From Acidobacteriota bacterium (GTDB taxonomy: Bacteria > Acidobacteriota > UBA6911 > RPQK01 > JAJDTT01), in the NCBI GenBank assembly GCA_965263035.1, contig OZ253580.1, forward strand, positions 5,472,001 through 5,536,000: DNA of 64,000 nucleotides, given 5' to 3'. The notes under the pieces were generated by a model. That model searched no databases and had not been told where the DNA came from. It saw nothing but the letters and a program-made list of their open reading frames with translations. Position numbers and translations under genes: made by a program. Position 1 is the stretch's first letter; every line of letters begins with the position of its first letter. Positions 1 to 64,000 of the stretch are shown here, one piece after another.

Positions 1-261
1 ATCCTGTGCCGCGAGTTCGCCCGGGAGGGAAAGCTCCAGGTCGTCTGTCTCAGGCTGGGCTCGATCTTGTGGAGCCCCGAGCATTCCTCCTCCGACGGTG
101 TCACCGTCCAGGACACTGTCGCGGCAGTCGGACGATCACTCACGGCAGATTTGCCTGCGTATTCGGTGTTCCACATCCAGTCCAACGTGTCCGGACAGCG
201 CTACGGCACCGAACGGGCGCAACGGATTCTGGGATTCGAATCTTTCCGGAGGCGGGCGTGA
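1..261 (+). CDS. NAD-dependent epimerase/dehydratase, C-terminal part (5' end outside window)
   Basis: Frame 1 open from base 1: ILCREFAREGKLQVVCLRLG...ERAQRILGF; extended-SDR C-terminus; TGA overlaps the next GTG start. Confidence 0.6.
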   Translation: MLCREFAREGKLQVVCLRLGSILWSPEHSSSDGVTVQDTVAAVGRSLTADLPAYSVFHIQSNVSGQRYGTERAQRILGFESFRRRA

Positions 262-986
262 AGGTCCTGATTCTGGGTGCCGCCGGATACCTGGGGCCCC
301 ATGTGGTCCGGGCGTTGGAGGATCGGCACGAACTGAGGCTGACCGACATCAAGGAGTCCGGCGACGGGGGGCACGAGTACCGGCACGTCGACGTCGCCGA
401 CCTGGAGCAGGTGCTGGATGCCGCGCAGGGGATGGACACCATCATCAACCTGTCCGTGCTGCGGCATGACCGGCGCCTGGCTTTCGACGTCAACACCCGA
501 GGCGCCTACAATGCGTTGGTGGCGGCCTGCAGGCACGGGATGCAAAGGTTCATCCAGACCGGTCCCTTCTATGCAATTACGGGACCCGCCACCTGTGAAC
601 CCTATGACTTCGCCATGCATCCCGACGTCACGCCTCGGCCGGGAACCCATCTGTATGCCCTGACCAAAGGACTGGCCGAGGAGGTCTGCCGGATCTTCAC
701 TCGCAATCACGATCTCCATGTCACCTCCTTCCTCTTCTACCACTTCCGGGACACTCGGCCGCGTCCCGGCGACGAGCCCACGTTCGTCCCGTTCACCGTG
801 ACTTGGCAGGATGCGGCGGCTCTGTTTCCCCTGGCCTTGGACATTCCGTTGGAGCGATTGCCGTCCCGCTACGAGGCCTATTTCGTAGCGGCCGATTTTC
901 CCCACGGCCAGTTCTCCAATGAGAAGGTCAAACGAGTATTTGGTTGGCGGCCGACTTTTGGTTTCGAAAGCTTTTGGAAGCGTTGA
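258..986 (+). CDS. NAD-dependent epimerase/dehydratase (uronate dehydrogenase-like extended SDR)
   Basis: GTG start after GGAGG; KVLILGAAGYLG Rossmann motif; YALTK (YxxxK). Confidence 0.8.
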   Translation: MKVLILGAAGYLGPHVVRALEDRHELRLTDIKESGDGGHEYRHVDVADLEQVLDAAQGMDTIINLSVLRHDRRLAFDVNTRGAYNALVAACRHGMQRFIQTGPFYAITGPATCEPYDFAMHPDVTPRPGTHLYALTKGLAEEVCRIFTRNHDLHVTSFLFYHFRDTRPRPGDEPTFVPFTVTWQDAAALFPLALDIPLERLPSRYEAYFVAADFPHGQFSNEKVKRVFGWRPTFGFESFWKR

Positions 987-1068
987 CGTTCCCATACGAT
1001 GGAGGCTGGGAGGGAACATTGATGACGTGTCAGGACAGCCGGGCAGCTTCCGGACGGAGGGCATCTCC

Positions 1069-1854
1069 GTGACAGGCGAATTGCGTTCGGGACGACTTGC
1101 GGGGAAGCGGACGCTGGTCACCGGAGCCGCAGCCGGCCTCGGCAAGGCCATCGCCCACCGTTTCGCCGAGGAGGGGGCGCGGGTCGTCGTCGTCGATATC
1201 CGGGAGCAGGCTTCACACCAGGTCGTCGAATCGATTCGCCAACAGGGCGGGGAAGCTCATGCCGTGGTGGGTGACGTGGGATCATCGAGCCAGGTGGAGC
1301 GCATCGTCTCCGCGACCCACTCACTGCTGGAGGGCATCGACATCCTGGTCAACAACGCCGGAGTCATCCCTTCTCGCGAAACCGTGGTCGACACCCGGGA
1401 AGAAGATTGGGACAAGACCCTCCGCGTCAATGCCAAAGGCGTTTTTCTCATGAGCCGGGCCGTCATTCCGGGGATGATCCGGCAGGGTGGAGGCGCCATC
1501 GTCAACATGTCGTCGGTGGCAGGATTGGTCGGTCTTCCGATTCGACCGGCGTACGGAGCCTCGAAAGGAGCCGTATCCATCCTGACCCGGCAAATGGCCG
1601 TGGATTTCGGCAAGCACAACGTCCGGGTCAATGCCATCAATCCCTCCTTCGTGATCACCGACCTCAACCGGGAGATGTTTCGGCGTCTCAAGGAGGACGC
1701 GGCCGCGTGGACGGAAATGATTCAGCAGCACCCTCTGGGACGTCTGGGTGAACCGGGAGACGTGGCCGATGCCGCCGTCTACCTGGCTTCAGACGAGGCA
1801 CGTTGGGTCACGGGAGTCCTGCTCCCAGTGGACGGGGGATTCACCGCGCGCTGA
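1069..1854 (+). CDS. SDR family NAD(P)-dependent oxidoreductase (FabG-like)
   Basis: TGAAAGLG, NNAG, YGASK, VDGG motifs; GTG 1069 after GGAGG. Confidence 0.9.
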   Translation: MTGELRSGRLAGKRTLVTGAAAGLGKAIAHRFAEEGARVVVVDIREQASHQVVESIRQQGGEAHAVVGDVGSSSQVERIVSATHSLLEGIDILVNNAGVIPSRETVVDTREEDWDKTLRVNAKGVFLMSRAVIPGMIRQGGGAIVNMSSVAGLVGLPIRPAYGASKGAVSILTRQMAVDFGKHNVRVNAINPSFVITDLNREMFRRLKEDAAAWTEMIQQHPLGRLGEPGDVADAAVYLASDEARWVTGVLLPVDGGFTAR

Positions 1855-1860
1855 CCATAT

Positions 1861-2020
1861 CAGCCCGTGGCAAAAGTCGTCGCGGCATTCGACCGGGTCT
1901 GCATCGTGCGCGGACTGCGTTGCTCCTCGGTCACATACTCCCGGTATGCTCCCTCAGAGCGCCTGGTCCGGCGGGCGCAGCCCCGGTCTCGGTGCTACGC
2001 GGGACTTTCACCACGGACTG
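1861..2020 (+). mobile_element. 160-bp MITE, copy 1
   Basis: Ends CAGCCCGTGGCAAAAGTC / GACTTTCACCACGGACTG (imperfect 18-bp TIR); near-identical to 4533-4692 and 44534-44691. Confidence 0.85.
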
Positions 2021-2078
2021 ATAACCATTCAGGCGCTAGGAGTCTGCGCGGCAGGCTCCTCGGCCAGGAGAAACACGA

Positions 2079-3104
2079 ATGCAAGTCGTCGATGTCGAAA
2101 CCAAGCTGGAGACTTACCGGCGTGCCTGCCGGAGGGGCACCGATTGGATGTTGGACCGTTTCAATCCGGATGGATCCCTGGGAAACGTGACGGAACGAAA
2201 CTACTACTATCGCGTCCCCTGGGCATTGGCCCTCATGGGTGAGACCGAGGCGGCTCACCGGTTGCTGGACTGGGTCGATCGCAACCGGATCACGCCCGAC
2301 GGCGCCCTGGACGAGAGTGCCACCGTCGCAGGGCCGCAGCGCCGCTACGGCTCGTACCCTTTGGCATGTCTGATCTACGGCGCCAGCCTCCTGGGCCGGT
2401 TGGATCTGGTGCGGCGTTGCGTCGGTAGTCTACTGACCTGGCAGGACCCGGAGACCGGCGGCTTCTGCGCCAATGCGGAAGAGGGCGTCGAAGGGGAACA
2501 GGAGCTGTTCCCCACGGCCCAAGCCGCCATGACTCTCTCCCTGGTGGGCCGGATTCCCGAGGCGGTCCAGGCCGGTCGCTGGCTCCAGCGCCTCTGGGAA
2601 CTGCAGCCCGATCATGAGCACTGTCTTTACGCCGTATACAGGCGTTCCCAAGGACTGGTGCGCGACTACGATCCCGAGGAGGCAGCGTTCTACGTGACTC
2701 TCAAGGACGAGCCCTGGCAACACCACTTCAACGGCGGGATCGCCGCTGCGGGGCTGCTGCACATCCACGAGGCCACGGGGGAGGACCGTTGGCTCCGGCT
2801 GGCTCGCGAATACGAACGATTCTCCATGAGCACGGAAGACATCCAGTTTCGGTCGAAGCAGGTGTGCAAGTCGGGCTGGGGTTCCGGCCTGTTGTACGTC
2901 GCGACGCGGGAGGAATCGTATCGGGCCTGGACCCTGCGCATGGGAGACTGGTTCGTGGAGCACCAGTTCGACGAGGGCCATTGGGAGAACACCAAATTCT
3001 GGACTCCCAGCCCGACGCTGGGTGACAAGATCGTGATCACGGCCGAATTCGTCATGCATCTGGCCAACATCATCGCCTACCTCTCGGTCAGTCCCGAGCC
3101 GTGA
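2079..3104 (+). CDS. Hypothetical protein, probable (alpha/alpha) toroid fold (prenyltransferase/glycosidase-like)
   Basis: 341-aa ORF with AGGAG RBS; repeated helix + QxxDG-like motifs (WQDPETGG, HQFDEGHW). Confidence 0.6.
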   Translation: MQVVDVETKLETYRRACRRGTDWMLDRFNPDGSLGNVTERNYYYRVPWALALMGETEAAHRLLDWVDRNRITPDGALDESATVAGPQRRYGSYPLACLIYGASLLGRLDLVRRCVGSLLTWQDPETGGFCANAEEGVEGEQELFPTAQAAMTLSLVGRIPEAVQAGRWLQRLWELQPDHEHCLYAVYRRSQGLVRDYDPEEAAFYVTLKDEPWQHHFNGGIAAAGLLHIHEATGEDRWLRLAREYERFSMSTEDIQFRSKQVCKSGWGSGLLYVATREESYRAWTLRMGDWFVEHQFDEGHWENTKFWTPSPTLGDKIVITAEFVMHLANIIAYLSVSPEP

Positions 3105-3558
3105 CGGCGATTTTGCCTGATCCTTCCCCGTCGTCACCGATTCCGAAACTGGAACCCGTAGAGATCCGGATCGCGTAGACGATGCTGGTGTAGAAATCGA
3201 CCACCGGGACCTGGGAGCCTGCGCGGCAGAAATTGATCTACTGCGAAAGCGGTAGAATCGGTCCATATTTCCCCGATTTCTCGGCGAATAGAACGACTAT
3301 GCACCTCAAAATCGAGAAAATCCGGCCTCGATTCCCCGCTTTCTCGCTACGATCATTCCTACCGCGCAGACTCCTCGGTTTTGGAGATGGGGCCGGGGTG
3401 GTGCCGGTCCAGCCGGTCGGTGGACAGCGAGAGGGCCGAATCATCGACGCCGGGAAACAGATCGAGGCGGTGAGACTCGCTGCGGGCGTTGGTCCGGTGT
3501 TGCCCGGGCCCCGGAGCGGTCCGTCTCACATAGGCGGCGTACTTGCCGAACTCGTGGA

Positions 3559-4521
3559 TCAGTTCGACGACGTGGCGCTCAGAATGCGCCAGCGGCCATT
3601 CACGTCACAGGCCTCGTAGAAGAGCCGAAAGCGGCCATCGTCCAAGTCGATGACACACGGCTCGGAGGCGTGCGTCTGGTCCCAGGGACCGCCGATGTCG
3701 AGACAGGGCTCGGGATCCTTGGCCCAGTGCAGTCCGTCGCGGGAGACAGCCGTAAAAATTCGTCCGTGCATGGGATCGTGGGTCCAGGCGGCGTAATACA
3801 TTCGATAAGTGCCGCCGGCCAGATGGATCACTTCCGGCGCATACACGGCATAATCCTCGAAACGGGTCTCCTGGGGAATGCGGACTCCCGGTTCCAGTTC
3901 GAAATGAAGTCCATCTTTCGAGGTGGCGCTCACGATGTGGTTCTGCGACCCCAGACCCGGCTGCAGAGGATGAGAGTAATGGTGGCAATAGATCCGGTAC
4001 CGGAGTCCGCCGTTCGAATCCCGGAAATAGAGGCATCGAGGCGATCCATAGGACCACCGGCCGTCGGCGACTCGAATCCCCGGCTCCGGTTCCCAGTCGA
4101 GTCCGTTTTCCGAGACGGCGCTCAGGACACTGGTGGGACCCGCCGCCGCCCTGGCTTCATAGTACATTCGATACCGTCCGTCCGGCAGCGGGATGACGTC
4201 CGGACAGAGCACCCTGCGGTTCGCGTGAGGAGAGTGGACATCCAATCGAATCCCCGGATCCTTGACCCAGACCTCGGCGTCATCGGACCTGGCGCTCAGA
4301 ATGTAACCCTCGGACTCGACTACGGGACGGCCGAGTCCAAGTCCCGTGTAGTACATGCGGTAGCTTCCATCCGGAAACCGAATCACATTGGGGGTGAGAA
4401 TCTTGGTGGAATCCAAAGGCGTGTCCCGATCCACGGCGATGTGCGCATCCTTTACCCAGTTGCGCCCTGGATCACGCTCCGCAAAATGCACCGAACGAAT
4501 GATCTCGGAGATTTGGACCAT
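3559..4521 (-). CDS. Beta-propeller glycoside hydrolase-like protein (GH43/GH32/GH130 clan-like)
   Basis: Repeated blades PxVIxLPDGxYRMYY...SxDGLxWxxxPGIR; start moved to ATG 4521 because the upstream ORF extension is MITE sequence. Confidence 0.7.
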   Translation of the reverse strand: MVQISEIIRSVHFAERDPGRNWVKDAHIAVDRDTPLDSTKILTPNVIRFPDGSYRMYYTGLGLGRPVVESEGYILSARSDDAEVWVKDPGIRLDVHSPHANRRVLCPDVIPLPDGRYRMYYEARAAAGPTSVLSAVSENGLDWEPEPGIRVADGRWSYGSPRCLYFRDSNGGLRYRIYCHHYSHPLQPGLGSQNHIVSATSKDGLHFELEPGVRIPQETRFEDYAVYAPEVIHLAGGTYRMYYAAWTHDPMHGRIFTAVSRDGLHWAKDPEPCLDIGGPWDQTHASEPCVIDLDDGRFRLFYEACDVNGRWRILSATSSN

Positions 4522-4532
4522 ATGTGCCCTTG

Positions 4533-4692
4533 CAGTCCGTGGTGAAAGTCCCACGCAGCACCGAGACCGGGGCTGCGCCCGCCGGACAAGGCGCTCTGAG
4601 GGAGCATACCGGGAGTATGTGACCGAGGAGCAACGCAGTCCGCGCACGATGCAGACCCGGTCGAATGCCGTGACGATTTTTGCCACGGGCTG
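4533..4692 (-). mobile_element. 160-bp MITE, copy 2
   Basis: Reverse complement of copy 1 with few substitutions; flanks CTTG/TTTG. Confidence 0.85.
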
Positions 4693-4805
4693 TTTGGGCA
4701 AGTCGTATTCGACGGCACGCCGCGGCGTTCGTCACGAACGGACTCTTGGAGGCTACTGAAGCGTGAGCCGTTCTTCAAGCCGATTGCCGGCCGTGGGCAA
4801 CGGCG

Positions 4806-6095
4806 CTACCCTTGCGCGTGACGCCGCAGCCAGAAACGCCATAACCCGGCGGGAACCAGCGTCAGGACACACATCCCCGCCAGGATTTCCGACACCTTCA
4901 ACGGCGAGTCCAGAGCCAGGCCTGTCGCTGTCACGCCGAAAGTGGACAGCAGCGTGAAGATGGCGAACTCGGTGGCGAAGACTCGTCCCCGTACTTTTCC
5001 CGGGACGGATTGGAGCAGAAGCTGAGTGGAAAAGACCCAGATGATTCCGCCACCGACGCCTGCCCCGAGGCTACCCAGGAGCACGGTCTCCAGGTTGACG
5101 AGGAGAGACGAGATCCCCAGGCCCAGAGCACTCAGGAGATAGCCCGCGAACAGGGCCAGACGGAGCCGTTCAGGCCGGTCCGCGGTCCAGACCCGGGCGG
5201 CGATGGGGCCGATACCCGTTCCCAGGCCGGCAGCGGAGAAGAGCAACCCCAGGCTGATTCCGCCGGCTTTGCCCAAGGGAAACAGACTACGGCCGATGAC
5301 CACCTTGACGACCTGATATCCCGAGGAGAAGACCAGCGCCGTGACCCCCTTGTGAAGGGCCGTGACCAGAATCAGCCGGTTGTTCCGGAGGTAGGCGAGA
5401 CCCTCCAGGTACTGCACGACGGCGGTCTCGAACAGCCCCCGGCCGGAGGCAGACGCGGTTTCGGGTACCTTCCGGTACTGCACCCCCAAAAGGATGACGG
5501 CGGATACGATGAAACTGAAGGCATCGATGATGAAGGCGGGATAGATGCCCCAAGTCCCGGCAACGAGCCCTCCCAACGCTGCCCCGAACGCGAGCATCAC
5601 CGACCAGGTGGTCGCGTTGACGGCGTTGGCCGTTCCCAGTTCCCGGGAAGAGACGATGTCGGGGAGGATGGCGTTGCGAGCCGGGAAGAAGAAACCACCC
5701 AAGGCCAGCTGGATTGCCGTCAGTGTGTACAGCAGCCAGACGTCCTGTGGCTCCCGGACCAGCAGGAAGCCGCACACGGTGACGGCACGAAACAGGTCGC
5801 TCAGGATCAGAACGTGCTTACGATTGCATCGGTCGGCGACGACGCCGGCCAATGGGCTAATGAGAAAAGGGGCGAGCATTCGTACCGCAAACAAGCTCCC
5901 TACGGCGAATCCGGAGCCGGTGAGCTGTGCCAGAAGGGCAGCCGAGGCGATCAGATTGAACCAGTCGCCCAGCAGGCTCGCGATCTGCCCGAACCATAGA
6001 TACCGGAAACTGCCGTTTCCCCGAACCAGCTCCCAATAGCCGCTCGCCGACGTGGAATTGTTCGGCTCGGTCCGAGTCTTCAATCGGGCCGGCAT
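4806..6095 (-). CDS. MFS transporter (MFS_3/DHA3-like)
   Basis: About 12 hydrophobic segments; GVVADRCNRK motif A; FRYLWFGQIASLLGDW. Confidence 0.9.
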   Translation of the reverse strand: MPARLKTRTEPNNSTSASGYWELVRGNGSFRYLWFGQIASLLGDWFNLIASAALLAQLTGSGFAVGSLFAVRMLAPFLISPLAGVVADRCNRKHVLILSDLFRAVTVCGFLLVREPQDVWLLYTLTAIQLALGGFFFPARNAILPDIVSSRELGTANAVNATTWSVMLAFGAALGGLVAGTWGIYPAFIIDAFSFIVSAVILLGVQYRKVPETASASGRGLFETAVVQYLEGLAYLRNNRLILVTALHKGVTALVFSSGYQVVKVVIGRSLFPLGKAGGISLGLLFSAAGLGTGIGPIAARVWTADRPERLRLALFAGYLLSALGLGISSLLVNLETVLLGSLGAGVGGGIIWVFSTQLLLQSVPGKVRGRVFATEFAIFTLLSTFGVTATGLALDSPLKVSEILAGMCVLTLVPAGLWRFWLRRHAQG

Positions 6096-7306
6096 GGATC
6101 ACACTCGAACAATTCCCGACGGTCTCGTGCCAAACTCGCGCTAACGGAACGGGCGTCCTGTTCCGGAGGCCGGCTCCGGGTCCAACCCGCCCTGCGCATC
6201 TCATCCAGGATCCGTTCGGCGACATGGGCGTGCCCGGTGGGGCTGAAATGGCTGTCGGTGAGAAAGAAATCCTCGACCGGCATCGTACTGGCTTCGATGC
6301 TCCGCCGGACCGAGATCACGGTCGCTCCCAGACCCTCCAACACGCCTTCAACCCGGTTCGTTCCATATCGAGGATCCAATTCTTCAGGTTTCCCGCGCGA
6401 ATATTGGGACCAGAGTTTCGTCAGCGTCCATTTATAGGGGATAACCAAGCCGATGAGGGGGATCTCCCGCTGGTCGAGAAGCTTCTTCACGCGATTCAGA
6501 GTCTCTTCGGTATCTTCCCAGGCTCTCTGCAGCGGTGGAGACTGTCGTCCTTCGGGGAGAAGGGAAGCAAGAGCTCCGGTCACGGAGATTCCGGCCTGCC
6601 GCGCATGCTGCAGGAAATAGCGCTGAGTCGAGCGGGGTTCGCCGGGCCTTGTCTCCTGGATCCAGAGCGAGGCCCGAACCGCGCGTTCCTCCGCCAGTCC
6701 GAAGATCCGGAAACGGCCGCGCAATTCGGCTCTGACGGGATTCAGAAAAACCGGTTGCAGATCCGGAACGGTGGCGTTCAAGTAGGGACGGAAGAGGTCC
6801 TGCATGCTGCAGGTATGGGCAAGTTCAACGCTGTTGTTGCAGAGATCGTTGAACGGAAACACCTGGAGGACCACCACGTCCGGTCTCAGGTCCAGCCCGA
6901 GCGTCTGCAATGCGATCAATTGCTGGTTGGTGCCCCAGTCCCCGACGGCCAGGTTGATGACCTCCCAGGACTCGCCGTTCCGGCTGAGCCAGTCCGCGAG
7001 CCGTCCCGGGTACGTCTGTTCGTAGGCCACGTTTATCCCTGCCGAGAACGAATCTCCCAGGTTCACCAGCCGTCGAGTCCCCTCCGGCTTGATCCGGCTC
7101 ACCTGCGGGTAGCGGAAACCTCCGGAGTTGAGCCCGCCGACACGCCGGTGAACCGGGTCCAACCTCCAGCCCAGATCCGGGTCGAAGCGATACCAGGGAC
7201 TGGTGTTGGGATCATAGTCAGAGACCCGCAGTCCCAACTCGACGACCGTCATCACTAGCAGTGTGGACGCCAGACCCAACAGGAGCTTGATCATTGTGCT
7301 CTTCAT
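6080..7306 (-). CDS. SGNH/GDSL hydrolase family protein, membrane-anchored
   Basis: N-terminal TM; LGDSF, INLAVGDWGT, FPFND, DSHFSPTGH (SGNH blocks). Confidence 0.8.
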   Translation of the reverse strand: MKSTMIKLLLGLASTLLVMTVVELGLRVSDYDPNTSPWYRFDPDLGWRLDPVHRRVGGLNSGGFRYPQVSRIKPEGTRRLVNLGDSFSAGINVAYEQTYPGRLADWLSRNGESWEVINLAVGDWGTNQQLIALQTLGLDLRPDVVVLQVFPFNDLCNNSVELAHTCSMQDLFRPYLNATVPDLQPVFLNPVRAELRGRFRIFGLAEERAVRASLWIQETRPGEPRSTQRYFLQHARQAGISVTGALASLLPEGRQSPPLQRAWEDTEETLNRVKKLLDQREIPLIGLVIPYKWTLTKLWSQYSRGKPEELDPRYGTNRVEGVLEGLGATVISVRRSIEASTMPVEDFFLTDSHFSPTGHAHVAERILDEMRRAGWTRSRPPEQDARSVSASLARDRRELFECDPCRPD

Positions 7307-7336
7307 CGGAACAGGTATCCCGAGCAGACCCGCCGA

Positions 7337-10261
7337 TCAGAGCTCGCACTCCAGGATCACCTCAGTCAGGATCGGTGAGTTTCCACCGTCGGGAGAGACC
7401 AGCACCACCCGGTACTGGAGCCAGGAATGGCCTTCCGGAATCTGCTCCAGGGGATCTCCGGACGTCGAATAGAAAGAGCCGGAACCCTCGGGGCCCCTCC
7501 ACGGAGAAGTTTCCAGGCCGTCCTGCTCGGCAGCAGTGCGGACCTGGAACTCGAGTCCTGTCCCCAGCGGCGTCTGGCCAGACCAGAGCAGGCGCCGGAA
7601 ACGGGTTCCCGCAGGCGCCTCGACCGGGACGGAAATGAAGTCCCACTTCGGTTCCCGGGTATAGACGTTCCCGGCATCGACCATGGCGTCCAGATGGACC
7701 CCCACGGTCGGCAGATGGGATCGATCGGAAGCGTCAAAGCCCTCTTTCGAGCCCCAATAGATGTTCGTCCCTGCCGCATGATCGAAGAAGGTCTGATGGT
7801 TGGAGACCACCAGATCCACCCATCCGTCCCGGTCCAGATCCAGAGAGTCCACCGCCGATGAGGAGGCGGCCTTCACCAGGGTCCGCCGAGCCTTAGAGTA
7901 GTTCCGGCTCCCGTCCCCCCAATACACGAAGGCGGGAATCTCCCGCGTCGTGGCCGACTTGTAGTTGGTCAGCGCGATATCCAGATGCCCGTCCCTATTG
8001 AAATCGGCGATGGACGCGTCCAGGCTCGTGAAGCCCTCCAGCGGCGTGGGAGGAACGGCGGTGAGTCCGCCGGGGCTCCCCCAGTAGATGAGAGCCGGTC
8101 CGTCCATGTCCCGGTACCGGGGACTGGCACTGCTGGTGAAGAGCAGGTCGAGCCATCCGTCCCGGTCCAGGTCGGCAGGAACGGCATGGGCGGCGCCGTG
8201 GGCCTCCAGCAGGAGATGGTTCCCCGGTCCGTATCCATCGGGGCCACCCCAGACGATCTCCGACTGGTCCCCATAGCTCATTGGGAAGACCAGGTCCAAG
8301 TGACCATCCCGATTCAGATCGGCGATGGCGGAGGCCTCCAACAACTTGTCGTGAAGGTCCCATTGGGTCGTGCGGGGCGATTCGAACCGGCCCGCGTCAC
8401 CCCAGACGATCGTGGCCGCTTCGATGTCCTTGCGGCCGGAGCGGCCCGGGCCGGTAAAGAGGAGGTCCAGGTAACCGTCCCGGTTCAGATCGGCGATGGT
8501 GTTGCTGGTGGGGCGTTGGACCTTCAGCAGGTTGCGCCTGTCCACGCGATAACCCTCGGGTCCGCCCCACCAGATGGCCGGTCCCTCGCGATGAACCAGG
8601 AGCAGGTCGGGATAATCGTCATCGTCCAGATCGGCGATGCTGTACTCCATCATTCCGCCCGGCTTCAACAATGTCAGCGAGGAATCCCCGTATTGGCGCC
8701 GGGATTCGCCCCAGAAGATGGCCGTGGGAAGGATATCGGTGTCACTGCTCAAATGGTTGACCAGCAGGATGTCCGGCCAACCGTTCCCGTCCAGATCGGA
8801 GACGCCCGAACCGGCGACGCCGAAACCCAGGAGTTGGGTGCGCCGGTGCCGGGAGAATCCCCGGTCGCTTCCCCAGTAGACGAAGGAGGGCGCGTCGGCG
8901 GTGGATTGGCCCCGGCTGTTGCCGAACAGGAGATCGGGAAAGCCGTCAAGGTTCAGATCGGCCGCTTGAACCGTAGTCGCGGACAAAGTGGGGAGGAGCG
9001 TTCGTTTCCCGGGGCTGAATCCCTTTTCCGTACCCCAGAAAATCTCCGACGCCGGCGGCGATTCCCGGCGTCCTCCCTGGTTGGCGAAAACCAGATCGAT
9101 CCTGCCGTCGTGGTTGAGGTCCGCGCCGGCCAGCCCCTGGCAAGAATCTGCCGGGAGCTGGATCGAGTTCCGGGTGTCGAGACCTCCGGAAGATCCGAAA
9201 AACACGACCCCGTTGGAGCTGCCGGCGGCGACCAGGTCATGGGTGCCGTCTCCGTTCAGATCCGCAGCCAGGAGCGTGCTCATGCCGTCGGGTAGGCGCT
9301 TACCCTCCTTCACTCCTTCCTCCAGGTGGAGGTCCTCGCGTTCGAGGACCTGACGCCGCTCGGGCACGAAACGCCCCTCACCGTCTCCCCAATAGACGAA
9401 ACAGTTCTGGGTCTGGCTGTCGTGGTTGGCGAAGGCCAGGTCCAGGTTGCCGTCGCCGTTGAAATCCCCGACGGCTGCGTCCTGCGCGGTAATGCTGGGA
9501 ACCGAACTCCGCCGTCCCGGATGGAAGCCCGTGACGCTTCCCCAGTAAACGTATGATTCCAGATGCAAACGAAATCCCAGGGACTCGCCGAGCTCATCTC
9601 CCCGGTTGGCTACGACCAGATCGGGGAAGCCGTCCCTGTTCAGGTCGCCCGTCGCCACACCGCCCGCCCGGTACGCAGGCAATTGCGTGTGATTCCCGAG
9701 ACCGTATCCGGCCGGCCCTCCCCAGTAGATGTCCACGTCCTGGTCCGGCCGGTAGTTGTGCATGAAATTGGCAATAACGATGTCCGGGAACCCGTCCAGA
9801 TTCAGGTCCGAAATCAAGCCGCGGCCACCTCCCTGGGTGGGCAGCCGAGTGATGTGGGAGGCGGCATCGTCCAGATACTTCAAGATAGAGAAGGGGGCTC
9901 GGAGCTCCCACAAATCGGGCATCAGCGACCGGAAGCCCTCGGGTCCTCCCCAGTAGATGAGGGAGTCGGGATTGTAGACGCTGTTGTGGTCCTGCGTGAA
10001 TACCAGGTCCAACTCGCCATCCCGGTTCAGATCGAGCCGGTTGACGGTCTGAAGCCGTCCCCGTCGGGAGACGTAGGTGTTCGCTCCCGCGTCGCCCAGA
10101 TGCCCCTGTCTCAAGCTCTCGTAGCCACTGTGGCGAATCCGGTGGATTTTAGACTCGGAATGCAAGTTCGAGAAGACCGCCGCCGTCAGGGTCAGGGCCA
10201 TAAGAAATCCCAATGCTGGTGAAAAGTCTTTTCGGCAGTGGTGCAGCGGCCGCAATCCCAT
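7337..10261 (-). CDS. Large secreted FG-GAP/VCBS repeat protein
   Basis: Many DLNxDGxxDL...YWG repeats; signal-like N-terminus; ATG 10261 follows GGAGG. Confidence 0.85.
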   Translation of the reverse strand: MGLRPLHHCRKDFSPALGFLMALTLTAAVFSNLHSESKIHRIRHSGYESLRQGHLGDAGANTYVSRRGRLQTVNRLDLNRDGELDLVFTQDHNSVYNPDSLIYWGGPEGFRSLMPDLWELRAPFSILKYLDDAASHITRLPTQGGGRGLISDLNLDGFPDIVIANFMHNYRPDQDVDIYWGGPAGYGLGNHTQLPAYRAGGVATGDLNRDGFPDLVVANRGDELGESLGFRLHLESYVYWGSVTGFHPGRRSSVPSITAQDAAVGDFNGDGNLDLAFANHDSQTQNCFVYWGDGEGRFVPERRQVLEREDLHLEEGVKEGKRLPDGMSTLLAADLNGDGTHDLVAAGSSNGVVFFGSSGGLDTRNSIQLPADSCQGLAGADLNHDGRIDLVFANQGGRRESPPASEIFWGTEKGFSPGKRTLLPTLSATTVQAADLNLDGFPDLLFGNSRGQSTADAPSFVYWGSDRGFSRHRRTQLLGFGVAGSGVSDLDGNGWPDILLVNHLSSDTDILPTAIFWGESRRQYGDSSLTLLKPGGMMEYSIADLDDDDYPDLLLVHREGPAIWWGGPEGYRVDRRNLLKVQRPTSNTIADLNRDGYLDLLFTGPGRSGRKDIEAATIVWGDAGRFESPRTTQWDLHDKLLEASAIADLNRDGHLDLVFPMSYGDQSEIVWGGPDGYGPGNHLLLEAHGAAHAVPADLDRDGWLDLLFTSSASPRYRDMDGPALIYWGSPGGLTAVPPTPLEGFTSLDASIADFNRDGHLDIALTNYKSATTREIPAFVYWGDGSRNYSKARRTLVKAASSSAVDSLDLDRDGWVDLVVSNHQTFFDHAAGTNIYWGSKEGFDASDRSHLPTVGVHLDAMVDAGNVYTREPKWDFISVPVEAPAGTRFRRLLWSGQTPLGTGLEFQVRTAAEQDGLETSPWRGPEGSGSFYSTSGDPLEQIPEGHSWLQYRVVLVSPDGGNSPILTEVILECEL

Positions 10262-10563
10262 TGTCTTTCTCCCCCTCCGGAAGGTTCTGTGATAGCTCCG
10301 CACTTGTTTAACAGATCACGGGGGGTGGGGGAACGAAAACTGCGGATTATCAATAAAACAGACGACAGGGACGCCGCCGATGTGTGCCATTCTCGATGAC
10401 AATGGACACCGTCAACGCACCGTAGAGTAGAAACAGGACGAGCGGGACTCAGACTGGCTTGGACGAGGCAGATTTGCCTGGGGTGAATCAGCGTAAGATG
10501 GACCTAAGGGGAGCAAAACTGAATAACAGGGACGTGCAAGAAGCGAACCAGTGCAAGAGAGAC

Positions 10564-10587
10564 GGGGCCGGTCGGATGACCGGCCCC
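10564..10587 (-). terminator. GC-rich hairpin, probable terminator of the ankyrin/peptide operon
   Basis: GGGGCCGGTC-ggat-GACCGGCCCC perfect 10-bp stem 17 nt after the stop at 10605; weak U-tail. Confidence 0.55.
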
Positions 10588-10604
10588 TTGGGATGGGAAT
10601 CGAA

Positions 10605-10859
10605 CTACCTACACCAATTCATGCAGTAGGAGTATTGTCGGTTGCAAATACTCTTCTGGAATTCAAGGACAAACTGGCATTGTGCTTCTTCTCCGTATCG
10701 TTGACACCTCCGATAGGCTGAATGAGCCCCCGATGCACACCACTCGTAACGGGCCCAGCAGGCCGTTTTACAGATCCATGTGATCGGACCTGCGGGTACG
10801 GTTGCAACCGATACTTGTAGCACGATAAAAGCGATCATGAGTGTGGCAATGAGTTTCAT
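10605..10859 (-). CDS. Small secreted cysteine-rich peptide (8 Cys)
   Basis: AAGGAGA RBS, signal peptide MKLIATLMIAFIVLQVSVA, 8 Cys, followed by hairpin. Confidence 0.75.
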   Translation of the reverse strand: MKLIATLMIAFIVLQVSVATVPAGPITWICKTACWARYEWCASGAHSAYRRCQRYGEEAQCQFVLEFQKSICNRQYSYCMNWCR

Positions 10860-10877
10860 TGATTCTCCTTCTTTCTG

Positions 10878-11726
10878 TTATTCAGGTTGTTGCCCGCGGA
10901 CCTTGGAAACGAACTCCGGTCCCACGGTCGCCTCCAGCAGTGTCGCTCGGATTTGGGCGTCCATGAGATGGTGCTCCATGAAACTGTCCAGCTGCTCTTG
11001 TGCATGTGGATGAGCGGCCAGATAGTCATCCACCGAGACACCTGATTCGTCCGCCGCTCGGGCAATGTCGTTATAGGTGTCGAGGTGGGAGGTTGCTACC
11101 GAGGATTGGAAACGGACAAACTTCCAAGGTGGCAGGCCATTTTCAGTTTCTGCTTGGAGGTCGGCTCCGGCTTCCAACAGCGTTTTGACGATCTCCAGGT
11201 TCTCGGCAGTGGGTCGCGGGGAAATGCTCTGCAGGTGCAATGGCGTGGCGCCATAATCATCCCTGGCATTGACGTCCGCTCCCGCGTCCAACAGTGCCCG
11301 AACTTGATCCGGGGTGTGGGCCATATGAAGAGGCGTCTTGCCATCACAGCCCCCGAGCCGGCTCGTATCCGGCTTGGGATTGCCGTCAAGTGCGGCCTTG
11401 AACAGCAGGCCGTAACAACCCCCGATCTCACCTGCGACGGAGTAGAGCGCAGTCTTCATCTGTTCGCCGAAATCTTCGTCTTCCCCGTCGCGTTTCAGAC
11501 CCTCCAATCTCGCAAGGTCGGGACAGCCTTCGCATTCCTCGACCGGCAAGGGGAGGGGTCTCCGCTTTGGTTGGGTGGAAGGGGCGGAACTCTTGGACTG
11601 CCCCTTCAGGGGTTGTTGTGGAGGATCACTCACCCTGATTGGGTCGGTGTCCCCCCAACCCCACCAGAGAATCAACAGCAGGGGAATGACCAGAATCATT
11701 CCCAGTTTCCAATGCTTTGTGGTCAT
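10878..11726 (-). CDS. Ankyrin repeat protein with N-terminal membrane anchor
   Basis: GKTPLHMA..ALLDAGADVNARDDYGATPLH..LLEAGAD; TM at N-terminus; AAGGAG RBS. Confidence 0.85.
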   Translation of the reverse strand: MTTKHWKLGMILVIPLLLILWWGWGDTDPIRVSDPPQQPLKGQSKSSAPSTQPKRRPLPLPVEECEGCPDLARLEGLKRDGEDEDFGEQMKTALYSVAGEIGGCYGLLFKAALDGNPKPDTSRLGGCDGKTPLHMAHTPDQVRALLDAGADVNARDDYGATPLHLQSISPRPTAENLEIVKTLLEAGADLQAETENGLPPWKFVRFQSSVATSHLDTYNDIARAADESGVSVDDYLAAHPHAQEQLDSFMEHHLMDAQIRATLLEATVGPEFVSKVRGQQPE

Positions 11727-11837
11727 GGATCGGAACTCCTTTCGTTAGGAAGGGCGTCCTGAGCAGACAAGCCTGAGGCTGGACGAGTATAATTTCGCAA
11801 GATTAGCTCCTCCTTCTACACAGGACGAGTTGGTTTA

Positions 11838-11871
11838 GAGCCTGTCGAATGTAGCCCCATTCGACAGGCTC
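11838..11871. repeat. Perfect 14-bp inverted repeat
   Basis: GAGCCTGTCGAATG-tagccc-CATTCGACAGGCTC. Confidence 0.7.
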
Positions 11872-11949
11872 GGATGAGAAGTGGAAGACCCTGGCAAGGC
11901 GAGTGGAGACTCGCGAAACTTTTATGAGCCTCATCCACTTCCGAAAAGT

Positions 11950-12260
11950 TCAGAATATTTTCCCCAAACATCCATTGGACTCCGCACGATAATTCTGTGG
12001 AGACACCATATGGCCGCGGGCTCCCGAATAGGTCTGAGAAACCGTGGCGCCGACGACGGCGCCGGGGAGCGGGTCACCTGTCTCGTCGAAGACGCGTCCC
12101 TCGATGGAAGCTGTTCCGCGTCGGTGTCGAGGACCGGCGGCGGACCGGGGTCGCGTGCCGGTTGCTCTCGGTGATGGTCTCGGCCCAGCCATACGAGAAG
12201 GACCAACGGTGCGGCCGCGAAAAATGACAGGGTGATGAGCCGCTTTGATTTGATTCTCAT
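11950..12260 (-). pseudogene. Frameshifted, truncated membrane-anchored carboxypeptidase-regulatory-like domain protein
   Basis: TM N-terminus in one frame (MRIKSKRLITLSFFAAAPLVLLVWLG); ASIEGRVFDETGDPLPGAVV in another frame, stopping at 11950. Confidence 0.6.
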
Positions 12261-12453
12261 AGTTTCTCCCTGGGGAGAACGAGGCCTCCGGCTTACCCCG
12301 TGACGGGACTGCCGGGAAACCCCTCGGCGATCGCTCGGGATCTTCTGAGCGTCACATACAAATTAACGAGCAAGCAGAAAAATGCGCGAGAGAAGTTAGA
12401 GCGTCGGCTTACCAGCCGCCGAACTCCCGAAGGGGAACGGGGAATGAGGAATG

Positions 12454-12471
12454 GGGGACAAGACTGTCCCC
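12454..12471. repeat. REP-like palindrome (GGGGACA-N4-TGTCCCC)
   Basis: Same palindrome recurs near 49510, 56340 and 58675. Confidence 0.55.
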
Positions 12472-12489
12472 TCTCCAGTCGCCTTCCTT

Positions 12490-12527
12490 AAAAAACGAAA
12501 GAGGGCGCCCACGAGGAGCGCCCCTAC
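12490..12527 (-). terminator. GTAG-type REP hairpin with U-tract, terminator of the LarA-like gene
   Basis: Minus strand GTAGGGGCGCTCCTCGTGGGCGCCCTC followed by TTTCGTTTTTT. Confidence 0.6.
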
Positions 12528-12562
12528 AATTTTCTACGAAATCCGCGGGAGTTGCGGAACGG

Positions 12563-13825
12563 CTACACGGCTACGGACGCCAGGTTGCCGTGGGGGTCGA
12601 AGGCCATGGCGTCGGGCCCCGCGAGCACTTCCAGATCGGAGCGGTCCTGGACCTCGGGGGTGTACTTCTCGCTGACCAGGACCTCACCCAGCTTCAACGT
12701 GTTGGCAATCTGGATGATCCCCGAATCGGCCGGGTCGACCAGGCCGACGGTTTCCAGGATGGCGAGCATGGCTTCTCGATCGGTATCGAAGGCGATGGGA
12801 ACCGCGGCCGCGGACGGGTGCCCTCCGGTGAGAGCATTGATCCGGGTGGCCACGAGATTCGCCTGGTCCACGGTCCTCTGGTTGGTCACCTCGGCCATTC
12901 CGATGCCACAGGCGTTGCCATGGGTCTCCGGAGTCAGCCCCCGTACGAAGATGCGCTTGCAATTGACCGTATCGTCTCCCGTGGCTCCGTGGTCGTTGAA
13001 CTTGCGCCCCACGACGTTGGTGTCCATGCCGGACCCGGAGATGTTCTTGCCGATCTGGTCGACCACCAGAAGATCCACTTCGGGGAAGGGAAGACGGGGC
13101 ATCCACTGCTGGGCCAGCTTGAGTAGCGCCTCTTCCCGTTCGAAGAATCGATCCGGGGCCACCGCCTCTATGAGAGCGGTCTCATCGTAGGCGTTCTCCA
13201 CGATGGCCAGTCCCGCAGCGACGCGGCACTTGGCCAGGATGACGTCGGCGACGGCCAGGATGATCTCCAGGAAGCTGTAGTCCTTGATGGCTCGATGGTA
13301 GATCTTGGCGCCCTGGTGCTTGCCCAGGCCGATGAGCATCATCTTGTGGAGCCCGGACTCGATGGGACCCACGAACCCGGTATGGGGCTTGACCCGGCCG
13401 CAGACGATGACGTGGTCGGCCTCGTAGGCATGGCGGTCGAAGTGGACGGGGATTCCCTGAGGGGTGGTATCCACCACGACGGTCTCCATGGAGGAGCGGA
13501 TCGGGGCTCCGGTGTATTCCTCGGTGACTCCGTAGCTGTGAAGAATCTCCTGTTGTCCTTCGGCGGTGCCGCCGCCATGACTGCCCATGGCCGGAACCAC
13601 GAACGGTTCTGCCCCAATCTCCCTGAGATGCCGGGTGGCGGCCTTGATGATGGAGTCGATATTGGCGATCCCGCGGCTGCCGGCCGTGATGGCCACGCTC
13701 TCCCCGGGACGAATCTTGTTCCCGAGCTCAAGTGCGGCCAACTGTGAGCAGGTCTCATGCTCCACGTCGGCGAGCTCCGGCCCTTCGAACTTCTGACTCA
13801 AACGCAACATTCTGGGAAACAACAT
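12563..13825 (-). CDS. LarA-like (DUF2088) nickel-pincer cofactor-dependent racemase/epimerase family protein
   Basis: GSRGIANI, PAMGSHGGGTAEGQ, RVKPHTGF, KMMLIGLGK motifs. Confidence 0.8.
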   Translation of the reverse strand: MLFPRMLRLSQKFEGPELADVEHETCSQLAALELGNKIRPGESVAITAGSRGIANIDSIIKAATRHLREIGAEPFVVPAMGSHGGGTAEGQQEILHSYGVTEEYTGAPIRSSMETVVVDTTPQGIPVHFDRHAYEADHVIVCGRVKPHTGFVGPIESGLHKMMLIGLGKHQGAKIYHRAIKDYSFLEIILAVADVILAKCRVAAGLAIVENAYDETALIEAVAPDRFFEREEALLKLAQQWMPRLPFPEVDLLVVDQIGKNISGSGMDTNVVGRKFNDHGATGDDTVNCKRIFVRGLTPETHGNACGIGMAEVTNQRTVDQANLVATRINALTGGHPSAAAVPIAFDTDREAMLAILETVGLVDPADSGIIQIANTLKLGEVLVSEKYTPEVQDRSDLEVLAGPDAMAFDPHGNLASVAV

Positions 13826-13923
13826 CCTGGAACTCCCTTCCAAACGACGGCGCCGTCCCGGATTCCGGGACGGTCATATACTCCCTGATATATCACTCCC
13901 GGAGCCAATTTCAAACCATCAGG

Positions 13924-15498
13924 CTAACGGACAAATTGAAAGGCGTAGAGCTTGGAATTCCTGAGCCTGATGTGCAGCCGAACTTCCCGGCCCGCGAGGC
14001 TCGACAGGTCCCTGCGGCCCTTCCAGGAAACCGGGAACGCGACATGGTTCCCGTTCATGGGGTCGGCGTCCTCCAATGCGAACCCTGGAAATGGCCGGCC
14101 CTGAGGATCCTGGATCTCCACCAGCGCTTCGCCGCCCGCGCTCGTATCCAGGTTCAACTCCAGCTTGCTGCCGCCAAAGCGGATGAGAGGAGTCGAAAGC
14201 CAGCCTCCCCGGTAGCCGGCGTCCGCCGAGACGAATCCATCCAGGCGAAGGATCGCTCTGGAGACGGCCGACCGGTGCCCGCCGGGATCGGGGTCGACGC
14301 GGTCGGCATGGTCCCAGTTGGTCCCCACGTAGTAGATCCAGATCTCGTTGCCCATGCGGATGGGCCGGGGCATTCCCCACACCCACTTGGACCCGAAGCT
14401 GCCGGCGTGGCCCAGACGCAGAAACGACTGGCGCTCGCCCAAACGTTGGAAATTCCGGCCGTCGCGGCTCACCGCCAGTTGGACGTCCGCCGTTGTGGGA
14501 TGGAGATGGCGATAGTGATAGTAGATGGGAATCATGGCGAAGTAGGCGTCCTGGGCCTCCGCGTAGCGAAAGACGCCCGTCCCGTAGAAGTCCAGTGACA
14601 GAGGTCCGACGACGGTGTAGCCGGGTCCGAAAACGGTCTCGACCTGGTGGGCCTTCTCGGAGGCGCGCGACTGCTGGCGCCGGGGCAGAAAATCGACCAG
14701 GGGCGCCAAGTCCCGGGCATCGGGCAAGAGGACGATTTCGAAGTTCTCCCAGTGGGTCATGTCGTCCGATTCGTTGTACCCGATCATCCGGGGATGGACT
14801 TCCCGGCTGTAGCCCCGATAGCGTCCGATCGTCGGATCCCAGAACCAACTGGGCTGCGTGTCGGCGGCCCGCAGTCCGGTGGGGAGCGTCTCCTCCAGAT
14901 GCCATCGAAGTCCGTCCGCGGAGTACCAGAAGGCGTTCCCTCCCTTGCGCGTTCCCGGGATGGTGTAGAGCTTGGACCAGGACCGGTACCGTTTTTCGGT
15001 CGGCGTGCCGGGATTGTCGTCCCTGGCGACCGATCCACCCCCGATGGTCATCACCGAAAGGTCGGTGGGCATGACCAGGTTGTTCTCCCGGGATCCATCC
15101 TTCTCCACCAACCCCAAGACCGGTTTTCGGAACCGGATTCCGTCGTTCGACTCGGCGTAGCACAGGGCACGGAAACCCTGCCCGGGCCGGCCTTGATCCG
15201 TATACAGATCGTACCAGAGGCGAATCCGGACCTCGTCGGGACCTTCTTCCTTCATCACGCTGCAATAGACGTGGATCTTTGCACCCGCTTCCCAGGGCTG
15301 GTCCACCACTACCAGAGGTTCACCCGTCTGGTAAGGAGGGTTCATGCGGAGGGTGATTCCGTCGCTGGATTCGATGAAACGATGGTCGACGAAGAGTTGC
15401 TTCTGGTCTCCGACCATCAACGCCTGAGCCGCCAGGGGTTGGACAACAGGTCCGGCCAAAAGGAGCAGTCCGTTGAGAACGGCGATCGGGTTATTCAT
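13924..15498 (-). CDS. Secreted GH32/GH43-like beta-propeller protein
   Basis: Signal peptide; KQLFVDHRFI, AESNDGIRFRKPVLGL, LRLDGFVS, C-terminal KLYAFQF. Confidence 0.7.
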   Translation of the reverse strand: MNNPIAVLNGLLLLAGPVVQPLAAQALMVGDQKQLFVDHRFIESSDGITLRMNPPYQTGEPLVVVDQPWEAGAKIHVYCSVMKEEGPDEVRIRLWYDLYTDQGRPGQGFRALCYAESNDGIRFRKPVLGLVEKDGSRENNLVMPTDLSVMTIGGGSVARDDNPGTPTEKRYRSWSKLYTIPGTRKGGNAFWYSADGLRWHLEETLPTGLRAADTQPSWFWDPTIGRYRGYSREVHPRMIGYNESDDMTHWENFEIVLLPDARDLAPLVDFLPRRQQSRASEKAHQVETVFGPGYTVVGPLSLDFYGTGVFRYAEAQDAYFAMIPIYYHYRHLHPTTADVQLAVSRDGRNFQRLGERQSFLRLGHAGSFGSKWVWGMPRPIRMGNEIWIYYVGTNWDHADRVDPDPGGHRSAVSRAILRLDGFVSADAGYRGGWLSTPLIRFGGSKLELNLDTSAGGEALVEIQDPQGRPFPGFALEDADPMNGNHVAFPVSWKGRRDLSSLAGREVRLHIRLRNSKLYAFQFVR

Positions 15499-15560
15499 AG
15501 TACGGCTCCCGGTAGAGGGGAAACACAGCCTCGAGAACAAGAGGAAAAGGAGAACATGGC

Positions 15561-15875
15561 ATGATCGCTCTTCTGGTCACGATCCGGATTCAGCCTCAGC
15601 ATCGGGAGGCTTTCATGGAGGCCATGCTAGACGATGCCCGTCACTCGGTCCAGGACGAGCCCGGTTGCCTGAGATTCGACGTGCTGGAGGATGTGGACGA
15701 CCCGAGCCGGATCTTTCTCTACGAAGTCTATCGGGACGAGGAGGCTCTGGAAGCCCATCGCCAAGCGCCCCATTTCCTGCGTTGGAAGCACGCAACTCGC
15801 AACTGGTTCGACGGTGAGCTGGTGGTGGAGCAGGCAGCGCCGGTGTATCCGGCTGGCGAGGACTGGGACGGCTGA
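15561..15875 (+). CDS. ABM-domain protein (putative quinol monooxygenase / LsrG-like)
   Basis: EPGCLRFDV...LYEVY...AHRQAPHF. Confidence 0.85.
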   Translation: MIALLVTIRIQPQHREAFMEAMLDDARHSVQDEPGCLRFDVLEDVDDPSRIFLYEVYRDEEALEAHRQAPHFLRWKHATRNWFDGELVVEQAAPVYPAGEDWDG

Positions 15876-15916
15876 CCACTACGAAAAGGGCATCGTCCCC
15901 ACGCGGCCGGCGTGGC

Positions 15917-17119
15917 TCAGCTGAGGAACCGTTCCAGCCGCTCCAGACCCTCCTGAATCACGTCCATGCTCGTGGCGAAGCTGAGCCGCACGCAGCTGTC
16001 CAGCCCGAAGGCGGCGCCGGGCACCACGGCCAGATGGGCTTCCCCCAGCAGCCGTGTGGTCCATTCGACCGACCCCGCAACTCCCAATCTCGAATAGGTG
16101 CCGGAGACGTCGGGAAACACGTAGAAAGCACCGGCAGGTTCGGGACAGACCACGCCAGGAATGGCATTGAGCCGGCCGTGCAGGACCTTGGCCCGCCGCT
16201 CGAACTCGGAACGCATCTCTTCGACGCAGTCTTGATTTCCGGTGAGAGCCGCAGCCATGGCATGCATGGTGAAGGTCGCGGCGCCGCTGGTGGTCTGGGA
16301 CTGGAGTTTGCTCATGTTGCGGATCACGTCCTGGGGCCCTGCCACGTAGCCGATGCGCCATCCGGTCATGGAATAGCTCTTGGACATGGAGTTGAAGGTC
16401 AGGGTCCGCTCATAGGCGTGAGATGACGTGGCCGCGAAGCTCTTGTAAGTCCGGCCGCCGTATAGAAGCCGATCGTAGATCTCGTCGCTGATGACGGCCA
16501 CGTCATCCCGTTCGGCCAGGACCTCCGCCAGCGCGTCCGTCTCCTCGGGAGAGTAGACGGTTCCGCTGGGATTGCTCGGAGAGTTGAAGATGACCGCCGC
16601 GGTTCGAGGCGTCAGCGCCTCCCGGAGCTGCTGCGGGGTGATCTTGAAATCGGCGTCGACGGTCGCGCTCACGAACACGGGCACTCCGCCGGCGATCTTC
16701 ACCTGTTCCGGATAGGAAACCCAGTAGGGCGCGGGGATGATGACCTCGTCTCCAGGGTCCAGGACAGTGGCGAAGGCGAGCCAGAGACCCTCCTTGCCGC
16801 CGACCGTGACCAGGATCTGGGAGGGAGAATACTCCAGCGAGTTCTCACGGCGGAGCTTCTCGGCCGCGGCCTCCTTGGCCTCGGGAACTCCCGACGCGGG
16901 TTTGGCGTACTTGGTTTCTCCCGCCTCGATACAATCCAGTGCGTGTTTTCGGATATGGGCGGGAGTGGGAAAATCCGGTTCTCCCGCCCCCAGGCTCACC
17001 ACGTCGATCCCAGCCCGGCGAAGCTCGGCGGCCCGGTTGCTGACCGCGATAGTCGCCGACTCCTGTAGCTGCATAAGCCGCTGTGAAATCTTCAATCCCG
17101 TTCGCTCTTGAACACTCAT
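15917..17119 (-). CDS. aspC: Pyridoxal-phosphate-dependent aspartate aminotransferase (class I)
   Basis: GEPDFPTP, PYWVSY, NSPSNPSG, DEIY, SKSYSMTGWRIG, VRLSFA. Confidence 0.85.
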   Translation of the reverse strand: MSVQERTGLKISQRLMQLQESATIAVSNRAAELRRAGIDVVSLGAGEPDFPTPAHIRKHALDCIEAGETKYAKPASGVPEAKEAAAEKLRRENSLEYSPSQILVTVGGKEGLWLAFATVLDPGDEVIIPAPYWVSYPEQVKIAGGVPVFVSATVDADFKITPQQLREALTPRTAAVIFNSPSNPSGTVYSPEETDALAEVLAERDDVAVISDEIYDRLLYGGRTYKSFAATSSHAYERTLTFNSMSKSYSMTGWRIGYVAGPQDVIRNMSKLQSQTTSGAATFTMHAMAAALTGNQDCVEEMRSEFERRAKVLHGRLNAIPGVVCPEPAGAFYVFPDVSGTYSRLGVAGSVEWTTRLLGEAHLAVVPGAAFGLDSCVRLSFATSMDVIQEGLERLERFLS

Positions 17120-17126
17120 GGCCGGG

Positions 17127-17155
17127 AGTTTAGTCGGGGGGTCAGACACTGTCAA
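17127..17155 (-). promoter_or_regulatory. Sigma70 promoter for the aminotransferase gene (probably leaderless)
   Basis: TTGACA-17nt-TAAACT, -10 box 7 nt before the ATG, no Shine-Dalgarno. Confidence 0.65.
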
Positions 17156-17235
17156 TTGGACCCGCCGGGCAGCAGTGGGGCCGTGGAATGCTGGGGAAGA
17201 CCTTGCACTGAGTACACACTCGGCTATACCGGGGG

Positions 17236-17309
17236 TGCACCCGGCGGGACTCGAACCCACAACCTCCAGGGGAGTCAACCCGGTACTGTTCCAGTTCAGC
17301 TTCGGGCGC
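17236..17309 (-). tRNA. Atypical tRNA / tRNA-like element (GAC-containing 8-nt anticodon loop, G3:U70)
   Basis: Cloverleaf: GCGCCCG/CGGGTGC-A, D arm GCTG-AACTGGAA-CAGT, anticodon stem CCGGG/CCTGG, T arm GTGGG-TTCGAGT-CCCGC; A at position 8, no encoded CCA. Confidence 0.65.
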
Positions 17310-18262
17310 ACCCACCTTCGTGCCCATCCCCTCTGACATTCAGCAGAAGTTTTGAAGTTTCTGGTCGGGAGAGAATGGCATGAGGGTGCATTCGCTTGAA
17401 TCTCAGCGGGGGACTTCGCTACGGTGAACTTGTCCAGAGGAAGCGGGCATTGATACGGAAGAAATGATGAGTGTAATGAGACACACGCTAGGTCCAAACT
17501 ATATCGCCCGAGCGAGAGAAGCTCTGGACTTCTTTGGTAATGAGGCTGTAGGGGTCTACCCCGAACACGGAAAAGAATTTAGTGCAGGTTCGCCTGCCGC
17601 CTGTGAGCTATCTGCATCTAGAGACCCCCATATGCCAGTGGATGCACTGACTATGGCTACAGCGTTGATTGGGTCGGGCAGCGAACACGTCCTAGCCTAC
17701 AGCAGAGCCATCACGGAGCCGATTCTGACCACTGCTTGCTGGAGTTGCGCTCGTTCCGTGCTTGAGCCGTGTGCCTTCGCTTTATGGCTTCTCAATCCGC
17801 AAATTGATCCCCACACCCGTGGTGGAAGGGTATACGCTCTCCGTTACAAGAATATGGAAGAAGGGTTGAAGTACATCCGTGCGGTCAGTGGGACCGATAC
17901 GGACATACAAAAACAGAAGAGCCGTATTCGTGAAGTTGAACGAGAGGCGTTTAATTACGGATATCTTCCGCTCACTGCCAGAAGCAGGGGCGGTAAGAGA
18001 AAAGGCAAGCGGATCGGTATTGGTCAAGTTATGCCTTCGGCTACAGAAGTAATCAAACAAATGCTCGATGAGGAAGGAACGTATCGGGTACTCTCAGCCG
18101 CAGCTCATGCGCGCAGTTGGGCAATCAGGGTACTCGGAAAAAGAGAAACTGGGCACAGACGAAAGATTGAAAATACTCAGGTGGTTATTTTCGAGGCTCA
18201 CACTAAACCCGAAACGATAGCAGCATTTAGTGTTGCGTCGGCGAAAGCACTAGCCAAGTCAC

Positions 18263-20258
18263 CCCGGATTATTCATCACGCAAACATAAAATGAGCAAGC
18301 GTGCCCGTCATGTCGAGTCGGATCAGAGGGTTACCGGATACCCACAGAAAACGGCTGGGACCCGACCTGGGTGAAACTCTATATTAGTTTTCAACGTCGG
18401 TTTAAACTCAGGATTCAAGGGGGGCCGAAACCCAAGTATTTCCACGGTTTGCGTCCCCTCCAAGGGTGGCAAAAAGAGGTGGCGTGCCCGTCATTTGTGG
18501 TATAGTTATAGTGCTAAGAAACAACCACAAAGAACGGAGCACGCCATGCCTGAGACGATACCGCAGATCCGGCCCTCATTCAACCGATCCCTCCGCCTCG
18601 AGACCCGCCCCGAGTTGCTCAGTGCGGACACGGGAGCCCTGGTGCAGCGGGAGCTGATGGATCGCAGCGGCCTCATCGACTGGTTGACCGGGCGGTTGCA
18701 CGATCCGCGACACCCGAGTTCGATCCGCTATCCGCTGTCGGATCTGCTGCGGACTCGACTCCTGCTGCTGGGGCAGGGCTGGCGCGACCAGTCCGACGCC
18801 GACCGCCTGCGTCAGGATCCGAGCTTGCGGGTGGCGAGCGAGACTCGTCGGGGCACGGCGGCCTTGGAGGAGGGCCAGGGGCTGGCGTCGCAGCCGACCT
18901 TGTCCCGACTGCTGGACACGCTCAGCCGGGAGGAGAACCTTCCGGTCCTGCACCAGGCGGTGACGGAGCTGGCGTGCCGTCGGATCGAGATGATCGAAGG
19001 CCAGCGGCGAAAACGGGGGAAAAAGACCCCACGGAAGAAGAGACGGAAAAAGACGATGGTCCTGGACGTGGACGGTCTCCCGGTCGAGGTCCATGGGCAT
19101 CCCCCGGGAAGCGAATGGAACGGATACTATCGCCAGCGGATGTACCACGGGTTGGTGGCGAGTTGTGCCGAGACGGGGGACCTGATCGACGGGGAGATTT
19201 TTCCGGGAGCCAGCTACCTGGGGAAAAAGGCGCTGAAGTTGACGCTACGGGTGGTGGACCACTGTCGCGGGCGTCTGTGCGGCTCGATGATCGTGCGGAT
19301 GGATGCGGGGTTCCCGGAGCCGGGGCTGCTGAAGGGGCTGGAGTCGAGAAGCGTGCCCTATATCGCTCGAATCCGCAAGAATGAGGTCCTGAACCGGATG
19401 GCGAAGCCCTACTTGACCCAGCCGGCGGGGCGGTCCCCGAAAGCACCGCCGAGGCTCTGGTTCCATGAGCTGACCTACCAGGCGGAGAGTTGGGATCGGG
19501 CGCGCCGGGTGGTGCTGGTGGTGCGGGAGCGACCGGGGGAGTTGTATCCGGATCATTTCTGGTTGCTGACGAGCCTGAGCCGGAAGCGTTATGAGGCGGA
19601 AGCGTTGCTGGCGCGGTACCGCAAACGGGGGAAGGCGGAAGGCCACATGGGGGAGTTCATGGACGTGCTCGATCCGGCCTTGTCCTCCGCGAGCCGGCCC
19701 AAGACGCACTATCGGGGCAAACCGCTGAAGCCGGGAGCGAAGCCGGAAGCGACGACGGAGGCCGGAGTTCGACCCCACAACGAAGTCTTGTTCCTGCTGA
19801 ATCTGCTGGGGTACGAGATCCTGCACCTGGGTCGGGTGCTGATGGAGCAGGCGACGCGTCGGGGCTGGAGTCTGCGTCGTTTTCGCGAGCGGGTGTTGCG
19901 AGTGGCGAGTCGGGCGCTACGTCAGGGGAGGCGATTGATTTTCGTCATCAGTCAAGGGGCGACGGACTGGAAGCGGTTGTGGCAGAGACTGGCGCGGGTG
20001 TCCTGGGCGCCGGGATAGGGGACGGCGGAGGCATCGGGCCCGTGGAAGGGACCGAAACGGTGGGGATTTCTCACCGGAAAGTCAACCTGTCGGCGGGTGA
20101 CGGCCCCCTTGGCCGTTAAACGGTTTATGACTGGTTCAATCGTCCTGTTTTCGAGCCGATTCAGTCGAATCGACAGAGGTTCAAGAGAAACCGGGCTGCG
20201 ACCGCACGAAAACGCCGGGTTGGAAGCCCTTATCAACATGTCCCATGAATAATCTGGG
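18263..20258 (+). mobile_element. IS1380-family insertion sequence
   Basis: TIRs CCCGGATTATTCAT / ATGAATAATCTGGG; 5-bp TSD GTCAC. Confidence 0.9.
18546..20018 (+). CDS. IS1380-family DDE transposase
   Basis: LASQPTLSRL, LDVDG..VHG..WNGYY, VRMDAGF, YRKRGKAE. Confidence 0.9.
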   Translation: MPETIPQIRPSFNRSLRLETRPELLSADTGALVQRELMDRSGLIDWLTGRLHDPRHPSSIRYPLSDLLRTRLLLLGQGWRDQSDADRLRQDPSLRVASETRRGTAALEEGQGLASQPTLSRLLDTLSREENLPVLHQAVTELACRRIEMIEGQRRKRGKKTPRKKRRKKTMVLDVDGLPVEVHGHPPGSEWNGYYRQRMYHGLVASCAETGDLIDGEIFPGASYLGKKALKLTLRVVDHCRGRLCGSMIVRMDAGFPEPGLLKGLESRSVPYIARIRKNEVLNRMAKPYLTQPAGRSPKAPPRLWFHELTYQAESWDRARRVVLVVRERPGELYPDHFWLLTSLSRKRYEAEALLARYRKRGKAEGHMGEFMDVLDPALSSASRPKTHYRGKPLKPGAKPEATTEAGVRPHNEVLFLLNLLGYEILHLGRVLMEQATRRGWSLRRFRERVLRVASRALRQGRRLIFVISQGATDWKRLWQRLARVSWAPG

Positions 20259-20386
20259 GTCACTGTGGGAACAGCACTGCTACGCTGGATGGGAAAAGAA
20301 GCACTTGATCGAAGTATTTGAGCAGACGTATAACAGACTTGGGATTAAAGAGATCAGACGCTTTTGGCGACAGCCGTCGTAATGTA

Positions 20387-22040
20387 GTTCCCATCCGGAA
20401 AGACGTAAGTTATTGGGAAATAAGGAGTAAGGAGACATTTTCAAGCCCCGGTTTTGTCATAGTCATTTGTTAGTCTGTTGGTCCCAAACAATAGACAACA
20501 AAAGACTTACGCAAAACCGAGGGCTTGAACAATGCGTCGAAAACGGCAAAGCCAGCGTCCGCTTTCCGGACTCTGGCCCGATCACCGACTCGCGCAGGAA
20601 CTGAGAGCCGTTTCCAAAATCTTGGATGACAACCCTTCGATCCTGGAACTGGTTCTACACGATCTGTGTGACACCGGCAGTTCCGGCCAAGGGGCTCCAG
20701 GTCTCTCCGCAGAGCAGGTCCTGCGCTCGGCCATCCTCAAGAACTGGCATCAGCTGTCCTACGCCAAGTTGGCGTTTCTCTTGAGCGACTCCCAAAGTTT
20801 TTGTCGCTTCGCCCGCCTGTCCTGGCACTGGTCCCCCAGTGCTTCCTGTCTGCAGGAGAACATCAGCCGCATCCAGGCCTCCACCTGGGGACAGATCAAC
20901 CGGCTCCTGGTCGGTTGGGCCGACCGCCAGGGACTGGAGCGGGGCCGCAAGATTCGAGCCGATGCCACCGCGGTGGAAAGTCACATCCCCTATCCGACCG
21001 ATTCCCAGTTGCTGTCCGACGCGATTCGGGTCCTCACTCGAACCCTTCGCAGGCTGGCCCAGCGTCAAAAGATCGTCTTCCATGATCACCAGCTCCGGGC
21101 CAAGCGTCGCTGTATGAACATCCGAAGCCACCGGGGCGCACGGCGCCGCCGAGCGTATCGGGATCTGTTGAAGGTCGCTCGCAAGACCGCTCATTACACC
21201 CGGATGCCGCTGCAGCAAGCTCACCTGTGGACGGATCCCCGCAGTCAGGTCAGGGCCGGGAAACTGCGCTATTACTTGGACTTGATGACGCGGATCATCG
21301 ATCAGACCGAGCGCAGGGTCCTGCACGGGGAGTCGGTTCCGGCCCAGGAAAAGGTCCGCTCTCTGTTTGAGGAGCACACCGACATCATCAAGAAGAAACG
21401 GCGGGAGACGGTCTTCGGGTACAAGCTGTACCTGACCAGTGGCGTCTCCGGCCTGATTCTGGATTTTGAGGTCGTGCGAGGGAACCCCAACGATGCCGCT
21501 CAGTTCCAGCCTTGGCTCACGCGTCAGTTCGACCTGTACGGCCGCTGGCCTCGACAGGCCAGCTTCGATGGTTGCTTCGCCTCCAAGGCCAACCTGCAAT
21601 GGGCGAAGGACCAAGGCATCCGAGACGTCGCCTTCGCCAAGAAACGTGGATTGAAGGTTCAAAAGATGGCGCGCTCCAGTTGAGTCTACCGGCAACTGCG
21701 ACGCTTTCGGGCCGGGATCGAAGGTTGCATCTCGATGCTCAAGCGCGTCTTCGGTCTTCGACGCTGCACCTGGAAAGGCTGGGCCCACTTTCAGCAGTAT
21801 GTGGGCCTCTCGATCACCAGCTTCAACTTGCTGGTCCTGGCCCGCCTGCTGTTGTAGCCGCAGCCTTGAAATTCATAGCCAGACGGCGGCTTCCAGGGAC
21901 CCGTGTGTCCAAAACCCGATGCCGACCCTCAAAGGAGTCGAAAATCCTTCTGTCGGCCCAGCCGACGCCGCTCTATTGCAGCTTTTTGTCCATGCCTCAC
22001 CCTATCCAATCCCCGAAAATCGGACTTTCCGGGTGAGAAC
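20387..22040 (+). mobile_element. ISNCY-like (ISDol1-group-like) insertion sequence
   Basis: TIR GTTCCCATCCGGAAAG / CTTTCCGGGTGAGAAC; 7-bp TSD TAATGTA (20380-20386, 22041-22047). Confidence 0.8.
20532..21857 (+). pseudogene. ISNCY/IS5-like transposase with premature TGA at 21681
   Basis: RADATAVESHIPYPTD, EKVRSLFEEHTDII; frame continues after TGA as VYRQLRRFRAGIEGCISMLKR to TAG 21857. Confidence 0.8.
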
Positions 22041-22048
22041 TAATGTAG

Positions 22049-22417
22049 TCACGAGAGCTGGTTGAGTTCTTGCTGTAGCTTAACCAGCTCTCGTAGTTTC
22101 TCCTCATCTGAGAGCTTGGGGTTGTGGTAGATATCCAACATGTCGCAGCCCAAACGCAGGACGGAAAGCGGCGTGCCCAGATTTTGTATGAGAGCCTGGA
22201 ACTGTGGGATTAGCTCTTTCATCTGACCATCAAGTTGTCTCGCTTCTGGCACTTCAGCAAAAGCGGCGCGAATCAGACTCAAGGCGGCGCTGGTTGTCCT
22301 GTCGAAAGTACGTACTGATTCCTGGCTAGACAAAATCAGTTCCCGGGCCATCTTGGTCGTGGTGGAAGCCTTTAGACGAGTTGGCCTGGACTTCACAAAG
22401 CCAATCTGTTTCTTCAT
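22049..22417 (-). CDS. Hypothetical protein
   Basis: 122-aa helical-looking ORF in the AT-richer cargo; no recognised motif. Confidence 0.45.
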   Translation of the reverse strand: MKKQIGFVKSRPTRLKASTTTKMARELILSSQESVRTFDRTTSAALSLIRAAFAEVPEARQLDGQMKELIPQFQALIQNLGTPLSVLRLGCDMLDIYHNPKLSDEEKLRELVKLQQELNQLS

Positions 22418-22770
22418 ATGCGTCTTTTTTCTTTACTTATGCCAGATGGCAGCAAAACGTGCTACGCTTTATTTCTCCCCAAGCTGGAGGTGCAGAATGA
22501 CGATTTCTGACATTCTTGATAGCATGGTCAATGATGCCGAAAGCATCATTGACACCCTCCTCGTATCCAGATCGGTCCGACGCAGTAACCTTCCCAAGAG
22601 AAAACTCCTGTTCTTTCCGGTCGAGCAGGATGAGACGTTCCTGGCTTCATCACTGATTCCTCCTCCGGATAGTAGCAGATCCTCCACCATCCATGTAACT
22701 CCCAAACCGGTCATCGGACGACGAACGAAACAATCCATTCGACTATCGCCCAAAGTATTGCGCTTATATT

Positions 22771-22911
22771 CTAAACTAGAGTTTTCAGGGCAGAGGGAAT
22801 GACCACCATCGTGAACACGGCCACCACAAGAACAGCGATGATCGCCACTATCCTTACGATCACCCACAGAACGACTCCTGCGCCGCCGTTATAGGTTTCC
22901 TGATTTCTCAT
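22771..22911 (-). CDS. Small single-TM membrane protein (possibly truncated)
   Basis: GGAGG RBS; MRNQETYNGGAGVVLWVIVRIVAIIAVLVVAVFTMVVIPSALKTLV; hydrophobic frame continues after TAG. Confidence 0.4.
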   Translation of the reverse strand: MRNQETYNGGAGVVLWVIVRIVAIIAVLVVAVFTMVVIPSALKTLV

Positions 22912-22941
22912 TAACGATCTCTGCCTCCATTTTTACAGGGA

Positions 22942-23180
22942 CTACCTCGGCACTAGTACGACTCCATCGCTGGACGGGCGCTTCTCCTCGAACCCCTTCT
23001 GGAACTCCCGAAACATCTCGTCCACTTCGGTCCCCCGCGAACAGAGTTCCTTTTCCAGAGCCTTGGTGAACGTTGTCTCCGTCGTGTTCATCAAGTCCGA
23101 ATGGATTTCAGGACCAAAGTGTTCCGCTAAGAATGTAACGAACAAATTCCCTCCGTGGTAAAGGTTGGTGATGGCAATAG
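22942..23180 (-). pseudogene. C-terminal fragment resembling peptidase MA-like domain
   Basis: LYHGGNLFVTFLAEHFGPE...FTKALEKEL...EMFREF; no credible N-terminus. Confidence 0.35.
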
Positions 23181-23262
23181 TGAGCGACGAGTCCAACCCC
23201 CAACAGCAAGAAAACGCTCCCCTCGCCGACCACTGATGTAATCCAATTACGCATCGGCACCT

Positions 23263-23553
23263 GCCGTCACCTGGGCTCTTGAGCACGCGATTTCACTCAA
23301 CTCTGGAGGCATCGCCGGGCCGATGCAACTGGCAGTTCTGGAGAAGAAGTCAAGAAGGCCTGACGCCCATCTCCTGTCGGATGACGAACTTGATGACCAC
23401 AAGGCAAATGCGAAAGACGCCGAAGCCTATCTTGGCGAGTACCAGATCATGGAAAAGAAGGTACTTCCACCAGTGAAACAGATCCCCAAACGTTCCAAAC
23501 TTTCTCGTCGACAACGGAAAATGCAGAAGGCGAAGCGAGCGAAACGGGGCTGA
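23263..23553 (+). pseudogene. C-terminal fragment resembling a proteasome-type (Ntn) protease-like protein
   Basis: AVTWALEHAISLNSGGIAGPMQLAVLEK...; 5' part missing. Confidence 0.35.
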
Positions 23554-23703
23554 CTCTACCCCCCCCTGCATATCGAGACCCAAAGTCCTCTCCAACATTC
23601 TACGGCCCCACTACCCGCCGGGCCATAATCGAGCCGGATGGCGTTGACCCGCAAGGGGGCTTCTGTAAGGCTTCTACGGGATGATGACGGCGAGGATTCG
23701 GGC

Positions 23704-25053
23704 ATGAAACCGTTGGCGGTGATATTGGTTCTGTTGGTGACTGTTGCGGCCGGTTGGGCCGTCGCCACTTGGGACTCGTCGCCTCCCGAAGTTCTTTGGA
23801 TCGATCCGCCCCGAATCGTGGGGCCCAAGACGGAGATCCAGGTAGAGGCCAGAGATCAAGGCCGGGGCCTCAAGTCCCTGCGGCTCCTGCTTCGCCAGCA
23901 GGGAAGAGAACGGGTGGTGCACGAAGAGAACTTCGACGAGGCCGGTTTTCTCTGGACGGACGGGACTCTCGAGCGCCGGCTGGAGCTCCGTGTGTCCGAT
24001 CTCGCCCCGCGTGACGAACTGGCAGAAGGCCAGTTCACGCTGGAGACTCAGGTCCAGGACCACGCGAGTCTGGGACTCTGGTCACGGGAAACGGTCGAGG
24101 AACAGACCTTCCATTTAGACCGTACCCCTCCTCGAATTGAGGTTCTCTCCAACCAGCACTATATCCGTCAGGGCGGATCCGCCGCCGTCCGGTACAGATT
24201 GTCCGAGGCGGTCCATTCCAGCGGAATCCAAGTGGGGGACCGGATCTACGCGGGGTACCCCGTCCCCTCCCAAGAAGACGGCGTCTACATCTGTCTTTTC
24301 GCCCTGGGTCACGATCAGAACAGAGAAACCCCCATGACGGTATGGGCCCAGGACGCGGCCGGTAACCGGGGCCGGGAAAACTTTTGGAAGAAGGTATTTC
24401 CGGGCCGTTTCCGAAAGCGAAACCTCAATATCTCCGACCGCTTCATGGAGCGGGTCCTCCCTCGGATAACGGAGCGTAGCGACCAGGTCAGGGCAACCTC
24501 CGATTCACTGGAGACGTTTCTCGAGGTCAACGGATCGTTGCGCCGAGTCAACAACCGGCAGATTGCCGAGATGGCTGCCCAGAGCGCCGCCACGCCTCTC
24601 TGGACCGAGGAGTTTCTGCAGTTGAGCAATTCCCAGGTTGAATCGTCCTTTGCCGACTTCCGCTCCTACTTCTACCGAGGGAAGATGGTGGACGAACAGA
24701 CTCACCTGGGATTCGATCTGGCCTCGCTGGCTCAGGCTCCGGTGGAGTGCTCCAATGACGGCGTCGTCATCTATGCCGACTATCTGGGGATCTACGGCAA
24801 CACCGTGGTCGTGGATCACGGTCTCGGCCTCCAGTCGCTTTATGCTCACCTGAGCCGTTTCGACGTGGAGGTGGGAGAAGAGGTTCGGAAGCGGCAATCG
24901 CTGGGACGGACCGGCCAGACCGGCTTGGCGGGTGGGGACCACCTGCACTTCACCATGGTCCTCCATGGCACTCAGGTGAACCCGATCGAGTGGTGGGACC
25001 CGGCCTGGGTCCGGAAGCGGGTCCTGTCCAGGCTGGCCCCTCCCGGGGAATGA
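23704..25053 (+). CDS. M23 family metallopeptidase
   Basis: HLGFDLA, YGNTVVVDHG, YAHL, GDHLHF; N-terminal TM. Confidence 0.9.
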   Translation: MKPLAVILVLLVTVAAGWAVATWDSSPPEVLWIDPPRIVGPKTEIQVEARDQGRGLKSLRLLLRQQGRERVVHEENFDEAGFLWTDGTLERRLELRVSDLAPRDELAEGQFTLETQVQDHASLGLWSRETVEEQTFHLDRTPPRIEVLSNQHYIRQGGSAAVRYRLSEAVHSSGIQVGDRIYAGYPVPSQEDGVYICLFALGHDQNRETPMTVWAQDAAGNRGRENFWKKVFPGRFRKRNLNISDRFMERVLPRITERSDQVRATSDSLETFLEVNGSLRRVNNRQIAEMAAQSAATPLWTEEFLQLSNSQVESSFADFRSYFYRGKMVDEQTHLGFDLASLAQAPVECSNDGVVIYADYLGIYGNTVVVDHGLGLQSLYAHLSRFDVEVGEEVRKRQSLGRTGQTGLAGGDHLHFTMVLHGTQVNPIEWWDPAWVRKRVLSRLAPPGE

Positions 25054-25056
25054 GAC

Positions 25057-25194
25057 AGGAGGGGCGACTTTCTTGTCGCCTGCTCTTCTGCCGGAAAGTG
25101 TACAGGGGGGACTCCGTCCTCCCTTGACCCCCCTGTCGGCGACAAGAAAGTCGCCGCTCCACCCCCCTATCGGCGGCAAGAAAGCCGCCGCTCC
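25057..25194. repeat. Cluster of three REP-like palindromes between convergent genes
   Basis: GGAGGGGCGACTTTCTTGTCGCC plus two inverted GGCG(A/G)CAAGAAAG(T/C)CGCCGCTCC copies. Confidence 0.7.
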
Positions 25195-26132
25195 TATTCC
25201 GCGTAGACCGGATGGCTAAGGTAGCGTTCGCCCAGGTCGCAGACCATGGCGACGACCCGGGCGCCTTTCCCCAACCTTCGGGCGATTCGGAGCGCGGCCC
25301 AGCAGTTGGACCCGGATGAGATGCCCGCGAAGATGCCCTCTTTGCGAGCCAGATTCCGGGTGACCCGGCGGGCGTCCTCGAACTGGACGCGGATGATCTC
25401 GTCGATGACATCGCGATTCAGGACCGACGGGACGAATCCGGCTCCGATGCCCTGGATCTCGTGGGGCCCTGGCTCTCCACCCGACAGCACCGGGGAGTCC
25501 GCCGGCTCGACGGCGACGATCAGGACGTCTCCCAATTCCTGTTTCAGGACCTCGCCCACACCGGTGATGGTGCCTCCCGTACCGACGCCAGCCACGAACG
25601 CATCCAATCTCCTGTCCGTTGCCTCCAGAATTTCCTGGGCCGTGGTGAGACGGTGAATTCTTGGATTAGCCGGATTGTTGAATTGCTGCGGCATGTAGGC
25701 GTCGGGAAGCCGATTCACCAGCTCTTCCGCCCTGTCGATGGCGGCGGTCATTCCGCGGATCTCGGGGGTCAGGACCAGTTCGGCCCCCATGGCCTGAAGA
25801 ACCCGCCTGCGTTCCATGGACATGGTGTCGGGCATGGTCAGGATCAGGCGGTACCCCATGACGGCCGCAGCCATGGCCAGGCCGATCCCCGTGTTTCCAC
25901 TGGTAGGCTCGACGATGACGGTCTTTCCCGGATGGATCCTGCCCTCGTCCTGCGCCTGTTTCAGCATGGCGTAGGCGATCCTGTCCTTGACGCTGAAGGA
26001 GGGGTTCAGGGACTCCAACTTCAGCAGGACCTCGGCCGATCCGGGACGAGTCAGGCGCTGGACCCGGACCAACGGCGTGTTGCCGATCAGTTCGAGGATG
26101 TTGTTTGCCAGTAGAGGGCGATGGCGGGGCAT
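25194..26132 (-). CDS. cysK: Cysteine synthase A
   Basis: IGNTPLV, SVKDRIA, EPTSGNTG, GVGTGGT, HEIQGIG, GERYLS. Confidence 0.95.
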   Translation of the reverse strand: MPRHRPLLANNILELIGNTPLVRVQRLTRPGSAEVLLKLESLNPSFSVKDRIAYAMLKQAQDEGRIHPGKTVIVEPTSGNTGIGLAMAAAVMGYRLILTMPDTMSMERRRVLQAMGAELVLTPEIRGMTAAIDRAEELVNRLPDAYMPQQFNNPANPRIHRLTTAQEILEATDRRLDAFVAGVGTGGTITGVGEVLKQELGDVLIVAVEPADSPVLSGGEPGPHEIQGIGAGFVPSVLNRDVIDEIIRVQFEDARRVTRNLARKEGIFAGISSGSNCWAALRIARRLGKGARVVAMVCDLGERYLSHPVYAE

Positions 26133-26171
26133 GGGTAAAGTTGGATAATGGCCATCCGGCCAGGTCCGATG

Positions 26172-27593
26172 TCAGGCCAGGATCTCGTGGACCACGCGGC
26201 CGTGGACGTCGGTGAGACTCTCGTCGCGGCCCCCGAAACGATAGATCAGGCGCTCATGGTCCAGCCCCAGGAGGTGCAGGATGGTGGCGTGGAGGTCGTG
26301 GACAGAGGTCTTGTTTTCCACCACGGTCTTGCCGATCTCGTCGGTTTGACCATACAGGGTCCCGCCTTTGATTCCTCCTCCGGCCATCCAGATGGTGAAC
26401 GCCGTCTCCAGGTGATCGCGCCCGTCCCCGTTTCCGGTGTCCGGCGTGCGGCCGAACTCGGTGCCCCAGATGACCAGGGTCTCCTCCAACATCCCTCTGG
26501 ATTTGAGGTCCTTGATCAGGGCGGCCACTGCCTGATCCGCCACCAGGGCGTTCCCCTCATGTCCCTTCTTCAGGATCGTGTGCTGATCCCAGGTGCCGTT
26601 GGTGGCGCCGAAAAGCACGGGTGGAGTCACCTCGACGAATCGGACGCCGGACTCGATCAGGCGACGCGCCCGGAGGCATTGCAGGGCATAGTTCCGCTGG
26701 TCCTTATTGGAGGTGTCCAGCCCGTAGAGCCGTTGGGTGGCTTCGGTCTCGCGAGACAGGTCCAGCACATCGGGGACCAGGGACTGCATCCGGTAGGCCA
26801 TTTCGTAGTTGCGGATGGCCGACTCGATGGCGTCGTTTTTTCCGGCCTCGGCCAGAAACTCCCGGTCCTGGTCCAGCAGCACCGACAACTTGGTGTTCTG
26901 CACAGCACTTTCGTCGGCCGGAACCAGGTTCTCGATGGGTGTCCCCTCCGCCTTCACCGGCAACGCCTGATGGGTTGCGGGAAGGAAACCGTTGGAGAAG
27001 TTTTCCAATCCTCCCGGCGGGATCGACGTGCTTTCCGGATGGAGAAGGACGTAGCCGGGCAGGTTCTTGTTCTCGCTTCCCAGTGCATAGGTGATCCAGG
27101 ATCCCAGACTCGGGTAACCCCCGACGTTGCGGCCGGTGTGGAACAGGATGTTGCCTCGCGGGTGCAGGGGGAAGTTGGAGACCATGGAACGAACGATCGC
27201 CAGGTCGTCCACGCAGGTGGCGATGTGGGGGAAGAGCTCACTGACCGCGATTCCCGCCTTGCCGTATTTCTTGAAGGTCCAGGGACAGCCCTGATAGGTG
27301 CGGATCCCGTCTCCGGAGAGCTGGCCGTGCAGCTCGTTGAGCTTGGGTTTGGGATCGAAGGTATCCATGTGCGAGACGCCGCCCGGCATGAAGCAGAGGA
27401 TGACGTTCTTGACCTTGGGCTGAAAATGCGTCGGTGGCGTCGGGACCAGGCCCGCATAGGCGTCTTCAGCCATGAGGGCGGAAAGGGCGGTCAGTCCAAA
27501 CCCGTTGGCGCTCAGCGACAGCATCCGGCGCCGACTGAGCGGAGTGCCGATGCAACCCGGACACCCGTCTTGTTCCTTGATTCCCTGGGTCAT
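26172..27593 (-). CDS. DUF1501 domain protein (Tat-exported)
   Basis: SRRRML Tat-like signal; [31 protein letters not shown]. Confidence 0.9.
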   Translation of the reverse strand: MTQGIKEQDGCPGCIGTPLSRRRMLSLSANGFGLTALSALMAEDAYAGLVPTPPTHFQPKVKNVILCFMPGGVSHMDTFDPKPKLNELHGQLSGDGIRTYQGCPWTFKKYGKAGIAVSELFPHIATCVDDLAIVRSMVSNFPLHPRGNILFHTGRNVGGYPSLGSWITYALGSENKNLPGYVLLHPESTSIPPGGLENFSNGFLPATHQALPVKAEGTPIENLVPADESAVQNTKLSVLLDQDREFLAEAGKNDAIESAIRNYEMAYRMQSLVPDVLDLSRETEATQRLYGLDTSNKDQRNYALQCLRARRLIESGVRFVEVTPPVLFGATNGTWDQHTILKKGHEGNALVADQAVAALIKDLKSRGMLEETLVIWGTEFGRTPDTGNGDGRDHLETAFTIWMAGGGIKGGTLYGQTDEIGKTVVENKTSVHDLHATILHLLGLDHERLIYRFGGRDESLTDVHGRVVHEILA

Positions 27594-27597
27594 GACA

Positions 27598-30500
27598 TCA
27601 CCTCAGATAGATGAATTCCTTGGTGTTGAAGAGACTGTGGGCCACGTCCTTCCAGATCTTCTTGCTGGTCAGGATATGCTCTGGCGGGACCTGATACAAG
27701 CGTCCCAGCTTCCGGGTCAGCTCTCCAAACCGGGCTACCTCGCCGGGGCTCGGGGACCGAGAGAGCGCCCGGACGAACATTCGCCCCAAACGCTCCCGTA
27801 GCGTCTCCTCCTCCTGTTCCAGAAGCCGGTCGGCCCAGTAGTTCGCCTGTTGGATCACGAAGGGATCGTTGAGCATGGCCAGCGCCTGGGAGGGGACGTT
27901 GGTCACGTCCCGGCGTCCTCGGGAAACGGACGGGACGGGAAAATCGAAAAGCTCCAGAAAACGGGCACCCTCCATGCGGGTCACCCGCAGGTAGACACTC
28001 CGGCGCCCGTGGCCGTCCAACGGACCGGCGTGAAGCTTCCGGTATTCCTTGGTCTTCAGCCGATAAGGTTCGACGCTGGGACCGTAACGCAACGGATCGA
28101 GACGGCCCGAAGTGGCCAGGATCGAGTCGCGGATGGCCTCGGCCTCCAGGCGCCGGACCGGGTAGTGGTGCAGAAGCCGGTTCTCCGGGTCGATCCGGGA
28201 GGCTGCCTCGGACGTTCGACTCGCCTGCTGGAAGGCTTGAGTGAGAACCAGCCGCCGGACCAGCCGCTTCAGGGACCAGCCGTCGGCGATGAACCGCCGA
28301 GCCAGATGGTCCAGGAGCAGGCCGTTGGAGGGTCTCTCGCCGAAGTTGCCGAAGTCGTTGGTGGTGCCCACCAAACCTCGTCCGAAGAGGTAGCTCCAGA
28401 CCCGGTTGACCATGACCCGGGCGGTGAGGGGGTTTCGGGGGGAGGCAATGAGCTCCGCCAGTTCCCGCCGGCCGCTGCCGTTGGTTTCCAGGGGCCGGCC
28501 TCCGGTGAGCACGGTCAGGTAGCGGCGACGCACGGGATCACCCGGCTTTTTGGCGTCTCCGTTCTGCAGTAGCGAATAGTCACGTCCCAACCCCATGTCC
28601 AGCAACGAGTTGATGGTCTGGGGCCGGGAGAGACTGGATTCGATGGCTCTGTACTCGGAAATCAGCCGTGACAGCTTGGGCGTGAGGTCGGTGGAATTGT
28701 CCACCAAGTGGTTGGTGACGAGCCAGTGGACCCAGCGGACGTCGTCTTCGGTGGGCATTCCCTGGGACCAGGCCTGCAGGGACTGACGGCTTCGCTCGGC
28801 GTAGCGCCGGGCGGCTTCCTGAGGATTTTGGGGCGCCGGGTCCCGAAACAAGGGCAACAGATGGGTAAGGTCGTTGTGAGGAGGATCATCCACGTCGTGG
28901 AGCATCGCCCGCGCGATGCCGAAATAGGATCCGGGCGCCTCCATTTTCTCCTCGGTGAACCCCTTGATTCTCTTGGGCCTATCCGGGAGCCGTGGGTTGT
29001 TGGTCTTGGTGACCAGCTCGACGTAGACGGGAAATCGCTCCTTGTCCTGAAGAGTCGAAACCTTCTGCCAGTTGAGATCGGAGCTGTCGAAGACTTCGAT
29101 ACCCTCTCCCAGCATGCAGTTGTCCACGACCGCCCGGCGCCCTCCCAGCATTCCTCCCATGACCTGAAGGCTGAGAAACTTCCTTTCCTTGGTCAGGTAG
29201 GGGGAGCGGAGAGCCCCATTGAGCCGTTCCGAAAGGGCGTGGGTGTAGATTCCCGCGGGATAGACACCGTTGACCGCCACCGGCCCCTCCTGGGCCAACA
29301 TGAATTCTCCGTCCTCTGATCGGCCTTCGAGCAGTCCCACCCCCTCGGGGTACCAGTCGCTCAGAGGAAGTAAAGTGAAGTTCTCCTGGTTGTATGCTTG
29401 GCGGTCTCGGATCTCCTTCAAGTGCTCCGGCGCCGCTTGCTCCCAGAGTTCCTGGAATCGTTCCGGCGCCAGGCCCACCTCGCAGGTGACCGTCGACCAG
29501 GGATAGAGGAAGCTCTCGGGGTCGACGCTCTCCCTCTGGAGCGCCTGGATCCATCGTTCCAAGCGTTGGGGCTGGAGGTTCGGGCCGGCATCCACCGCCT
29601 TCGGATCGACCGGGGCCTGCGCGGCCAGGAGGTAGGACGGAATCTCTTCAACCTGTTCCAACCAGGCGGAGGCCAGCTCCGAGCGAATCTGCGGCTTGAG
29701 GGCCCGCAGCCGCTGCATCAAAGGAGACTGGGATCCACCCGTGTCCAGGGTGCCGGTGACCGGACGGGCACTGTTCAGGATCCCGTACAGGGCGTAGTAG
29801 TCCTCGATGGGAATAGGATCCAGCTTGTGATCGTGGCAGCGGGCGCAGGCGACGGAAAGCCCCTGGAAGGCCCGGGTGAGGGTGTCGATCTGGTCGTCCA
29901 CCACGTCGGTGCGAATTTCGCGGAACTCGATGCAGTCGTCGTGTCCCATCTCGCCCATGAGGAGAAAAGCGGAACCGGTGGCCGACTCGTTGATTCCCAG
30001 CGGGACGTTGACTCGGGGACTCTCGATCAGGTCGCCGGCGATATGTTCCCTGATCAGGTGATCGTAAGGGACGTCCTGGTTGAAGGCGCGGATCAGATAG
30101 TCGCGGTAGCGCCAAGCTCCCTTGACGATGTAGTTCCACTCGTAACCGTAGGTCTCGGCAAAGCGCACCACGTCCATCCAGTGCCGCGCCCAGTGTTCAC
30201 CGAAATAGGGAGAATCCAGGAGGCGGTCCACGAAGTTGGCGTAGGCCTGCTCGGACGGATCCCGGAGCAACTCATCCATGCTGGCCGGATTCGGCGGCAG
30301 TCCCACGAGTGAGAAACTGAGGCGCCGGGCCAGCGTGCGAATCTCGGCCCGTTCCGCGGGCTCAAGTCCCTCCTTGCGGAGCGCCGCCAGCAGGAATCGA
30401 TCGACCGGAGTCCGAGACCAACTCTCGTGATTCACCTGCGGCGGATCGGGCTCGGCAACCGGCTGGAAGGCCCAGTGCTCCCGGGTCAGACGGGCGTAGA

Positions 30501-30981
30501 AATCGGGCTCTTTCGTGACGTCCGGGCCCGAGGACCACGGAGCTCCCATCCGGACCCAGCTCTCCAGATGATCGATCTCGGCATCGGCCAGCATGCGCCC
30601 CAGGGGCATCTTCAGCTCCTGGTGCCGGACGGCCTGGATGATGAGGCTCTGTTCCGGGTCGCCGGGAACCAGGGCGGACCCTCGAAGGCCGCCCTTCAAG
30701 AGGGCCTCGCGGGAATCGACTCTGAGAGAAGAGAGTTGCTGCTGGGCGCCGTGGCAGGAGTAACAGTTTTCGACCAGCAGCGGGCGGACCTTCGTTTCGA
30801 AGAAATCCATGGCCTCGCGGTCGACTTTGGCGCCGGGCGGCGCCGAGAGGAGGAGGCCGCCACTGGAAAGGACCAGGAACGGCAGCAGAAGCAGACCAGC
30901 CAACAGGCTGAGCCTGACGTTCGGAGTCGCGATGGTACAGGGAATAAGCACGATCTCGTACCCGTGCCCACACGATAGCAT
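27598..30981 (-). CDS. PSD1 (DUF1553)/DUF1549/planctomycete cytochrome c domain protein
   Basis: CYSCH, CARCHDHK, GEHWARHWMD, NPLTARVMVNRVW, PSQALAMLN; start uncertain. Confidence 0.9.
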   Translation of the reverse strand: MLSCGHGYEIVLIPCTIATPNVRLSLLAGLLLLPFLVLSSGGLLLSAPPGAKVDREAMDFFETKVRPLLVENCYSCHGAQQQLSSLRVDSREALLKGGLRGSALVPGDPEQSLIIQAVRHQELKMPLGRMLADAEIDHLESWVRMGAPWSSGPDVTKEPDFYARLTREHWAFQPVAEPDPPQVNHESWSRTPVDRFLLAALRKEGLEPAERAEIRTLARRLSFSLVGLPPNPASMDELLRDPSEQAYANFVDRLLDSPYFGEHWARHWMDVVRFAETYGYEWNYIVKGAWRYRDYLIRAFNQDVPYDHLIREHIAGDLIESPRVNVPLGINESATGSAFLLMGEMGHDDCIEFREIRTDVVDDQIDTLTRAFQGLSVACARCHDHKLDPIPIEDYYALYGILNSARPVTGTLDTGGSQSPLMQRLRALKPQIRSELASAWLEQVEEIPSYLLAAQAPVDPKAVDAGPNLQPQRLERWIQALQRESVDPESFLYPWSTVTCEVGLAPERFQELWEQAAPEHLKEIRDRQAYNQENFTLLPLSDWYPEGVGLLEGRSEDGEFMLAQEGPVAVNGVYPAGIYTHALSERLNGALRSPYLTKERKFLSLQVMGGMLGGRRAVVDNCMLGEGIEVFDSSDLNWQKVSTLQDKERFPVYVELVTKTNNPRLPDRPKRIKGFTEEKMEAPGSYFGIARAMLHDVDDPPHNDLTHLLPLFRDPAPQNPQEAARRYAERSRQSLQAWSQGMPTEDDVRWVHWLVTNHLVDNSTDLTPKLSRLISEYRAIESSLSRPQTINSLLDMGLGRDYSLLQNGDAKKPGDPVRRRYLTVLTGGRPLETNGSGRRELAELIASPRNPLTARVMVNRVWSYLFGRGLVGTTNDFGNFGERPSNGLLLDHLARRFIADGWSLKRLVRRLVLTQAFQQASRTSEAASRIDPENRLLHHYPVRRLEAEAIRDSILATSGRLDPLRYGPSVEPYRLKTKEYRKLHAGPLDGHGRRSVYLRVTRMEGARFLELFDFPVPSVSRGRRDVTNVPSQALAMLNDPFVIQQANYWADRLLEQEEETLRERLGRMFVRALSRSPSPGEVARFGELTRKLGRLYQVPPEHILTSKKIWKDVAHSLFNTKEFIYLR

Positions 30982-31144
30982 ATCTTCCTGTCTTTGACGC
31001 ACTTTGCTGACGTCGTACCAGTCACTTGCACGGGATCTCGGCACCACTGAATTGCGCTGCCGACGACGTTGGGTTAGTGTCTCGATGCTGTCTAGTGGAA
31101 TCATTTGGGAAGGGATTTTGTCGCGGCCTTGCGGGGAGGGAATC

Positions 31145-32347
31145 ATGGATACCATCAAGGGCGGATGCTGCTCAGTGGTCGCACGCGTATTCTCTCTGAC
31201 GGTCCTTGCGGGGACCCTTTCCTGCGGCCCCCCTACGGATGGATCGAAGCAAACCATGGAGCCCGAAAAACTCTTCTCCCCCAACTTATCTTCTGCCGAC
31301 TTCGGGACCACTCCTGACGGCGAGAGCGTCCGAATCTACACTCTGACGAATTCTGCCGGCCTTGAAGTCCGGGTCATCACCTACGGCGGCATCATCGTCT
31401 CCCTCCGGACCCCCGACCGGGACGGCAATTTCGACGACATCGTCCTGGGATTCGACTCCCTGGAGGGCTATGTTTCCAAGCACCCCTTTTTCGGCACGCT
31501 GGTGGGACGCTACGCCAACCGCATTTCCAAGGGGCGTTTCACTCTGGACGGAGTCGAGTACGAATTGGCCCGAAACAATGGGGAGAACCACCTCCACGGC
31601 GGGATCAAGGGCTTCGACAAGGTCGTTTGGCGGGATCGACCGGTTGAGGACGAAAACGGAGTGGGAGTCCTCCTCGAGTACACGAGTGTGGACGGAGAAG
31701 AAGGTTACCCCGGCACGCTGAACGTTCAGGTGACCTACACCCTGTATGAGAGCAATGAACTGATCTGCGACTATCGAGCCACCACGGACCGGGCCACGCC
31801 GATCAACCTGACCCAGCATTCGTACTTCAACTTGGCGGGCCAGGGAACGGGGAACGTGCTGGGGCATCTCCTGGAGTTGAACGCCGCGTCATTCACTCCC
31901 ATCGATGCCCAACTTATCCCCACGGGTGAGATCCGGCCTGTCGATGGTACCCCCTTGGACTTCAGGACGGAGACGCCCATAGGAGCCCGAATCAATTCTT
32001 CCGAAGAGCAGATCCAACTGGGCGGCGGCTACGACCACAACTTCGTCCTGAACCAAACGGGTGAGGGCCCGTCACTGGCGGCAAGAGTTCGTGAGCCCAC
32101 CTCGGGACGCGTCATGGAGGTCTACACGACGGAGCCAGGAGTTCAGCTCTATACCGGCAACTTCCTCGACGGGACGCTGACCGGCAAGGGTGGACGCGTC
32201 TACCAGCAACGTTTCGGCTTCTGCCTGGAAACCCAGCACTATCCGGACTCACCCAATCGGCCCGAGTTCCCCTCGACGATCCTGAGGCCGGGTGAGACCT
32301 ACGAATCCCGGACCGTATTCAAATTCCCCGACGTCCCGGGAACCTGA
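31145..32347 (+). CDS. galM: Aldose 1-epimerase (galactose mutarotase), with lipoprotein-like leader
   Basis: GRYANRI, NHLHGG, NLTQHSYFNL, GYDHNF, CLETQHYPD. Confidence 0.92.
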   Translation: MDTIKGGCCSVVARVFSLTVLAGTLSCGPPTDGSKQTMEPEKLFSPNLSSADFGTTPDGESVRIYTLTNSAGLEVRVITYGGIIVSLRTPDRDGNFDDIVLGFDSLEGYVSKHPFFGTLVGRYANRISKGRFTLDGVEYELARNNGENHLHGGIKGFDKVVWRDRPVEDENGVGVLLEYTSVDGEEGYPGTLNVQVTYTLYESNELICDYRATTDRATPINLTQHSYFNLAGQGTGNVLGHLLELNAASFTPIDAQLIPTGEIRPVDGTPLDFRTETPIGARINSSEEQIQLGGGYDHNFVLNQTGEGPSLAARVREPTSGRVMEVYTTEPGVQLYTGNFLDGTLTGKGGRVYQQRFGFCLETQHYPDSPNRPEFPSTILRPGETYESRTVFKFPDVPGT

Positions 32348-32360
32348 TTCGTCGCCGGTC

Positions 32361-34037
32361 TTACCGGGCCTTCCGACCGCCGACCGAACCGCCGGTGGCG
32401 TCCGTCACAAGAAACTCAAACGAATAGAGGCTGGCCTCTTCGAGGTAAAAACGCAGCCGGATCGGCTTTCCGGCCAGGGAGGTGACGGCGGAGCGCCCAT
32501 TCCAGGTCACGGTCTGGCGGAGAGCGTCTTGCCGAAGGGGATCACAATCCTCCCGGGTGTAGCCGTGAACGGGGTCCCCCCCTTGGTCCAGAACCTCCAC
32601 CAAGAAACGACCGTCCTCGGCATCGGCGTTGACGACCAGTTCATCTCCGGTGAAGGTGAAGCTCCTGGTGGTCAGGCTTCCACCCGGCTTGCCCGCTTGG
32701 ACCGATACGAAGCCATCCAACCGCAGCTTCGCCAATCCGATGCCGTTGGGGAATCCGTCGACCCCGGGAGGACGGGTGTGATTGTGATCGACACCCACAG
32801 CAGAGTAGTAGATCCGGATTTCGTCGCCGTGGACAAAGGGGCCCTGCAAGGGATGGATGGCGCCCCAGTCGAAATCGCCGGGCTGAGTGGAAAGCGGAAT
32901 GAAGACGTTCCGGTTCCCAGCGCGGTCCCAAGTCCGTCCGTCCCGGCTGGAAGTCAACTGCACCGCGCCTCGGCAATAGTCGAGGTCGTAGCTGAAGACC
33001 GTGACGAGGCCGATGCGAAGGCCCTCATAGGTCATGACCTCCATGTTGTAGAACTGGTCCCGATTGAAAGGATCTTCCGCGTCCGGCCCCACGATGACCC
33101 GATAATCATTCCAGTGAACGAAATCGCGGCTCATGATCTGGCTGACCCGCCGGATGCTGTGGTTCTCGGGAGCGCGGTTCCTCTGCGGGTCCCAGTGCCG
33201 CCGCCAACCCGCCCGAGCCTCAGGGTCGCTCACCAAGCGCGGCCGCACCTGGGAGATCCTGCCGGTGCGATCCCGGATGATCCCGACGTAAAGGCCGAGG
33301 GCTTCGTCCCAGTAGGCGACCATCTGGCTGTCGTGGCCGGGAGGTTCGAAAAAGACGGCCTTGCCGTCGTTGTACGGAGTCCAGTCCAGGCCGTCCGCCG
33401 AATGGGAGGCGTAGATCTTGTAGTCTCCCCGCATGTGCAGCATCTTGAAACGCTGGGACGAATCCGCCTCGTGGATGTCCAGGAAGACGCCGCTGGCCAA
33501 GCCGCCGTGAGGCACGACGATGTTGTTTTCCGTCGTTCCCCGGTACTTGAATATTCCCAGCCTCGGCTTGTCCCACCGGATGCCGTCGCTGCTCTTGGCG
33601 AAGCAGAGGACCGCCTCTTCGTCCCCTCCGCTGCCGGCGTGCAGGCTGTACCAGAGCTTGAAGAGTCCGTCCGCTGGATCATGGAGAACGCTTGAAAAAG
33701 CGATGGGCATGCCCGCCTCCCACGCCTCCTCTCCTTCGGGAACTCTGGACAGGACCGGGTTGCCCTCGTACTTCCGCGGCTGGTTCAACCTCCGCTCCAC
33801 ACCTTCCGATTCGGAGATGAGGAAGTCGTCGACAAAGAGTTGCCGGTGGCTTTCCAGAGCGATCGGCGCCTCCTCGGATCGTGCCGAAACCGGAGCCGTA
33901 GCCCTCAGAACGGAGATTAAGGCCTCCGGGAGGTACGGCAACTCGATCCGGGCCAGGGGACCCGTTCCGCCCGTACCCAGGACCAACTCCGCGGTCATTT
34001 GAATCGTTACCAAGACGACTGTCCATGTTTTCGTCAT
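32361..34037 (-). CDS. Secreted GH32/GH43-like beta-propeller protein (paralog of 13924-15498)
   Basis: RQLFVDDFLI, SSDGIRWDKPRLG, LRLDGFVS, LYSFEF; AGGAG RBS. Confidence 0.7.
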   Translation of the reverse strand: MTKTWTVVLVTIQMTAELVLGTGGTGPLARIELPYLPEALISVLRATAPVSARSEEAPIALESHRQLFVDDFLISESEGVERRLNQPRKYEGNPVLSRVPEGEEAWEAGMPIAFSSVLHDPADGLFKLWYSLHAGSGGDEEAVLCFAKSSDGIRWDKPRLGIFKYRGTTENNIVVPHGGLASGVFLDIHEADSSQRFKMLHMRGDYKIYASHSADGLDWTPYNDGKAVFFEPPGHDSQMVAYWDEALGLYVGIIRDRTGRISQVRPRLVSDPEARAGWRRHWDPQRNRAPENHSIRRVSQIMSRDFVHWNDYRVIVGPDAEDPFNRDQFYNMEVMTYEGLRIGLVTVFSYDLDYCRGAVQLTSSRDGRTWDRAGNRNVFIPLSTQPGDFDWGAIHPLQGPFVHGDEIRIYYSAVGVDHNHTRPPGVDGFPNGIGLAKLRLDGFVSVQAGKPGGSLTTRSFTFTGDELVVNADAEDGRFLVEVLDQGGDPVHGYTREDCDPLRQDALRQTVTWNGRSAVTSLAGKPIRLRFYLEEASLYSFEFLVTDATGGSVGGRKAR

Positions 34038-34296
34038 CGCAGACTCCTGGTTGGACCGGGGAAGTGGCGGCAGTATATCAGCCGAATGACAGGAAATACG
34101 AAGCAAGCCACCTGGAGAGAGGACTCGAAGCCGAGGATAGGAGAACTCTTCGTCCGCTGCGACCGGATTTGTTGCCTGACTTCCCACACCGCCGTCCGCA
34201 ATCGACTGATCCTGCGCTCCCACTCCGCCGGCGTCCGCGATTTCGACGGTCAGACGAAGTTGGCTCGCCTTACGCGGCGGCAGTACTATTGACGGA

Positions 34297-37179
34297 ATGG
34301 AATTTTTTCAAGAGTTGTTCGGGACCTTTCTAATCGCCCTTGCGGCCTTTCTCCTGGCCGGGGTGATCCTGACTGTTGTTACCGCCGTTCTTGGGTGGTC
34401 GTTCTATCAAGCTCGGCGGCGGATAGATCACCTCGCCGCTCGCGCCAGCACCCTGGCGACGATGCTCGTTTCCAAGACACCCGCGTCGCAGGAGGGCGAG
34501 TCCGCTTGGGAACCCGGTCCTGCTGCCGGGTCGGAACGGACCGATTCACGGCGCTCCTTCCGCTTCCGTGACCACCCCGTCCTGACCATCGCTCTAGCTG
34601 TCGGTTTGTTCATGATCTTCTTCGGAGGGTTGCTGATCCCCTTTCTGCTTCTGGCCACCTTTCCCGTGGTTCCAGTCGTCCTTGGGGTGTTGCGGCATAG
34701 AGCTCAACGACGGATACGGGTACTGACCGCTCGAATCACCGCCTTGGAGGCAGAGCTGGCCGCCGGAACGCCCTCGTCCACACCGGCCGCCGTCGCAGTC
34801 CCGAGCTCGCCGGCAGCAGCGGCGGCGACGGAGCTGCCGGTGGAAGAAACGGAGGAGGTGGCCAAACCCGATCGGGAACCGGACCCTGCCAAGCCGGCGT
34901 GGTCCGATGCGCTGCACTCGTTCCTCTTCGGCGGCAACACCCTGACGCGGGTCGGCGTCATCCTTCTATTCTTCGGTTTCGCTTTCTTCCTGAGCTACGC
35001 GGCCGAACAGGGCTGGTTCTCGATCCAGCTCCGCCTGAGTGTCGCCGCGGCCGCCGGTGTTGCCCTGCTGACGCTTGGATGGCTCCTGCGGGACTTGCGC
35101 CGAGAGTATGCGCTTGCGCTGCAAGGCGGCGGCGCAGGCATCGCGTACCTCACTGCCTTTGCGGCCGTCAACTCTTACGATGTGATCGGCTCCGGGGCCG
35201 GGTTGTCTGCCATGATCCTGCTGGTCGCGGTCACCGGGGCTCTGGCGTTGAGGCAGGACGCGCCGAGTCTGGCTTTATTGTCCTCGCTGGGTGGATTCCT
35301 GGGCCCGGTCCTGGTCACCCGCGACGCCAGCCACGTGGCACTCTTCTCCTATTATGCCGTTCTCGACATCGGGATCGTGGCCGTGGCATGTTTCCGGGCC
35401 TGGCGCCTTCTGAGCCTGCTCGGGTTCGGGTTTACGTTCCTCGTCGGCGCTCTGTGGGGGGCCGTGTTCTATCAGCCTCAGCATTTCGCCACGACCCAAC
35501 CGTTCCTGGCTCTGTTCCTCGCACTCTTCGTCGCGGTTCCGGTACTGCATGCGTGGCGTCAACCGCCGCGGCTTGTCGGGTTCGTCGACGGCACCCTCGT
35601 CTTCGGAGTGCCGCTCGCGGCTTTCATCCTCCAGCATCGGCTCGCGAGCGGATTCGAATACGGTCCCGCGGTCAGTGCTCTCGCCTTTTGCGTCTTCTAC
35701 GCAGTCGTGGCCAGCCTGGTCAATGGCCGAGGTCGTGACTCGTTGAGGCCGCTGGTGGAATCGTTCGTCGCTCTCTCGGCAGTCTTTGGCACGCTTGCAA
35801 TCCCGCTCGCGGCGGACGAGCACTGGATCTCCGTTGGGTTGGCGATTGCGGGCGCGGCGATCGTCTGGATCAGCACCCGCCAGAATCGCCGCCTGCTCCT
35901 GCTTTCGGGAATCGGAATTCAGTTCCTGGCGGGCTGCATCGCTATCGGCGGGCATTCGTCGAGCGCTCTATCTGTACTGGACGTGGGACACCTGACGGTG
36001 GCCCTGTCCGGCCTCGTTTCGGCCTGGTTCCTGCGTCGACGCGAGGTGGTGGGCGTGGATTCGCGTCTGATCTCGGTGGTGGCGCTCATTTGGGGGTCGC
36101 TCTGGTGGTACGGAACCGGCGTCAACGAAATCTCGCGGCATCTGTCATCGCTCGACCAGGATTGCGCAATCCTCGCGTTTGTCGCCATCAGCGCCGCCGC
36201 GTTCGTCCTGCTGCGAACCCGGCTCGACTGGAAGGACTTGGCGTACCCGCCATTGCTTCTGCTCCCCGCGATGGTGCTTCTGACCATCGACTGGATCTCC
36301 ACGGCACCTCATCCGCTCGCCGGCTGGGGCGCCCTCGCCTGGCCGGCCGCGGTCCTGGTTCAGTATTGGTTGCTGTGGCGTTGCGAGACCGACTGGTCAA
36401 GAGCGACGCCCTGGGTCCACTGCGGCACGCTGTGGCTCGGCGTGTTTCTGGTTTGGCGGGAAGCCATGTGGCTCAGCGGGCAGATCGCCTCTGACGATCC
36501 AAGGTGGCCGTTCGTCATGTGGGCCCTCGTACCAGCTCTTTTTCTCTGGGCGCTCATGACGTTTCGGACTTTTCTTTCCTGGCCGATCGAGCGTTTTCGG
36601 CAGATCTATCTCGGCGTCGGGCAACTCCCCCTGGTGATCACCGTCTCGGCCTGGATGCTGGTTGCCAGCTTCCATCCGGGTGCTTCCCATCCGCAGAGCT
36701 ATATTCCGCTCCTGAATCCTGTCGAGTTCGTACAGTTGTTCTCCCTGGGTGTCCTGGTCCAGTGGTCGATGGCGGACGCCCGCATGAGGGTAAGCGCGAT
36801 CCGGTGGCCGACGCTCGGATTCATTTCGTTCGTGGCGCTGAACGGGGCTCTCGCCCGCACGGTCTGCCGCTTCCTCGAATTACCGTTCGAGGCCCAGGTG
36901 CTCCTTTCCTCCGGGCTGTTTCAGGTCATCTTGTCTGTCGTCTGGACGACCGCTGCCCTGGTCACCATGCTCGTTGCAACCCGGACGAGGCGCCGTCCCG
37001 CCTGGCAAGTCGGCACCGCCCTGCTGGTGGTGACCGTGATCAAGCTGCTCTTGTTCGACCTCGCCGATACCGGCACGCTGACGCGGATCGTATCTTTCAT
37101 AGTCGTGGGCGGTCTCATCCTCATCGTCGGCTATTTCTCACCGTTGCCGCCCAAAGACGCCGAATCGAAGAGAGACTGA
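34297..37179 (+). CDS. DUF2339 domain membrane protein
   Basis: FLFGGNTLTRVG, LQGGG, KLLLFDLA..RIVSF..VGYFSPLPP; many TM segments. Confidence 0.85.
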   Translation: MEFFQELFGTFLIALAAFLLAGVILTVVTAVLGWSFYQARRRIDHLAARASTLATMLVSKTPASQEGESAWEPGPAAGSERTDSRRSFRFRDHPVLTIALAVGLFMIFFGGLLIPFLLLATFPVVPVVLGVLRHRAQRRIRVLTARITALEAELAAGTPSSTPAAVAVPSSPAAAAATELPVEETEEVAKPDREPDPAKPAWSDALHSFLFGGNTLTRVGVILLFFGFAFFLSYAAEQGWFSIQLRLSVAAAAGVALLTLGWLLRDLRREYALALQGGGAGIAYLTAFAAVNSYDVIGSGAGLSAMILLVAVTGALALRQDAPSLALLSSLGGFLGPVLVTRDASHVALFSYYAVLDIGIVAVACFRAWRLLSLLGFGFTFLVGALWGAVFYQPQHFATTQPFLALFLALFVAVPVLHAWRQPPRLVGFVDGTLVFGVPLAAFILQHRLASGFEYGPAVSALAFCVFYAVVASLVNGRGRDSLRPLVESFVALSAVFGTLAIPLAADEHWISVGLAIAGAAIVWISTRQNRRLLLLSGIGIQFLAGCIAIGGHSSSALSVLDVGHLTVALSGLVSAWFLRRREVVGVDSRLISVVALIWGSLWWYGTGVNEISRHLSSLDQDCAILAFVAISAAAFVLLRTRLDWKDLAYPPLLLLPAMVLLTIDWISTAPHPLAGWGALAWPAAVLVQYWLLWRCETDWSRATPWVHCGTLWLGVFLVWREAMWLSGQIASDDPRWPFVMWALVPALFLWALMTFRTFLSWPIERFRQIYLGVGQLPLVITVSAWMLVASFHPGASHPQSYIPLLNPVEFVQLFSLGVLVQWSMADARMRVSAIRWPTLGFISFVALNGALARTVCRFLELPFEAQVLLSSGLFQVILSVVWTTAALVTMLVATRTRRRPAWQVGTALLVVTVIKLLLFDLADTGTLTRIVSFIVVGGLILIVGYFSPLPPKDAESKRD

Positions 37180-37353
37180 TGCACCGGAACGAACGGCGGC
37201 TTTCCCAACCAGACACGAATGCAACAATGAACGTGGCCGAGCCGAGTCCTCGCGGATCCCGCATGGGTCTGTCGAGGCTGAGCGGCCTGGGCCGGCTTTG
37301 TGTCAGACGTGGACACAACGACGTGCGTGAATGACCTTAACCGGGACAGGACC

Positions 37354-38844
37354 ATGCCCGAATCCAAGAGCGATACCGAGCACATCAATAGAGGAATGAC
37401 CGATACGGGCAGCATCGGGGGCGAATCGGCGCCGCGCAACACTTCGCCACTGCCAGACGCTCCGGCGCGTAATGTTGGAAGAACGCCGTTCCAGCACCCG
37501 TTCCGAGTCGGCGCGGGAGTGCAGCAGGCCGTCGCGTGGGTGAACACCGTGATAGTGGTGGGGCTCTTTGTCGCCCTCCTGGGCATATGGGCTCACTGGC
37601 TGTTCAGTGGCGGTGACGAGGCTTCAACGGATTCGATCACCAGCACTGGATCGATCCACGAGGCCGCCCCGCATTCGGCCGGGGATACCGATCTCCGTTC
37701 GTCGGTCGCATCGACGCCGACGGCGGAACCTTCAACGGCGAGGGCGGACGAGGATTCCCTCAATCTAAACCAAAGGGATCGCCGCCGCATTCAATCGGGC
37801 CTGAGGGCCTCGGGCCTCGATCCGGGACCCGCGGATGGCCATTTCGGCGCCGGTACGCGTGGGGTGATTCGAAACTGGCAGGCGGCTCGCGGTGTGCCGG
37901 CGACCGGCTATCTGAACTCGGTCGAGGCCCAAGAGCTGATCGCCTTAGGCACCCGTAGAGGCGCAGGCGTTCCCGCCGAGACGCCGCAGCCAGTCGGAGA
38001 CGATCGTCACCCTGCGACCGGTCTCGAATTCCCGTCGATCACCAGCCGCGGCGCCACGAAGGGCAGAACCGTCAACGACAGAAGCCGCGTCACCGGCAGC
38101 CGCGGTAACGACAACCTCACCGGCACTGACTCAGACGACACCATCAGCGGCCGGCACGGGAAGGACATCCTGAACGGCGCAGCGGGCAATGACAGGCTCG
38201 ACGGCGGCTTCGGCGACGACACCATCAACGGTGGCAGCGGTGACGATACCATCTACGGTGGACATGGGAACGATTTCATTGACGGGGGCCAGGGCAGCGA
38301 CGTCATCGATGGCGGTTTCGGCAACGACACCATCCATGGAAAGAACGGGGACGACAGGATTCGTGGTTCGCACGGCAACGACCTGCTTTTCGGTGGGTCA
38401 GGTGCCGATAACCTCGACGGCCGCTTCGGCGACGATGCCATCTACGGCGGGACCGGTGACGACATCCTCGCGGGCGGGCCCGGCAGGGATGTTTTTCACT
38501 TCGACGAACGGCATGGGATCGATCGGATCACAGATTTCAGGCCTCAGCAAGACCGGATCGATGTCAGCAAGCTTCCGGTTGGCGGGTTCGAGAACTTGAG
38601 TCTGAAAACTGTGAGACGTGGTGTCCGGATCGATCTGACAGGCGTGGGCGGAGGCACGGTTCTGCTCGTCGGCTTGACGCTCGCTGACCTGAATGCGACG
38701 CACTTTGTGTTTGGCTCCATCATTGGGGGTGGCAGGGACATGCACGCGATCGATGCCGAGGAGTTGATTGTTCTGGGTAGTGGCGAAGGAGAAAACGTTC
38801 GGGCCGAGGCGAGGAGACCTGCCGTAACGAATCGTGTCGGATGA
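37354..38844 (+). CDS. TM + peptidoglycan-binding domain + RTX (hemolysin-type Ca-binding) repeat protein
   Basis: IQSGLRASGLDPGPADGHFGAGTR..WQ..TGYL; repeated GGxGxDxI nonapeptides; DRITDF..QDRID; start uncertain. Confidence 0.8.
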   Translation: MPESKSDTEHINRGMTDTGSIGGESAPRNTSPLPDAPARNVGRTPFQHPFRVGAGVQQAVAWVNTVIVVGLFVALLGIWAHWLFSGGDEASTDSITSTGSIHEAAPHSAGDTDLRSSVASTPTAEPSTARADEDSLNLNQRDRRRIQSGLRASGLDPGPADGHFGAGTRGVIRNWQAARGVPATGYLNSVEAQELIALGTRRGAGVPAETPQPVGDDRHPATGLEFPSITSRGATKGRTVNDRSRVTGSRGNDNLTGTDSDDTISGRHGKDILNGAAGNDRLDGGFGDDTINGGSGDDTIYGGHGNDFIDGGQGSDVIDGGFGNDTIHGKNGDDRIRGSHGNDLLFGGSGADNLDGRFGDDAIYGGTGDDILAGGPGRDVFHFDERHGIDRITDFRPQQDRIDVSKLPVGGFENLSLKTVRRGVRIDLTGVGGGTVLLVGLTLADLNATHFVFGSIIGGGRDMHAIDAEELIVLGSGEGENVRAEARRPAVTNRVG

Positions 38845-38905
38845 GTTTGACCTGACGGACAATCCTTCCGGCAGTCTGTCAGAAAATCCCCACGAATCCC
38901 TGGGT

Positions 38906-39589
38906 TCACCCGTCGGACCGTTTTCGGCCGACCAGCACCGAAACCGGGGTTCGACTCCAAACGCACCTGGCGTCGAAGCCCGCCCGGGTCATCGCCTCCA
39001 GCTCCCGCTCCATTGGGAAATACGTATCCTCATCCGACCATTCGGCGAAGTGCCGATAGGCGCGTTCTTCAGGGATTCCGCGCGAGACCATGTGCGCCGC
39101 CCAGGCCGCGTAGTCCGCAGCTCTGCGGGAGGCATCCTCCGGCATGGTCGCGTCGCCGTTGACGAACACGCCGGCCCGGACCAAGGTCTCATGGACGCGT
39201 CCATAGAGTTGGGCCTTGGCGTCCAAGTCCGGTACGTGGTGCAACGCCAGAGAGGCCACAACGGCGTCGCAACGGGGAAGGGCATCGTGAAACGACTGCC
39301 TTCTCAGGCGCACCCGATCTCCAAAACGTTGCAATCTAGCCTGCGCGCGGGCGAGCATTTCGTCGTCGACGTCGATCAACTCGACGACGCTTTCGCCGCA
39401 CTTCTCCAGGATCGCCTCGGACAGGGCCCCGGTTCCGGCGCCCAAGTCGAGCACCCTCTCGGGCTGGCTGAGGGCGACTGTGCGGGCGACCTGCTCCAAC
39501 ATTTGATCGTAGCCCGGAATGAACTGCCGGATGATCTCGTCGTATTCGTCGATTTCAAGATGCAGGTGCCGACGAACGGAGTGGCTCAT
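38906..39589 (-). CDS. Class I SAM-dependent methyltransferase
   Basis: VLDLGAGTG, SLALHH, FIPGYDQM (CmoA-like N-terminus). Confidence 0.85.
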   Translation of the reverse strand: MSHSVRRHLHLEIDEYDEIIRQFIPGYDQMLEQVARTVALSQPERVLDLGAGTGALSEAILEKCGESVVELIDVDDEMLARAQARLQRFGDRVRLRRQSFHDALPRCDAVVASLALHHVPDLDAKAQLYGRVHETLVRAGVFVNGDATMPEDASRRAADYAAWAAHMVSRGIPEERAYRHFAEWSDEDTYFPMERELEAMTRAGFDARCVWSRTPVSVLVGRKRSDG

Positions 39590-39785
39590 GGGTCCAATAA
39601 ACGATCGGCACGCCGTGCGGACCAAAGTGGATACACTGGCGCCATACTCCCTCTAATCCCACCATTGAGTCCCAATTGCAAGTTGAATCGAGGAGGCACC
39701 GCTATGCAAACTCGGGGCACGAGGTACGTAGAAGACACACGGTTTCCGATATAATGGCGCCTTACGCCACGGGGGCAAGTTCGAC

Positions 39786-42590
39786 TTGACGCGTTATTCA
39801 CGGCAGAAATCCTTGCAGGACATCGACTCGGCATTCAGGCGCGGGGGATGGATCGCCACTGTTCTTCTGGTGAGTCTTCTCGTTTCTCCCCATGCCACAG
39901 GGGAAACCAAGTTGGACAAAGTTGAGCTGAACCAGGTCGAGGAGCGCTCCGAATCCCTGGCCAACTCCCTTCTGGAATTCTCGGTGACGGTCCGGGAGCG
40001 GGACATGGCTCGGATCGGCAAGTTCTTCGTGTCGCCGGCCAGGGTGACGGCGTGGCCTTCTCTCTCCGGCGCCACGGATACGGAGTTCAAGTGGATCTCG
40101 ACGGCCGCGCCCCGAATTGCACGGAAGCGTCCGGCGAAGATGACCCGGACTGAACTGATGAAGAACTGGAGCAAGTTTCTGGGAACCTTCTCCTCCGTGG
40201 AGGATGCCCGATTCCAGGTCAAGGGGGCCCGCTTCAGCCAACGGAAGGGGAGAGTCGAGGGCAAGGGGGATCTCAAATTCTTCCTGATCGGACGGGACGG
40301 CAAGAACCATAGATTCTGGGTGAAGGGAACGGGGCGGCTGGTCGCGGTCCAAACTGGGGAGGAGAACTGGCAAATCTCCGAATTCCGGGTAGACGGTGTC
40401 AGGACCATGCGGGCGGCTGCGGACCTCTTCTCCGAGGTCTGCATTCCGGCGGGAGTCTCCATTTCTTTGCCCCGATACGGCGAACCGGGAAACGACGATT
40501 TCGTCTATCACGGCGCCGCCGCGGGAGATCTGGACCGGGACGGGCTGCAGGACTTGGTGGTCACGGGAATCAACCGGAACTATCTCTACCTGAACCAGGG
40601 CGGCCGGTTTCAGGATGTGGCAGACAAGGCGGGAATCTCGGTGACGCCGCCGGGAACGGCTCCTCTGCTCTTCGACTTCGACAACGATGGGGACCTGGAC
40701 GTCTTCATGGCCTCGGTGGGAGAGCAGATGCTGTTCGAGAACCGTCTGGTGCCCTCCGGGAAGCTGCTTTTCTTCGACATCTCGCAAGAGGTCGGCGTAG
40801 CGGTGAATGCCATCGGTTTCAGCGCCACCGCCGGTGACGTCAACGGGGACGGCTGGACCGACGTCTACGTCGCCTCCTACAACCGCTACGGGCGGGTCAT
40901 GCCCGACTCCTGGCACCGCGCATCCAACGGGACTCCGAACCTGCTCTTTCTGAATCAAGGCGATGGGAGCTTCCGCGAATCGGGGGCCGCGTGGGGTGTC
41001 CGCGACCAGCGCTGGAGCTACGCCGCCCAGTTCGCCGACATCAACAGAGACGGACGGCTGGACCTCTACGTGGCCAACGATTTCGGCGAGAACGGCTACT
41101 ACGTCAATTTGGGGGACCGGTTCGAGGATCGGGCCTCCAGCCTGGGGCTTCTGGATCCGGGCAACGGCATGGGCGTCTCCTTCGGCGACTTCAACAACGA
41201 CGGGCGGATCGACCTTTACGTCACCAACATGTCCTCCACCGCCGGGAACCGGATCTTGGACCGGCTGTTTCCGCAGGGAAGGGGCGACCGCAGCGGACTC
41301 AAGAAGCTGGCAGCGGGAAATACGTTGTTCGAAGGGGTGGATGAGGGTGGCTTTCGGGACGTGAGCGCAAAGTTCGGACCGTTCGTCGCCGGATGGGCCT
41401 GGGGCGGAGTCTTCGTCGACTTCGACAACGACGGTTGGGAGGACCTCTACTCTCCCAACGGGTTCATCAGCGGCAAGTCCATGAAGGACACATGAAGCTT
41501 CTTCTGGCGCCACGTCGTGGCGTCCACGGTCGGCGACGAGAAGGCCGGCAACCAGGACTACCAGAAGAACCACATGGCTCTCCTCTTCGAGCAGGGTCTG
41601 TCCTTCAGCGGATTCGAACGGGACGCCCTTTTTCTGAATCGGGAGGGTACCCGATTCCAGGATATCTCAGGGGTCTCGGGCATCGACTCCATCTCCGACG
41701 GACGTTCGGCCGTCACCGTCGACCTGGATAACGACGGCGACCTGGACATCTTTCTCACCACCATCCAGGGGGAAGGACACCTCCTGTTCCGGAACAACGT
41801 GGGCCAGGACAAGGGCTTCATCCGCGTCGAACTGGAGGGTACGAAGAGCGGTAAGGATGCCTTCGGCGCCCAGGTTCGGGTGAAGACTCCCCTGGGTATC
41901 CAGACCCGGATCCTTTCGGGAGGAAACGGTTTCATGGCTCAGCCCGACCGCCGGCTCCTGTTCGGTCTGGGGGAATCCCGGGAGGCCGAATGGATGGACG
42001 TCACATGGCCTTCCGGCGTTCGCCAGCGGTTGGGTCCCATTCCCGCCGGCGTCTCCTTGAAGCTGGTAGAGGAACAACCCGACTACCAGACCCTGTCCCT
42101 GCCGTCGGCCGCTCTACCGGATCCCCTGGAGGAGGAGCAGGTCCTCTGGAGCAAGCTGCAGATCAAGCGGGGCCTACCCCTGCCTGAATTGGCGCTGAAG
42201 ACGCTTCCGGACGGGGAGGAGATCTCCCTTCCGCTGGAAAAGGGAACGTCCTATCTGGTGAATCTCTGGGCCACCTGGTGCGGGCCCTGCCGGCGGGAAA
42301 TGCCAGAGTTGGAGGCCGCCAAGGCCAAGTTGGAAGAGAACGGGATCAAGGTGATCGGTCTCAGTCTGGACCAGGGGGTTCCCCTCGCCGACGTGGAATC
42401 GTATGCCCGAGGCCTGGGCGTGTCGTATCCGATCTACCTGCTGGAGCAGAAGGAATTGAAGAAGATCTTTGCCGGAGACGAAAGGTTCGTCCCCTTCTCG
42501 ATCCTGGTGGACGAGGAGGGCCGGGTCGCCGATAGCCATGCCGGTTGGGGTGAGAAGGCCAAGCGGAAGCTGGATCGGCTCTGCCGGTAA
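39786..42590 (+). CDS. Secreted FG-GAP + ASPIC/UnbV (CRTAC1-like) + TlpA thioredoxin fusion; predicted selenoprotein (UGA at 41493-41495)
   Basis: ORFs 39786-41495 and 41517-42590 are in the same frame, separated only by TGA (MKDT*SFFWRHVV); hairpin follows; C-terminal WATWCGPC. Confidence 0.75.
41506..41525 (+). promoter_or_regulatory. Candidate bacterial SECIS hairpin
   Basis: GGCGCCAC-GTC-GTGGCGTC 8-bp stem starting 10 nt after the UGA; loop begins with GU, 18 nt from the UGA. Confidence 0.6.
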
Positions 42591-42710
42591 GGAGGGGCGA
42601 CCTGGGAGGGGGGTCATTCTTGTCCCCCACTCTTTCTTGCCCTAACCTCCGATGGGAATTCGGGGGTTGAAAACCCCCGCTCCCGGGTTCGGCGACTGCA
42701 AGTCGCCGCT
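42590..42710. repeat. REP-like palindrome cluster
   Basis: GGAGGGGGGTCATTCTTGTCCCCC, GGGGGTTGAAAACCCCCGCTCC, CGGCGACTGCAAGTCGCCG. Confidence 0.55.
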
Positions 42711-42911
42711 TGTCTGTTTAATTGGATCCTCCAGGATTCCCTTGCCCGGGAGAGCATGGAACGGAGTCAGAGGGCCGGAGTTCCCCTGTACCTGAGGAAC
42801 TTCATGTGGAACAGCCGGTACGGTGAGTTCCAGGGAGACCAGCTGGAGCTGGCCTTTCGCGATGGAGGCGTGTCCGGATACAATTTCCACGAGACCGGGA
42901 GTAGGAAAAGG

Positions 42912-44243
42912 ATGGAATTCTCCAGACGTGATTTCTTTCGAACGGCGGGACATCTGCATCTCCTGCTGCCGCTCCTATGCTGCATCCATCAGAGCGCTCA
43001 GGCGGAGCAATCGCTCTTCCGGAGCTCCGACATGACCCTGGTGCAGATGAATGGTTTGCGCCTCCGGTTGGGCAAGCCGGTCCAGGTCACGGAGAGCCAC
43101 GGTTACGCCTATGTGCCCACCTTGGCAAGGTTTCCCGGGGGTGAGCTTCTGGTCACCTATTCGCTGGTTCCCGACACCAACGAGAACCCGTCCAACGTGG
43201 GAGCGTTCCAGATCTCCCGGGATGGAGGAAGGACCTGGGGCCACCGATACGAGGTGCTGCCCGAGCACCACCCCCTGATCTATGTGCCCCAGGAGGACGG
43301 CTCCCTGGTGGCCATACCGTCCCACCTGTTTCCCGTTTCCCCTGGAGACAGGCACAATTTCCGGGCTGCCTATCTCCGCTTCGAGCCGGGCGCGCGCCGC
43401 ATGATCCTGGAGCCGGATGGGGTAAGGGTCGTGGACTGGCCCTGGCCCGTGAACGTGGTGCCCCGTCCCGTGCCGAAGTCGAACTGGTACGTGAGAATGG
43501 CCTTCGACGGAATCGCCCTGAAGCTGGAGGACAGATGGCTGGCCACCGCCTACGCCCGGAGGGGAGATGAGCCGATGCAGCTCAACGCCCTCCTTGTCTC
43601 TCGGGACCAGGGACGAACCTGGCGCTACCTCTCCACTATCGCGGACGCCTCGATTTTGCCCACTCCGCCCCGAAAGTGGGCCGGCGGCCCCAGCGAGACG
43701 GCCCTGGTCCGACTCGCCGACGGGGAGTTGATGGCGGTCTTTCGGGTGGGAAACGGACGGGACTGGAACCTGCGCCGGGCCTACAGCAAGGATGGTGGGA
43801 CGACATGGTCCCAAGCCGACGTGATCCCGGCCTACAGCGTGGCGCCCAGCATGGTTCGCACCCGAGGCGGCACCATCGTCCTCTCCACGGGCCGGCCAGG
43901 AATATCGCTCTGGTTCTCTACCGACGGGAGGGGACGCCGGTGGCAGGAGGTGGACGTGGTGAAACACCACAACCTCCACGTCCCAGATGAAACCTACCGC
44001 ATCCTGCCCTATCCGTTTGACAATCCCCGGGAGATGAACACTTGGTCCTACACGGAGCTGGTGGAAGTCGCCCCCAACCGCCTCCTCCTGGTGTACGACA
44101 GAGTGCCGCCCGACCCCAGAATCGTTGCCTATGGAACCGATCCCCGTAGCACCGCGGCGGAGCGCCTGAGCTGGAGGCCCAGTCCCGACTCCAGAGAGCG
44201 GTTCCGCATCTTCCTGCTGCCCATCGAGGTCGAGGGGAACTGA
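42912..44243 (+). CDS. Sialidase-family (BNR/Asp-box) protein with Tat-like signal
   Basis: SRRDFF; Asp boxes SRDGGRTW, SRDQGRTW, SKDGGTTW. Confidence 0.8.
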   Translation: MEFSRRDFFRTAGHLHLLLPLLCCIHQSAQAEQSLFRSSDMTLVQMNGLRLRLGKPVQVTESHGYAYVPTLARFPGGELLVTYSLVPDTNENPSNVGAFQISRDGGRTWGHRYEVLPEHHPLIYVPQEDGSLVAIPSHLFPVSPGDRHNFRAAYLRFEPGARRMILEPDGVRVVDWPWPVNVVPRPVPKSNWYVRMAFDGIALKLEDRWLATAYARRGDEPMQLNALLVSRDQGRTWRYLSTIADASILPTPPRKWAGGPSETALVRLADGELMAVFRVGNGRDWNLRRAYSKDGGTTWSQADVIPAYSVAPSMVRTRGGTIVLSTGRPGISLWFSTDGRGRRWQEVDVVKHHNLHVPDETYRILPYPFDNPREMNTWSYTELVEVAPNRLLLVYDRVPPDPRIVAYGTDPRSTAAERLSWRPSPDSRERFRIFLLPIEVEGN

Positions 44244-44533
44244 TCTCCACTGGATCGATCGTGCTCACGAGGAACGGCTCCCCTACACCTGCCTGACCCG
44301 GAAGATCGCCCGACCGGTACCCCTTCGTTCCGGGCAGCGAGGAGGACAACGGCGTGCCCGACAAGATCATGTCCGACTGAGCGGAGGATCTTTTCCGATC
44401 TGGCCACTCAGGCCTGGACCGCCCGTCGCGCCGCCGCCTCCAGAAACATCCGGAACTCCTCCAGGGAGACCAGACTGTCCATGTTCTGGCATTCGATCCA
44501 GCAGGGTAGGGTGTTGCGGTGGGTGAAATATAA

Positions 44534-44691
44534 CAGTCCGTGGTGAAAGTCGCGCGAGCACCGAGACCGTTCCTGCGCCCGCCGGACAAGGCGCGATGAG
44601 GGAGCATACCGGGAGTATGTGAGCCGATAGCAACGCAGTCCGCCGGGATGCAGGGACGGTCGAATGCCGTGACGACTTTTACCACGGGCTG
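44534..44691 (-). mobile_element. MITE, copy 3 (more diverged)
   Basis: Same TIRs and core; 4-bp TSD ATAA on both sides. Confidence 0.85.
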
Positions 44692-44831
44692 ATAAGGGGG
44701 GACACTGGCGTCACAGCCGGGCAGAGCGGTAGTAGGGGGCCACGATGGCTTCGACGTCGTGGTTCCAGGCGCCCGCTCACTATCTTGCTATATGCGCACG
44801 TGGGAGTCCGGCGGCAAGAATGCCGCCACTC

Positions 44832-46283
44832 CTATGCGAGCAGTTTGTCCACCACGTGGCCGCCCACGTCCGTGAGGCGGAATTGGCGTCCCTGGAACTT
44901 GTAGACCAACCTCGTGTGGTCCAGACCCAGCAGATGCAGGATGGTGGCGTGCATATCGTGCATGTGGATGGGGTCTTCCACGATATCGTAGCCCAACTCG
45001 TCCGTCTTCCCGATGGTGATTCCCGGCTTGGTGCCGCCGCCGGCCAGCCACATGGTGAAGGCGTACGGATGGTGGTCCCGTCCCGGATACTTTCCAGGAT
45101 GCTCGTTCATGGGAGTCCGGCCGAATTCGCCGCCCCAGATCACCAGCGTGTCCTCCAGCAGGCCCCGATCCTTCAAGTCCTTGATCAGAGCGGCTGAGGC
45201 CTGGTCGGTCTCCCGGCAGCGGGTCTGCAAGCCCTCTTTGTGGACGATGGACCCCTGGGCGATCTGTCCGTGGTGGTCCCAGCCGTGATGGTAGAGCTGG
45301 ACGAACCGGACACCCCGCTCCACCAGGCGCCGGGCCAGGAGGCAGTTGTTGGCGAAAGACTCCTTTCCGGGCTCGGTCCCGTACATACGGTGGACGTGCT
45401 CCGGTTCGTCGCTGATGTCCATCAGCTCGGGGACACTGGTCTGCATCCGGTAGGCCAACTCGTAGGAGGCGATCCGGGTCAGGATCTCCGGATCACCCAC
45501 GGCCTGGTAACGCTTCTGATTGAGCTTCTTCAGCGCGTCGAGCGACCGCCGGCGCGCCTTGCGGGTCATCCATTCGGGATCGGACAGAAAGAGGACCGGA
45601 TCGCCCTGGGACCGGAACTGCACTCCCTGGTACACCGTGGGAAGGAAGGCGGGCCCCCAGCACGAATTGCCGGCAAAGACCTGCACCGGACCCGATTGCA
45701 GGACCACGAAGCCGGGCAGGTCGCGGTTCTCGCTGCCCAGGCCGTAGGTCAGCCACGAGCCCATGCTGGGCCGTCCGATGAGATGGTGGCCCGTGTTCAT
45801 GAAGAGCTGGGCTGGTGCGTGGTTGAACTGCTCGGCGTGGACGGACTTGACGATGGTGATGTCGTCCACGACCTCGCCAAGGTGGGGCAGCAGCTCGGAG
45901 AGCTCGGCCCCGGACTCACCGTAACGATCATAGGAGTAGGGAGAGGCCAGAACCTGGGGCGTCCCTCGCAGAAAGGCGAACCGTTTGCCGTCCAGCGTGC
46001 CTTCCGGGACGTTCTGGCCATCCAAGGCCGTGAGCCGCGGTTTGTTCTCAAACATATCGATCTGAGACGGACCGCCTGACATGAACAGGAAGATGATGTT
46101 CTTGGCCTTGGGTTCGAAGTGCCCCGCCTTGGGCGCCATGGGATGCCGGGCATCGAGGGCGGGGGCCGCAAAGAGCCCGTCGTCCATCATTCCGGCCAGG
46201 GCGATGGACCCGATGCTCATTCCTCCCCGGAAGAAGAAGTGGCGGCGGGTAACGGCTTTCAGCATCTCCTGTTGGATTTTCAT
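44832..46283 (-). CDS. DUF1501 domain protein
   Basis: TRRHFF Tat signal; [25 protein letters not shown]. Confidence 0.9.
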
Positions 46284-46302
46284 GAGTGCCTATTCCTCGG
46301 GC

Positions 46303-49300
46303 TCAAGGTCGAGAGATGGTTTCGTCCAGATTCAGGAGCACCTGGGCCACGCTGGTCCAAGCCATGAAGTCCTTGGAGTCCGGTCCTCGGGACGAAGGTC
46401 GGCTTCGCGCCGCATCCGACCCGGAGCCGGGCAGGTTTTTCAACTGGTCCTGGTACAGAGCCGTGAGCTCCCGGAGCTCCTCCTGGGAGGGCCGGCGGCC
46501 CAGGCAGAGCCGGAATCCGTGTGCGATCCGGTCGGCGACTGCCGGGCTCGTCTCCGAGACCATGCGGCCGGCCAGTCCTCGCGCGGCTTCCATAAAGGTC
46601 CGGTCGTTCATCAAGTTCAGGGCCTGCAACGGCGTATTGGAGCGGCTGCGGGCCACGCAAGTGGTCTCGCGGCTCGGGGCGTCGAAGTTGGCATAGAAGG
46701 GATAGGGACGAATCCGCTTCAAGAAGGTGTAGAGACCCCGCCGGTAGCGGTCGTCTCCCCGACCCGTGATCCAGGTGTCGGCCACGTACAGGTTGTCCCA
46801 GAGCCCTGCGGGCTGGGGAGGAAAGACGCTGGGGCCGTACGGTCTGAGACTGAGGAGCCCCGCGGCGCTCAACGCGCTGTCCCGGATCATTTCAGCGTCC
46901 ATCCGAAAGCGCGGGCCACGGGCGTAGAGCTCGTTGGTGAGGTCCTTTTCCCGCAGGGAATCTCCCATCCGCGAGTCCTGCCGGTAGGTCGCCGAGGTGA
47001 CCATCAATCGGTGCATGGCCTTCATGGACCATTTCTGCTCCACGAACTCGGTGGCGAGCCAATCCAAAAGCACCGGATGCGTCGGGCGTTCACCCTGGGT
47101 CCCCAGATTCTCGGGGGTCTTCACCAGGGGCCTCCCGAAATGATCGGCCCAAAGCCGATTCATGGTGACCCTTCCCACCAGCGGGTTCTCCGGAGAGACC
47201 AGCCAGCGGGCCAGGGTGAGCCGATTGGGCGGCGTCTCGTTCTCGGGCAGGGGATGGAGCACCGAGGGGACACCCGGCTGGACCTCCTTGCCCGGGTTCA
47301 GAAAACCTCCCTTGACGAAGACGTGGCTCGTGCGGGGCTTGTCCAATTCTTTCATGACCAGGCTGTTGGGCGTGGTCAACTGTTTCCAGAAAGCCAGGAG
47401 TTCGGAGAGCCGCTGCTTCTTCGGGGCCAAAATCGGGGCGAATCCGCGATAGTATTCGTTCAGGACCCTCCGTTGGATCTCGGTCCGCTGGTTGACGGGA
47501 ACGGCGAGGACGCGTTCCGCCCGGGTCGGGAGCTTGACGTTTCGGGCGGGATCCTGGTCCCGGGTGACGGAAAACCGGAAACGCCCGATGGTCTTGCCCG
47601 GCTTCTCTCCCTCATGCCTCAACCGGATGTTGAACCGGGTTCCACCCGGAAAGCCCAAGGCAGACTCCGGCATGAAAATGGCTTGGCGTTCGACCCTGTT
47701 CTTGTGACTGGTTCCGCTGTTGGACCAACCGGTGATGGGGTCGCCGTCCAGGACCCGGCGAATGCCGAAGGTAATGGGATCGATCTCCGCCGCGGCACCG
47801 CTGAACACCACCGGCGAGGAGGACCTCGGCGCCGTCATGGGCTCAGCCCGAACTTCGAATCCGGTCAGCAGGAAATCCCCCTCGGAATCCCGGCTCGAAC
47901 CGCCGTGAGGCAGGCTGGGATCGGTCAGGGTTTCCAGCCGGACGGCCGTGATCCCTTCGACCTCGGTTTCGGCCACGACCACGTACGTTTCGCGGCCCGG
48001 TTTCGGTCCTGAAGCCAACAGGGAGCCATCCTCCCGGCGGGTCAGCTCCGCGCCGCCCAGGGAAAAGTAGGTGGCCGGGTCCAGGAAGCTCCAAGAGACC
48101 AGGTCCGCGGCGGTCTTCGCCTCCCATTCCTTCTGAGCCGCCTCCAACTCCGGCGTGGAACGTTTCAGCGCAGCTTTCAGATCCACGATCTCCCGCTCGA
48201 TATCGGAGCGGTAAGTGGACAGATAGTCGGCTGGAGGCAGCGTGATGCTGGCGCTATGTGGCCGGATCTTCGTTTTCGGGTTGTTCTCCTCCATCGTGCT
48301 GTTGAAGAAAGCGAATATCCGGAAGTACTCCTCCTGCGTGATGGGATCGTACTTGTGATCGTGGCACTGGGCACAGGCGATGGTGCTCCCGAGCCAGACG
48401 GTTCCGGTGGTCTCGACCCGATCCAGGATGGCCGCCACCCGATACTCCTCCGGGTCGGTCCCACCCTCGGTATTGATCATGGTGTTGCGGTGGAATCCGG
48501 TGGCGATCTTCTGCTCGGGAGAGGCGTCGGTGAGCAGGTCTCCCGCCACCTGCTCGATGGTGAACTGATCGAAGGGCATGTCCGAGTTGATGGCCTTGAT
48601 CACCCAGTCGCGATAGAGCCACATGTTGCGCCGCCGATCATGGATATAGCCGTTGGTGTCGGCATAGCGGGCCAGATCCAGCCAGGGCCGGGCCCAACGT
48701 TCTCCATAGCGGGGCGACGAGAGGAGGCGGTCCACCAGACGCTCGTAGGCGAGCGGTCGCCGGTCTTCGACGAAGGCATCCACTTCATCGGGAGTCGGCG
48801 GAAGACCGATGAGATCCAGGGTGAGGCGCCGGACCAGGGTTTCCCGGGATGCTTCCGGGGACGGATCCAGACCCTCCTGTTCCAACCGCTCCAGGACGAA
48901 GCGGTCGATGGAATTGTGGACCCAGGCCGAATTCTTCACCTGCGGCAAAGGGAGACGGACCGGCTTGACGTAGGCCCAGTGTTTCTTTGGGGTGTCGCCC
49001 GTACCCTCGATGGCCCCGGTCCAGGGGGCTCCCTGATCCAACCAGGCTCGGATCACCTCGACCTGGTCCGGCGGCAGCTTGCCCGTGAGAGGCATGGGAG
49101 ACCCCGGGGCGTCGCCAAGGATCTTGCGGTAGAGCAGACTCGAGGAGCCGTCACCGGGCAGGATGGCCGGTCCGGACTGCCCCCCCTTCAGGGCCGCCTC
49201 CCGGGTATCCAGGCGAAGACCGTTCATGCTCTGGTCCACGCCGTGGCACTGGTTGCAACTGGCCTCGAGGATGGGCCGGATGTCCCGGGCGAAGTCGACG

Positions 49301-49416
49301 TCCCGGTCCGCGGAGGGGGACGAGCCCGATCCGCTCATCAGAGAAACGGTGCTCAAACCACTCAAAAAGAAGAGAAATATCCAGTTTGGGAATCGCAAGA
49401 CTCGCGCCCACCGCAT
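46303..49416 (-). CDS. PSD1 (DUF1553)/DUF1549/planctomycete cytochrome c domain protein
   Basis: CNQCH, CAQCHDHKYDP, YGERWARPWLD, NTPLQALNLMN. Confidence 0.9.
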   Translation of the reverse strand: MRWARVLRFPNWIFLFFLSGLSTVSLMSGSGSSPSADRDVDFARDIRPILEASCNQCHGVDQSMNGLRLDTREAALKGGQSGPAILPGDGSSSLLYRKILGDAPGSPMPLTGKLPPDQVEVIRAWLDQGAPWTGAIEGTGDTPKKHWAYVKPVRLPLPQVKNSAWVHNSIDRFVLERLEQEGLDPSPEASRETLVRRLTLDLIGLPPTPDEVDAFVEDRRPLAYERLVDRLLSSPRYGERWARPWLDLARYADTNGYIHDRRRNMWLYRDWVIKAINSDMPFDQFTIEQVAGDLLTDASPEQKIATGFHRNTMINTEGGTDPEEYRVAAILDRVETTGTVWLGSTIACAQCHDHKYDPITQEEYFRIFAFFNSTMEENNPKTKIRPHSASITLPPADYLSTYRSDIEREIVDLKAALKRSTPELEAAQKEWEAKTAADLVSWSFLDPATYFSLGGAELTRREDGSLLASGPKPGRETYVVVAETEVEGITAVRLETLTDPSLPHGGSSRDSEGDFLLTGFEVRAEPMTAPRSSSPVVFSGAAAEIDPITFGIRRVLDGDPITGWSNSGTSHKNRVERQAIFMPESALGFPGGTRFNIRLRHEGEKPGKTIGRFRFSVTRDQDPARNVKLPTRAERVLAVPVNQRTEIQRRVLNEYYRGFAPILAPKKQRLSELLAFWKQLTTPNSLVMKELDKPRTSHVFVKGGFLNPGKEVQPGVPSVLHPLPENETPPNRLTLARWLVSPENPLVGRVTMNRLWADHFGRPLVKTPENLGTQGERPTHPVLLDWLATEFVEQKWSMKAMHRLMVTSATYRQDSRMGDSLREKDLTNELYARGPRFRMDAEMIRDSALSAAGLLSLRPYGPSVFPPQPAGLWDNLYVADTWITGRGDDRYRRGLYTFLKRIRPYPFYANFDAPSRETTCVARSRSNTPLQALNLMNDRTFMEAARGLAGRMVSETSPAVADRIAHGFRLCLGRRPSQEELRELTALYQDQLKNLPGSGSDAARSRPSSRGPDSKDFMAWTSVAQVLLNLDETISRP

Positions 49417-49586
49417 GCCGTCAACCTCGATTCGGAGTGTCGCGCCAGTATATCAGTCCGGGGCGAAAATCGTCGCGTTGGACGTATCGGGAGGGGGGGC
49501 CTGGGAGGGGGGACATCCCTGTCCCCCGTTCCCCTATCGCCCGTACCGTTATCTAACCAACTGTTCATTGGGAGTTCGGCGGCTAG

Positions 49587-51663
49587 CCCGAGTTTACCGT
49601 GTTGGACAAAAAGATAAAGATAAGTTCTTTTTTTGCAGAGACATAGGTCAGCCCTCCCGTATGACCTACGGAGCCGCATCAGAGGTTAGATCGTCTGGCT
49701 TTGTAGGTCTAGGATTTCGTACATCCTGCGCTGTTCGTCCGTCATCTGCGAGAGCGTCGTCCTGAGTTCGGGATTGCCGCCCTCCTCCTGTGCGGGATAG
49801 AGTACGTCGACTTCGCGGATCCCACCCAGTGCGTCGAGCAGTGCGGGGATCGAGCCCGACACGCCGTGGCGGCTCAGTTCCCGCTGCAGCAGTCCGCACA
49901 GCATCAGCGCCAGCACGCAGCAGAACACATGCACCGCGATCTTCTGATCCGTCCAGTGGTATTGCGGCCGGATCGCGATGCAGTTGCTGTCCTTGAGTTG
50001 CCGGAAGGCGCTCTCGACATGATGCTGGGCGCGGTAGCCGCGCACCAACTCGGCGTCGCTCCAGCCCGCTTGGTCGGTGAACAGCAGGGTCTTGCCCAGC
50101 AACCTGCGCTGCAGCTGCTCCCAGGCGCGCCGCTGGAAGCGGTAATTCACCTTCGGCAAGCCGTCCTCCTCACGCACCTGGACGTCGAACAGGTCCCGCA
50201 TGTGCCGGGCCCGCAGCCAGCCGTCAACCTTCTTGCGCGTGGTGGCCACGCCCGGCTTGCGCCCCCCACGGATCTTGCCGTCGCGCCAGCGGCGAAGCTG
50301 CCGCTGCAGCGCGCGCAGGTGCTGGCGCCGCTTCGCGATCTCACGCAGCAGCGTCCGGCACTGGGCGTCGAACAGCGCTTGGTTCCAAATCACCAGCACC
50401 GTGCGCTCGACGCCGAACACTTCGTAGTGGGTGCGGTAGGCGTGCACGCCGGGCAACCCGTCGGCCTCCAGCGAGCGCAACTGGTCCGCCGGCACGGCCA
50501 GCAGGTCCGGGTGTTGGGTCGGCACCAGCGAGCCGATGAAGTGGAAGGGGCCGCGCTCGACCCAGTCCAGGTTCTCGCGCGAGTTGTTGCCCTTGTCGAA
50601 GACCAGGGTGACCGTCTCGGCGCCGGCCGCGATCTCATGGTAGCGCCGGGCCAAGTCGGCGGAGAGGCTCTGGAACAGCGGCGCGTCGGGCCGGTTGCCG
50701 GGATAGGTGCGATGCAGCAGGGGCAGGCGGAAGTCGGCCGTGACCAGCAGCGCCACGCCGATGATGCGCAACGACCTGCGGCCCTCCTTGCTGTGGCCGC
50801 GCTGGGCCAGCTGGGAGCGCTCGTTGAAAGAATCGATGTAGGTGAAGACGTTGGTGGCGTCAAACAGCACTTGGCGCAGGTCGAGGCCGAACTCACGGGT
50901 CATGGCGGTCACGATGTCGCGTTCGATGGCGGGGATGGCTGAGACGGGGACGCGGTGCATGTGGTCCCAGAAGCGCTGGCTGGTGAGCTGGCTGGAGCGC
51001 AGGGGGAGGAGGCGGCCGAGGGCGGTGGAGTCGAACCAGCGGGCGAGGCTGGCCTTGGAGCCGGGGGCGAGGCAGCGGTTGAGGACGGCGGCGAGCAGGT
51101 AGGTGCCGACGGAGGGGCCGGAGCCGCGCTTGGGGACATGGCGGTCGATGTGCTCGACGAGCTGCAAGCGGCGGGCGAGGGCGAGCAGGGCGGTGGAGGC
51201 GCCGAATTCGCGCACGACCGCCTCCAGTGGTTGGGCCAGCACGGGGGCGGCCCGAAGCTTCTCGATGATTTTGTCGGCGCGGCCGAGATAGGTCTGGGAA
51301 ACGATCTTGGGCTTGCCGTGGACGCGTTTGCAGACGCGGGCGTAGTAGTAGGGGCGGCCGCGGATGATCTTCTTGACGATGCTGGCCATATATTAGGTCA
51401 TACACTAGCGTATCGAGAGGTCGATTGTCAAAGGTCCTCGCCTGAAATCAAAAATTTATCCTGCGAAATCAGATAGATACTTCCGGGATTAACCTAGAAC
51501 AGTCCAACAGGAATTAGGTCATACAAAAGTCGAGGTCACGGGCGCAGTGGCCTCGGTCGGGCTGGGTGGATAAACTCTTCCTTATCAATAACTTGAATTT
51601 GAGAAATCGGTCTGCCCATGCGCTAGGCCAGTGCTATGCTGACGCGAACACAGTAAACTCGGG
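49587..51663 (-). mobile_element. IS1634-family insertion sequence
   Basis: TIR CCCGAGTTTACCGTGTT / AACACAGTAAACTCGGG flanked by CTAG on both sides. Confidence 0.85.
49686..51389 (-). CDS. IS1634-family transposase
   Basis: KKIIRGRPYYY..GKPK..YLG; FDATN; VFDKG; YRAQHHVESAFRQLK; RPQYHWTD. Confidence 0.85.
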   Translation of the reverse strand: MASIVKKIIRGRPYYYARVCKRVHGKPKIVSQTYLGRADKIIEKLRAAPVLAQPLEAVVREFGASTALLALARRLQLVEHIDRHVPKRGSGPSVGTYLLAAVLNRCLAPGSKASLARWFDSTALGRLLPLRSSQLTSQRFWDHMHRVPVSAIPAIERDIVTAMTREFGLDLRQVLFDATNVFTYIDSFNERSQLAQRGHSKEGRRSLRIIGVALLVTADFRLPLLHRTYPGNRPDAPLFQSLSADLARRYHEIAAGAETVTLVFDKGNNSRENLDWVERGPFHFIGSLVPTQHPDLLAVPADQLRSLEADGLPGVHAYRTHYEVFGVERTVLVIWNQALFDAQCRTLLREIAKRRQHLRALQRQLRRWRDGKIRGGRKPGVATTRKKVDGWLRARHMRDLFDVQVREEDGLPKVNYRFQRRAWEQLQRRLLGKTLLFTDQAGWSDAELVRGYRAQHHVESAFRQLKDSNCIAIRPQYHWTDQKIAVHVFCCVLALMLCGLLQRELSRHGVSGSIPALLDALGGIREVDVLYPAQEEGGNPELRTTLSQMTDEQRRMYEILDLQSQTI

Positions 51664-51838
51664 CTAGATCCGGGATAGCGAGGCGAATACCGCAAAAAGG
51701 TAATCAACGGACAGCCTCCTCTTTCTTAGAACGTAGCGCCGGCCAAATACTATGACGGCTTTTTCTCCTGGGTGGCTACAGCGTAGAATTCCAGACTCTA
51801 ACGGCAAGCGTGGAAATTACGTATTCGAGGAGAGGGCC

Positions 51839-52630
51839 GTGAGTCGACTCGGAGATGAACTCCGGCAGAGAAGCCAGGCGCATCGGATCGTCAACCGAAG
51901 CACGCGGAAAAACTGGGACTTCTTCAGCAGGCATCGAAACCGGGTTATGGACCTGCTGGGCGCGGAGAGCCGGCGTCAGGGCAAGGTAGCCATCCTGGGG
52001 GCGGGGAACTGCAACGACCTGGATCTGCGCCAGTTGGCCGCCGAGTGCGGTGAGATCCATCTCTTCGACTTGGACCGGGAGGCCATGGAGCAGGCGCTTC
52101 TGAGACAAGGGATTCCGGAGGGTTCCAACATTCACTTGCGGGACGATCTGGACCTTTCGGGCCTCGGTGGTCCGGATGCCGCCACGGCGAAGGTCCCAGC
52201 CAAAGACTTCGAACTGGTGGTCTCCACCTGTGTGGTGAGCCAGCTCCTGGAATCCGTGAGCCGCCTCCATCCACCCGGATCCCGCCGCGATCGGACCATG
52301 CTGCGGGTCCGAGACGCGCACCTTCGTCTATTGACCGACCTGATCTCCCCGGGCGGAACGGGGATCGTGGTGACCGACATGGCCGAGGCCGTTGCGGACC
52401 CCGTCGCTGCCGAACCAAATGAGGCGGCGCCATCCCGTGAGCCGGAGCTGATGGAACGGTTCTTTCTCGGTCTGGGTCCGAAGGGGCTTGAGGATGCTCT
52501 CGGGGCGGTTCCCCATGCGTCGGAGTCGCTCCGGGGTGTGAAACAAGTTGAGCCGTGGACCTGGCGGTTGGATGCGATCCGCCGCTACCTGGTCCACGCC
52601 GTCCGCTTCACAAAGTCTGCCGGCCGGTGA
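51839..52630 (+). CDS. SAM-dependent methyltransferase-like hypothetical protein
   Basis: VAILGAGNCNDLDL...LFDLD motif; GTG after GAGGAG. Confidence 0.6.
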   Translation: MSRLGDELRQRSQAHRIVNRSTRKNWDFFSRHRNRVMDLLGAESRRQGKVAILGAGNCNDLDLRQLAAECGEIHLFDLDREAMEQALLRQGIPEGSNIHLRDDLDLSGLGGPDAATAKVPAKDFELVVSTCVVSQLLESVSRLHPPGSRRDRTMLRVRDAHLRLLTDLISPGGTGIVVTDMAEAVADPVAAEPNEAAPSREPELMERFFLGLGPKGLEDALGAVPHASESLRGVKQVEPWTWRLDAIRRYLVHAVRFTKSAGR

Positions 52631-52651
52631 GCGCCCGGTTTCGGGGACCTC

Positions 52652-53710
52652 CTACCAGTCGATCTTCAGGCGGGTCCAGCGCACACCGAACCGGCCTCCT
52701 TCCCGGGACCAGTGTGTGGCCAAGTAGTCGCCGTCCTGGAGGCGGATGGCGGTGGGGAACCCGAACTGGAAGCCGCCGAACTCCTCCACTCCCGTAGCCA
52801 GACCGGCCGGCCGATCCTGCCGGGTCCCGGGATCGTACATCAGCCCCTCGTAGTGGATCTCCCATCCGTCAGGAGAGAAGGTCACCAGGTTCATCACGAT
52901 GCCCTGGTCTCCGTAGCGCCGGTTGTAGAGGACCAGGAGCCGGTCGCCGCCCAGGGGAATGGGAGTCATGGTCTGTCCCCGTATCCCGGTGCTGCGGGGA
53001 GCGCTCCAGGTGAGACCGTCGTCCCGGGAGAGCACGAACGAGTCTTCCGCGTCGACCACGTCTCCCAAGGTCACGGTCCAGCAGGTGGCGATGAGGAAGC
53101 CCTCGTCCGCCTGGGCCAGCTTCTGCTCCAGGTACCCCAGCCTCGCCTCCGGGTCCTCGAACACGATGGCGTGGCGCGGCCACGTTTCCCCGCCGTCGTC
53201 GGAAACGGCGGCCAGGACCTGTTTGCCCAACGTGTCCTTGGAATCGAGGGTGGCGGCCGGCGCCAGCAGGCGGCCGGACTGGAGGGGAAGGATTCCGTGA
53301 GAGATCTCCAGCTTCCTGTGGCCCTTCATGGGGACGGAGCGGGGAGGAGACCAAGTCCGTCCTCCGTCCGCTGACCGGAGGAAGACGGGCTCGTTTTCCG
53401 AATCGCCGAATACCTTGGTGGCCCGGGAAAAGTGACGGGAACCGTACGCATAGACCGTCCGACCGTCGGCAGAAAGACTCAGTTTCAGCGCGTTTGTGGA
53501 GCCTTCGTGGCGAGGCAGAAGCGTGCCTTCCACCTTCCAGGTTTCGCCTCCGTCGGTGGAGCGGGCCCAGTCCGAGCCGCCGGTGACGTGAGCGCCGCCT
53601 CCCACGTTGAAGGAACAGAGGATGTCTCCGTCGGGGAGTTGAACCGCCTGGGGAAATGCCGACTCACGCTCGTCGATTCGGCCCGTGCCCAGGATCTCGA
53701 TGGACGCCAT
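52652..53710 (-). CDS. Sialidase-family (BNR) protein
   Basis: Four Asp boxes (STDGGETW, SADGGRTW, SDDGGETW, SRDDGLTW); FGFP. Confidence 0.8.
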   Translation of the reverse strand: MASIEILGTGRIDERESAFPQAVQLPDGDILCSFNVGGGAHVTGGSDWARSTDGGETWKVEGTLLPRHEGSTNALKLSLSADGRTVYAYGSRHFSRATKVFGDSENEPVFLRSADGGRTWSPPRSVPMKGHRKLEISHGILPLQSGRLLAPAATLDSKDTLGKQVLAAVSDDGGETWPRHAIVFEDPEARLGYLEQKLAQADEGFLIATCWTVTLGDVVDAEDSFVLSRDDGLTWSAPRSTGIRGQTMTPIPLGGDRLLVLYNRRYGDQGIVMNLVTFSPDGWEIHYEGLMYDPGTRQDRPAGLATGVEEFGGFQFGFPTAIRLQDGDYLATHWSREGGRFGVRWTRLKIDW

Positions 53711-53803
53711 GGAACCCTCCTTGAAACGGTTTTTTGACGGAACTCCGCACGGCGGGACGCTCGATAGCTTGTGATTGTCGTCGGGGACTACCGCGGCAGC
53801 CGC

Positions 53804-53839
53804 AAAAAAGAAAACGCCTGCACCCCGGTGGATGCAGGC
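53804..53839 (-). terminator. Rho-independent terminator
   Basis: Minus strand GCCTGCATCC-accg-GGGTGCAGGC followed by GTTTTCTTTTTT, 20 nt after the stop at 53859. Confidence 0.75.
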
Positions 53840-53858
53840 CCTTTCGGAAAAATCGAGA

Positions 53859-55187
53859 TCAGCCAGCCTGAATCGTGCGCTTGACAGGTTCGAATGTCAT
53901 GCGCCGGCCGCTCCAATAGGAATCGGTGGACATGATGCAGGCGATGGAATGACCGTACCCGGCTTCCACGGGACAATGCAGCCTCTTGCTGTCCCGGGCG
54001 CGAACGGCGTCCAGCCAGTTGGCCACGTGGCTCCTTTCGCCCGGAGCGTCAGGAATGGGGACCTGGTCCTCGATCTTGCCCTCGGCCTCCACTCCCCGGC
54101 CCGAGAAGTGCCAAGGCACGTTGGGGTTGGCGCTGGACTCGGCCCGGCCCTTGCTCCAGTCCTCCTTGTTGGTGGAACCTCCGGCCTCGAAGCTGCCCAG
54201 GGTGCCGTGCAGTTGCGTGGCCTTGCCGTATCCGTTGATCAGGTTGGTGGAGTAGACCGTCAGGAACTTGTGGCCGTCCTTCTCGTACTCCAGGGAGACC
54301 TCGATGGTGTCGGCGTTCTCCCTCCAGTCCTTCCAGGCGTAGATTCCGCCGTGGGCCACGGCGCTCAGGGGATAGGAGGTGCCGGTGAGCATGTGGGCCA
54401 CATCGATGCCGTGGGTCATCCACTGGTCGACGATGCCGCTGGAAAAGTCCTTCCAGAGGCGGAAGCAGCGGAAGACCCGGGGATCGAACGGCCGATGGGG
54501 TTTCCCCATGAGCCAGGTGTTCCAATCCACGTCGCCCTCTTTGATCTTCGCCAAGTCCTTGTCCTTCTTGGCCCAGCGATAGGGGCTGTACCAACTCCAG
54601 TGGAGATCCACCTTGACCACGTCGCCGATGATCCCGTCGGCGATCATCTTGGCCGCCTGCCGGTACTTGGGGGAACTCCGCCTTTGAGTGCCGATCTGGA
54701 CGATGCTGCCCGATTTCTTCACCGCGTCCAGCGCCGCGTTGGTCTCCGAAAGGACGTTGCCCATGGGCTTCTCGCAATAGACGTCCTTGCCCGCTTGGGC
54801 GGCCATTTCGAGGATCTGCGCGTGGGCGTGATCCGGAGTGGCGATGATGAGGGCGTCGATTTCGGGGTCGTTCACGATCTGCTCGTGGTGGCGGTAGACC
54901 TTCGGGGTCGTTCCCTGCCGTTCCTCGGTCAGCGCCTTCGCTTGCTCCCGGGCATCGTTCCAGACGTCGCAAACCGCCGTGAGGCGGGCGTTGAAACGCT
55001 GGTTATGCTCGAAGAACTCCCTCATGATGCCCCTGCCGCGGCCGCCGGGACCGGCGATGCCGACTCGGATCTGGCCGTTTACGTCCCGGGATTTGGCTAT
55101 GGCGGGAAATCCGGCCAGTGCGAGTCCGGCTCCGGCGCCGGCCGAATGGGACAGGAAGGATCGCCTGTTGATGGAAGATTGACTCAT
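53859..55187 (-). CDS. Gfo/Idh/MocA oxidoreductase, Tat-exported
   Basis: NRRSFL; GPGGRG; ATPDHAH; YCEKP. Confidence 0.9.
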   Translation of the reverse strand: MSQSSINRRSFLSHSAGAGAGLALAGFPAIAKSRDVNGQIRVGIAGPGGRGRGIMREFFEHNQRFNARLTAVCDVWNDAREQAKALTEERQGTTPKVYRHHEQIVNDPEIDALIIATPDHAHAQILEMAAQAGKDVYCEKPMGNVLSETNAALDAVKKSGSIVQIGTQRRSSPKYRQAAKMIADGIIGDVVKVDLHWSWYSPYRWAKKDKDLAKIKEGDVDWNTWLMGKPHRPFDPRVFRCFRLWKDFSSGIVDQWMTHGIDVAHMLTGTSYPLSAVAHGGIYAWKDWRENADTIEVSLEYEKDGHKFLTVYSTNLINGYGKATQLHGTLGSFEAGGSTNKEDWSKGRAESSANPNVPWHFSGRGVEAEGKIEDQVPIPDAPGERSHVANWLDAVRARDSKRLHCPVEAGYGHSIACIMSTDSYWSGRRMTFEPVKRTIQAG

Positions 55188-55323
55188 GACTCATACTCCG
55201 TCAGGTTTGATCGACGGGTTCCGGTTGTCGGAACCGATTGGACAATGGTAGCGAAGTGGGTGGAACCCGACAAGGTCCGTACGATCCCTAAACGTAGACA
55301 CTGACTAAGGATAGGAAACCTCC

Positions 55324-56286
55324 ATGACTCAGAAGAGAATCCTGGTGACGGCCCCGGTGGAAGAGATCGTGATCGAGTTGCTGGAGGCCCATGCTCCCAC
55401 GGTGACCTCGCCCAGCACCGACCAAGAGACGTTGTTGGGTCTGCTCACGGACACGATCGGGATCGTCGCCCGAGGAGAGGCCCGGATCACACCGGAGTTG
55501 GTGGAGGCCGCCCCCGACCTCAAGGTCGTGGGCAGGACCGGCGTCGGGTACGACAACGTGGACGTGCCGGCCCTGACCCGCCGGTCGATTCCTCTGATCA
55601 TCGCCCCGGTGGGCGGATTCTCCGTGGCCGAAGGGGCCCTGGGAATGTTGCTCTGCCTGGTCAAGAACATGCGCATCATGGACACCGCGGTCCGAAGCGG
55701 CAACTGGGACCGCCGTTATGACGAACTGGTCGGGGACGTGGCCGGCCACACAGTGGGCATTGCGGGGTTGGGCCGGATCGGGTCGTATCTGGCCAGGCTG
55801 CTGCAACCCTTCGAAGTGACGGTCCTGGGCTATGATCCGTACGTGGACGCCGATCGGATGGCGGAGATCGGAGTCCGAAAGGTCTCGCTGAAGGAACTGC
55901 TGGCCCAGTCCGACTATGTCTCCTTGCACATGCTCCTGAACGACGAGACCCGGGGGATGATCGACCGGGAGGCCGTGGCCGGCATGAAGCGGGGAGCCGT
56001 TCTGCTGAACCTGGCCCGCGGCGGCATCACCGATGGTCTCGACACCTTGGCCGACGCGCTTGAAGACGGACAACTCAGCTACGTGGGACTGGACGTGTTT
56101 CCCACCGAGCCTCCCGACGTCTCCCACCGAATCTTCAAACATCCCCGGTGCCTCTTCGCGCCCCACGCCCTGGGAATGAGCCATCTGGCCATGGACCGGG
56201 TCGGGCGTTCCATGGCCAACGACATGTTGGCCGTGCTGCAGGGAAGACGGCCCCGGCACTGCGTCAATCCGGAGGTTTTCGCATAG
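55324..56286 (+). CDS. D-isomer-specific 2-hydroxyacid dehydrogenase (SerA-like)
   Basis: GVGYDNVD, GLGRIG, NLARGG, LDVFPTEP, PH. Confidence 0.9.
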   Translation: MTQKRILVTAPVEEIVIELLEAHAPTVTSPSTDQETLLGLLTDTIGIVARGEARITPELVEAAPDLKVVGRTGVGYDNVDVPALTRRSIPLIIAPVGGFSVAEGALGMLLCLVKNMRIMDTAVRSGNWDRRYDELVGDVAGHTVGIAGLGRIGSYLARLLQPFEVTVLGYDPYVDADRMAEIGVRKVSLKELLAQSDYVSLHMLLNDETRGMIDREAVAGMKRGAVLLNLARGGITDGLDTLADALEDGQLSYVGLDVFPTEPPDVSHRIFKHPRCLFAPHALGMSHLAMDRVGRSMANDMLAVLQGRRPRHCVNPEVFA

Positions 56287-56360
56287 GAGGGAGGATATTT
56301 TGTCCCCCATTCTTGATTGGGGGCAACGACGAAGAGGGGGACAAAATGTCCCCCCTCCTA
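56286..56360. repeat. Inverted REP pair between convergent genes
   Basis: GGAGGGAGGATATTTTGTCCCCC and GGGGGACAAAATGTCCCCCCTCC. Confidence 0.65.
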
Positions 56361-56363
56361 CCC

Positions 56364-57422
56364 CTACCCGTTCACTAGGCTCAGTAGTGGGGACAGTGCG
56401 CGTGGTCCCGAGGAGAGTTCCTTGCGCTCGATCTTCTTCATGAGTCGCCGGACCGCCTCATTGACCGGGGTCGGGATCCCTTTCTCCCGCCCCTTTCGGA
56501 CCACGAATCCATTGAAGTGATCCACTTCGGTGATCCGCCCCTTCCAGTGGTCCTGGAGCAGGGAAGTGGCGGCCGCGGGACTGATCCGTTGGGACATCCG
56601 GGCCAATCGCCGCTCCATGGTCCGGTCCCGACCGCGGGCGGCGTCCAGAACCTCGTCCGGCGTACAGTCGCCCAGCACCCGATGGATGCCGTAGCCATGG
56701 GACCTGGCCACCAGAACCACCTCCGCCGCCAGTTGGATCATGATCTTCCGGACCTCCGGCTCGCCCAGGAGGGGAGCCGACCGCAGGCCGGTGATTCCCG
56801 ACAGGGCATTGACCATGGCGCTGGTGGCCAGCTTGGTCCAGCGCATGGCCATCAGATCTCCGGTGGTCTTCACCGGCCATACGGCATTCAGATACCGGGA
56901 AACTTCTTTGGCCTTGCTTTCGGAGGTCCCCGCGTACTCGCCCACGTAGGCGCCGGGAGCGTTGACATCGGAGGACCGGGAGACGGACTGGGTGGAGACC
57001 CGGATCCGCCCGGGAGCCTCCAGCACGGCGTTTATCAGAATGACCACGCCCAGAATCCGGTCGCGATCGACTCGCTGGACGATGATCTCTTCGTTGATAC
57101 CGTTTTGGGTGCTCACGACCCAGGTCTGAGGTGAAAGGCAGGGAAGGACCCTCTTCAGGGCTGCACTGGAGTCGTACGACTTCACCGCCAGGAAGAGGAT
57201 GTCGACCGGGTCCAGCCGGTCGAGTTGGTCCGGTTGGACCACCGGCGGGCGGAAGAGAGACGACTCGTTTCCGTCTTCGATGCGCAGGCCCGAATCCCGA
57301 ATGGCACGGAACTGTTCCGGCCACGGTTCGATCAGCGTGACGTCGTGTCCCGCGGCGAACATCCGGGCGCCGACTTGGCCCCCGATGGCGCCGGCGCCGA
57401 AGACCGCTAGCCGCTTGCCCAT
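56364..57422 (-). CDS. Ketopantoate reductase family protein (PanE/ApbA)
   Basis: FGAGAIG, LAVKSY, QNG, WTKL, SLLQD..GRITEVDHFNG. Confidence 0.85.
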   Translation of the reverse strand: MGKRLAVFGAGAIGGQVGARMFAAGHDVTLIEPWPEQFRAIRDSGLRIEDGNESSLFRPPVVQPDQLDRLDPVDILFLAVKSYDSSAALKRVLPCLSPQTWVVSTQNGINEEIIVQRVDRDRILGVVILINAVLEAPGRIRVSTQSVSRSSDVNAPGAYVGEYAGTSESKAKEVSRYLNAVWPVKTTGDLMAMRWTKLATSAMVNALSGITGLRSAPLLGEPEVRKIMIQLAAEVVLVARSHGYGIHRVLGDCTPDEVLDAARGRDRTMERRLARMSQRISPAAATSLLQDHWKGRITEVDHFNGFVVRKGREKGIPTPVNEAVRRLMKKIERKELSSGPRALSPLLSLVNG

Positions 57423-57426
57423 GTGG

Positions 57427-58587
57427 TCAGAGTTGGATCCGCCGCCGGATCTGCTGGTTGGCTTCCCAGTAGGTCTTCTTCAGCCGGATCATTTCGTCTT
57501 CCGGAGCCGGCTGGACCCGGCCACGGGCGTCGACGGCTCTGGACACCAAAGTATGCTCGCCCGGAGAGGGATCGTTCCAGACGTAGGACCAGAAGGTCCA
57601 GCAATGGGGATGGTCTTTCCCCTCGCCCAACGTGGTCTGCGTCCAGGCGCCGTCGTCCAGCTTCAGCTCGACCCCCTTCAACGGAGTCCCGTCGTTCCAG
57701 ACTGCGCCCATGACCCGGACGGCACCGCCATCCAGACGGGTCACCCGGGCCACGATGGACTTGAGATTCATGCGGCCCACCGAGGTCTCGCGCCAGATGG
57801 TTTCGCCGTCCCGCTCCTCACCGCGGATCGTAACGTAGTCGCGCCCCATGAATCGGCTCAGGAAACGGCGGTCATGGACCTCGATGCGCCAGAGCCACTT
57901 GACCCAGGCCACTCCGTACCAACCGGGAACCACCAGGCGGAGCGGAGCGCCGTGGGTCTGGCTCAACGGCTTCCCATTCATCTCGTAGGCCAGCAGGACC
58001 CGATCCCGAAACGCTTCTTTGACCGAAAGACTGCGCCCGAAGTTCTGTTCGTATTCATTGCCCCGGATCTCTTCCTTGCCGCGGTCCACTCCGAAGAAGA
58101 CCACCTCGGTGGCCTCCGGGCTCAGACCGCATTCCTCCAGGACCGGACCCAACCGGGTCCCGCTCCAGCGAGCGTTGCCGATAGCCCCCATGAATCGCTC
58201 CGAAGCCCCGTTTCCGGAGCACTCGAGCGTGGCGGTGTAGTGACTCTTGGGACGGGCCTTCAAGTCTTCCAGAGTCAAAGAAAGGGGCTGGTTCACAAAT
58301 CCTCCGATGCTGAGCCTCCACTTCCCCATGTCCACTTCCGGGATCCCGTAGTGTTTGACGCTGAAGAAGTCCGACTCGGGAGTGATCCAGGATTCGAGCT
58401 GGTCCCACTGGACCATGGACCGATCCGGATTCACCGGCTGTGGATCCAGGAAGGGCACCACCGTCTCTCCGGTCTCCACGGGAGGCAGCACGAAACCGAA
58501 TACTGAAGAGTGAAGGAGCGAAGCGCCGGTCGCCGCCAAACCTCCGCGCAGCACCTCGCGTCGTGAAAGGGATCGTTTCTCTCTCAT
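57427..58587 (-). CDS. Sulfite oxidase family molybdoenzyme, Tat-exported
   Basis: SRREVL; LECSGN; AYEMNG..HGAPLRLVVPGWYG..WVKW. Confidence 0.9.
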   Translation of the reverse strand: MREKRSLSRREVLRGGLAATGASLLHSSVFGFVLPPVETGETVVPFLDPQPVNPDRSMVQWDQLESWITPESDFFSVKHYGIPEVDMGKWRLSIGGFVNQPLSLTLEDLKARPKSHYTATLECSGNGASERFMGAIGNARWSGTRLGPVLEECGLSPEATEVVFFGVDRGKEEIRGNEYEQNFGRSLSVKEAFRDRVLLAYEMNGKPLSQTHGAPLRLVVPGWYGVAWVKWLWRIEVHDRRFLSRFMGRDYVTIRGEERDGETIWRETSVGRMNLKSIVARVTRLDGGAVRVMGAVWNDGTPLKGVELKLDDGAWTQTTLGEGKDHPHCWTFWSYVWNDPSPGEHTLVSRAVDARGRVQPAPEDEMIRLKKTYWEANQQIRRRIQL

Positions 58588-58666
58588 GGCATGTCTCCGT
58601 AAGTTCCGGATTTCGGTAGGTTCAACCACATGCTAGCAGCACCTCTCGCAACCCGCCACGCCGCCC

Positions 58667-58693
58667 CTGGGAGGGGGGACAGTCCTGTCCCCC
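58667..58693. repeat. REP-like palindrome
   Basis: CTGGGAGGGGGGACAGTCCTGTCCCCC, matching the copy at ~49500-49528. Confidence 0.6.
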
Positions 58694-58696
58694 TCT

Positions 58697-60010
58697 TCAT
58701 CGCTTCTTCCCCACCAGTTCACGTGCCTTGGCGCCGTGGAAACGAGCTTTCTCAAAGGTTCCCATGGACTGGTAGATTCGTTCCAGCAGTTGATGGTGCT
58801 TGGGATCCTGATCGTTCAGTTCCAGCGCCTTGCGGGCCATCGGTTCGGCCTCGTCCAGCCGTTTTCGATAAAGGAGCGAGAGCGCCCTGATGAAGGGGCC
58901 CGAAGGGTCCGTGGAGTCGACTCGCATGATCCGCTCGGCCAGCGCGCCCGTCTGTTCCAGGTTGCCCCGTTCCATTTCCAGCCGGGCCGCTGTGGAGAGC
59001 AGGCCCACGTCTTGGGGACAGGCGTCCAAGCCCTTGGAGGCGGTGTCCCGGGCCTCCTGGTGGCGCTGGGTCCGTCGTTCCACCAGTGCCAGGAAGAGAT
59101 ACGCTTCGCAGCTCTGGCCGCCTTGGTCCAGGTAGCGGCGAAGGTGCGTCCCGGCGGCATGGAGATCTCCCCGTCCGAAACTGAGTTTTCCCCGCCCGAA
59201 ACCGGTCAGATGGGTGTTCGGCTCCAGTCTCTCCGCACGGGCGTAGGCATCCAGAGCCGCCCGCTGATCGCCGATCTCCAGGTTCGCGTCTCCCAGGTCG
59301 GCGAACACTTCCGCGCTGGCCCGGGGCGAGGCGGACATCCAACGAAGCGTCTTGAGCCGTCCCCGTAAATGTGCTCTCTGCCGGTGGTTCTTCAGGACCG
59401 CCCGGCCTTCCGCCTCTTTTCCCTGGCGCAGAAGGCTGGTCCCCAGATTGAAGAGGATGTTCTCGTGGCCCGGATTCAGGCGCAGGACCTGGCGGAAGTT
59501 CCTTTCCGCCGCGGGGTAAAGGCCTTCCTTCAGATCCAGCTCTCCCAGGTGGAAGAGAGTGGTCGGCTCGTCGGGCCGGAGCTGAAGCACCAGCTCCAAC
59601 TCCCGGCGGGCCTCCGAATCCCGGCCCATGCGGGCGAACGCGACTCCCAGACTCAGCCTCAGCTCCCAACTGTCCAGACCCTTGGCCATGGCCTGTTGGA
59701 AGTTCTCTATGGCCTCCGGGTAGTTGCGAAGGGAGGTCTGACAGATACCGGCCAGATAGTAGATGACCGGCGAAGGGTTGGGAGCCTTCAGCAGTTGTTG
59801 GAGGTCGGCCAGCGCTCCCAGGTAGTCCTGGTGCAGCTTCATCTTCTCCATGGCGCTGTCAGGCGACGGGACGGACTGGCTCCGGATTCCTCCCGCCAGA
59901 CAGAGAACCACAGCGATATAGGGGAGGAGCTTGGAGGAAGCAAAACGAGGAGATGCGCTCACGTTTTCCGTCTCCGGTCCATGGAGCACCGGCAAGACGC
60001 AGGATACCAT
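58697..60010 (-). CDS. Tetratricopeptide repeat protein
   Basis: Multiple TPR-like units (LG....G....A......L...P); signal-like segment; start uncertain. Confidence 0.8.
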   Translation of the reverse strand: MVSCVLPVLHGPETENVSASPRFASSKLLPYIAVVLCLAGGIRSQSVPSPDSAMEKMKLHQDYLGALADLQQLLKAPNPSPVIYYLAGICQTSLRNYPEAIENFQQAMAKGLDSWELRLSLGVAFARMGRDSEARRELELVLQLRPDEPTTLFHLGELDLKEGLYPAAERNFRQVLRLNPGHENILFNLGTSLLRQGKEAEGRAVLKNHRQRAHLRGRLKTLRWMSASPRASAEVFADLGDANLEIGDQRAALDAYARAERLEPNTHLTGFGRGKLSFGRGDLHAAGTHLRRYLDQGGQSCEAYLFLALVERRTQRHQEARDTASKGLDACPQDVGLLSTAARLEMERGNLEQTGALAERIMRVDSTDPSGPFIRALSLLYRKRLDEAEPMARKALELNDQDPKHHQLLERIYQSMGTFEKARFHGAKARELVGKKR

Positions 60011-60115
60011 GACCGCCCAGATCGGCCCGGTTCCCGGGTGGCAGGGACCGGGGCGGGACGCGCGAACCTCCGGGTGTCGTAGTAGACTGACCGGGAATTA
60101 TCGGAGGGAATCGAG

Positions 60116-61534
60116 ATGACTCTACAGTCTGCGACCGATCGTCGGCGGTTCCTGGTCCAGGTGGGCGCCGTGTCGTTGCTCGCCCAGGGCCCCGTCGGGA
60201 GCCCGCAGGCGAAGGCAGCGGCAAAGGAATACGCCGGTCTGGCCACCCGTAGGTTCAGAGGACATATCGACGGGGCCAGAAAAGCCATTCTGGACGAAAT
60301 CAAGCCGACACCGGCCCAGTTGGAGCATGGACTCGAGCTCCATCGGGAATCCATGGTCTGCGATCTCTACGGAGGGTCCAATCCAGTTCACGTGACCGGG
60401 TTCTACTCCGAATCCATGAAGGCTTGGGCGCTTGAGGTTCTGGACCCGGAGCCGGACCCGGAACGGAAACTAGAGCTGTTCAGGTCCACCGTCCGGCCGC
60501 AGATTCAGAAATGGCGCGCGCTGGAGGTGGTCCACGATCCCGGTTTTCGGGCCAACCACCGGCTGGCGTGGGAATCGGCCCAGATCGACTTGGGCCTCGC
60601 CGACGTGGCCTGGGCTCCGGAAGGGGAAGGGGACCGGGGTTCCCTCGAGTACCTGGCCAGCGAAACCTACGCCTTCGACCACTTGGACTACCTGGAGAAA
60701 TTCTTGCGAATCGAGGACCTTAAGGGGTTCAAGCAGGCGGGAAAACATGCCGTCATCTGGCACCTCGGCCGGCCCGACGCCTGTTTTGCCGGCCCTCACA
60801 TCAAGGATCCCATCAAGAGTCTCGATCTCTTCTACGGCTTCGGCGTCCGCCACTGCCAGTTGACCAACAGCACCCGGAACCAGTTGGGAACTTCCCATTA
60901 TCAGGAGACGGACACCGGGCTCACCGAAATGGGGGAAGCCGTCATCCGGCGCATGAACCAACTGGGGATCATGGTGGATCTTTCCCACTGCGGAACCCAG
61001 ACGACGTTGGACGCCATCCGGGCCTCGCAGGAACCGGTACTCATCAGCCACACGGCTTGCCGCGCGCTATCCCGTGGAGGCAAGAGCCCGAACCGCAACG
61101 CCACCGACGAGGCGATTCGAAGTACGGCCGACAGAGGGGGCATGATCGGAATCATCACCGTGCCCAACCTGTTGGGTGGATTCGGTGCGGAGGCCGTCTA
61201 CCGGCACCTGGACCACGCGGTCAAGCTGGTGGGTGTGGACCACGTGGGCCTGGCCTCAGACCAAGGTCCCATGGGCCGGGCCGTGCAGGCTCCGGAAATT
61301 GTCAAGATCCTGAAACCCCGGAAGTTTCTGGCCACGGGCTTCAAGGGCACGCGGACCTACTGGGAATGGGAGACCGGGCCCCGTCCCCTGTCCTGGGTCA
61401 ACGCTCCCTATCTGACGGTGGGGTTGGTGGTGAGAGGCTACTCGGACGACGACATTCGCAAGATCATCGGCGGCAATTTCCTCAGGGTGGCCGGCAAGAT
61501 CATGGACAAGCGACCCCGGGGACGATTGACCTGA
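60116..61534 (+). CDS. Membrane dipeptidase (peptidase M19) family, Tat-exported
   Basis: DRRRFL; MNQLGIMVDLSH, SHT, RNATD, HVGLASD, GGNFLRV. Confidence 0.88.
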   Translation: MTLQSATDRRRFLVQVGAVSLLAQGPVGSPQAKAAAKEYAGLATRRFRGHIDGARKAILDEIKPTPAQLEHGLELHRESMVCDLYGGSNPVHVTGFYSESMKAWALEVLDPEPDPERKLELFRSTVRPQIQKWRALEVVHDPGFRANHRLAWESAQIDLGLADVAWAPEGEGDRGSLEYLASETYAFDHLDYLEKFLRIEDLKGFKQAGKHAVIWHLGRPDACFAGPHIKDPIKSLDLFYGFGVRHCQLTNSTRNQLGTSHYQETDTGLTEMGEAVIRRMNQLGIMVDLSHCGTQTTLDAIRASQEPVLISHTACRALSRGGKSPNRNATDEAIRSTADRGGMIGIITVPNLLGGFGAEAVYRHLDHAVKLVGVDHVGLASDQGPMGRAVQAPEIVKILKPRKFLATGFKGTRTYWEWETGPRPLSWVNAPYLTVGLVVRGYSDDDIRKIIGGNFLRVAGKIMDKRPRGRLT

Positions 61535-61590
61535 TTCGAAATTGAGTCGCCGCCCTCTGAAAGGCCCGGTGACATCGGGAGGCGTGAAGT

Positions 61591-64000
61591 ATGGAGTCCA
61601 ATCTGTGTCTGCGAACGGCTGGACGTTTCGTCGCGGGAGCGGTTCTGATCCCGTTCCTGGGTTGCGGGGTTGACGAAGACACGCGGGATCCGTTCCGCGA
61701 GATCGTGGACATTTCCCGGGACGAGGCGGCCTTGGCTGAGTATCTCCAGCCGGTTCCGCCCAAGGAGCCGCAGGAGGCCCTGGCATCGTTCGAGGCGGTC
61801 GACGGATTCCGTATGGAGATGGTGGCCCATGAGCCTCTCGTGAACGACCCGGTCGCGGCCGCGTTCGATGAAAACGGCCGCCTCTACGTGGCCGAGATGC
61901 GGGACTATCCCTACCAGCCAGGTCCGGGCGAAAAGCCCATGGGTGTGGTCCGCCTGCTGGAGGACACCGACGGCGACGGCACCCTGGACCAGAGCCACGT
62001 CTTCGCCGACCAACTGCTTTGGCCCACCGGAGTGACGGTCTGGAAGGGAGGGGTCTTCGTCACCGCTCCTCCCGACATCTGGTACCTCAAGGACACCGAC
62101 GGTGACGGCAAGGCAGACATCCGGAACAAGGTCTATTCGGGCTTTGGACACCAGAACGAGCAACAGATGATGAACAACATCATCATGGGGGTAGACCATT
62201 GGATCTATGGGATCGCCTCCGGAAACGCCGGCGAGATCCGATCCTTGGAGAATCCGGATTCGCCTCCGGTCTCCTTGGGCGCCCGGGATTTCCGTTTCGA
62301 TCCCGTGAACGGGCGGTTCGAGACCACGACCCAGACCTTCCAGTTCGGACACTCCTTCGACGAATGGTACAACCGCTTCGTCTGCAACCAGGGGATGCCG
62401 GGGCGCCATGTGGTGTTGCCGGCCCGCTACCTGGAACGGAATCCCCACCTTTTCGTCAACCTGCACCGGTGGCTGGGACCGGGCGCCAACCAGGTGAAGC
62501 CGCTGGTCCAAGGGCAGACCCGCCTCTACAAGATCAGTCCGGTGGAGCGCTGGCGCACGATTCGGCAGGCTCGGCGGATCTTCGCCGGGTCCTCTTCCCG
62601 GAGCGCGGGTGTCGGTCACGACTACCTGACGGCCGGTTCGGGGGTGACCATGTATACGGGCCACGCCTACCCGGAGAAGTATCGGGGCAGCTACTTCATG
62701 GGCGCCAACACGGGCAACCTGATCCACCGCCGGGTTCTCATCGACGACGGAGTCACTTTCCGCTCAGAGCGGGGGGAGACGGAGGGCTCGGAGTTCGTCC
62801 GCTCCACGGACAACTGGTTTCGCCCCGCCAATGCGGTCAATGCTCCTGATGGAACCGTCTACTTCCTGGACATGTCCCGGGAGCTGATCGAGGCGACCCA
62901 CGTCCCCGGACGGGTGATGAAGCACCTGGATTTCACCAACGGACGCGACCGGGGACGCATCTATCGCCTGGCGCCCCCAGGATTCGTGTCGCCACCTCCG
63001 CCCCGGTTGGGCGAGGCCACGACCGAGGAATTGGTCGCCCATCTGGAGCACGACGGGGGCTGGTGGCGGGCGACGGCCCACCGGCTGGTCCGCGAACGGC
63101 AGGACCGGTCGGCAGCGCCTCTCTTGCGCCGGCTCCTGAGGGAGAGTTCTCGTCCCCTTGCCCGGATGCATGCTCTCTGGTCCCTGGAGGGTCTCGGCTC
63201 CCTCCGGGAACGGGATCTGCTGCGGGGTCTGGGGGATCCTGAAGCCGGTGTCCGGGTCCATGCCGTTCGACTGGCCGAATCCCGTCTGAATCGTTCCCGC
63301 GCCCTGTCCCGGAAGGTTTCGGACCTGGCCCAGGACCCGGAAATCCGGGTCCGGTTCCAGGTGGCCCTGAGTCTGGGCGAGGTGCGAGGGCAGAGGGCTC
63401 TTCCCGCACTGGTCCGGATCGCACGGGAGGATACAGGCGACTTCTGGGTCCAGAACGCCGTCCTGAGCTCGTGTGCCGACTTTGCCCACCAACTGTTCGC
63501 CCGATTGGCGAACGAGGAGACGTTTCTGGCGCAACCCGAATCGGTCCAGTGGTTGTCTCAGCTCGCCCGGGCGGTGGGAGCCCGGGACCGCGCACGGGAG
63601 TTGAGGCGGGTCCTCGGCGTCATGGCCGCCAATCCGGTGCTGGCCGCAAAACCGTCCGCAAGGCAGGAGATCATCCTCGGCATGGCCGAAGGCCTGGCCT
63701 ATTCAGGCGGATCGCTCGTGGGGCTACGAAGACTCCCGGCCTCCGCGGCCTCTTTGATCAAGTCCCACATGGAGCGCGCGGGCAAGATCGTCGCCGACGG
63801 GTCCGCTTCCCTGGAGGACCGGCTCCAATCCATCCGCCTGCTTCACCACGACCGGCTGGATCGAGTGAAACCCGTACTGACCTCGCTGGTGGATCCGCAA
63901 CAGCCTCAGGATCTCCAGATCGCGGCGATCGATGCCTTGGCGGGCTTCGCCATCCCCGAGATACCAAGTCTCCTCCTCGAGGACTGGACGGCGCATTCTC
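61591..64000 (+). CDS. PVC-type heme-binding CxxCH-family protein (membrane-bound dehydrogenase domain + HEAT repeats), 3' end outside window
   Basis: Not in ORF track because no stop falls in the window; lipobox FLGC; EPLVNDPVAAAFDENGRLYVAEMRDYP, LEDTDGDG, DNWFRP, GRIYR; HEAT-like repeats. Confidence 0.88.
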   Translation, partial: MESNLCLRTAGRFVAGAVLIPFLGCGVDEDTRDPFREIVDISRDEAALAEYLQPVPPKEPQEALASFEAVDGFRMEMVAHEPLVNDPVAAAFDENGRLYVAEMRDYPYQPGPGEKPMGVVRLLEDTDGDGTLDQSHVFADQLLWPTGVTVWKGGVFVTAPPDIWYLKDTDGDGKADIRNKVYSGFGHQNEQQMMNNIIMGVDHWIYGIASGNAGEIRSLENPDSPPVSLGARDFRFDPVNGRFETTTQTFQFGHSFDEWYNRFVCNQGMPGRHVVLPARYLERNPHLFVNLHRWLGPGANQVKPLVQGQTRLYKISPVERWRTIRQARRIFAGSSSRSAGVGHDYLTAGSGVTMYTGHAYPEKYRGSYFMGANTGNLIHRRVLIDDGVTFRSERGETEGSEFVRSTDNWFRPANAVNAPDGTVYFLDMSRELIEATHVPGRVMKHLDFTNGRDRGRIYRLAPPGFVSPPPPRLGEATTEELVAHLEHDGGWWRATAHRLVRERQDRSAAPLLRRLLRESSRPLARMHALWSLEGLGSLRERDLLRGLGDPEAGVRVHAVRLAESRLNRSRALSRKVSDLAQDPEIRVRFQVALSLGEVRGQRALPALVRIAREDTGDFWVQNAVLSSCADFAHQLFARLANEETFLAQPESVQWLSQLARAVGARDRARELRRVLGVMAANPVLAAKPSARQEIILGMAEGLAYSGGSLVGLRRLPASAASLIKSHMERAGKIVADGSASLEDRLQSIRLLHHDRLDRVKPVLTSLVDPQQPQDLQIAAIDALAGFAIPEIPSLLLEDWTAHS

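Follow-up and report, generated by a model that had tools for sequence, protein, structure and literature searches.

An apparently foreign cassette between aspC and an M23 gene in an Acidobacteriota genome, probably a non-autonomous transposon of the mobile-insertion-cassette kind

Elements of the "mic" type are presented, in the sections of PMC3913671 that deal with them, as DNA segments bracketed by inverted repeats that encode no transposase and are usually flanked by a target duplication. According to the same sections, the IS231A transposase acts in trans to mobilize MIC231 of Bacillus cereus, and in the qnrD mic element of Proteeae plasmids the repeats are 24 bp long and differ at six positions (PMC3913671). 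In the IS4 family, duplications of 10-12 bp are listed for the IS231 subgroup and of 10-13 bp for the IS4 subgroup (PMC2266710, Table 1), and ISH3 is characterized by CRGT ends and a duplication of 4-5 bp (PMC2266710). Here we describe a region of an Acidobacteriota bacterium, located between aspC and a gene for an M23 protein, that we consider, with a probability of about 0.6, to be a non-autonomous transposon of the mobile-insertion-cassette (MIC) kind, with a foreign 2.78-kb core between imperfect terminal inverted repeats of about 32 bp. As far as MIC231 and the qnrD mic element are covered in those sections of PMC3913671, this element is like them in its imperfect inverted repeats, the lack of an internal transposase and the target duplication, and its repeats have five mismatches in 32 bp, compared with six in 24 bp for the qnrD element. 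On the same reading of MIC231, a parent element with shared ends exists in IS231A, whereas no parent of the present element was found in the genomes, viral contigs and plasmids searched. The cargo is also a different one, with a tRNA-like gene and a protein that may be related to DUF5677, and the cassette was seen at a single site. All coordinates (Table 1) are positions within the window, which is the whole 64,000-nt stretch of DNA analyzed.

Table 1. Features of the insertion and its borders, as positions in the 64,000-nt window
Feature	Position	Strand	Remarks
Left copy of duplicated target ACCCGCCGGGC	17160..17170	.	single-copy in the G005 and G008 empty sites
Whole insertion	17171..23612	.	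6,442 bp, made up of a 2,780-bp core and two nested IS
Left terminal inverted repeat, 32 nt	17174..17205	+	27/32 match to right end
tRNA-like gene	17233..17310	-	ARAGORN tRNA-Val(gac); Rfam tRNA 46.3 bits
ORF-A 5' part, 265 codons, interrupted by IS#1	17467..18262	+	100% identity to P0155 residues 1-265
IS#1, IS1380 family, 1,996 bp	18263..20258	+	inverted ends; GTCAC duplicated at 18258-18262 and 20259-20263
ORF-A 3' part, with TAA stop at 20380-20382	20264..20382	+	tail equal to P0001 tail
IS#2, ISNCY family, 1,658 bp	20385..22042	+	inverted ends; 3-nt ATG repeat at 20382-20384 and 22043-22045
Orphan ORF, 122 aa	22049..22417	-	no Pfam, PHROG, PADLOC or NCBIfam match
18-pair hairpin	22051..22094	.	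between convergent ORF-A and 122-aa ORF
Orphan ORF, 149 aa (101 aa where called elsewhere)	22353..22802	+	putative coding; no family match
ORF, 114 aa, putative coding	22942..23286	-	only sub-threshold NCBIfam noise
ORF, 76 aa, basic tail, putative coding	23323..23553	+	no family match
Right terminal inverted repeat, 32 nt	23581..23612	-	inverted partner of left end
Right copy of duplicated target ACCCGCCGGGC	23613..23623	.	direct repeat

The region is a discrete insertion: its boundaries are the very positions at which the inverted ends and the target duplication lie. In all eight other species of the genus, aspC abuts the M23 gene and the site is empty; the aspC-side DNA of relatives stops at about 17161, and the M23-side DNA restarts at about 23618. 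The empty-site string that a preliminary description of this DNA, made from the sequence alone, had predicted (...ATTGGACCCGCCGGGCCATAATCG...) is present verbatim in G005 with one copy of the 11-mer ACCCGCCGGGC, which is likewise single-copy in the empty site of G008. Among public sequencing runs, empty-site joints (17161 to 23618/9) were also observed in X2 and X11, and in the four runs carrying the element the right junction is identical in all four and the left junction is bridged identically in three. The locus was observed in three states, empty, filled and in an intermediate form that lacks IS#1, and the presence of a 6.4-kb inserted element, as originally suggested, is confirmed by the empty sites together with the anatomy of the ends. 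The element has a copy number of one in its own genome, and no second insertion site was seen in the four runs. As the junctions are the same in these runs, mobility is deduced from anatomy alone, and movement on more than one occasion is not borne out.

The left inverted repeat begins with AGTGGGGCCGT... at 17174 and its partner terminates at 23612. The two ends are identical at 27 of 32 positions, and each of the five mismatches (G/A, C/T, G/A, A/G and C/T) is a transition, which reproduces the original observation; when the 60 terminal nucleotides of each end were shuffled, the best 32-nt inverted match was at most 21 in all 2000 shuffles. A 10-nt direct repeat, CCCGCCGGGC, is found at 17161-17170 and 23614-23623 (spacing 6453), and can be extended to the 11 nt of ACCCGCCGGGC. 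The right copy of this 11-nt repeat is flush with the right inverted repeat, and on the left three nucleotides (AGC) lie between the repeat copy and the inverted repeat, or two when C17173 is taken as the first nucleotide of the end, so that the ends are not symmetric. The direct repeat had been placed just outside both ends with a 2-nt offset on the left, which holds with an offset of 3 nt from 17174. An alternative parse, with an 8-bp duplication and 35-nt ends, is equally possible, and the length of the duplication is thus ambiguous between 8 and 11 nt.

Kinship with IS4/ISAs1-like elements had been suggested on the sole basis of duplication length, and this length does fit, since the 11 nt match the duplications of about one helical turn in the IS231 and IS4 subgroups. 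However, the IS4-subgroup terminal signatures (CAT..., -AATR...) are absent from the ends of this element, AGCAGTGGGG... and AGTGGGG...; a wider set of signatures (CA/CAT, -AATR, CT and CW) likewise has no counterpart in AGCAGTGG... and AGTGG..., nor does any IS4-type transposase accompany the element. The left end, when counted from C17173, reads CAGT and fits the CRGT of ISH3, but the right end, TAGT, does not, and ISH3 duplicates 4-5 bp as against 8-11 bp here. Transposons of the Tn3 type have ends of about 38 bp that start with GGGG and produce a 5-bp duplication. A Tn3-derived miniature element was considered and rejected, as GGGG lies 3-6 nt inside the ends and no 5-bp repeat adjoins it. 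An integrative element carrying its own recombinase was also rejected, as searches of the element against Pfam and NCBIfam revealed no tyrosine or serine recombinase.

The two transposase genes inside the element are those of nested insertion sequences, not of the outer element. In agreement with the preliminary description, each lies within an IS with its own ends, flanking repeats and other copies in the genome, and one of the two is precisely absent from most of the runs. The assignment of IS#1 to the IS1380 family is based on its transposase score (234 bits for NCBIfam transpos_IS1380, where the cut-off is 180), its own inverted ends, the 5-bp duplication and its many copies, the genome having about 20 full or partial ones. 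IS#1 is missing, with a precise skip of 2001 bp, from three of the four public runs that carry the element (X2, X3 and X11). Similarly, IS#2 is assigned to the ISNCY family by its transposase score (340.4 bits for NCBIfam transpos_ISNCY_1, where the cut-off is 325), its own inverted ends and five other genome copies with 80-81% identity. Its transposase frame is broken, with an open stretch of about 383-384 aa and a second frame, compared with 403-417 aa in four other copies, and it was found in all four of the runs.

After removal of both IS, the core amounts to 2,780 bp, close to the 2.8 kb estimated before, and its GC content is 51.9% compared with 62.1% for the genome. The earlier remark that the island is AT-richer is also upheld, the GC fraction of its non-IS parts being 0.50-0.55 against 0.60-0.66 in the flanks. 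No match to the cargo DNA was found in 40 relatives, which together with the lower GC content indicates, at the level of sequence composition and similarity, that the core is of foreign origin. The six cargo ORFs yielded nothing beyond sub-threshold noise, and no transposase or recombinase, in Pfam, PHROGs, PADLOC and NCBIfam. Among 5.8 billion proteins, the 122-aa ORF had no match apart from itself and a 100-aa version in a sister genome, and the 149-aa ORF had only self-matches in the protein search and none in the four family collections. Cargo ORFs other than ORF-A are not conserved beside ORF-A relatives, and the genome contains no paralogues of them.

The tRNA-like gene reported in the preliminary description is supported by the ARAGORN call and by an Rfam tRNA score above the gathering score of 29, and it folds as a cloverleaf. 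It nevertheless departs from canonical elongator tRNAs, in which position 8 is U, the anticodon loop has 7 nt and position 37 is a purine. In particular, it has A at position 8, a G3:U70 pair, CCC in place of CCA, and an anticodon loop of 8 nt, UUGACUCC, with U following the anticodon. G3:U70 is an identity mark of alanine tRNAs. The closest native tRNA is tRNA-Arg(tcg).

The main cargo gene, ORF-A, gives a 305-aa frame when rejoined across IS#1, with the same tail as P0001; the intact P0155 has 304 aa. Its family is represented by 628 cluster representatives, and an R-x6-H motif is conserved in it (R207 in 65 and H214 in 67 of 68 sequences). The HEPN superfamily is defined by a conserved Rx4-6H motif, with which R-x6-H of ORF-A agrees. 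The structure model (pLDDT 94.5) predicts a helical fold with a single beta-hairpin. VIA-align placed 2hsb_A first (Z 9.2, rmsd 2.7, 113 aligned), with 4nqf_B at Z 9.0 and 3o10_A, 1wol_A and 1ufb_A at Z 8.2-8.3; five of the seven top fold matches are HEPN structures, at Z values of 8-9, which helical bundles can also attain through a shared arrangement and which, being below 13, are not decisive. The fold search gave no match to a transposase catalytic domain, Foldseek against the PDB gave no match to the model at E<=0.001, and the family profile had no match among PDB sequences at E<=1. Pfam DUF5677 (PF18928) did not match P0001 at E<=0.1, and matched 24 of 68 relatives with a best value of 9e-7; the relative at locus L044 scored 25.7 bits, below the cut-off of 27.1. 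Profile and model comparisons thus suggest that ORF-A may be distantly related to DUF5677, with weak similarity to the HEPN fold.

The contexts of ORF-A relatives lend weight to the earlier proposal of possible defence cargo, in that the family is situated in defence islands. The L044 relative lies directly downstream of hsdM-hsdS, those at L029 and L039 follow SIR2-like genes, and that at L036 has an integrase, a ResIII helicase and a methylase as neighbours. Some RNases of the HEPN superfamily sit in defence loci; PrrC, an anticodon nuclease encoded within a type I restriction-modification operon, is an example. ORF-A is similar to PrrC-type RNases in the defence contexts of its relatives, the R-x6-H motif and the HEPN structures among its top folds; it has neither a sequence match to solved structures nor a Foldseek match, and the likeness is a predicted one. 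Terminal inverted repeats of at least 25/32 were not detected around ORF-A relatives at 21 loci by a sliding-window search whose control recovered 27/32. At locus L025 the best inverted match was 24/32, and the highest value among 10 shuffles was 21.

When up to three mismatches in 32 are allowed, the end sequence occurs in its own genome only as the two ends of the element, and was found in none of 136 other genomes of the class (including the 75 of the order) and none of 400 genomes sampled across the phylum. No exact match to a 17-mer of the end was present in viral contigs. In plasmids, blastn with the left 293 nt returned only tRNA-like fragments, and the right half had no match; a full-text literature search with the two terminal 11-mers gave no related paper among the matches listed. 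The longer, transposase-encoding versions that were expected from such a search did not emerge from the element's own genome, the 136 other genomes of the class or the 400 sampled across the phylum, and the notion of an unrecognized transposon family stays unproven, as the ends were never found paired, or at all, elsewhere in what was searched. As the element carries no transposase gene itself and neither a second copy nor a partner turned up in what was searched, it resembles a stranded representative of a known type of mobile cassette.

We propose that a DDE-type transposase acting in trans would have bound both ends and made staggered cuts 11 bp (or 8 bp) apart in the aspC-M23 intergenic region, and that gap repair would have produced the duplication of ACCCGCCGGGC. 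The cassette would have entered once and been left at one site thereafter; the partner transposase was found in neither its own genome nor the relatives, hence the cassette now appears stranded. Later, the ISNCY-family element would have landed just past the stop codon of ORF-A and, afterwards and in this strain, the IS1380-family element would have split ORF-A. The inverted-repeat brackets, the target-site duplication and the missing transposase are those of a mobile insertion cassette; movement, as more than one site or copy, was not seen, there being one genome copy with the same junctions in four runs. An unlikely alternative is that the transposon was once autonomous, its own transposase having been deleted or having decayed, with the 1.57-kb right half (22046-23612) as the remnant. 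The length of this half is about that of one transposase gene, its orphan and doubtful ORFs have no relatives among 5.8 billion proteins, and the transition-only mismatches of the ends are consistent with age; however, none of the 34 stop-to-stop frames in this half that reach 35 aa matched a Pfam family of transposases or recombinases at E<=0.5, and no intact relative with the same ends appeared in the genomes, viral contigs and plasmids searched. That the inverted ends are coincidental and the repeat is a scar of illegitimate or microhomology-mediated acquisition of foreign DNA is very improbable: a single copy at a single site and no detectable partner enzyme would be in keeping with such an event, but the 27/32 inverted match lies exactly at both boundaries, against a shuffle maximum of 21 in 2000, and the repeat exactly duplicates a sequence present only once in the empty site.

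Integration of a small circular element by site-specific recombination is somewhat less credible than a decayed transposase. The 11-nt repeat would then be the attP/attB crossover core and the inverted ends the recombinase-binding arms, with the recombinase supplied in trans or lost. Integrated sites of tyrosine recombinases have a C-O-C' organization, in which inverted arms lie beside a direct-repeat core, and the arms and adjoining repeat of this element resemble it; an identical repeat of 11 nt also exceeds most IS duplications. In addition, a 9-nt part of the repeat, CCCGCCGGG, is also present in the T-stem/acceptor 3' strand of the tRNA-like gene. On the other side, the element contains no recombinase, and the chromosomal flanks of the empty site have no dyad resembling the arms. 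The 9-mer is common, with 377 copies in the genome, so that 0.39 are expected per 6.4 kb, and it is oppositely oriented inside an intact tRNA-like gene that integration there would have split; the identity was accordingly rejected as an att clue and attributed to chance. Slightly more doubtful still is a joint reading in which the cassette is the sole sighted member of an unrecognized transposon family, on account of its unmatched ends and 11-bp duplication, and carries its two leftmost genes, ORF-A and the tRNA-like gene, as a functional pair. This pair would consist of a putative DUF5677-related RNase with a HEPN-type R-x6-H motif, which would be a tRNA-targeting toxin, and a divergently placed tRNA-like RNA that would be its decoy, antidote or guide and that has the 8-nt anticodon loop, the G3:U70 pair and a GAC loop triplet complementary to the tRNA-Asp anticodon; against it, no tRNA gene was found near ORF-A relatives at any of 29 loci.

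Taken as a mobile insertion cassette, the locus offers a fully bounded case in which a small foreign cassette would have entered a chromosome without an enzyme of its own and then become a landing pad for resident IS. A partner transposase with these ends, if found, would define the family and explain the unusual 11-bp duplication. The ORF-A family is large and uncharacterized, with its conserved R-x6-H motif and defence-island contexts, and the intact ORF-A of sister strains together with the IS-disrupted allele described here constitutes a natural knock-out pair for tests of its function.

The 6,442-bp element between aspC and the M23 gene is an insertion. When 40 relatives were searched at the DNA level, the aspC and M23 parts lay only a few bases apart in seven congeneric species, in agreement with the reading of the site, and the site of an eighth species (G007) is likewise empty. 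No DNA match to the cargo segments was found among the 40 relatives, the unpublished genome G016 included. The empty site that the preliminary description had predicted was found in the congener G005, which reads ...GTCAATTGGACCCGCCGGGCCATAATCGAGCCGG... with one copy of the 11-mer; this 11-mer is identical in G008 and differs by one base in G004. Thus the island with inverted ends and a flanking direct repeat, as originally described, was confirmed by ends matching at 27 of 32 positions, an 11-nt repeat and empty sites in eight of eight species. A promoter-like site for aspC (17127-17155, minus strand; TTGACA, 17 nt, TAAACT; 10/12) is situated 5 bp from the repeat, immediately beyond the insertion boundary, indicating that the insertion split the divergent aspC-M23 control region and that the site itself was retained.

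Features of the element and its nested insertion sequences (window coordinates)
Feature	Position	Strand	Description
Left inverted end	starts 17174		reads AGTGGGGCCGT...
Right inverted end	ends 23612		inverted partner of left end
tRNA-like gene	17233-17310	minus	Rfam tRNA, 46.3 bits (gathering score 29)
IS#1	18263-20258		IS1380-family transposase, NCBIfam 234 bits (cut-off 180)
IS#2	20385-22042		ISNCY-family transposase, NCBIfam 340.4 bits (cut-off 325)

All five mismatches between the inverted ends are transitions, and in a shuffle control (60 terminal bases per end, n=2000) the top 32-nt inverted match was at most 21. The direct repeat CCCGCCGGGC (17161-17170 and 23614-23623) amounts to 11 nt when the preceding A is counted (17160-17170 and 23613-23623; spacing 6453); its right copy abuts the inverted repeat, and its left copy is separated from it by three bases (AGC). 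The sequence also allows an alternative in which only 8 bp (CGCCGGGC) are duplicated and the ends read AGCAGTGG.../GGTAGTGG...; the three added end positions then comprise one match and two transitions, and the data fit both parses equally.

Both internal transposases reside in nested insertion sequences, as had been proposed, each with its own inverted ends, flanking repeats and other genomic copies. IS#1 (ends CCCGGATTATTCAT/CCCAGATTATTCAT; target duplication GTCAC) occurs in its own genome approximately 20 times, as complete or partial copies. IS#2, in which the transposase frame is broken, has inverted ends of 18-19 nt with ATG on either side, and five copies elsewhere in the genome at 80-81% identity; its match in G005 is closer than any own-genome copy, with 91% identity over query positions 4601-6154. 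IS#2 did not derive recently from those resident copies. Beyond the window, the IS1380-family element is tripled head-to-tail in direct succession on the genome's contig C1 (6090239-6096082; copies at 6090239-6092161, 6092162-6094085 and 6094086-6096082). In silico removal of the two nested IS, together with one of the two copies of the repeat flanking each, gave a core of 2,780 bp with 51.9% GC, compared with 62.1% for the genome.

Fourteen public sequencing runs each contain at least half of the words sampled from the right part of the cargo, and four of these runs (X2, X3, X7 and X11) were examined. In X2, X3 and X11, one contig links 18257 to 20259, with five letters fitting either side, and continues into IS#2; the 2001 bp skipped correspond to IS#1 plus its duplication. 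X7 carries IS#1, like the window. Contigs span both IS#2 junctions and the right outer junction in all four runs and the left outer junction in three (the X2 contig begins at 17169), and no second insertion site of the element was seen in the four. X2 and X11 additionally show the empty-site form (17161 to 23618/9) with 3-4 letters of other sequence in between, which fits co-occurring relatives. In agreement with the runs lacking IS#1, the protein collection holds an intact form of ORF-A, the main cargo gene that IS#1 splits: P0155 (304 aa, on a 6,396,855-bp contig) is 100% identical to the 265-codon 5' piece in the window. P0001, on a 4,988-bp contig, has one residue different.

The stop codon of ORF-A lies 2 bp upstream of IS#2. 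At E<=0.001 its family contains 628 cluster representatives, the majority about 290-300 aa long; DUF5677 matches are weak and were obtained for 24 of 68 members, P0001 itself having none. The structure model (pLDDT 94.5) is mostly helical; Foldseek returned no match for it, and in VIA-align HEPN domains made up five of the top seven, at Z 8.2-9.2, a range not decisive for helical bundles. The HEPN signature is Rx4-6H, and the R-x6-H motif of the family (R207 in 65/68, H214 in 67/68) fits it. One relative adjoins an integrase, a ResIII helicase and a methylase (locus L036), and another lies among IS plus another HEPN gene (L020). Taken together, these features make ORF-A most probably an RNase-type gene of defence islands rather than a transposase.

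Other loci with ORF-A relatives show further arrangements. At L044:58-3017, a relative (DUF5677, 25.7 bits, below the cut-off of 27.1) lies directly 3' of hsdM and hsdS in a type I restriction-modification operon, the position that the anticodon nuclease PrrC has in its own locus. At L029:240-3124 and L039:989-2460 (metagenome), a SIR2-like gene is found immediately upstream on the same strand, which suggests a recurring two-gene module. On a metagenome contig (L025), a 42-nt inverted repeat (628-669 and 1551-1592; 74% complementary) flanks a lone relative (687-1550); its best 32-nt window reaches 24, and ten shuffles gave no more than 21. The arrangement is a possible one-gene cassette or a coincidence.

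The tRNA-like gene is read as a decayed or unconventional tRNA, with A for the expected U8, an 8-nt anticodon loop (UUGACUCC), G3:U70, and CCC in place of the CCA that ends the native tRNA-Val(gac). The closest native tRNA, tRNA-Arg(tcg), has an identical acceptor stem except for G3:C70. Its acceptor stem, of arginine type, carries G3:U70 with A73, which is the alanine identity mark, and its loop contains a GAC triplet of Val type. No tRNA gene lies near an ORF-A relative at any of 29 loci, which counts against a speculative link between the two genes. Beyond the window (C1:48476-48752) are three tRNA-like genes at 100-nt spacing, assigned by ARAGORN to tRNA-Ala(agc), (cgc) and (ggc); their acceptor and T arms are near-identical and differ from those of the genome's ordinary tRNA-Ala genes, and two of the three have no encoded CCA.

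The search for partner elements (<=3 mismatches in 32) found the end sequence in its own genome only at this element's two ends. It was found in none of 75 others from the same order, 136 others from the class or 400 sampled across the phylum, counts that include G016. No viral contig contained the exact 17-mer of the end, and plasmid records matched only in tRNA-like stretches. The longer, transposase-encoding versions that the preliminary description proposed to seek were not found in these collections.

We consider it probable (about 0.6) that the element is a non-autonomous transposon mobilised in trans. Mobile insertion cassettes, as defined in PMC3913671, have inverted repeats and a target duplication and no transposase, and the element shares this anatomy. 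For MIC231, however, the parent IS is known and there is evidence that the cassette has moved repeatedly; the present element has neither in the collections searched. As for the suggested IS4-like kinship, the duplication length fits the family's one helical turn, but the ends are without the terminal signatures tabulated in PMC2266710 (Table 1). An autonomous transposon that has since decayed is an unlikely origin. The right half of the core (1.57 kb) holds only orphan ORFs, and none of its 34 stop-to-stop frames matched a transposase or recombinase. Site-specific integration via an 11-bp core is less likely still. Nine nt common to the target repeat and the 3' strand of the tRNA-like gene were considered as an att-site clue, but chance accounts for such an identity (0.39 expected per 6.4 kb). 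Little weight falls on chance as an explanation of the whole. The original interpretation largely holds as to the kind of element, and the element is a so far solitary example of an already known kind of mobile element.

Follow-up and report, generated by a model that had tools for sequence, protein, structure and literature searches.

A predicted selenocysteine within a CRTAC1/ASPIC-UnbV-like propeller protein of an Acidobacteriota bacterium

Does an in-frame TGA between two open reading frames of an Acidobacteriota bacterium terminate a protein or encode selenocysteine (Sec)? The window analyzed here is a stretch of 64,000 nucleotides, in which a single TGA (41493-41495) links an upstream ORF of 569 aa with a TTG start (39786-41495) to a downstream ORF of 357 aa in the same frame with a GTG start (41517-42590). 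The codons around it read AAG GAC ACA TGA AGC TTC TTC TGG CGC CAC GTC GTG GCG TCC. Read through, the frame has 934 codons, ends with a TAA stop (42588-42590) and yields a product of 934 residues with U570 in SGKSMKDT-U-SFFWRHVVAST. Based on the sequence comparisons presented here, it is very probable that this is one gene whose internal UGA is decoded as selenocysteine to give a single predicted selenoprotein. The original prediction reached this interpretation from the shared frame, a hairpin 10 nt downstream of the TGA, an FG-GAP propeller that continues across it (DNDGWEDL on the N side, DLDNDGDLD on the C side) and the lack of a Shine-Dalgarno sequence for the second ORF. Sequence and translation agree with this description, including the absence of a purine-rich Shine-Dalgarno sequence ahead of GTG 41517. 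The selenocysteine interpretation is supported and withstands each refuting condition stated with the prediction, with one reservation that concerns the residues of distant homologues. SelB and Sec-tRNA(Sec) would decode UGA 41493-41495, directed by the stem-loop 10 nt 3' of it, in the manner of a bacterial in-ORF SECIS. The features of the locus are as follows.

39786..42590, + strand: whole predicted selenoprotein gene, 934 codons including UGA-Sec570; putative TTG start (first start codon of the frame), TAA stop
39786..39905, + strand: presumed Sec-type signal peptide, residues 1-40, with a basic N-terminus followed by hydrophobic WIATVLLVSLLV (inferred from sequence)
39918..40430, + strand: N-terminal alpha+beta domain, residues ~45-215, a long helix followed by long curved strands (model secondary structure)
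40503..41855, + strand: FG-GAP/VCBS beta-propeller, residues ~240-690, with repeated DxDxDG calcium-type motifs (Pfam, Foldseek)
41493..41495, + strand: UGA predicted to be read as selenocysteine, U570, motif D-T-U-S-F-F-W-R (frame, conservation)
41505..41527, + strand: candidate bSECIS hairpin (U)GGCGCCAC - GUC - GUGGCGUC(CA) (folding, bSECIS model)
41859..42053, + strand: UnbV/ASPIC domain, residues 692-756 (Pfam PF07593, 54.4 bits against a cut-off of 23.4)
42171..42545, + strand: TlpA/ResA-like thioredoxin-fold domain, residues 796-920 (Pfam, Foldseek, phmmer)
42279..42290, + strand: C832-G-P-C835 active-site motif of the thioredoxin-fold domain, just ahead of helix 833-851 (Cys offsets from Sec)

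The product is likely an exported protein of five parts: a signal peptide, an alpha/beta domain, a propeller with an insert, a UnbV/ASPIC domain and a CGPC-containing thioredoxin-fold domain. Orthologue alignments span residues ~20-40 to 932-934. The AlphaFold2 model of the 934-residue protein has a pLDDT of 90.2 and a pTM of 0.89, with pLDDT below 50 for residues 1-24 and 26-40. Pfam has no family for residues 40-238, even at E <= 10. The propeller is recognized by FG-GAP_3 (1.4e-40, 138.1 bits) and FG-GAP (2.4e-21, 75.6 bits), both above cut-off. The thioredoxin-fold domain is matched by Redoxin (50.3 bits) and AhpC-TSA (48.6 bits) in Pfam, by ResA, TlpA, StoA and Etrx2 in Foldseek (TM 0.6-0.8 on target) and by PDB chains in phmmer. 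NCBIfam has no dedicated model for the family; only thioredoxin-domain models match, all below their cut-offs. Sec570 had been placed in a loop of a CRTAC1/ASPIC-UnbV-like protein. The family assignment holds, but the loop does not: the modeled propeller carries a helical insert (helices 570-582 and 590-602), and Sec570 is the first residue of its first helix.

The hairpin follows the UGA after a 10-nt spacer and consists of an 8-bp stem, GGCGCCAC paired with GUGGCGUC, closed by a 3-nt loop, GUC, which begins with GU as predicted. Folded alone, nucleotides 41505-41527 have an energy of -13.0 kcal/mol (with a bulged extension), a value equaled by 2 of 200 shuffles. According to the criteria given in PMC13188914 (section 5, Fig. 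2 legend), a bSECIS has an apical loop of 3-9 nt, an upper stem of 4-16 bp, G in the first two loop positions, a UGA-to-loop distance of 16-37 nt and a minimum free energy at or below -7.5 kcal/mol. The site agrees with the model on 4 of 4 criteria, with a loop of 3 nt, a stem of 8 bp, a G-U loop start, a spacing of 18 nt and an energy of -12.0 to -13.0 kcal/mol. The combination of UGA and hairpin is more than chance, because none of 561 control positions, taken from other in-frame positions of the same locus, does as well by the model. A strict, bulge-free version of the model describes 27 of 41 Sec sites compared to 7.2% of control positions; 14 of the 41 fall short of -7.5 kcal/mol when bulges are disallowed, and one site (L113) lacks any qualifying hairpin in the scan of all 41. 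The energy of the wider context is uninformative. The 76-nt context does not fold unusually well compared to shuffled sequences (z -0.43), and 48-nt windows in other genomes give z values of about -1.9 to +0.6. Whole-context folding energy does not discriminate in a genome of 62% G+C and was therefore replaced by the in-gene bSECIS test, synonymous-site diversity and pair counts.

Nowhere in the gene is synonymous variation lower than directly after the TGA. Of 364 windows along the gene, the 10 with the least synonymous-codon diversity are confined to -2 to +7 codons from the UGA. Stem codons are frozen in 23 orthologues (CGC 23/23, CAC 23/23, GTG 23/23 and GCG 21/23), whereas the loop codon varies freely in the same sequences (GTC 11, GTG 11, GTT 1). 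Pair 24-34 is paired in all 34 sequences, as CG in 29, GU in 3 and UA in 2. Stems that differ between lineages are nonetheless complementary: beside GGCGCCAC/GUGGCGUC there are GGCGUCA/UGACGUC, GCGGCA with UGUCGC or UGCCGC, GGCGCGC/GUGCGCU, GGGUUGC/GCAGCCC, GGGCUGU/ACAGCCC and GGGCCGU/ACGGCCC. The hairpin is thus conserved in homologues, as the original prediction anticipated, with compensatory changes between lineages. Pair counting in a fixed register finds changes on both sides at one pair only, since the residues encoded by the stem are themselves conserved and the register of some lineages is offset by a single base. Direct comparison of lineages shows the covariation more clearly.

The TGA is conserved well beyond the species. 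All 23 orthologues (54-100% identity), from 23 of the 41 genomes of the order, have it at the same column. So do a 36%-identical paralogue group that includes the genome's own copy, 44 of 47 best matches at E <= 1e-40 in a sample of 401 genomes of the phylum, and 23 of 80 named-genome loci from Acidobacteriota, Planctomycetota, Verrucomicrobiota, Gemmatimonadota and Ca. Multivorans. Because related genomes share ancestry, these counts overstate the number of independent observations. SFFWRH, the segment between the TGA and the next possible start, is kept through synonymous changes and is the most conserved motif of the family. The original prediction expected homologues with Cys or TGA at this column rather than variable residues. 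Both expected forms exist, a true Cys codon being found in L144 (TGC) and L173 (TGT) and Cys also in P0003, P0006, P0007, P0045 and P0057. More distant TGA-less homologues did not conform, carrying Ser, Ala, Asn, Gly, Glu, Leu or Val. The Sec residue is therefore dispensable in part of the wider family. No operon is conserved around the gene: the 306-aa ORF upstream of it occurs only in members of the genus, and the BNR-like gene downstream has a counterpart in a single relative. An assembly error is excluded because independent assemblies of four phyla share the TGA.

The genome encodes the machinery to read UGA as Sec, as it should if the prediction is correct. A tRNA-Sec was found (69 bits; called SeC with anticodon tca by ARAGORN), together with SelA (444 bits), the SelB wing domain (74.9 bits) and SelD (297.5 bits). 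TGA is otherwise an ordinary stop, and the commonest one; it closes 1365 of the genome's 2164 open frames of 500 codons or more and 4 of 7 neighboring genes, in line with the earlier conclusion that neither code 4 nor code 25 is used. A Sec-type FdhA, sought as a SECIS comparator, was not found in the genome, and its SelD is without Sec. The machinery must therefore serve other genes, and those of the Sec-containing CRTAC1-like family may be among the ones that keep it in use in this genome. Since SelA is present in 297 of the 401 sampled genomes of the phylum, a test of association with the Sec machinery across genomes has little power. Among the 43 genomes of that sample with a TGA form, SelA is found at E <= 1e-60 in 38, as a fragment at a contig end in 1, and tRNA-Sec only in 4, such that all 43 have SelA or tRNA-Sec. 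SelA was not found in three nearly complete TGA-form genomes (G009, G333 and G117), all of which have tRNA-Sec.

The distribution of cysteines suggests what the residue may do. U570, C832 and C835 are the only Cys/Sec positions conserved across the orthologues, with C832 and C835 at +262 and +265 from Sec. In 59 of the 72 different genes with Sec, a CxxC pair lies 230-310 residues past Sec, and 3 more genes are cut by the end of a contig or locus. The remaining 10 end ~201-224 residues after Sec without the CxxC domain, and all 10 have Cys at +2 (UxC), a residue seen in 0 of the 59 fused forms. In one set of Sec loci the CxxC pair occurs in 30 of 30, and in a larger set in 59 of 65. Apart from the three genes that are cut, Sec is always accompanied by a nearby thiol partner, either a fused CxxC domain or UxC. 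The three TGA-less relatives in the phylum sample (Ser, Leu and Glu at the column) all lack the thioredoxin domain. However, P0002 (Leu), P0005 (Val), P0008 (Ser), L114 (Glu) and L143 (Glu) have a fused CxxC despite a non-Sec column, so the link between Sec and CxxC is not absolute in the other direction. The Cys forms P0006 and P0007 are without the fused domain.

This pattern is consistent with an extracytoplasmic selenol/thiol redox relay with Sec570 as the redox-active nucleophile, a role to which we would give roughly an even chance. Sec570, at the N-terminus of its helix, would react with an oxidant or an oxidized substrate, and the selenenic acid or selenenylsulfide so formed would be reduced by the fused CxxC domain. 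Where a relative lacks the CxxC domain, the vicinal Cys of the UxC motif may carry out the reduction. The CxxC domain could in turn be recharged by a membrane electron carrier of the DsbD/CcdA type; the genome has a DsbD_TM gene.

Explanations other than selenocysteine must account for the same observations. A lone in-frame stop in an otherwise intact frame looks like a fresh nonsense mutation, as if a CRTAC1-like gene had recently become a pseudogene with its downstream part decaying. The N-terminal 569-aa fragment is indeed filed as a separate protein in public sets, where many N-terminal fragments of 527-611 aa end at the TGA, which bears out the prediction that such genes would be annotated as two. 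Yet the TGA occupies the same column in every orthologue down to 54% identity, in nearly all of the phylum matches and in three other phyla. Purifying selection acts on both halves, the domains past the TGA are intact, and the probability of a pseudogene is negligible. Nor does the arrangement fit two genes well, with a stop at the UGA and a restart at GTG 41517 to give subunits of 569 aa and 357 aa. A GTG-started ORF does begin 21 nt after the TGA, and a degree of termination at a Sec-UGA is to be expected when selenium is scarce. This GTG, however, is without a Shine-Dalgarno sequence and falls within the 3' arm of the conserved hairpin, and the six codons between it and the TGA encode the conserved SFFWRH. 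Homologues with a sense codon are single proteins, and a break here would split a propeller region that the model folds as one body. Separate subunits are accordingly very improbable. That the TGA and the frame after it are conserved demonstrates read-through rather than the identity of the inserted residue, and a downstream hairpin can stimulate ordinary read-through too. Insertion of a standard amino acid (Trp, Cys, Arg or Gly) by a near-cognate or suppressor tRNA nevertheless has only a very small chance of being correct, given a full Sec machinery kept without a Sec-type FdhA or Sec in SelD, SelA or tRNA-Sec in every TGA-form genome of the phylum sample, a hairpin that fits a SelB-type bSECIS in spacing, loop size and G-U loop start, and Cys homologues and a UxC/fused-CxxC rule that are typical of redox Sec.

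If Sec is inserted, it might instead serve as a ligand of a metal or cofactor bound by the propeller and not as the redox partner of CxxC. Sec is a metal or cofactor ligand in formate dehydrogenase and [NiFeSe] hydrogenase, and the propeller is full of metal-type DxDxDG motifs. TlpA-type domains serve metal-center assembly, and the titles of PDB entries 4txo and 4txv place TlpA with the copper chaperone ScoI and with cytochrome oxidase subunit II. TGA-less homologues also tolerate Ser, Asp or Glu at the column, residues able to bind metals. On the other hand, no other conserved His or Cys adjoins Sec, and His575 is replaced by Gln in paralogues. The strict alternation of fused CxxC with vicinal UxC is what a requirement for a resolving thiol predicts, and the start of a helix, where Sec lies in the model, is where redox nucleophiles are usually found. 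A ligand role is unlikely, although it has a better chance than the explanations without selenocysteine.

Among known systems, E. coli fdhF is the archetype of an in-ORF SECIS gene. Like other SelB-dependent genes, the present one has the UGA directly before a stem-loop with a small G-U-starting loop 18 nt away, selA, selB, selC and selD in the genome, and Cys homologues. Unlike them, the host is a CRTAC1-like beta-propeller and not a molybdopterin enzyme or a thioredoxin-fold protein. The order of an FG-GAP propeller followed by a UnbV/ASPIC domain is that of CRTAC1/ASPIC-UnbV proteins, and the top Foldseek match is the crystal structure of murine CRTAC1 (9etn_A; E 1.3e-26, TM 0.73 on target; phmmer E 3.8e-23). 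The Sec-bearing segment (~residues 483-632), however, is not aligned to CRTAC1 by sequence (phmmer), and only the present protein has the added N-terminal alpha/beta domain and C-terminal thioredoxin-fold domain. To our knowledge, CRTAC1 proteins have no assigned enzymatic activity. The C-terminal domain shares its fold and CxxC motif with TlpA/ResA/CcmG-type oxidoreductases, but here the putative catalytic partner is a propeller. The NCBIfam scores of the C-terminal domain are far below cut-off (ResA 65.1 vs 170; TlpA 57.1 vs 230), and it is therefore a relative of these domains rather than an orthologue, belonging with them only at the level of the Redoxin/AhpC-TSA fold with a CxxC motif. 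Neisseria PilB (Trx-MsrA-MsrB) is a thioredoxin-type domain fused to the enzyme that it recycles. A similar logic is proposed here, in which a fused reductase domain beside the catalytic chalcogen residue would receive electrons from a carrier of the DsbD/CcdA type.

Most catalogued bacterial selenoproteins have Sec in a Trx-like CxxC-type motif, in thioredoxin-like folds (PMC13188914). Families of this type (UGC-TlpA, WAxxUGC, Redoxin UxxC) resemble the present protein in being exported selenoproteins that include a TlpA-like thioredoxin fold. Sec replaces the first Cys of the Trx motif in those families, whereas the Trx motif of the present protein is a plain CGPC, with Sec 262 residues upstream of it in a different domain; the score against NF041054 is 36.5 compared to a cut-off of 300. 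The view that this is not a classical selenoprotein family is correct for the PMC13188914 catalogue (2026), whose Table 1 of 119 families/subfamilies has no FG-GAP, UnbV/ASPIC, CRTAC1 or D-[TL]-U-S entry. The terms of the family occur 0 times in PMC13188914, BSepDB, deep-Sep, a 2022 review and the GOS paper (main texts), and no paper was found in the published literature that describes a Sec-containing FG-GAP/ASPIC-UnbV family in its main text. Main-text passages of Kim et al. 2016 (PMC4807772) point to S9 Table for selenoprotein candidates and do not mention FG-GAP; neither the Sec site and its SECIS nor the distribution across phyla or the CxxC/UxC rule is analyzed in them. The family is widespread and absent from the main texts and tables of current selenoprotein catalogues.

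Finally, the results bear on how bacterial selenoproteomes are counted and on a family of propeller proteins. Annotation splits this gene and hundreds of similar ones into a pair of truncated proteins, an 'FG-GAP/VCBS repeat' and a 'thioredoxin/peroxiredoxin' protein, and as a result the selenoproteomes of Acidobacteriota, Planctomycetota and Verrucomicrobiota from soil and sea are undercounted. A large selenoprotein on a propeller scaffold, presumably exported unfolded via the Sec translocon, departs from what is usual in catalogues of bacterial selenoproteins. Selenocysteine is the mark of a catalytic site, and the site marked here belongs to the CRTAC1/ASPIC-UnbV family; the association of Sec with a fused CxxC or UxC makes a redox mechanism directly testable. 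More tentatively, and at somewhat less than an even chance, bacterial CRTAC1/ASPIC-UnbV propellers, or at least a large branch of them, may constitute a new class of extracytoplasmic chalcogen-based oxidoreductase. Their nucleophile, Sec or in some cases Cys, would stand at the start of a helix inserted in the propeller and be recycled by a thioredoxin-fold domain fused in cis or by the vicinal Cys of UxC. If true, this would be the first biochemical activity for a family that includes human CRTAC1, and would reveal a non-thioredoxin scaffold for selenium catalysis outside the cytoplasm.

The TGA at window positions 41493-41495 lies within AAG GAC ACA TGA AGC TTC TTC TGG CGC CAC GTC GTG GCG TCC, and the open reading frames at 39786-41495 and 41517-42590 share one frame, as the original prediction held. 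When the TGA is translated as selenocysteine (Sec, U), the product has 934 residues, with U570 in the context KDT-U-SFFWRHVVAS. The hairpin also matches its earlier description: a spacer of 10 nt, GGCGCCAC, the loop GUC and GUGGCGUC. Folded in isolation it has an energy of -13.0 kcal/mol, equalled by 2 of 200 shuffles; in this G+C-rich gene, the energy of the full surrounding context is uninformative. As an ordinary stop, TGA is used more often in this genome than any other: of 2164 open frames with 500 codons or more, 1365 end in it, as do four of the seven genes neighbouring the Sec gene. A genetic code that reads TGA as sense, already argued against in the original prediction, is therefore excluded.

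An orthologue (54-100% identity) is present in 23 of 41 genomes of the same order, a set that includes the window's own genome. All 23 contain exactly one in-frame stop, a TGA, and column and motif are identical in the alignment. A paralogue group with a TPR tail (~36% identity) has its TGA in KDL-U-SF[FL]WRQVVSQSP. The genome's own second copy, L015 (G000:C1:3454815-3457238, + strand), belongs to this group; its ~1400-codon frame has one TGA, in KDL-U-SFLWRQVVSQSP, and also encodes a fused thioredoxin-fold domain (WCPPC) and, at the C-terminus, a TPR region. L015 gives the genome a second selenoprotein gene of this superfamily, and a copy of this type occurs in each of the eight same-genus relatives. 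Across the phylum sample, 45 of 401 Acidobacteriota genomes match at E <= 1e-40, and among the 47 matches listed at that threshold 44 have one TGA and three have none.

Named public genomes yielded 80 loci, 79 of them alignable across the Sec column and 23 with TGA there. The latter come from Acidobacteriota (Pyrinomonadaceae, Vicinamibacteria, Bryobacterales), Planctomycetota (Phycisphaerae, Pirellulaceae, Mariniblastus, Planctomycetaceae) and Verrucomicrobiota (Akkermansiaceae, Roseibacillus, Verrucomicrobiales), and likewise from a Gemmatimonadetes MAG and Ca. Multivorans. Motif-bearing loci without TGA have Cys codons (TGC in L144, TGT in L173) or else Ser, Ala, Asn, Gly or Glu. Protein-database homologues have Cys in five proteins and Ser in many, the others having L, V, E, D, Q, T, I, R, A or N. 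The expectation of Cys or TGA at this column was borne out for many homologues and failed for those with other residues. Part of the family keeps Sec or Cys at the column, and another part has given it up.

Synonymous sites of the gene vary least around the UGA. When synonymous-codon diversity was scored in 364 windows of 10 codons across the 23 orthologues, the ten least diverse windows all lay at -2 to +7 codons round the UGA. The stem codons are frozen (Arg CGC, His CAC and Val GTG in 23/23, Ala GCG in 21/23), and the loop Val codon is free to vary (GTC 11, GTG 11, GTT 1). Pairing in the stem holds for 88% of cells over 34 distinct sequences and falls to 34-81% if the 3' partner is shifted; pair 24-34 is never unpaired (CG 29, GU 3, UA 2). 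The UA pairs, in L069 and L083, reflect an Ala-to-Thr change matched by a synonymous CGC-to-CGT change. The position of the hairpin is constant across lineages while its stem sequence differs, so the conserved downstream hairpin called for by the original prediction is found.

In the phylum sample, ten loci (L074, L078-L082, L084, L086, L087 and L090) have VVAA instead of VVAS after the Sec. In these loci the Ala codon at the old stem position is free (GCT, GCC, GCA, GCG); it forms a one-base bulge, and pairing is taken over by the next codon, GCC. Synonymous constraint shifts together with the structure.

The bacterial SECIS (bSECIS) model, as set out in section 5 of a 2026 review (PMC13188914), has a loop of 3-9 nt with G in its first two positions, a stem of 4-16 bp, a UGA-to-loop distance of 16-37 nt and a minimum free energy <= -7.5. 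The window site satisfies all four criteria, at -12.0 kcal/mol, and none of 561 other in-frame control positions in the same locus is as good. A strict, bulge-free version fits 27 of 41 Sec sites; for control positions the mean is 7.2%. A hairpin is present at 40 of these sites, in 33 of them with 16-18 nt between the UGA and the start of the loop; the scan found none at the remaining site, L113.

The genome, a single contig of 6.2 Mb, encodes the full set of Sec machinery sought: tRNA-Sec (Rfam, 69 bits; ARAGORN type SeC, anticodon tca), SelA (444 bits), SelB (wing domain, 74.9 bits, inside a 696-codon frame) and SelD (297.5 bits). SelD (L053, G000:C1:556908-557825, + strand) lacks an internal stop and is therefore not itself a selenoprotein; its open frame of 756 codons, against a SelD model of 311 positions, may reflect fusion to another domain. 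No formate dehydrogenase was found in the genome at the family cut-off, and none with an internal stop. With neither a Sec-type formate dehydrogenase nor Sec in SelD, the machinery is not kept for the two most widespread bacterial selenoproteins.

SelA is present in 297 of the 401 phylum-sample genomes (a tally that takes in unpublished G016, G063 and G182), so its co-occurrence with the Sec gene is a weak test. The TGA form occurs in 43 genomes. SelA matches at E <= 1e-60 in 38 of them and as a fragment at the end of a contig in one; the other four give a strong match for tRNA-Sec and none for SelA. Three of these four, G009, G333 and G117, are 95-99% complete, with tRNA-Sec at 71-76 bits; a search for SelA (PF03841) gave weak matches of 35-40 bits in G009 and G333 and nothing in G117. 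SelA may be unassembled or divergent in these genomes, or there may be another route to Sec-tRNA. Taken to the limit of sequence evidence, recoding of the TGA as Sec is established.

Pfam domains of the Sec protein (+ strand).
FG-GAP repeats
Residues 692-756, UnbV_ASPIC
Residues 796-920, Redoxin/AhpC-TSA/Thioredoxin

A confident AlphaFold2 model from a 39-row alignment (pLDDT 90.2, pTM 0.89) has residues 1-40 disordered, an alpha/beta domain at about 45-215 and U570 opening a helix at 570-582. The basic N-terminus, with a hydrophobic stretch behind it, is a presumed signal peptide. The first Foldseek match is murine CRTAC1 (9etn, E 1.3e-26), followed for the C-terminal domain by ResA, TlpA, StoA and Etrx2. 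NCBIfam holds no dedicated model, and its ResA and TlpA models score well under their cut-offs.

Sec invariably comes with a partner thiol. The only Cys/Sec positions conserved across the orthologues are U570, C832 and C835. In the phylum search, a CxxC pair lies 261-283 residues past the Sec in 30/30 Sec loci, and the alignment of three TGA-less relatives (Ser, Leu, Glu) ends at residue 762, short of the thioredoxin domain. A first tally of 65 distinct Sec genes gave 59 with CxxC, three cut by the locus end and three without; Cys stands at +2 in each of the last three, which end about 201-218 residues past the Sec. One of them served as query for a further search, which gave eight matches in five genomes, each with one TGA; the seven new ones are all U-x-C with no further Cys downstream. 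The final tally of 72 Sec genes has 59 with fused CxxC, three cut and 10 UxC (71 and 58 without L046, from unpublished G016), and Cys at +2 occurs in 0/59 fused forms; the counts are descriptive and do not serve as tests, as related genomes are not independent. Exceptions run the other way, in some TGA-less proteins that have Leu, Val, Ser or Glu in place of Sec and still have the CxxC domain, and in two Cys forms without it.

Sec570 may be a redox nucleophile that the fused TlpA-like domain or, in UxC forms, the vicinal Cys would recycle; a DsbD/CcdA-type carrier would recharge the TlpA-like domain. Thioredoxin-fused periplasmic methionine sulfoxide reductases offer a possible analogy for such a relay. 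A role for Sec570 as a metal ligand is a live alternative to that of redox nucleophile. The genome has a DsbD_TM gene. The only one of its type found (G000:C1:1477250-1477369, + strand, and 1482811-1483452, - strand; 824-codon frame) lies ~5 kb from selB, a proximity that may be coincidental.

Genes near the Sec gene in the window.
34297-37179, +, DUF2339 membrane protein
37300-38844, +, RTX-repeat protein with a peptidoglycan-binding domain
38834-39754, +, 306-aa ORF without a Pfam match, overlapping the RTX-repeat gene by 11 nt
42756-44243, +, BNR/Asp-box repeat protein
44832-46283, -, DUF1501 gene, adjoining the next
46303-49416, -, PSCyt1/PSCyt2/PSD1 (DUF1549/DUF1553, 'planctomycete cytochrome c') gene

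Conservation of the flanking genes ends at the genus, and they give no functional hint; the three searched (RTX-repeat, 306-aa and BNR) were not found beside the Sec gene outside it. The last two genes are presumably a recurrent pair of unknown function. Elsewhere, at about G000:C1:3690040-3690453 (+), a TPR-like region precedes a thioredoxin-fold domain with the active site FFSPG-U-GPC (in-frame TGA), which resembles a selenoprotein of the UxxC thiol-disulfide oxidoreductase type, a catalogued kind.

Table 1 of the 2026 review (PMC13188914) lists 119 prokaryotic selenoprotein families or subfamilies, and no FG-GAP, UnbV or CRTAC1 protein is among them. The family terms were not found in the main texts of that review, BSepDB, deep-Sep, a 2022 review and the GOS paper; passages of the main text of Kim et al. 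2016 (PMC4807772) point to its S9 Table and do not mention FG-GAP. Literature searches found no paper whose main text describes the family. As judged from its sequence, the Sec gene is a genuine selenoprotein of an uncatalogued and barely documented family.
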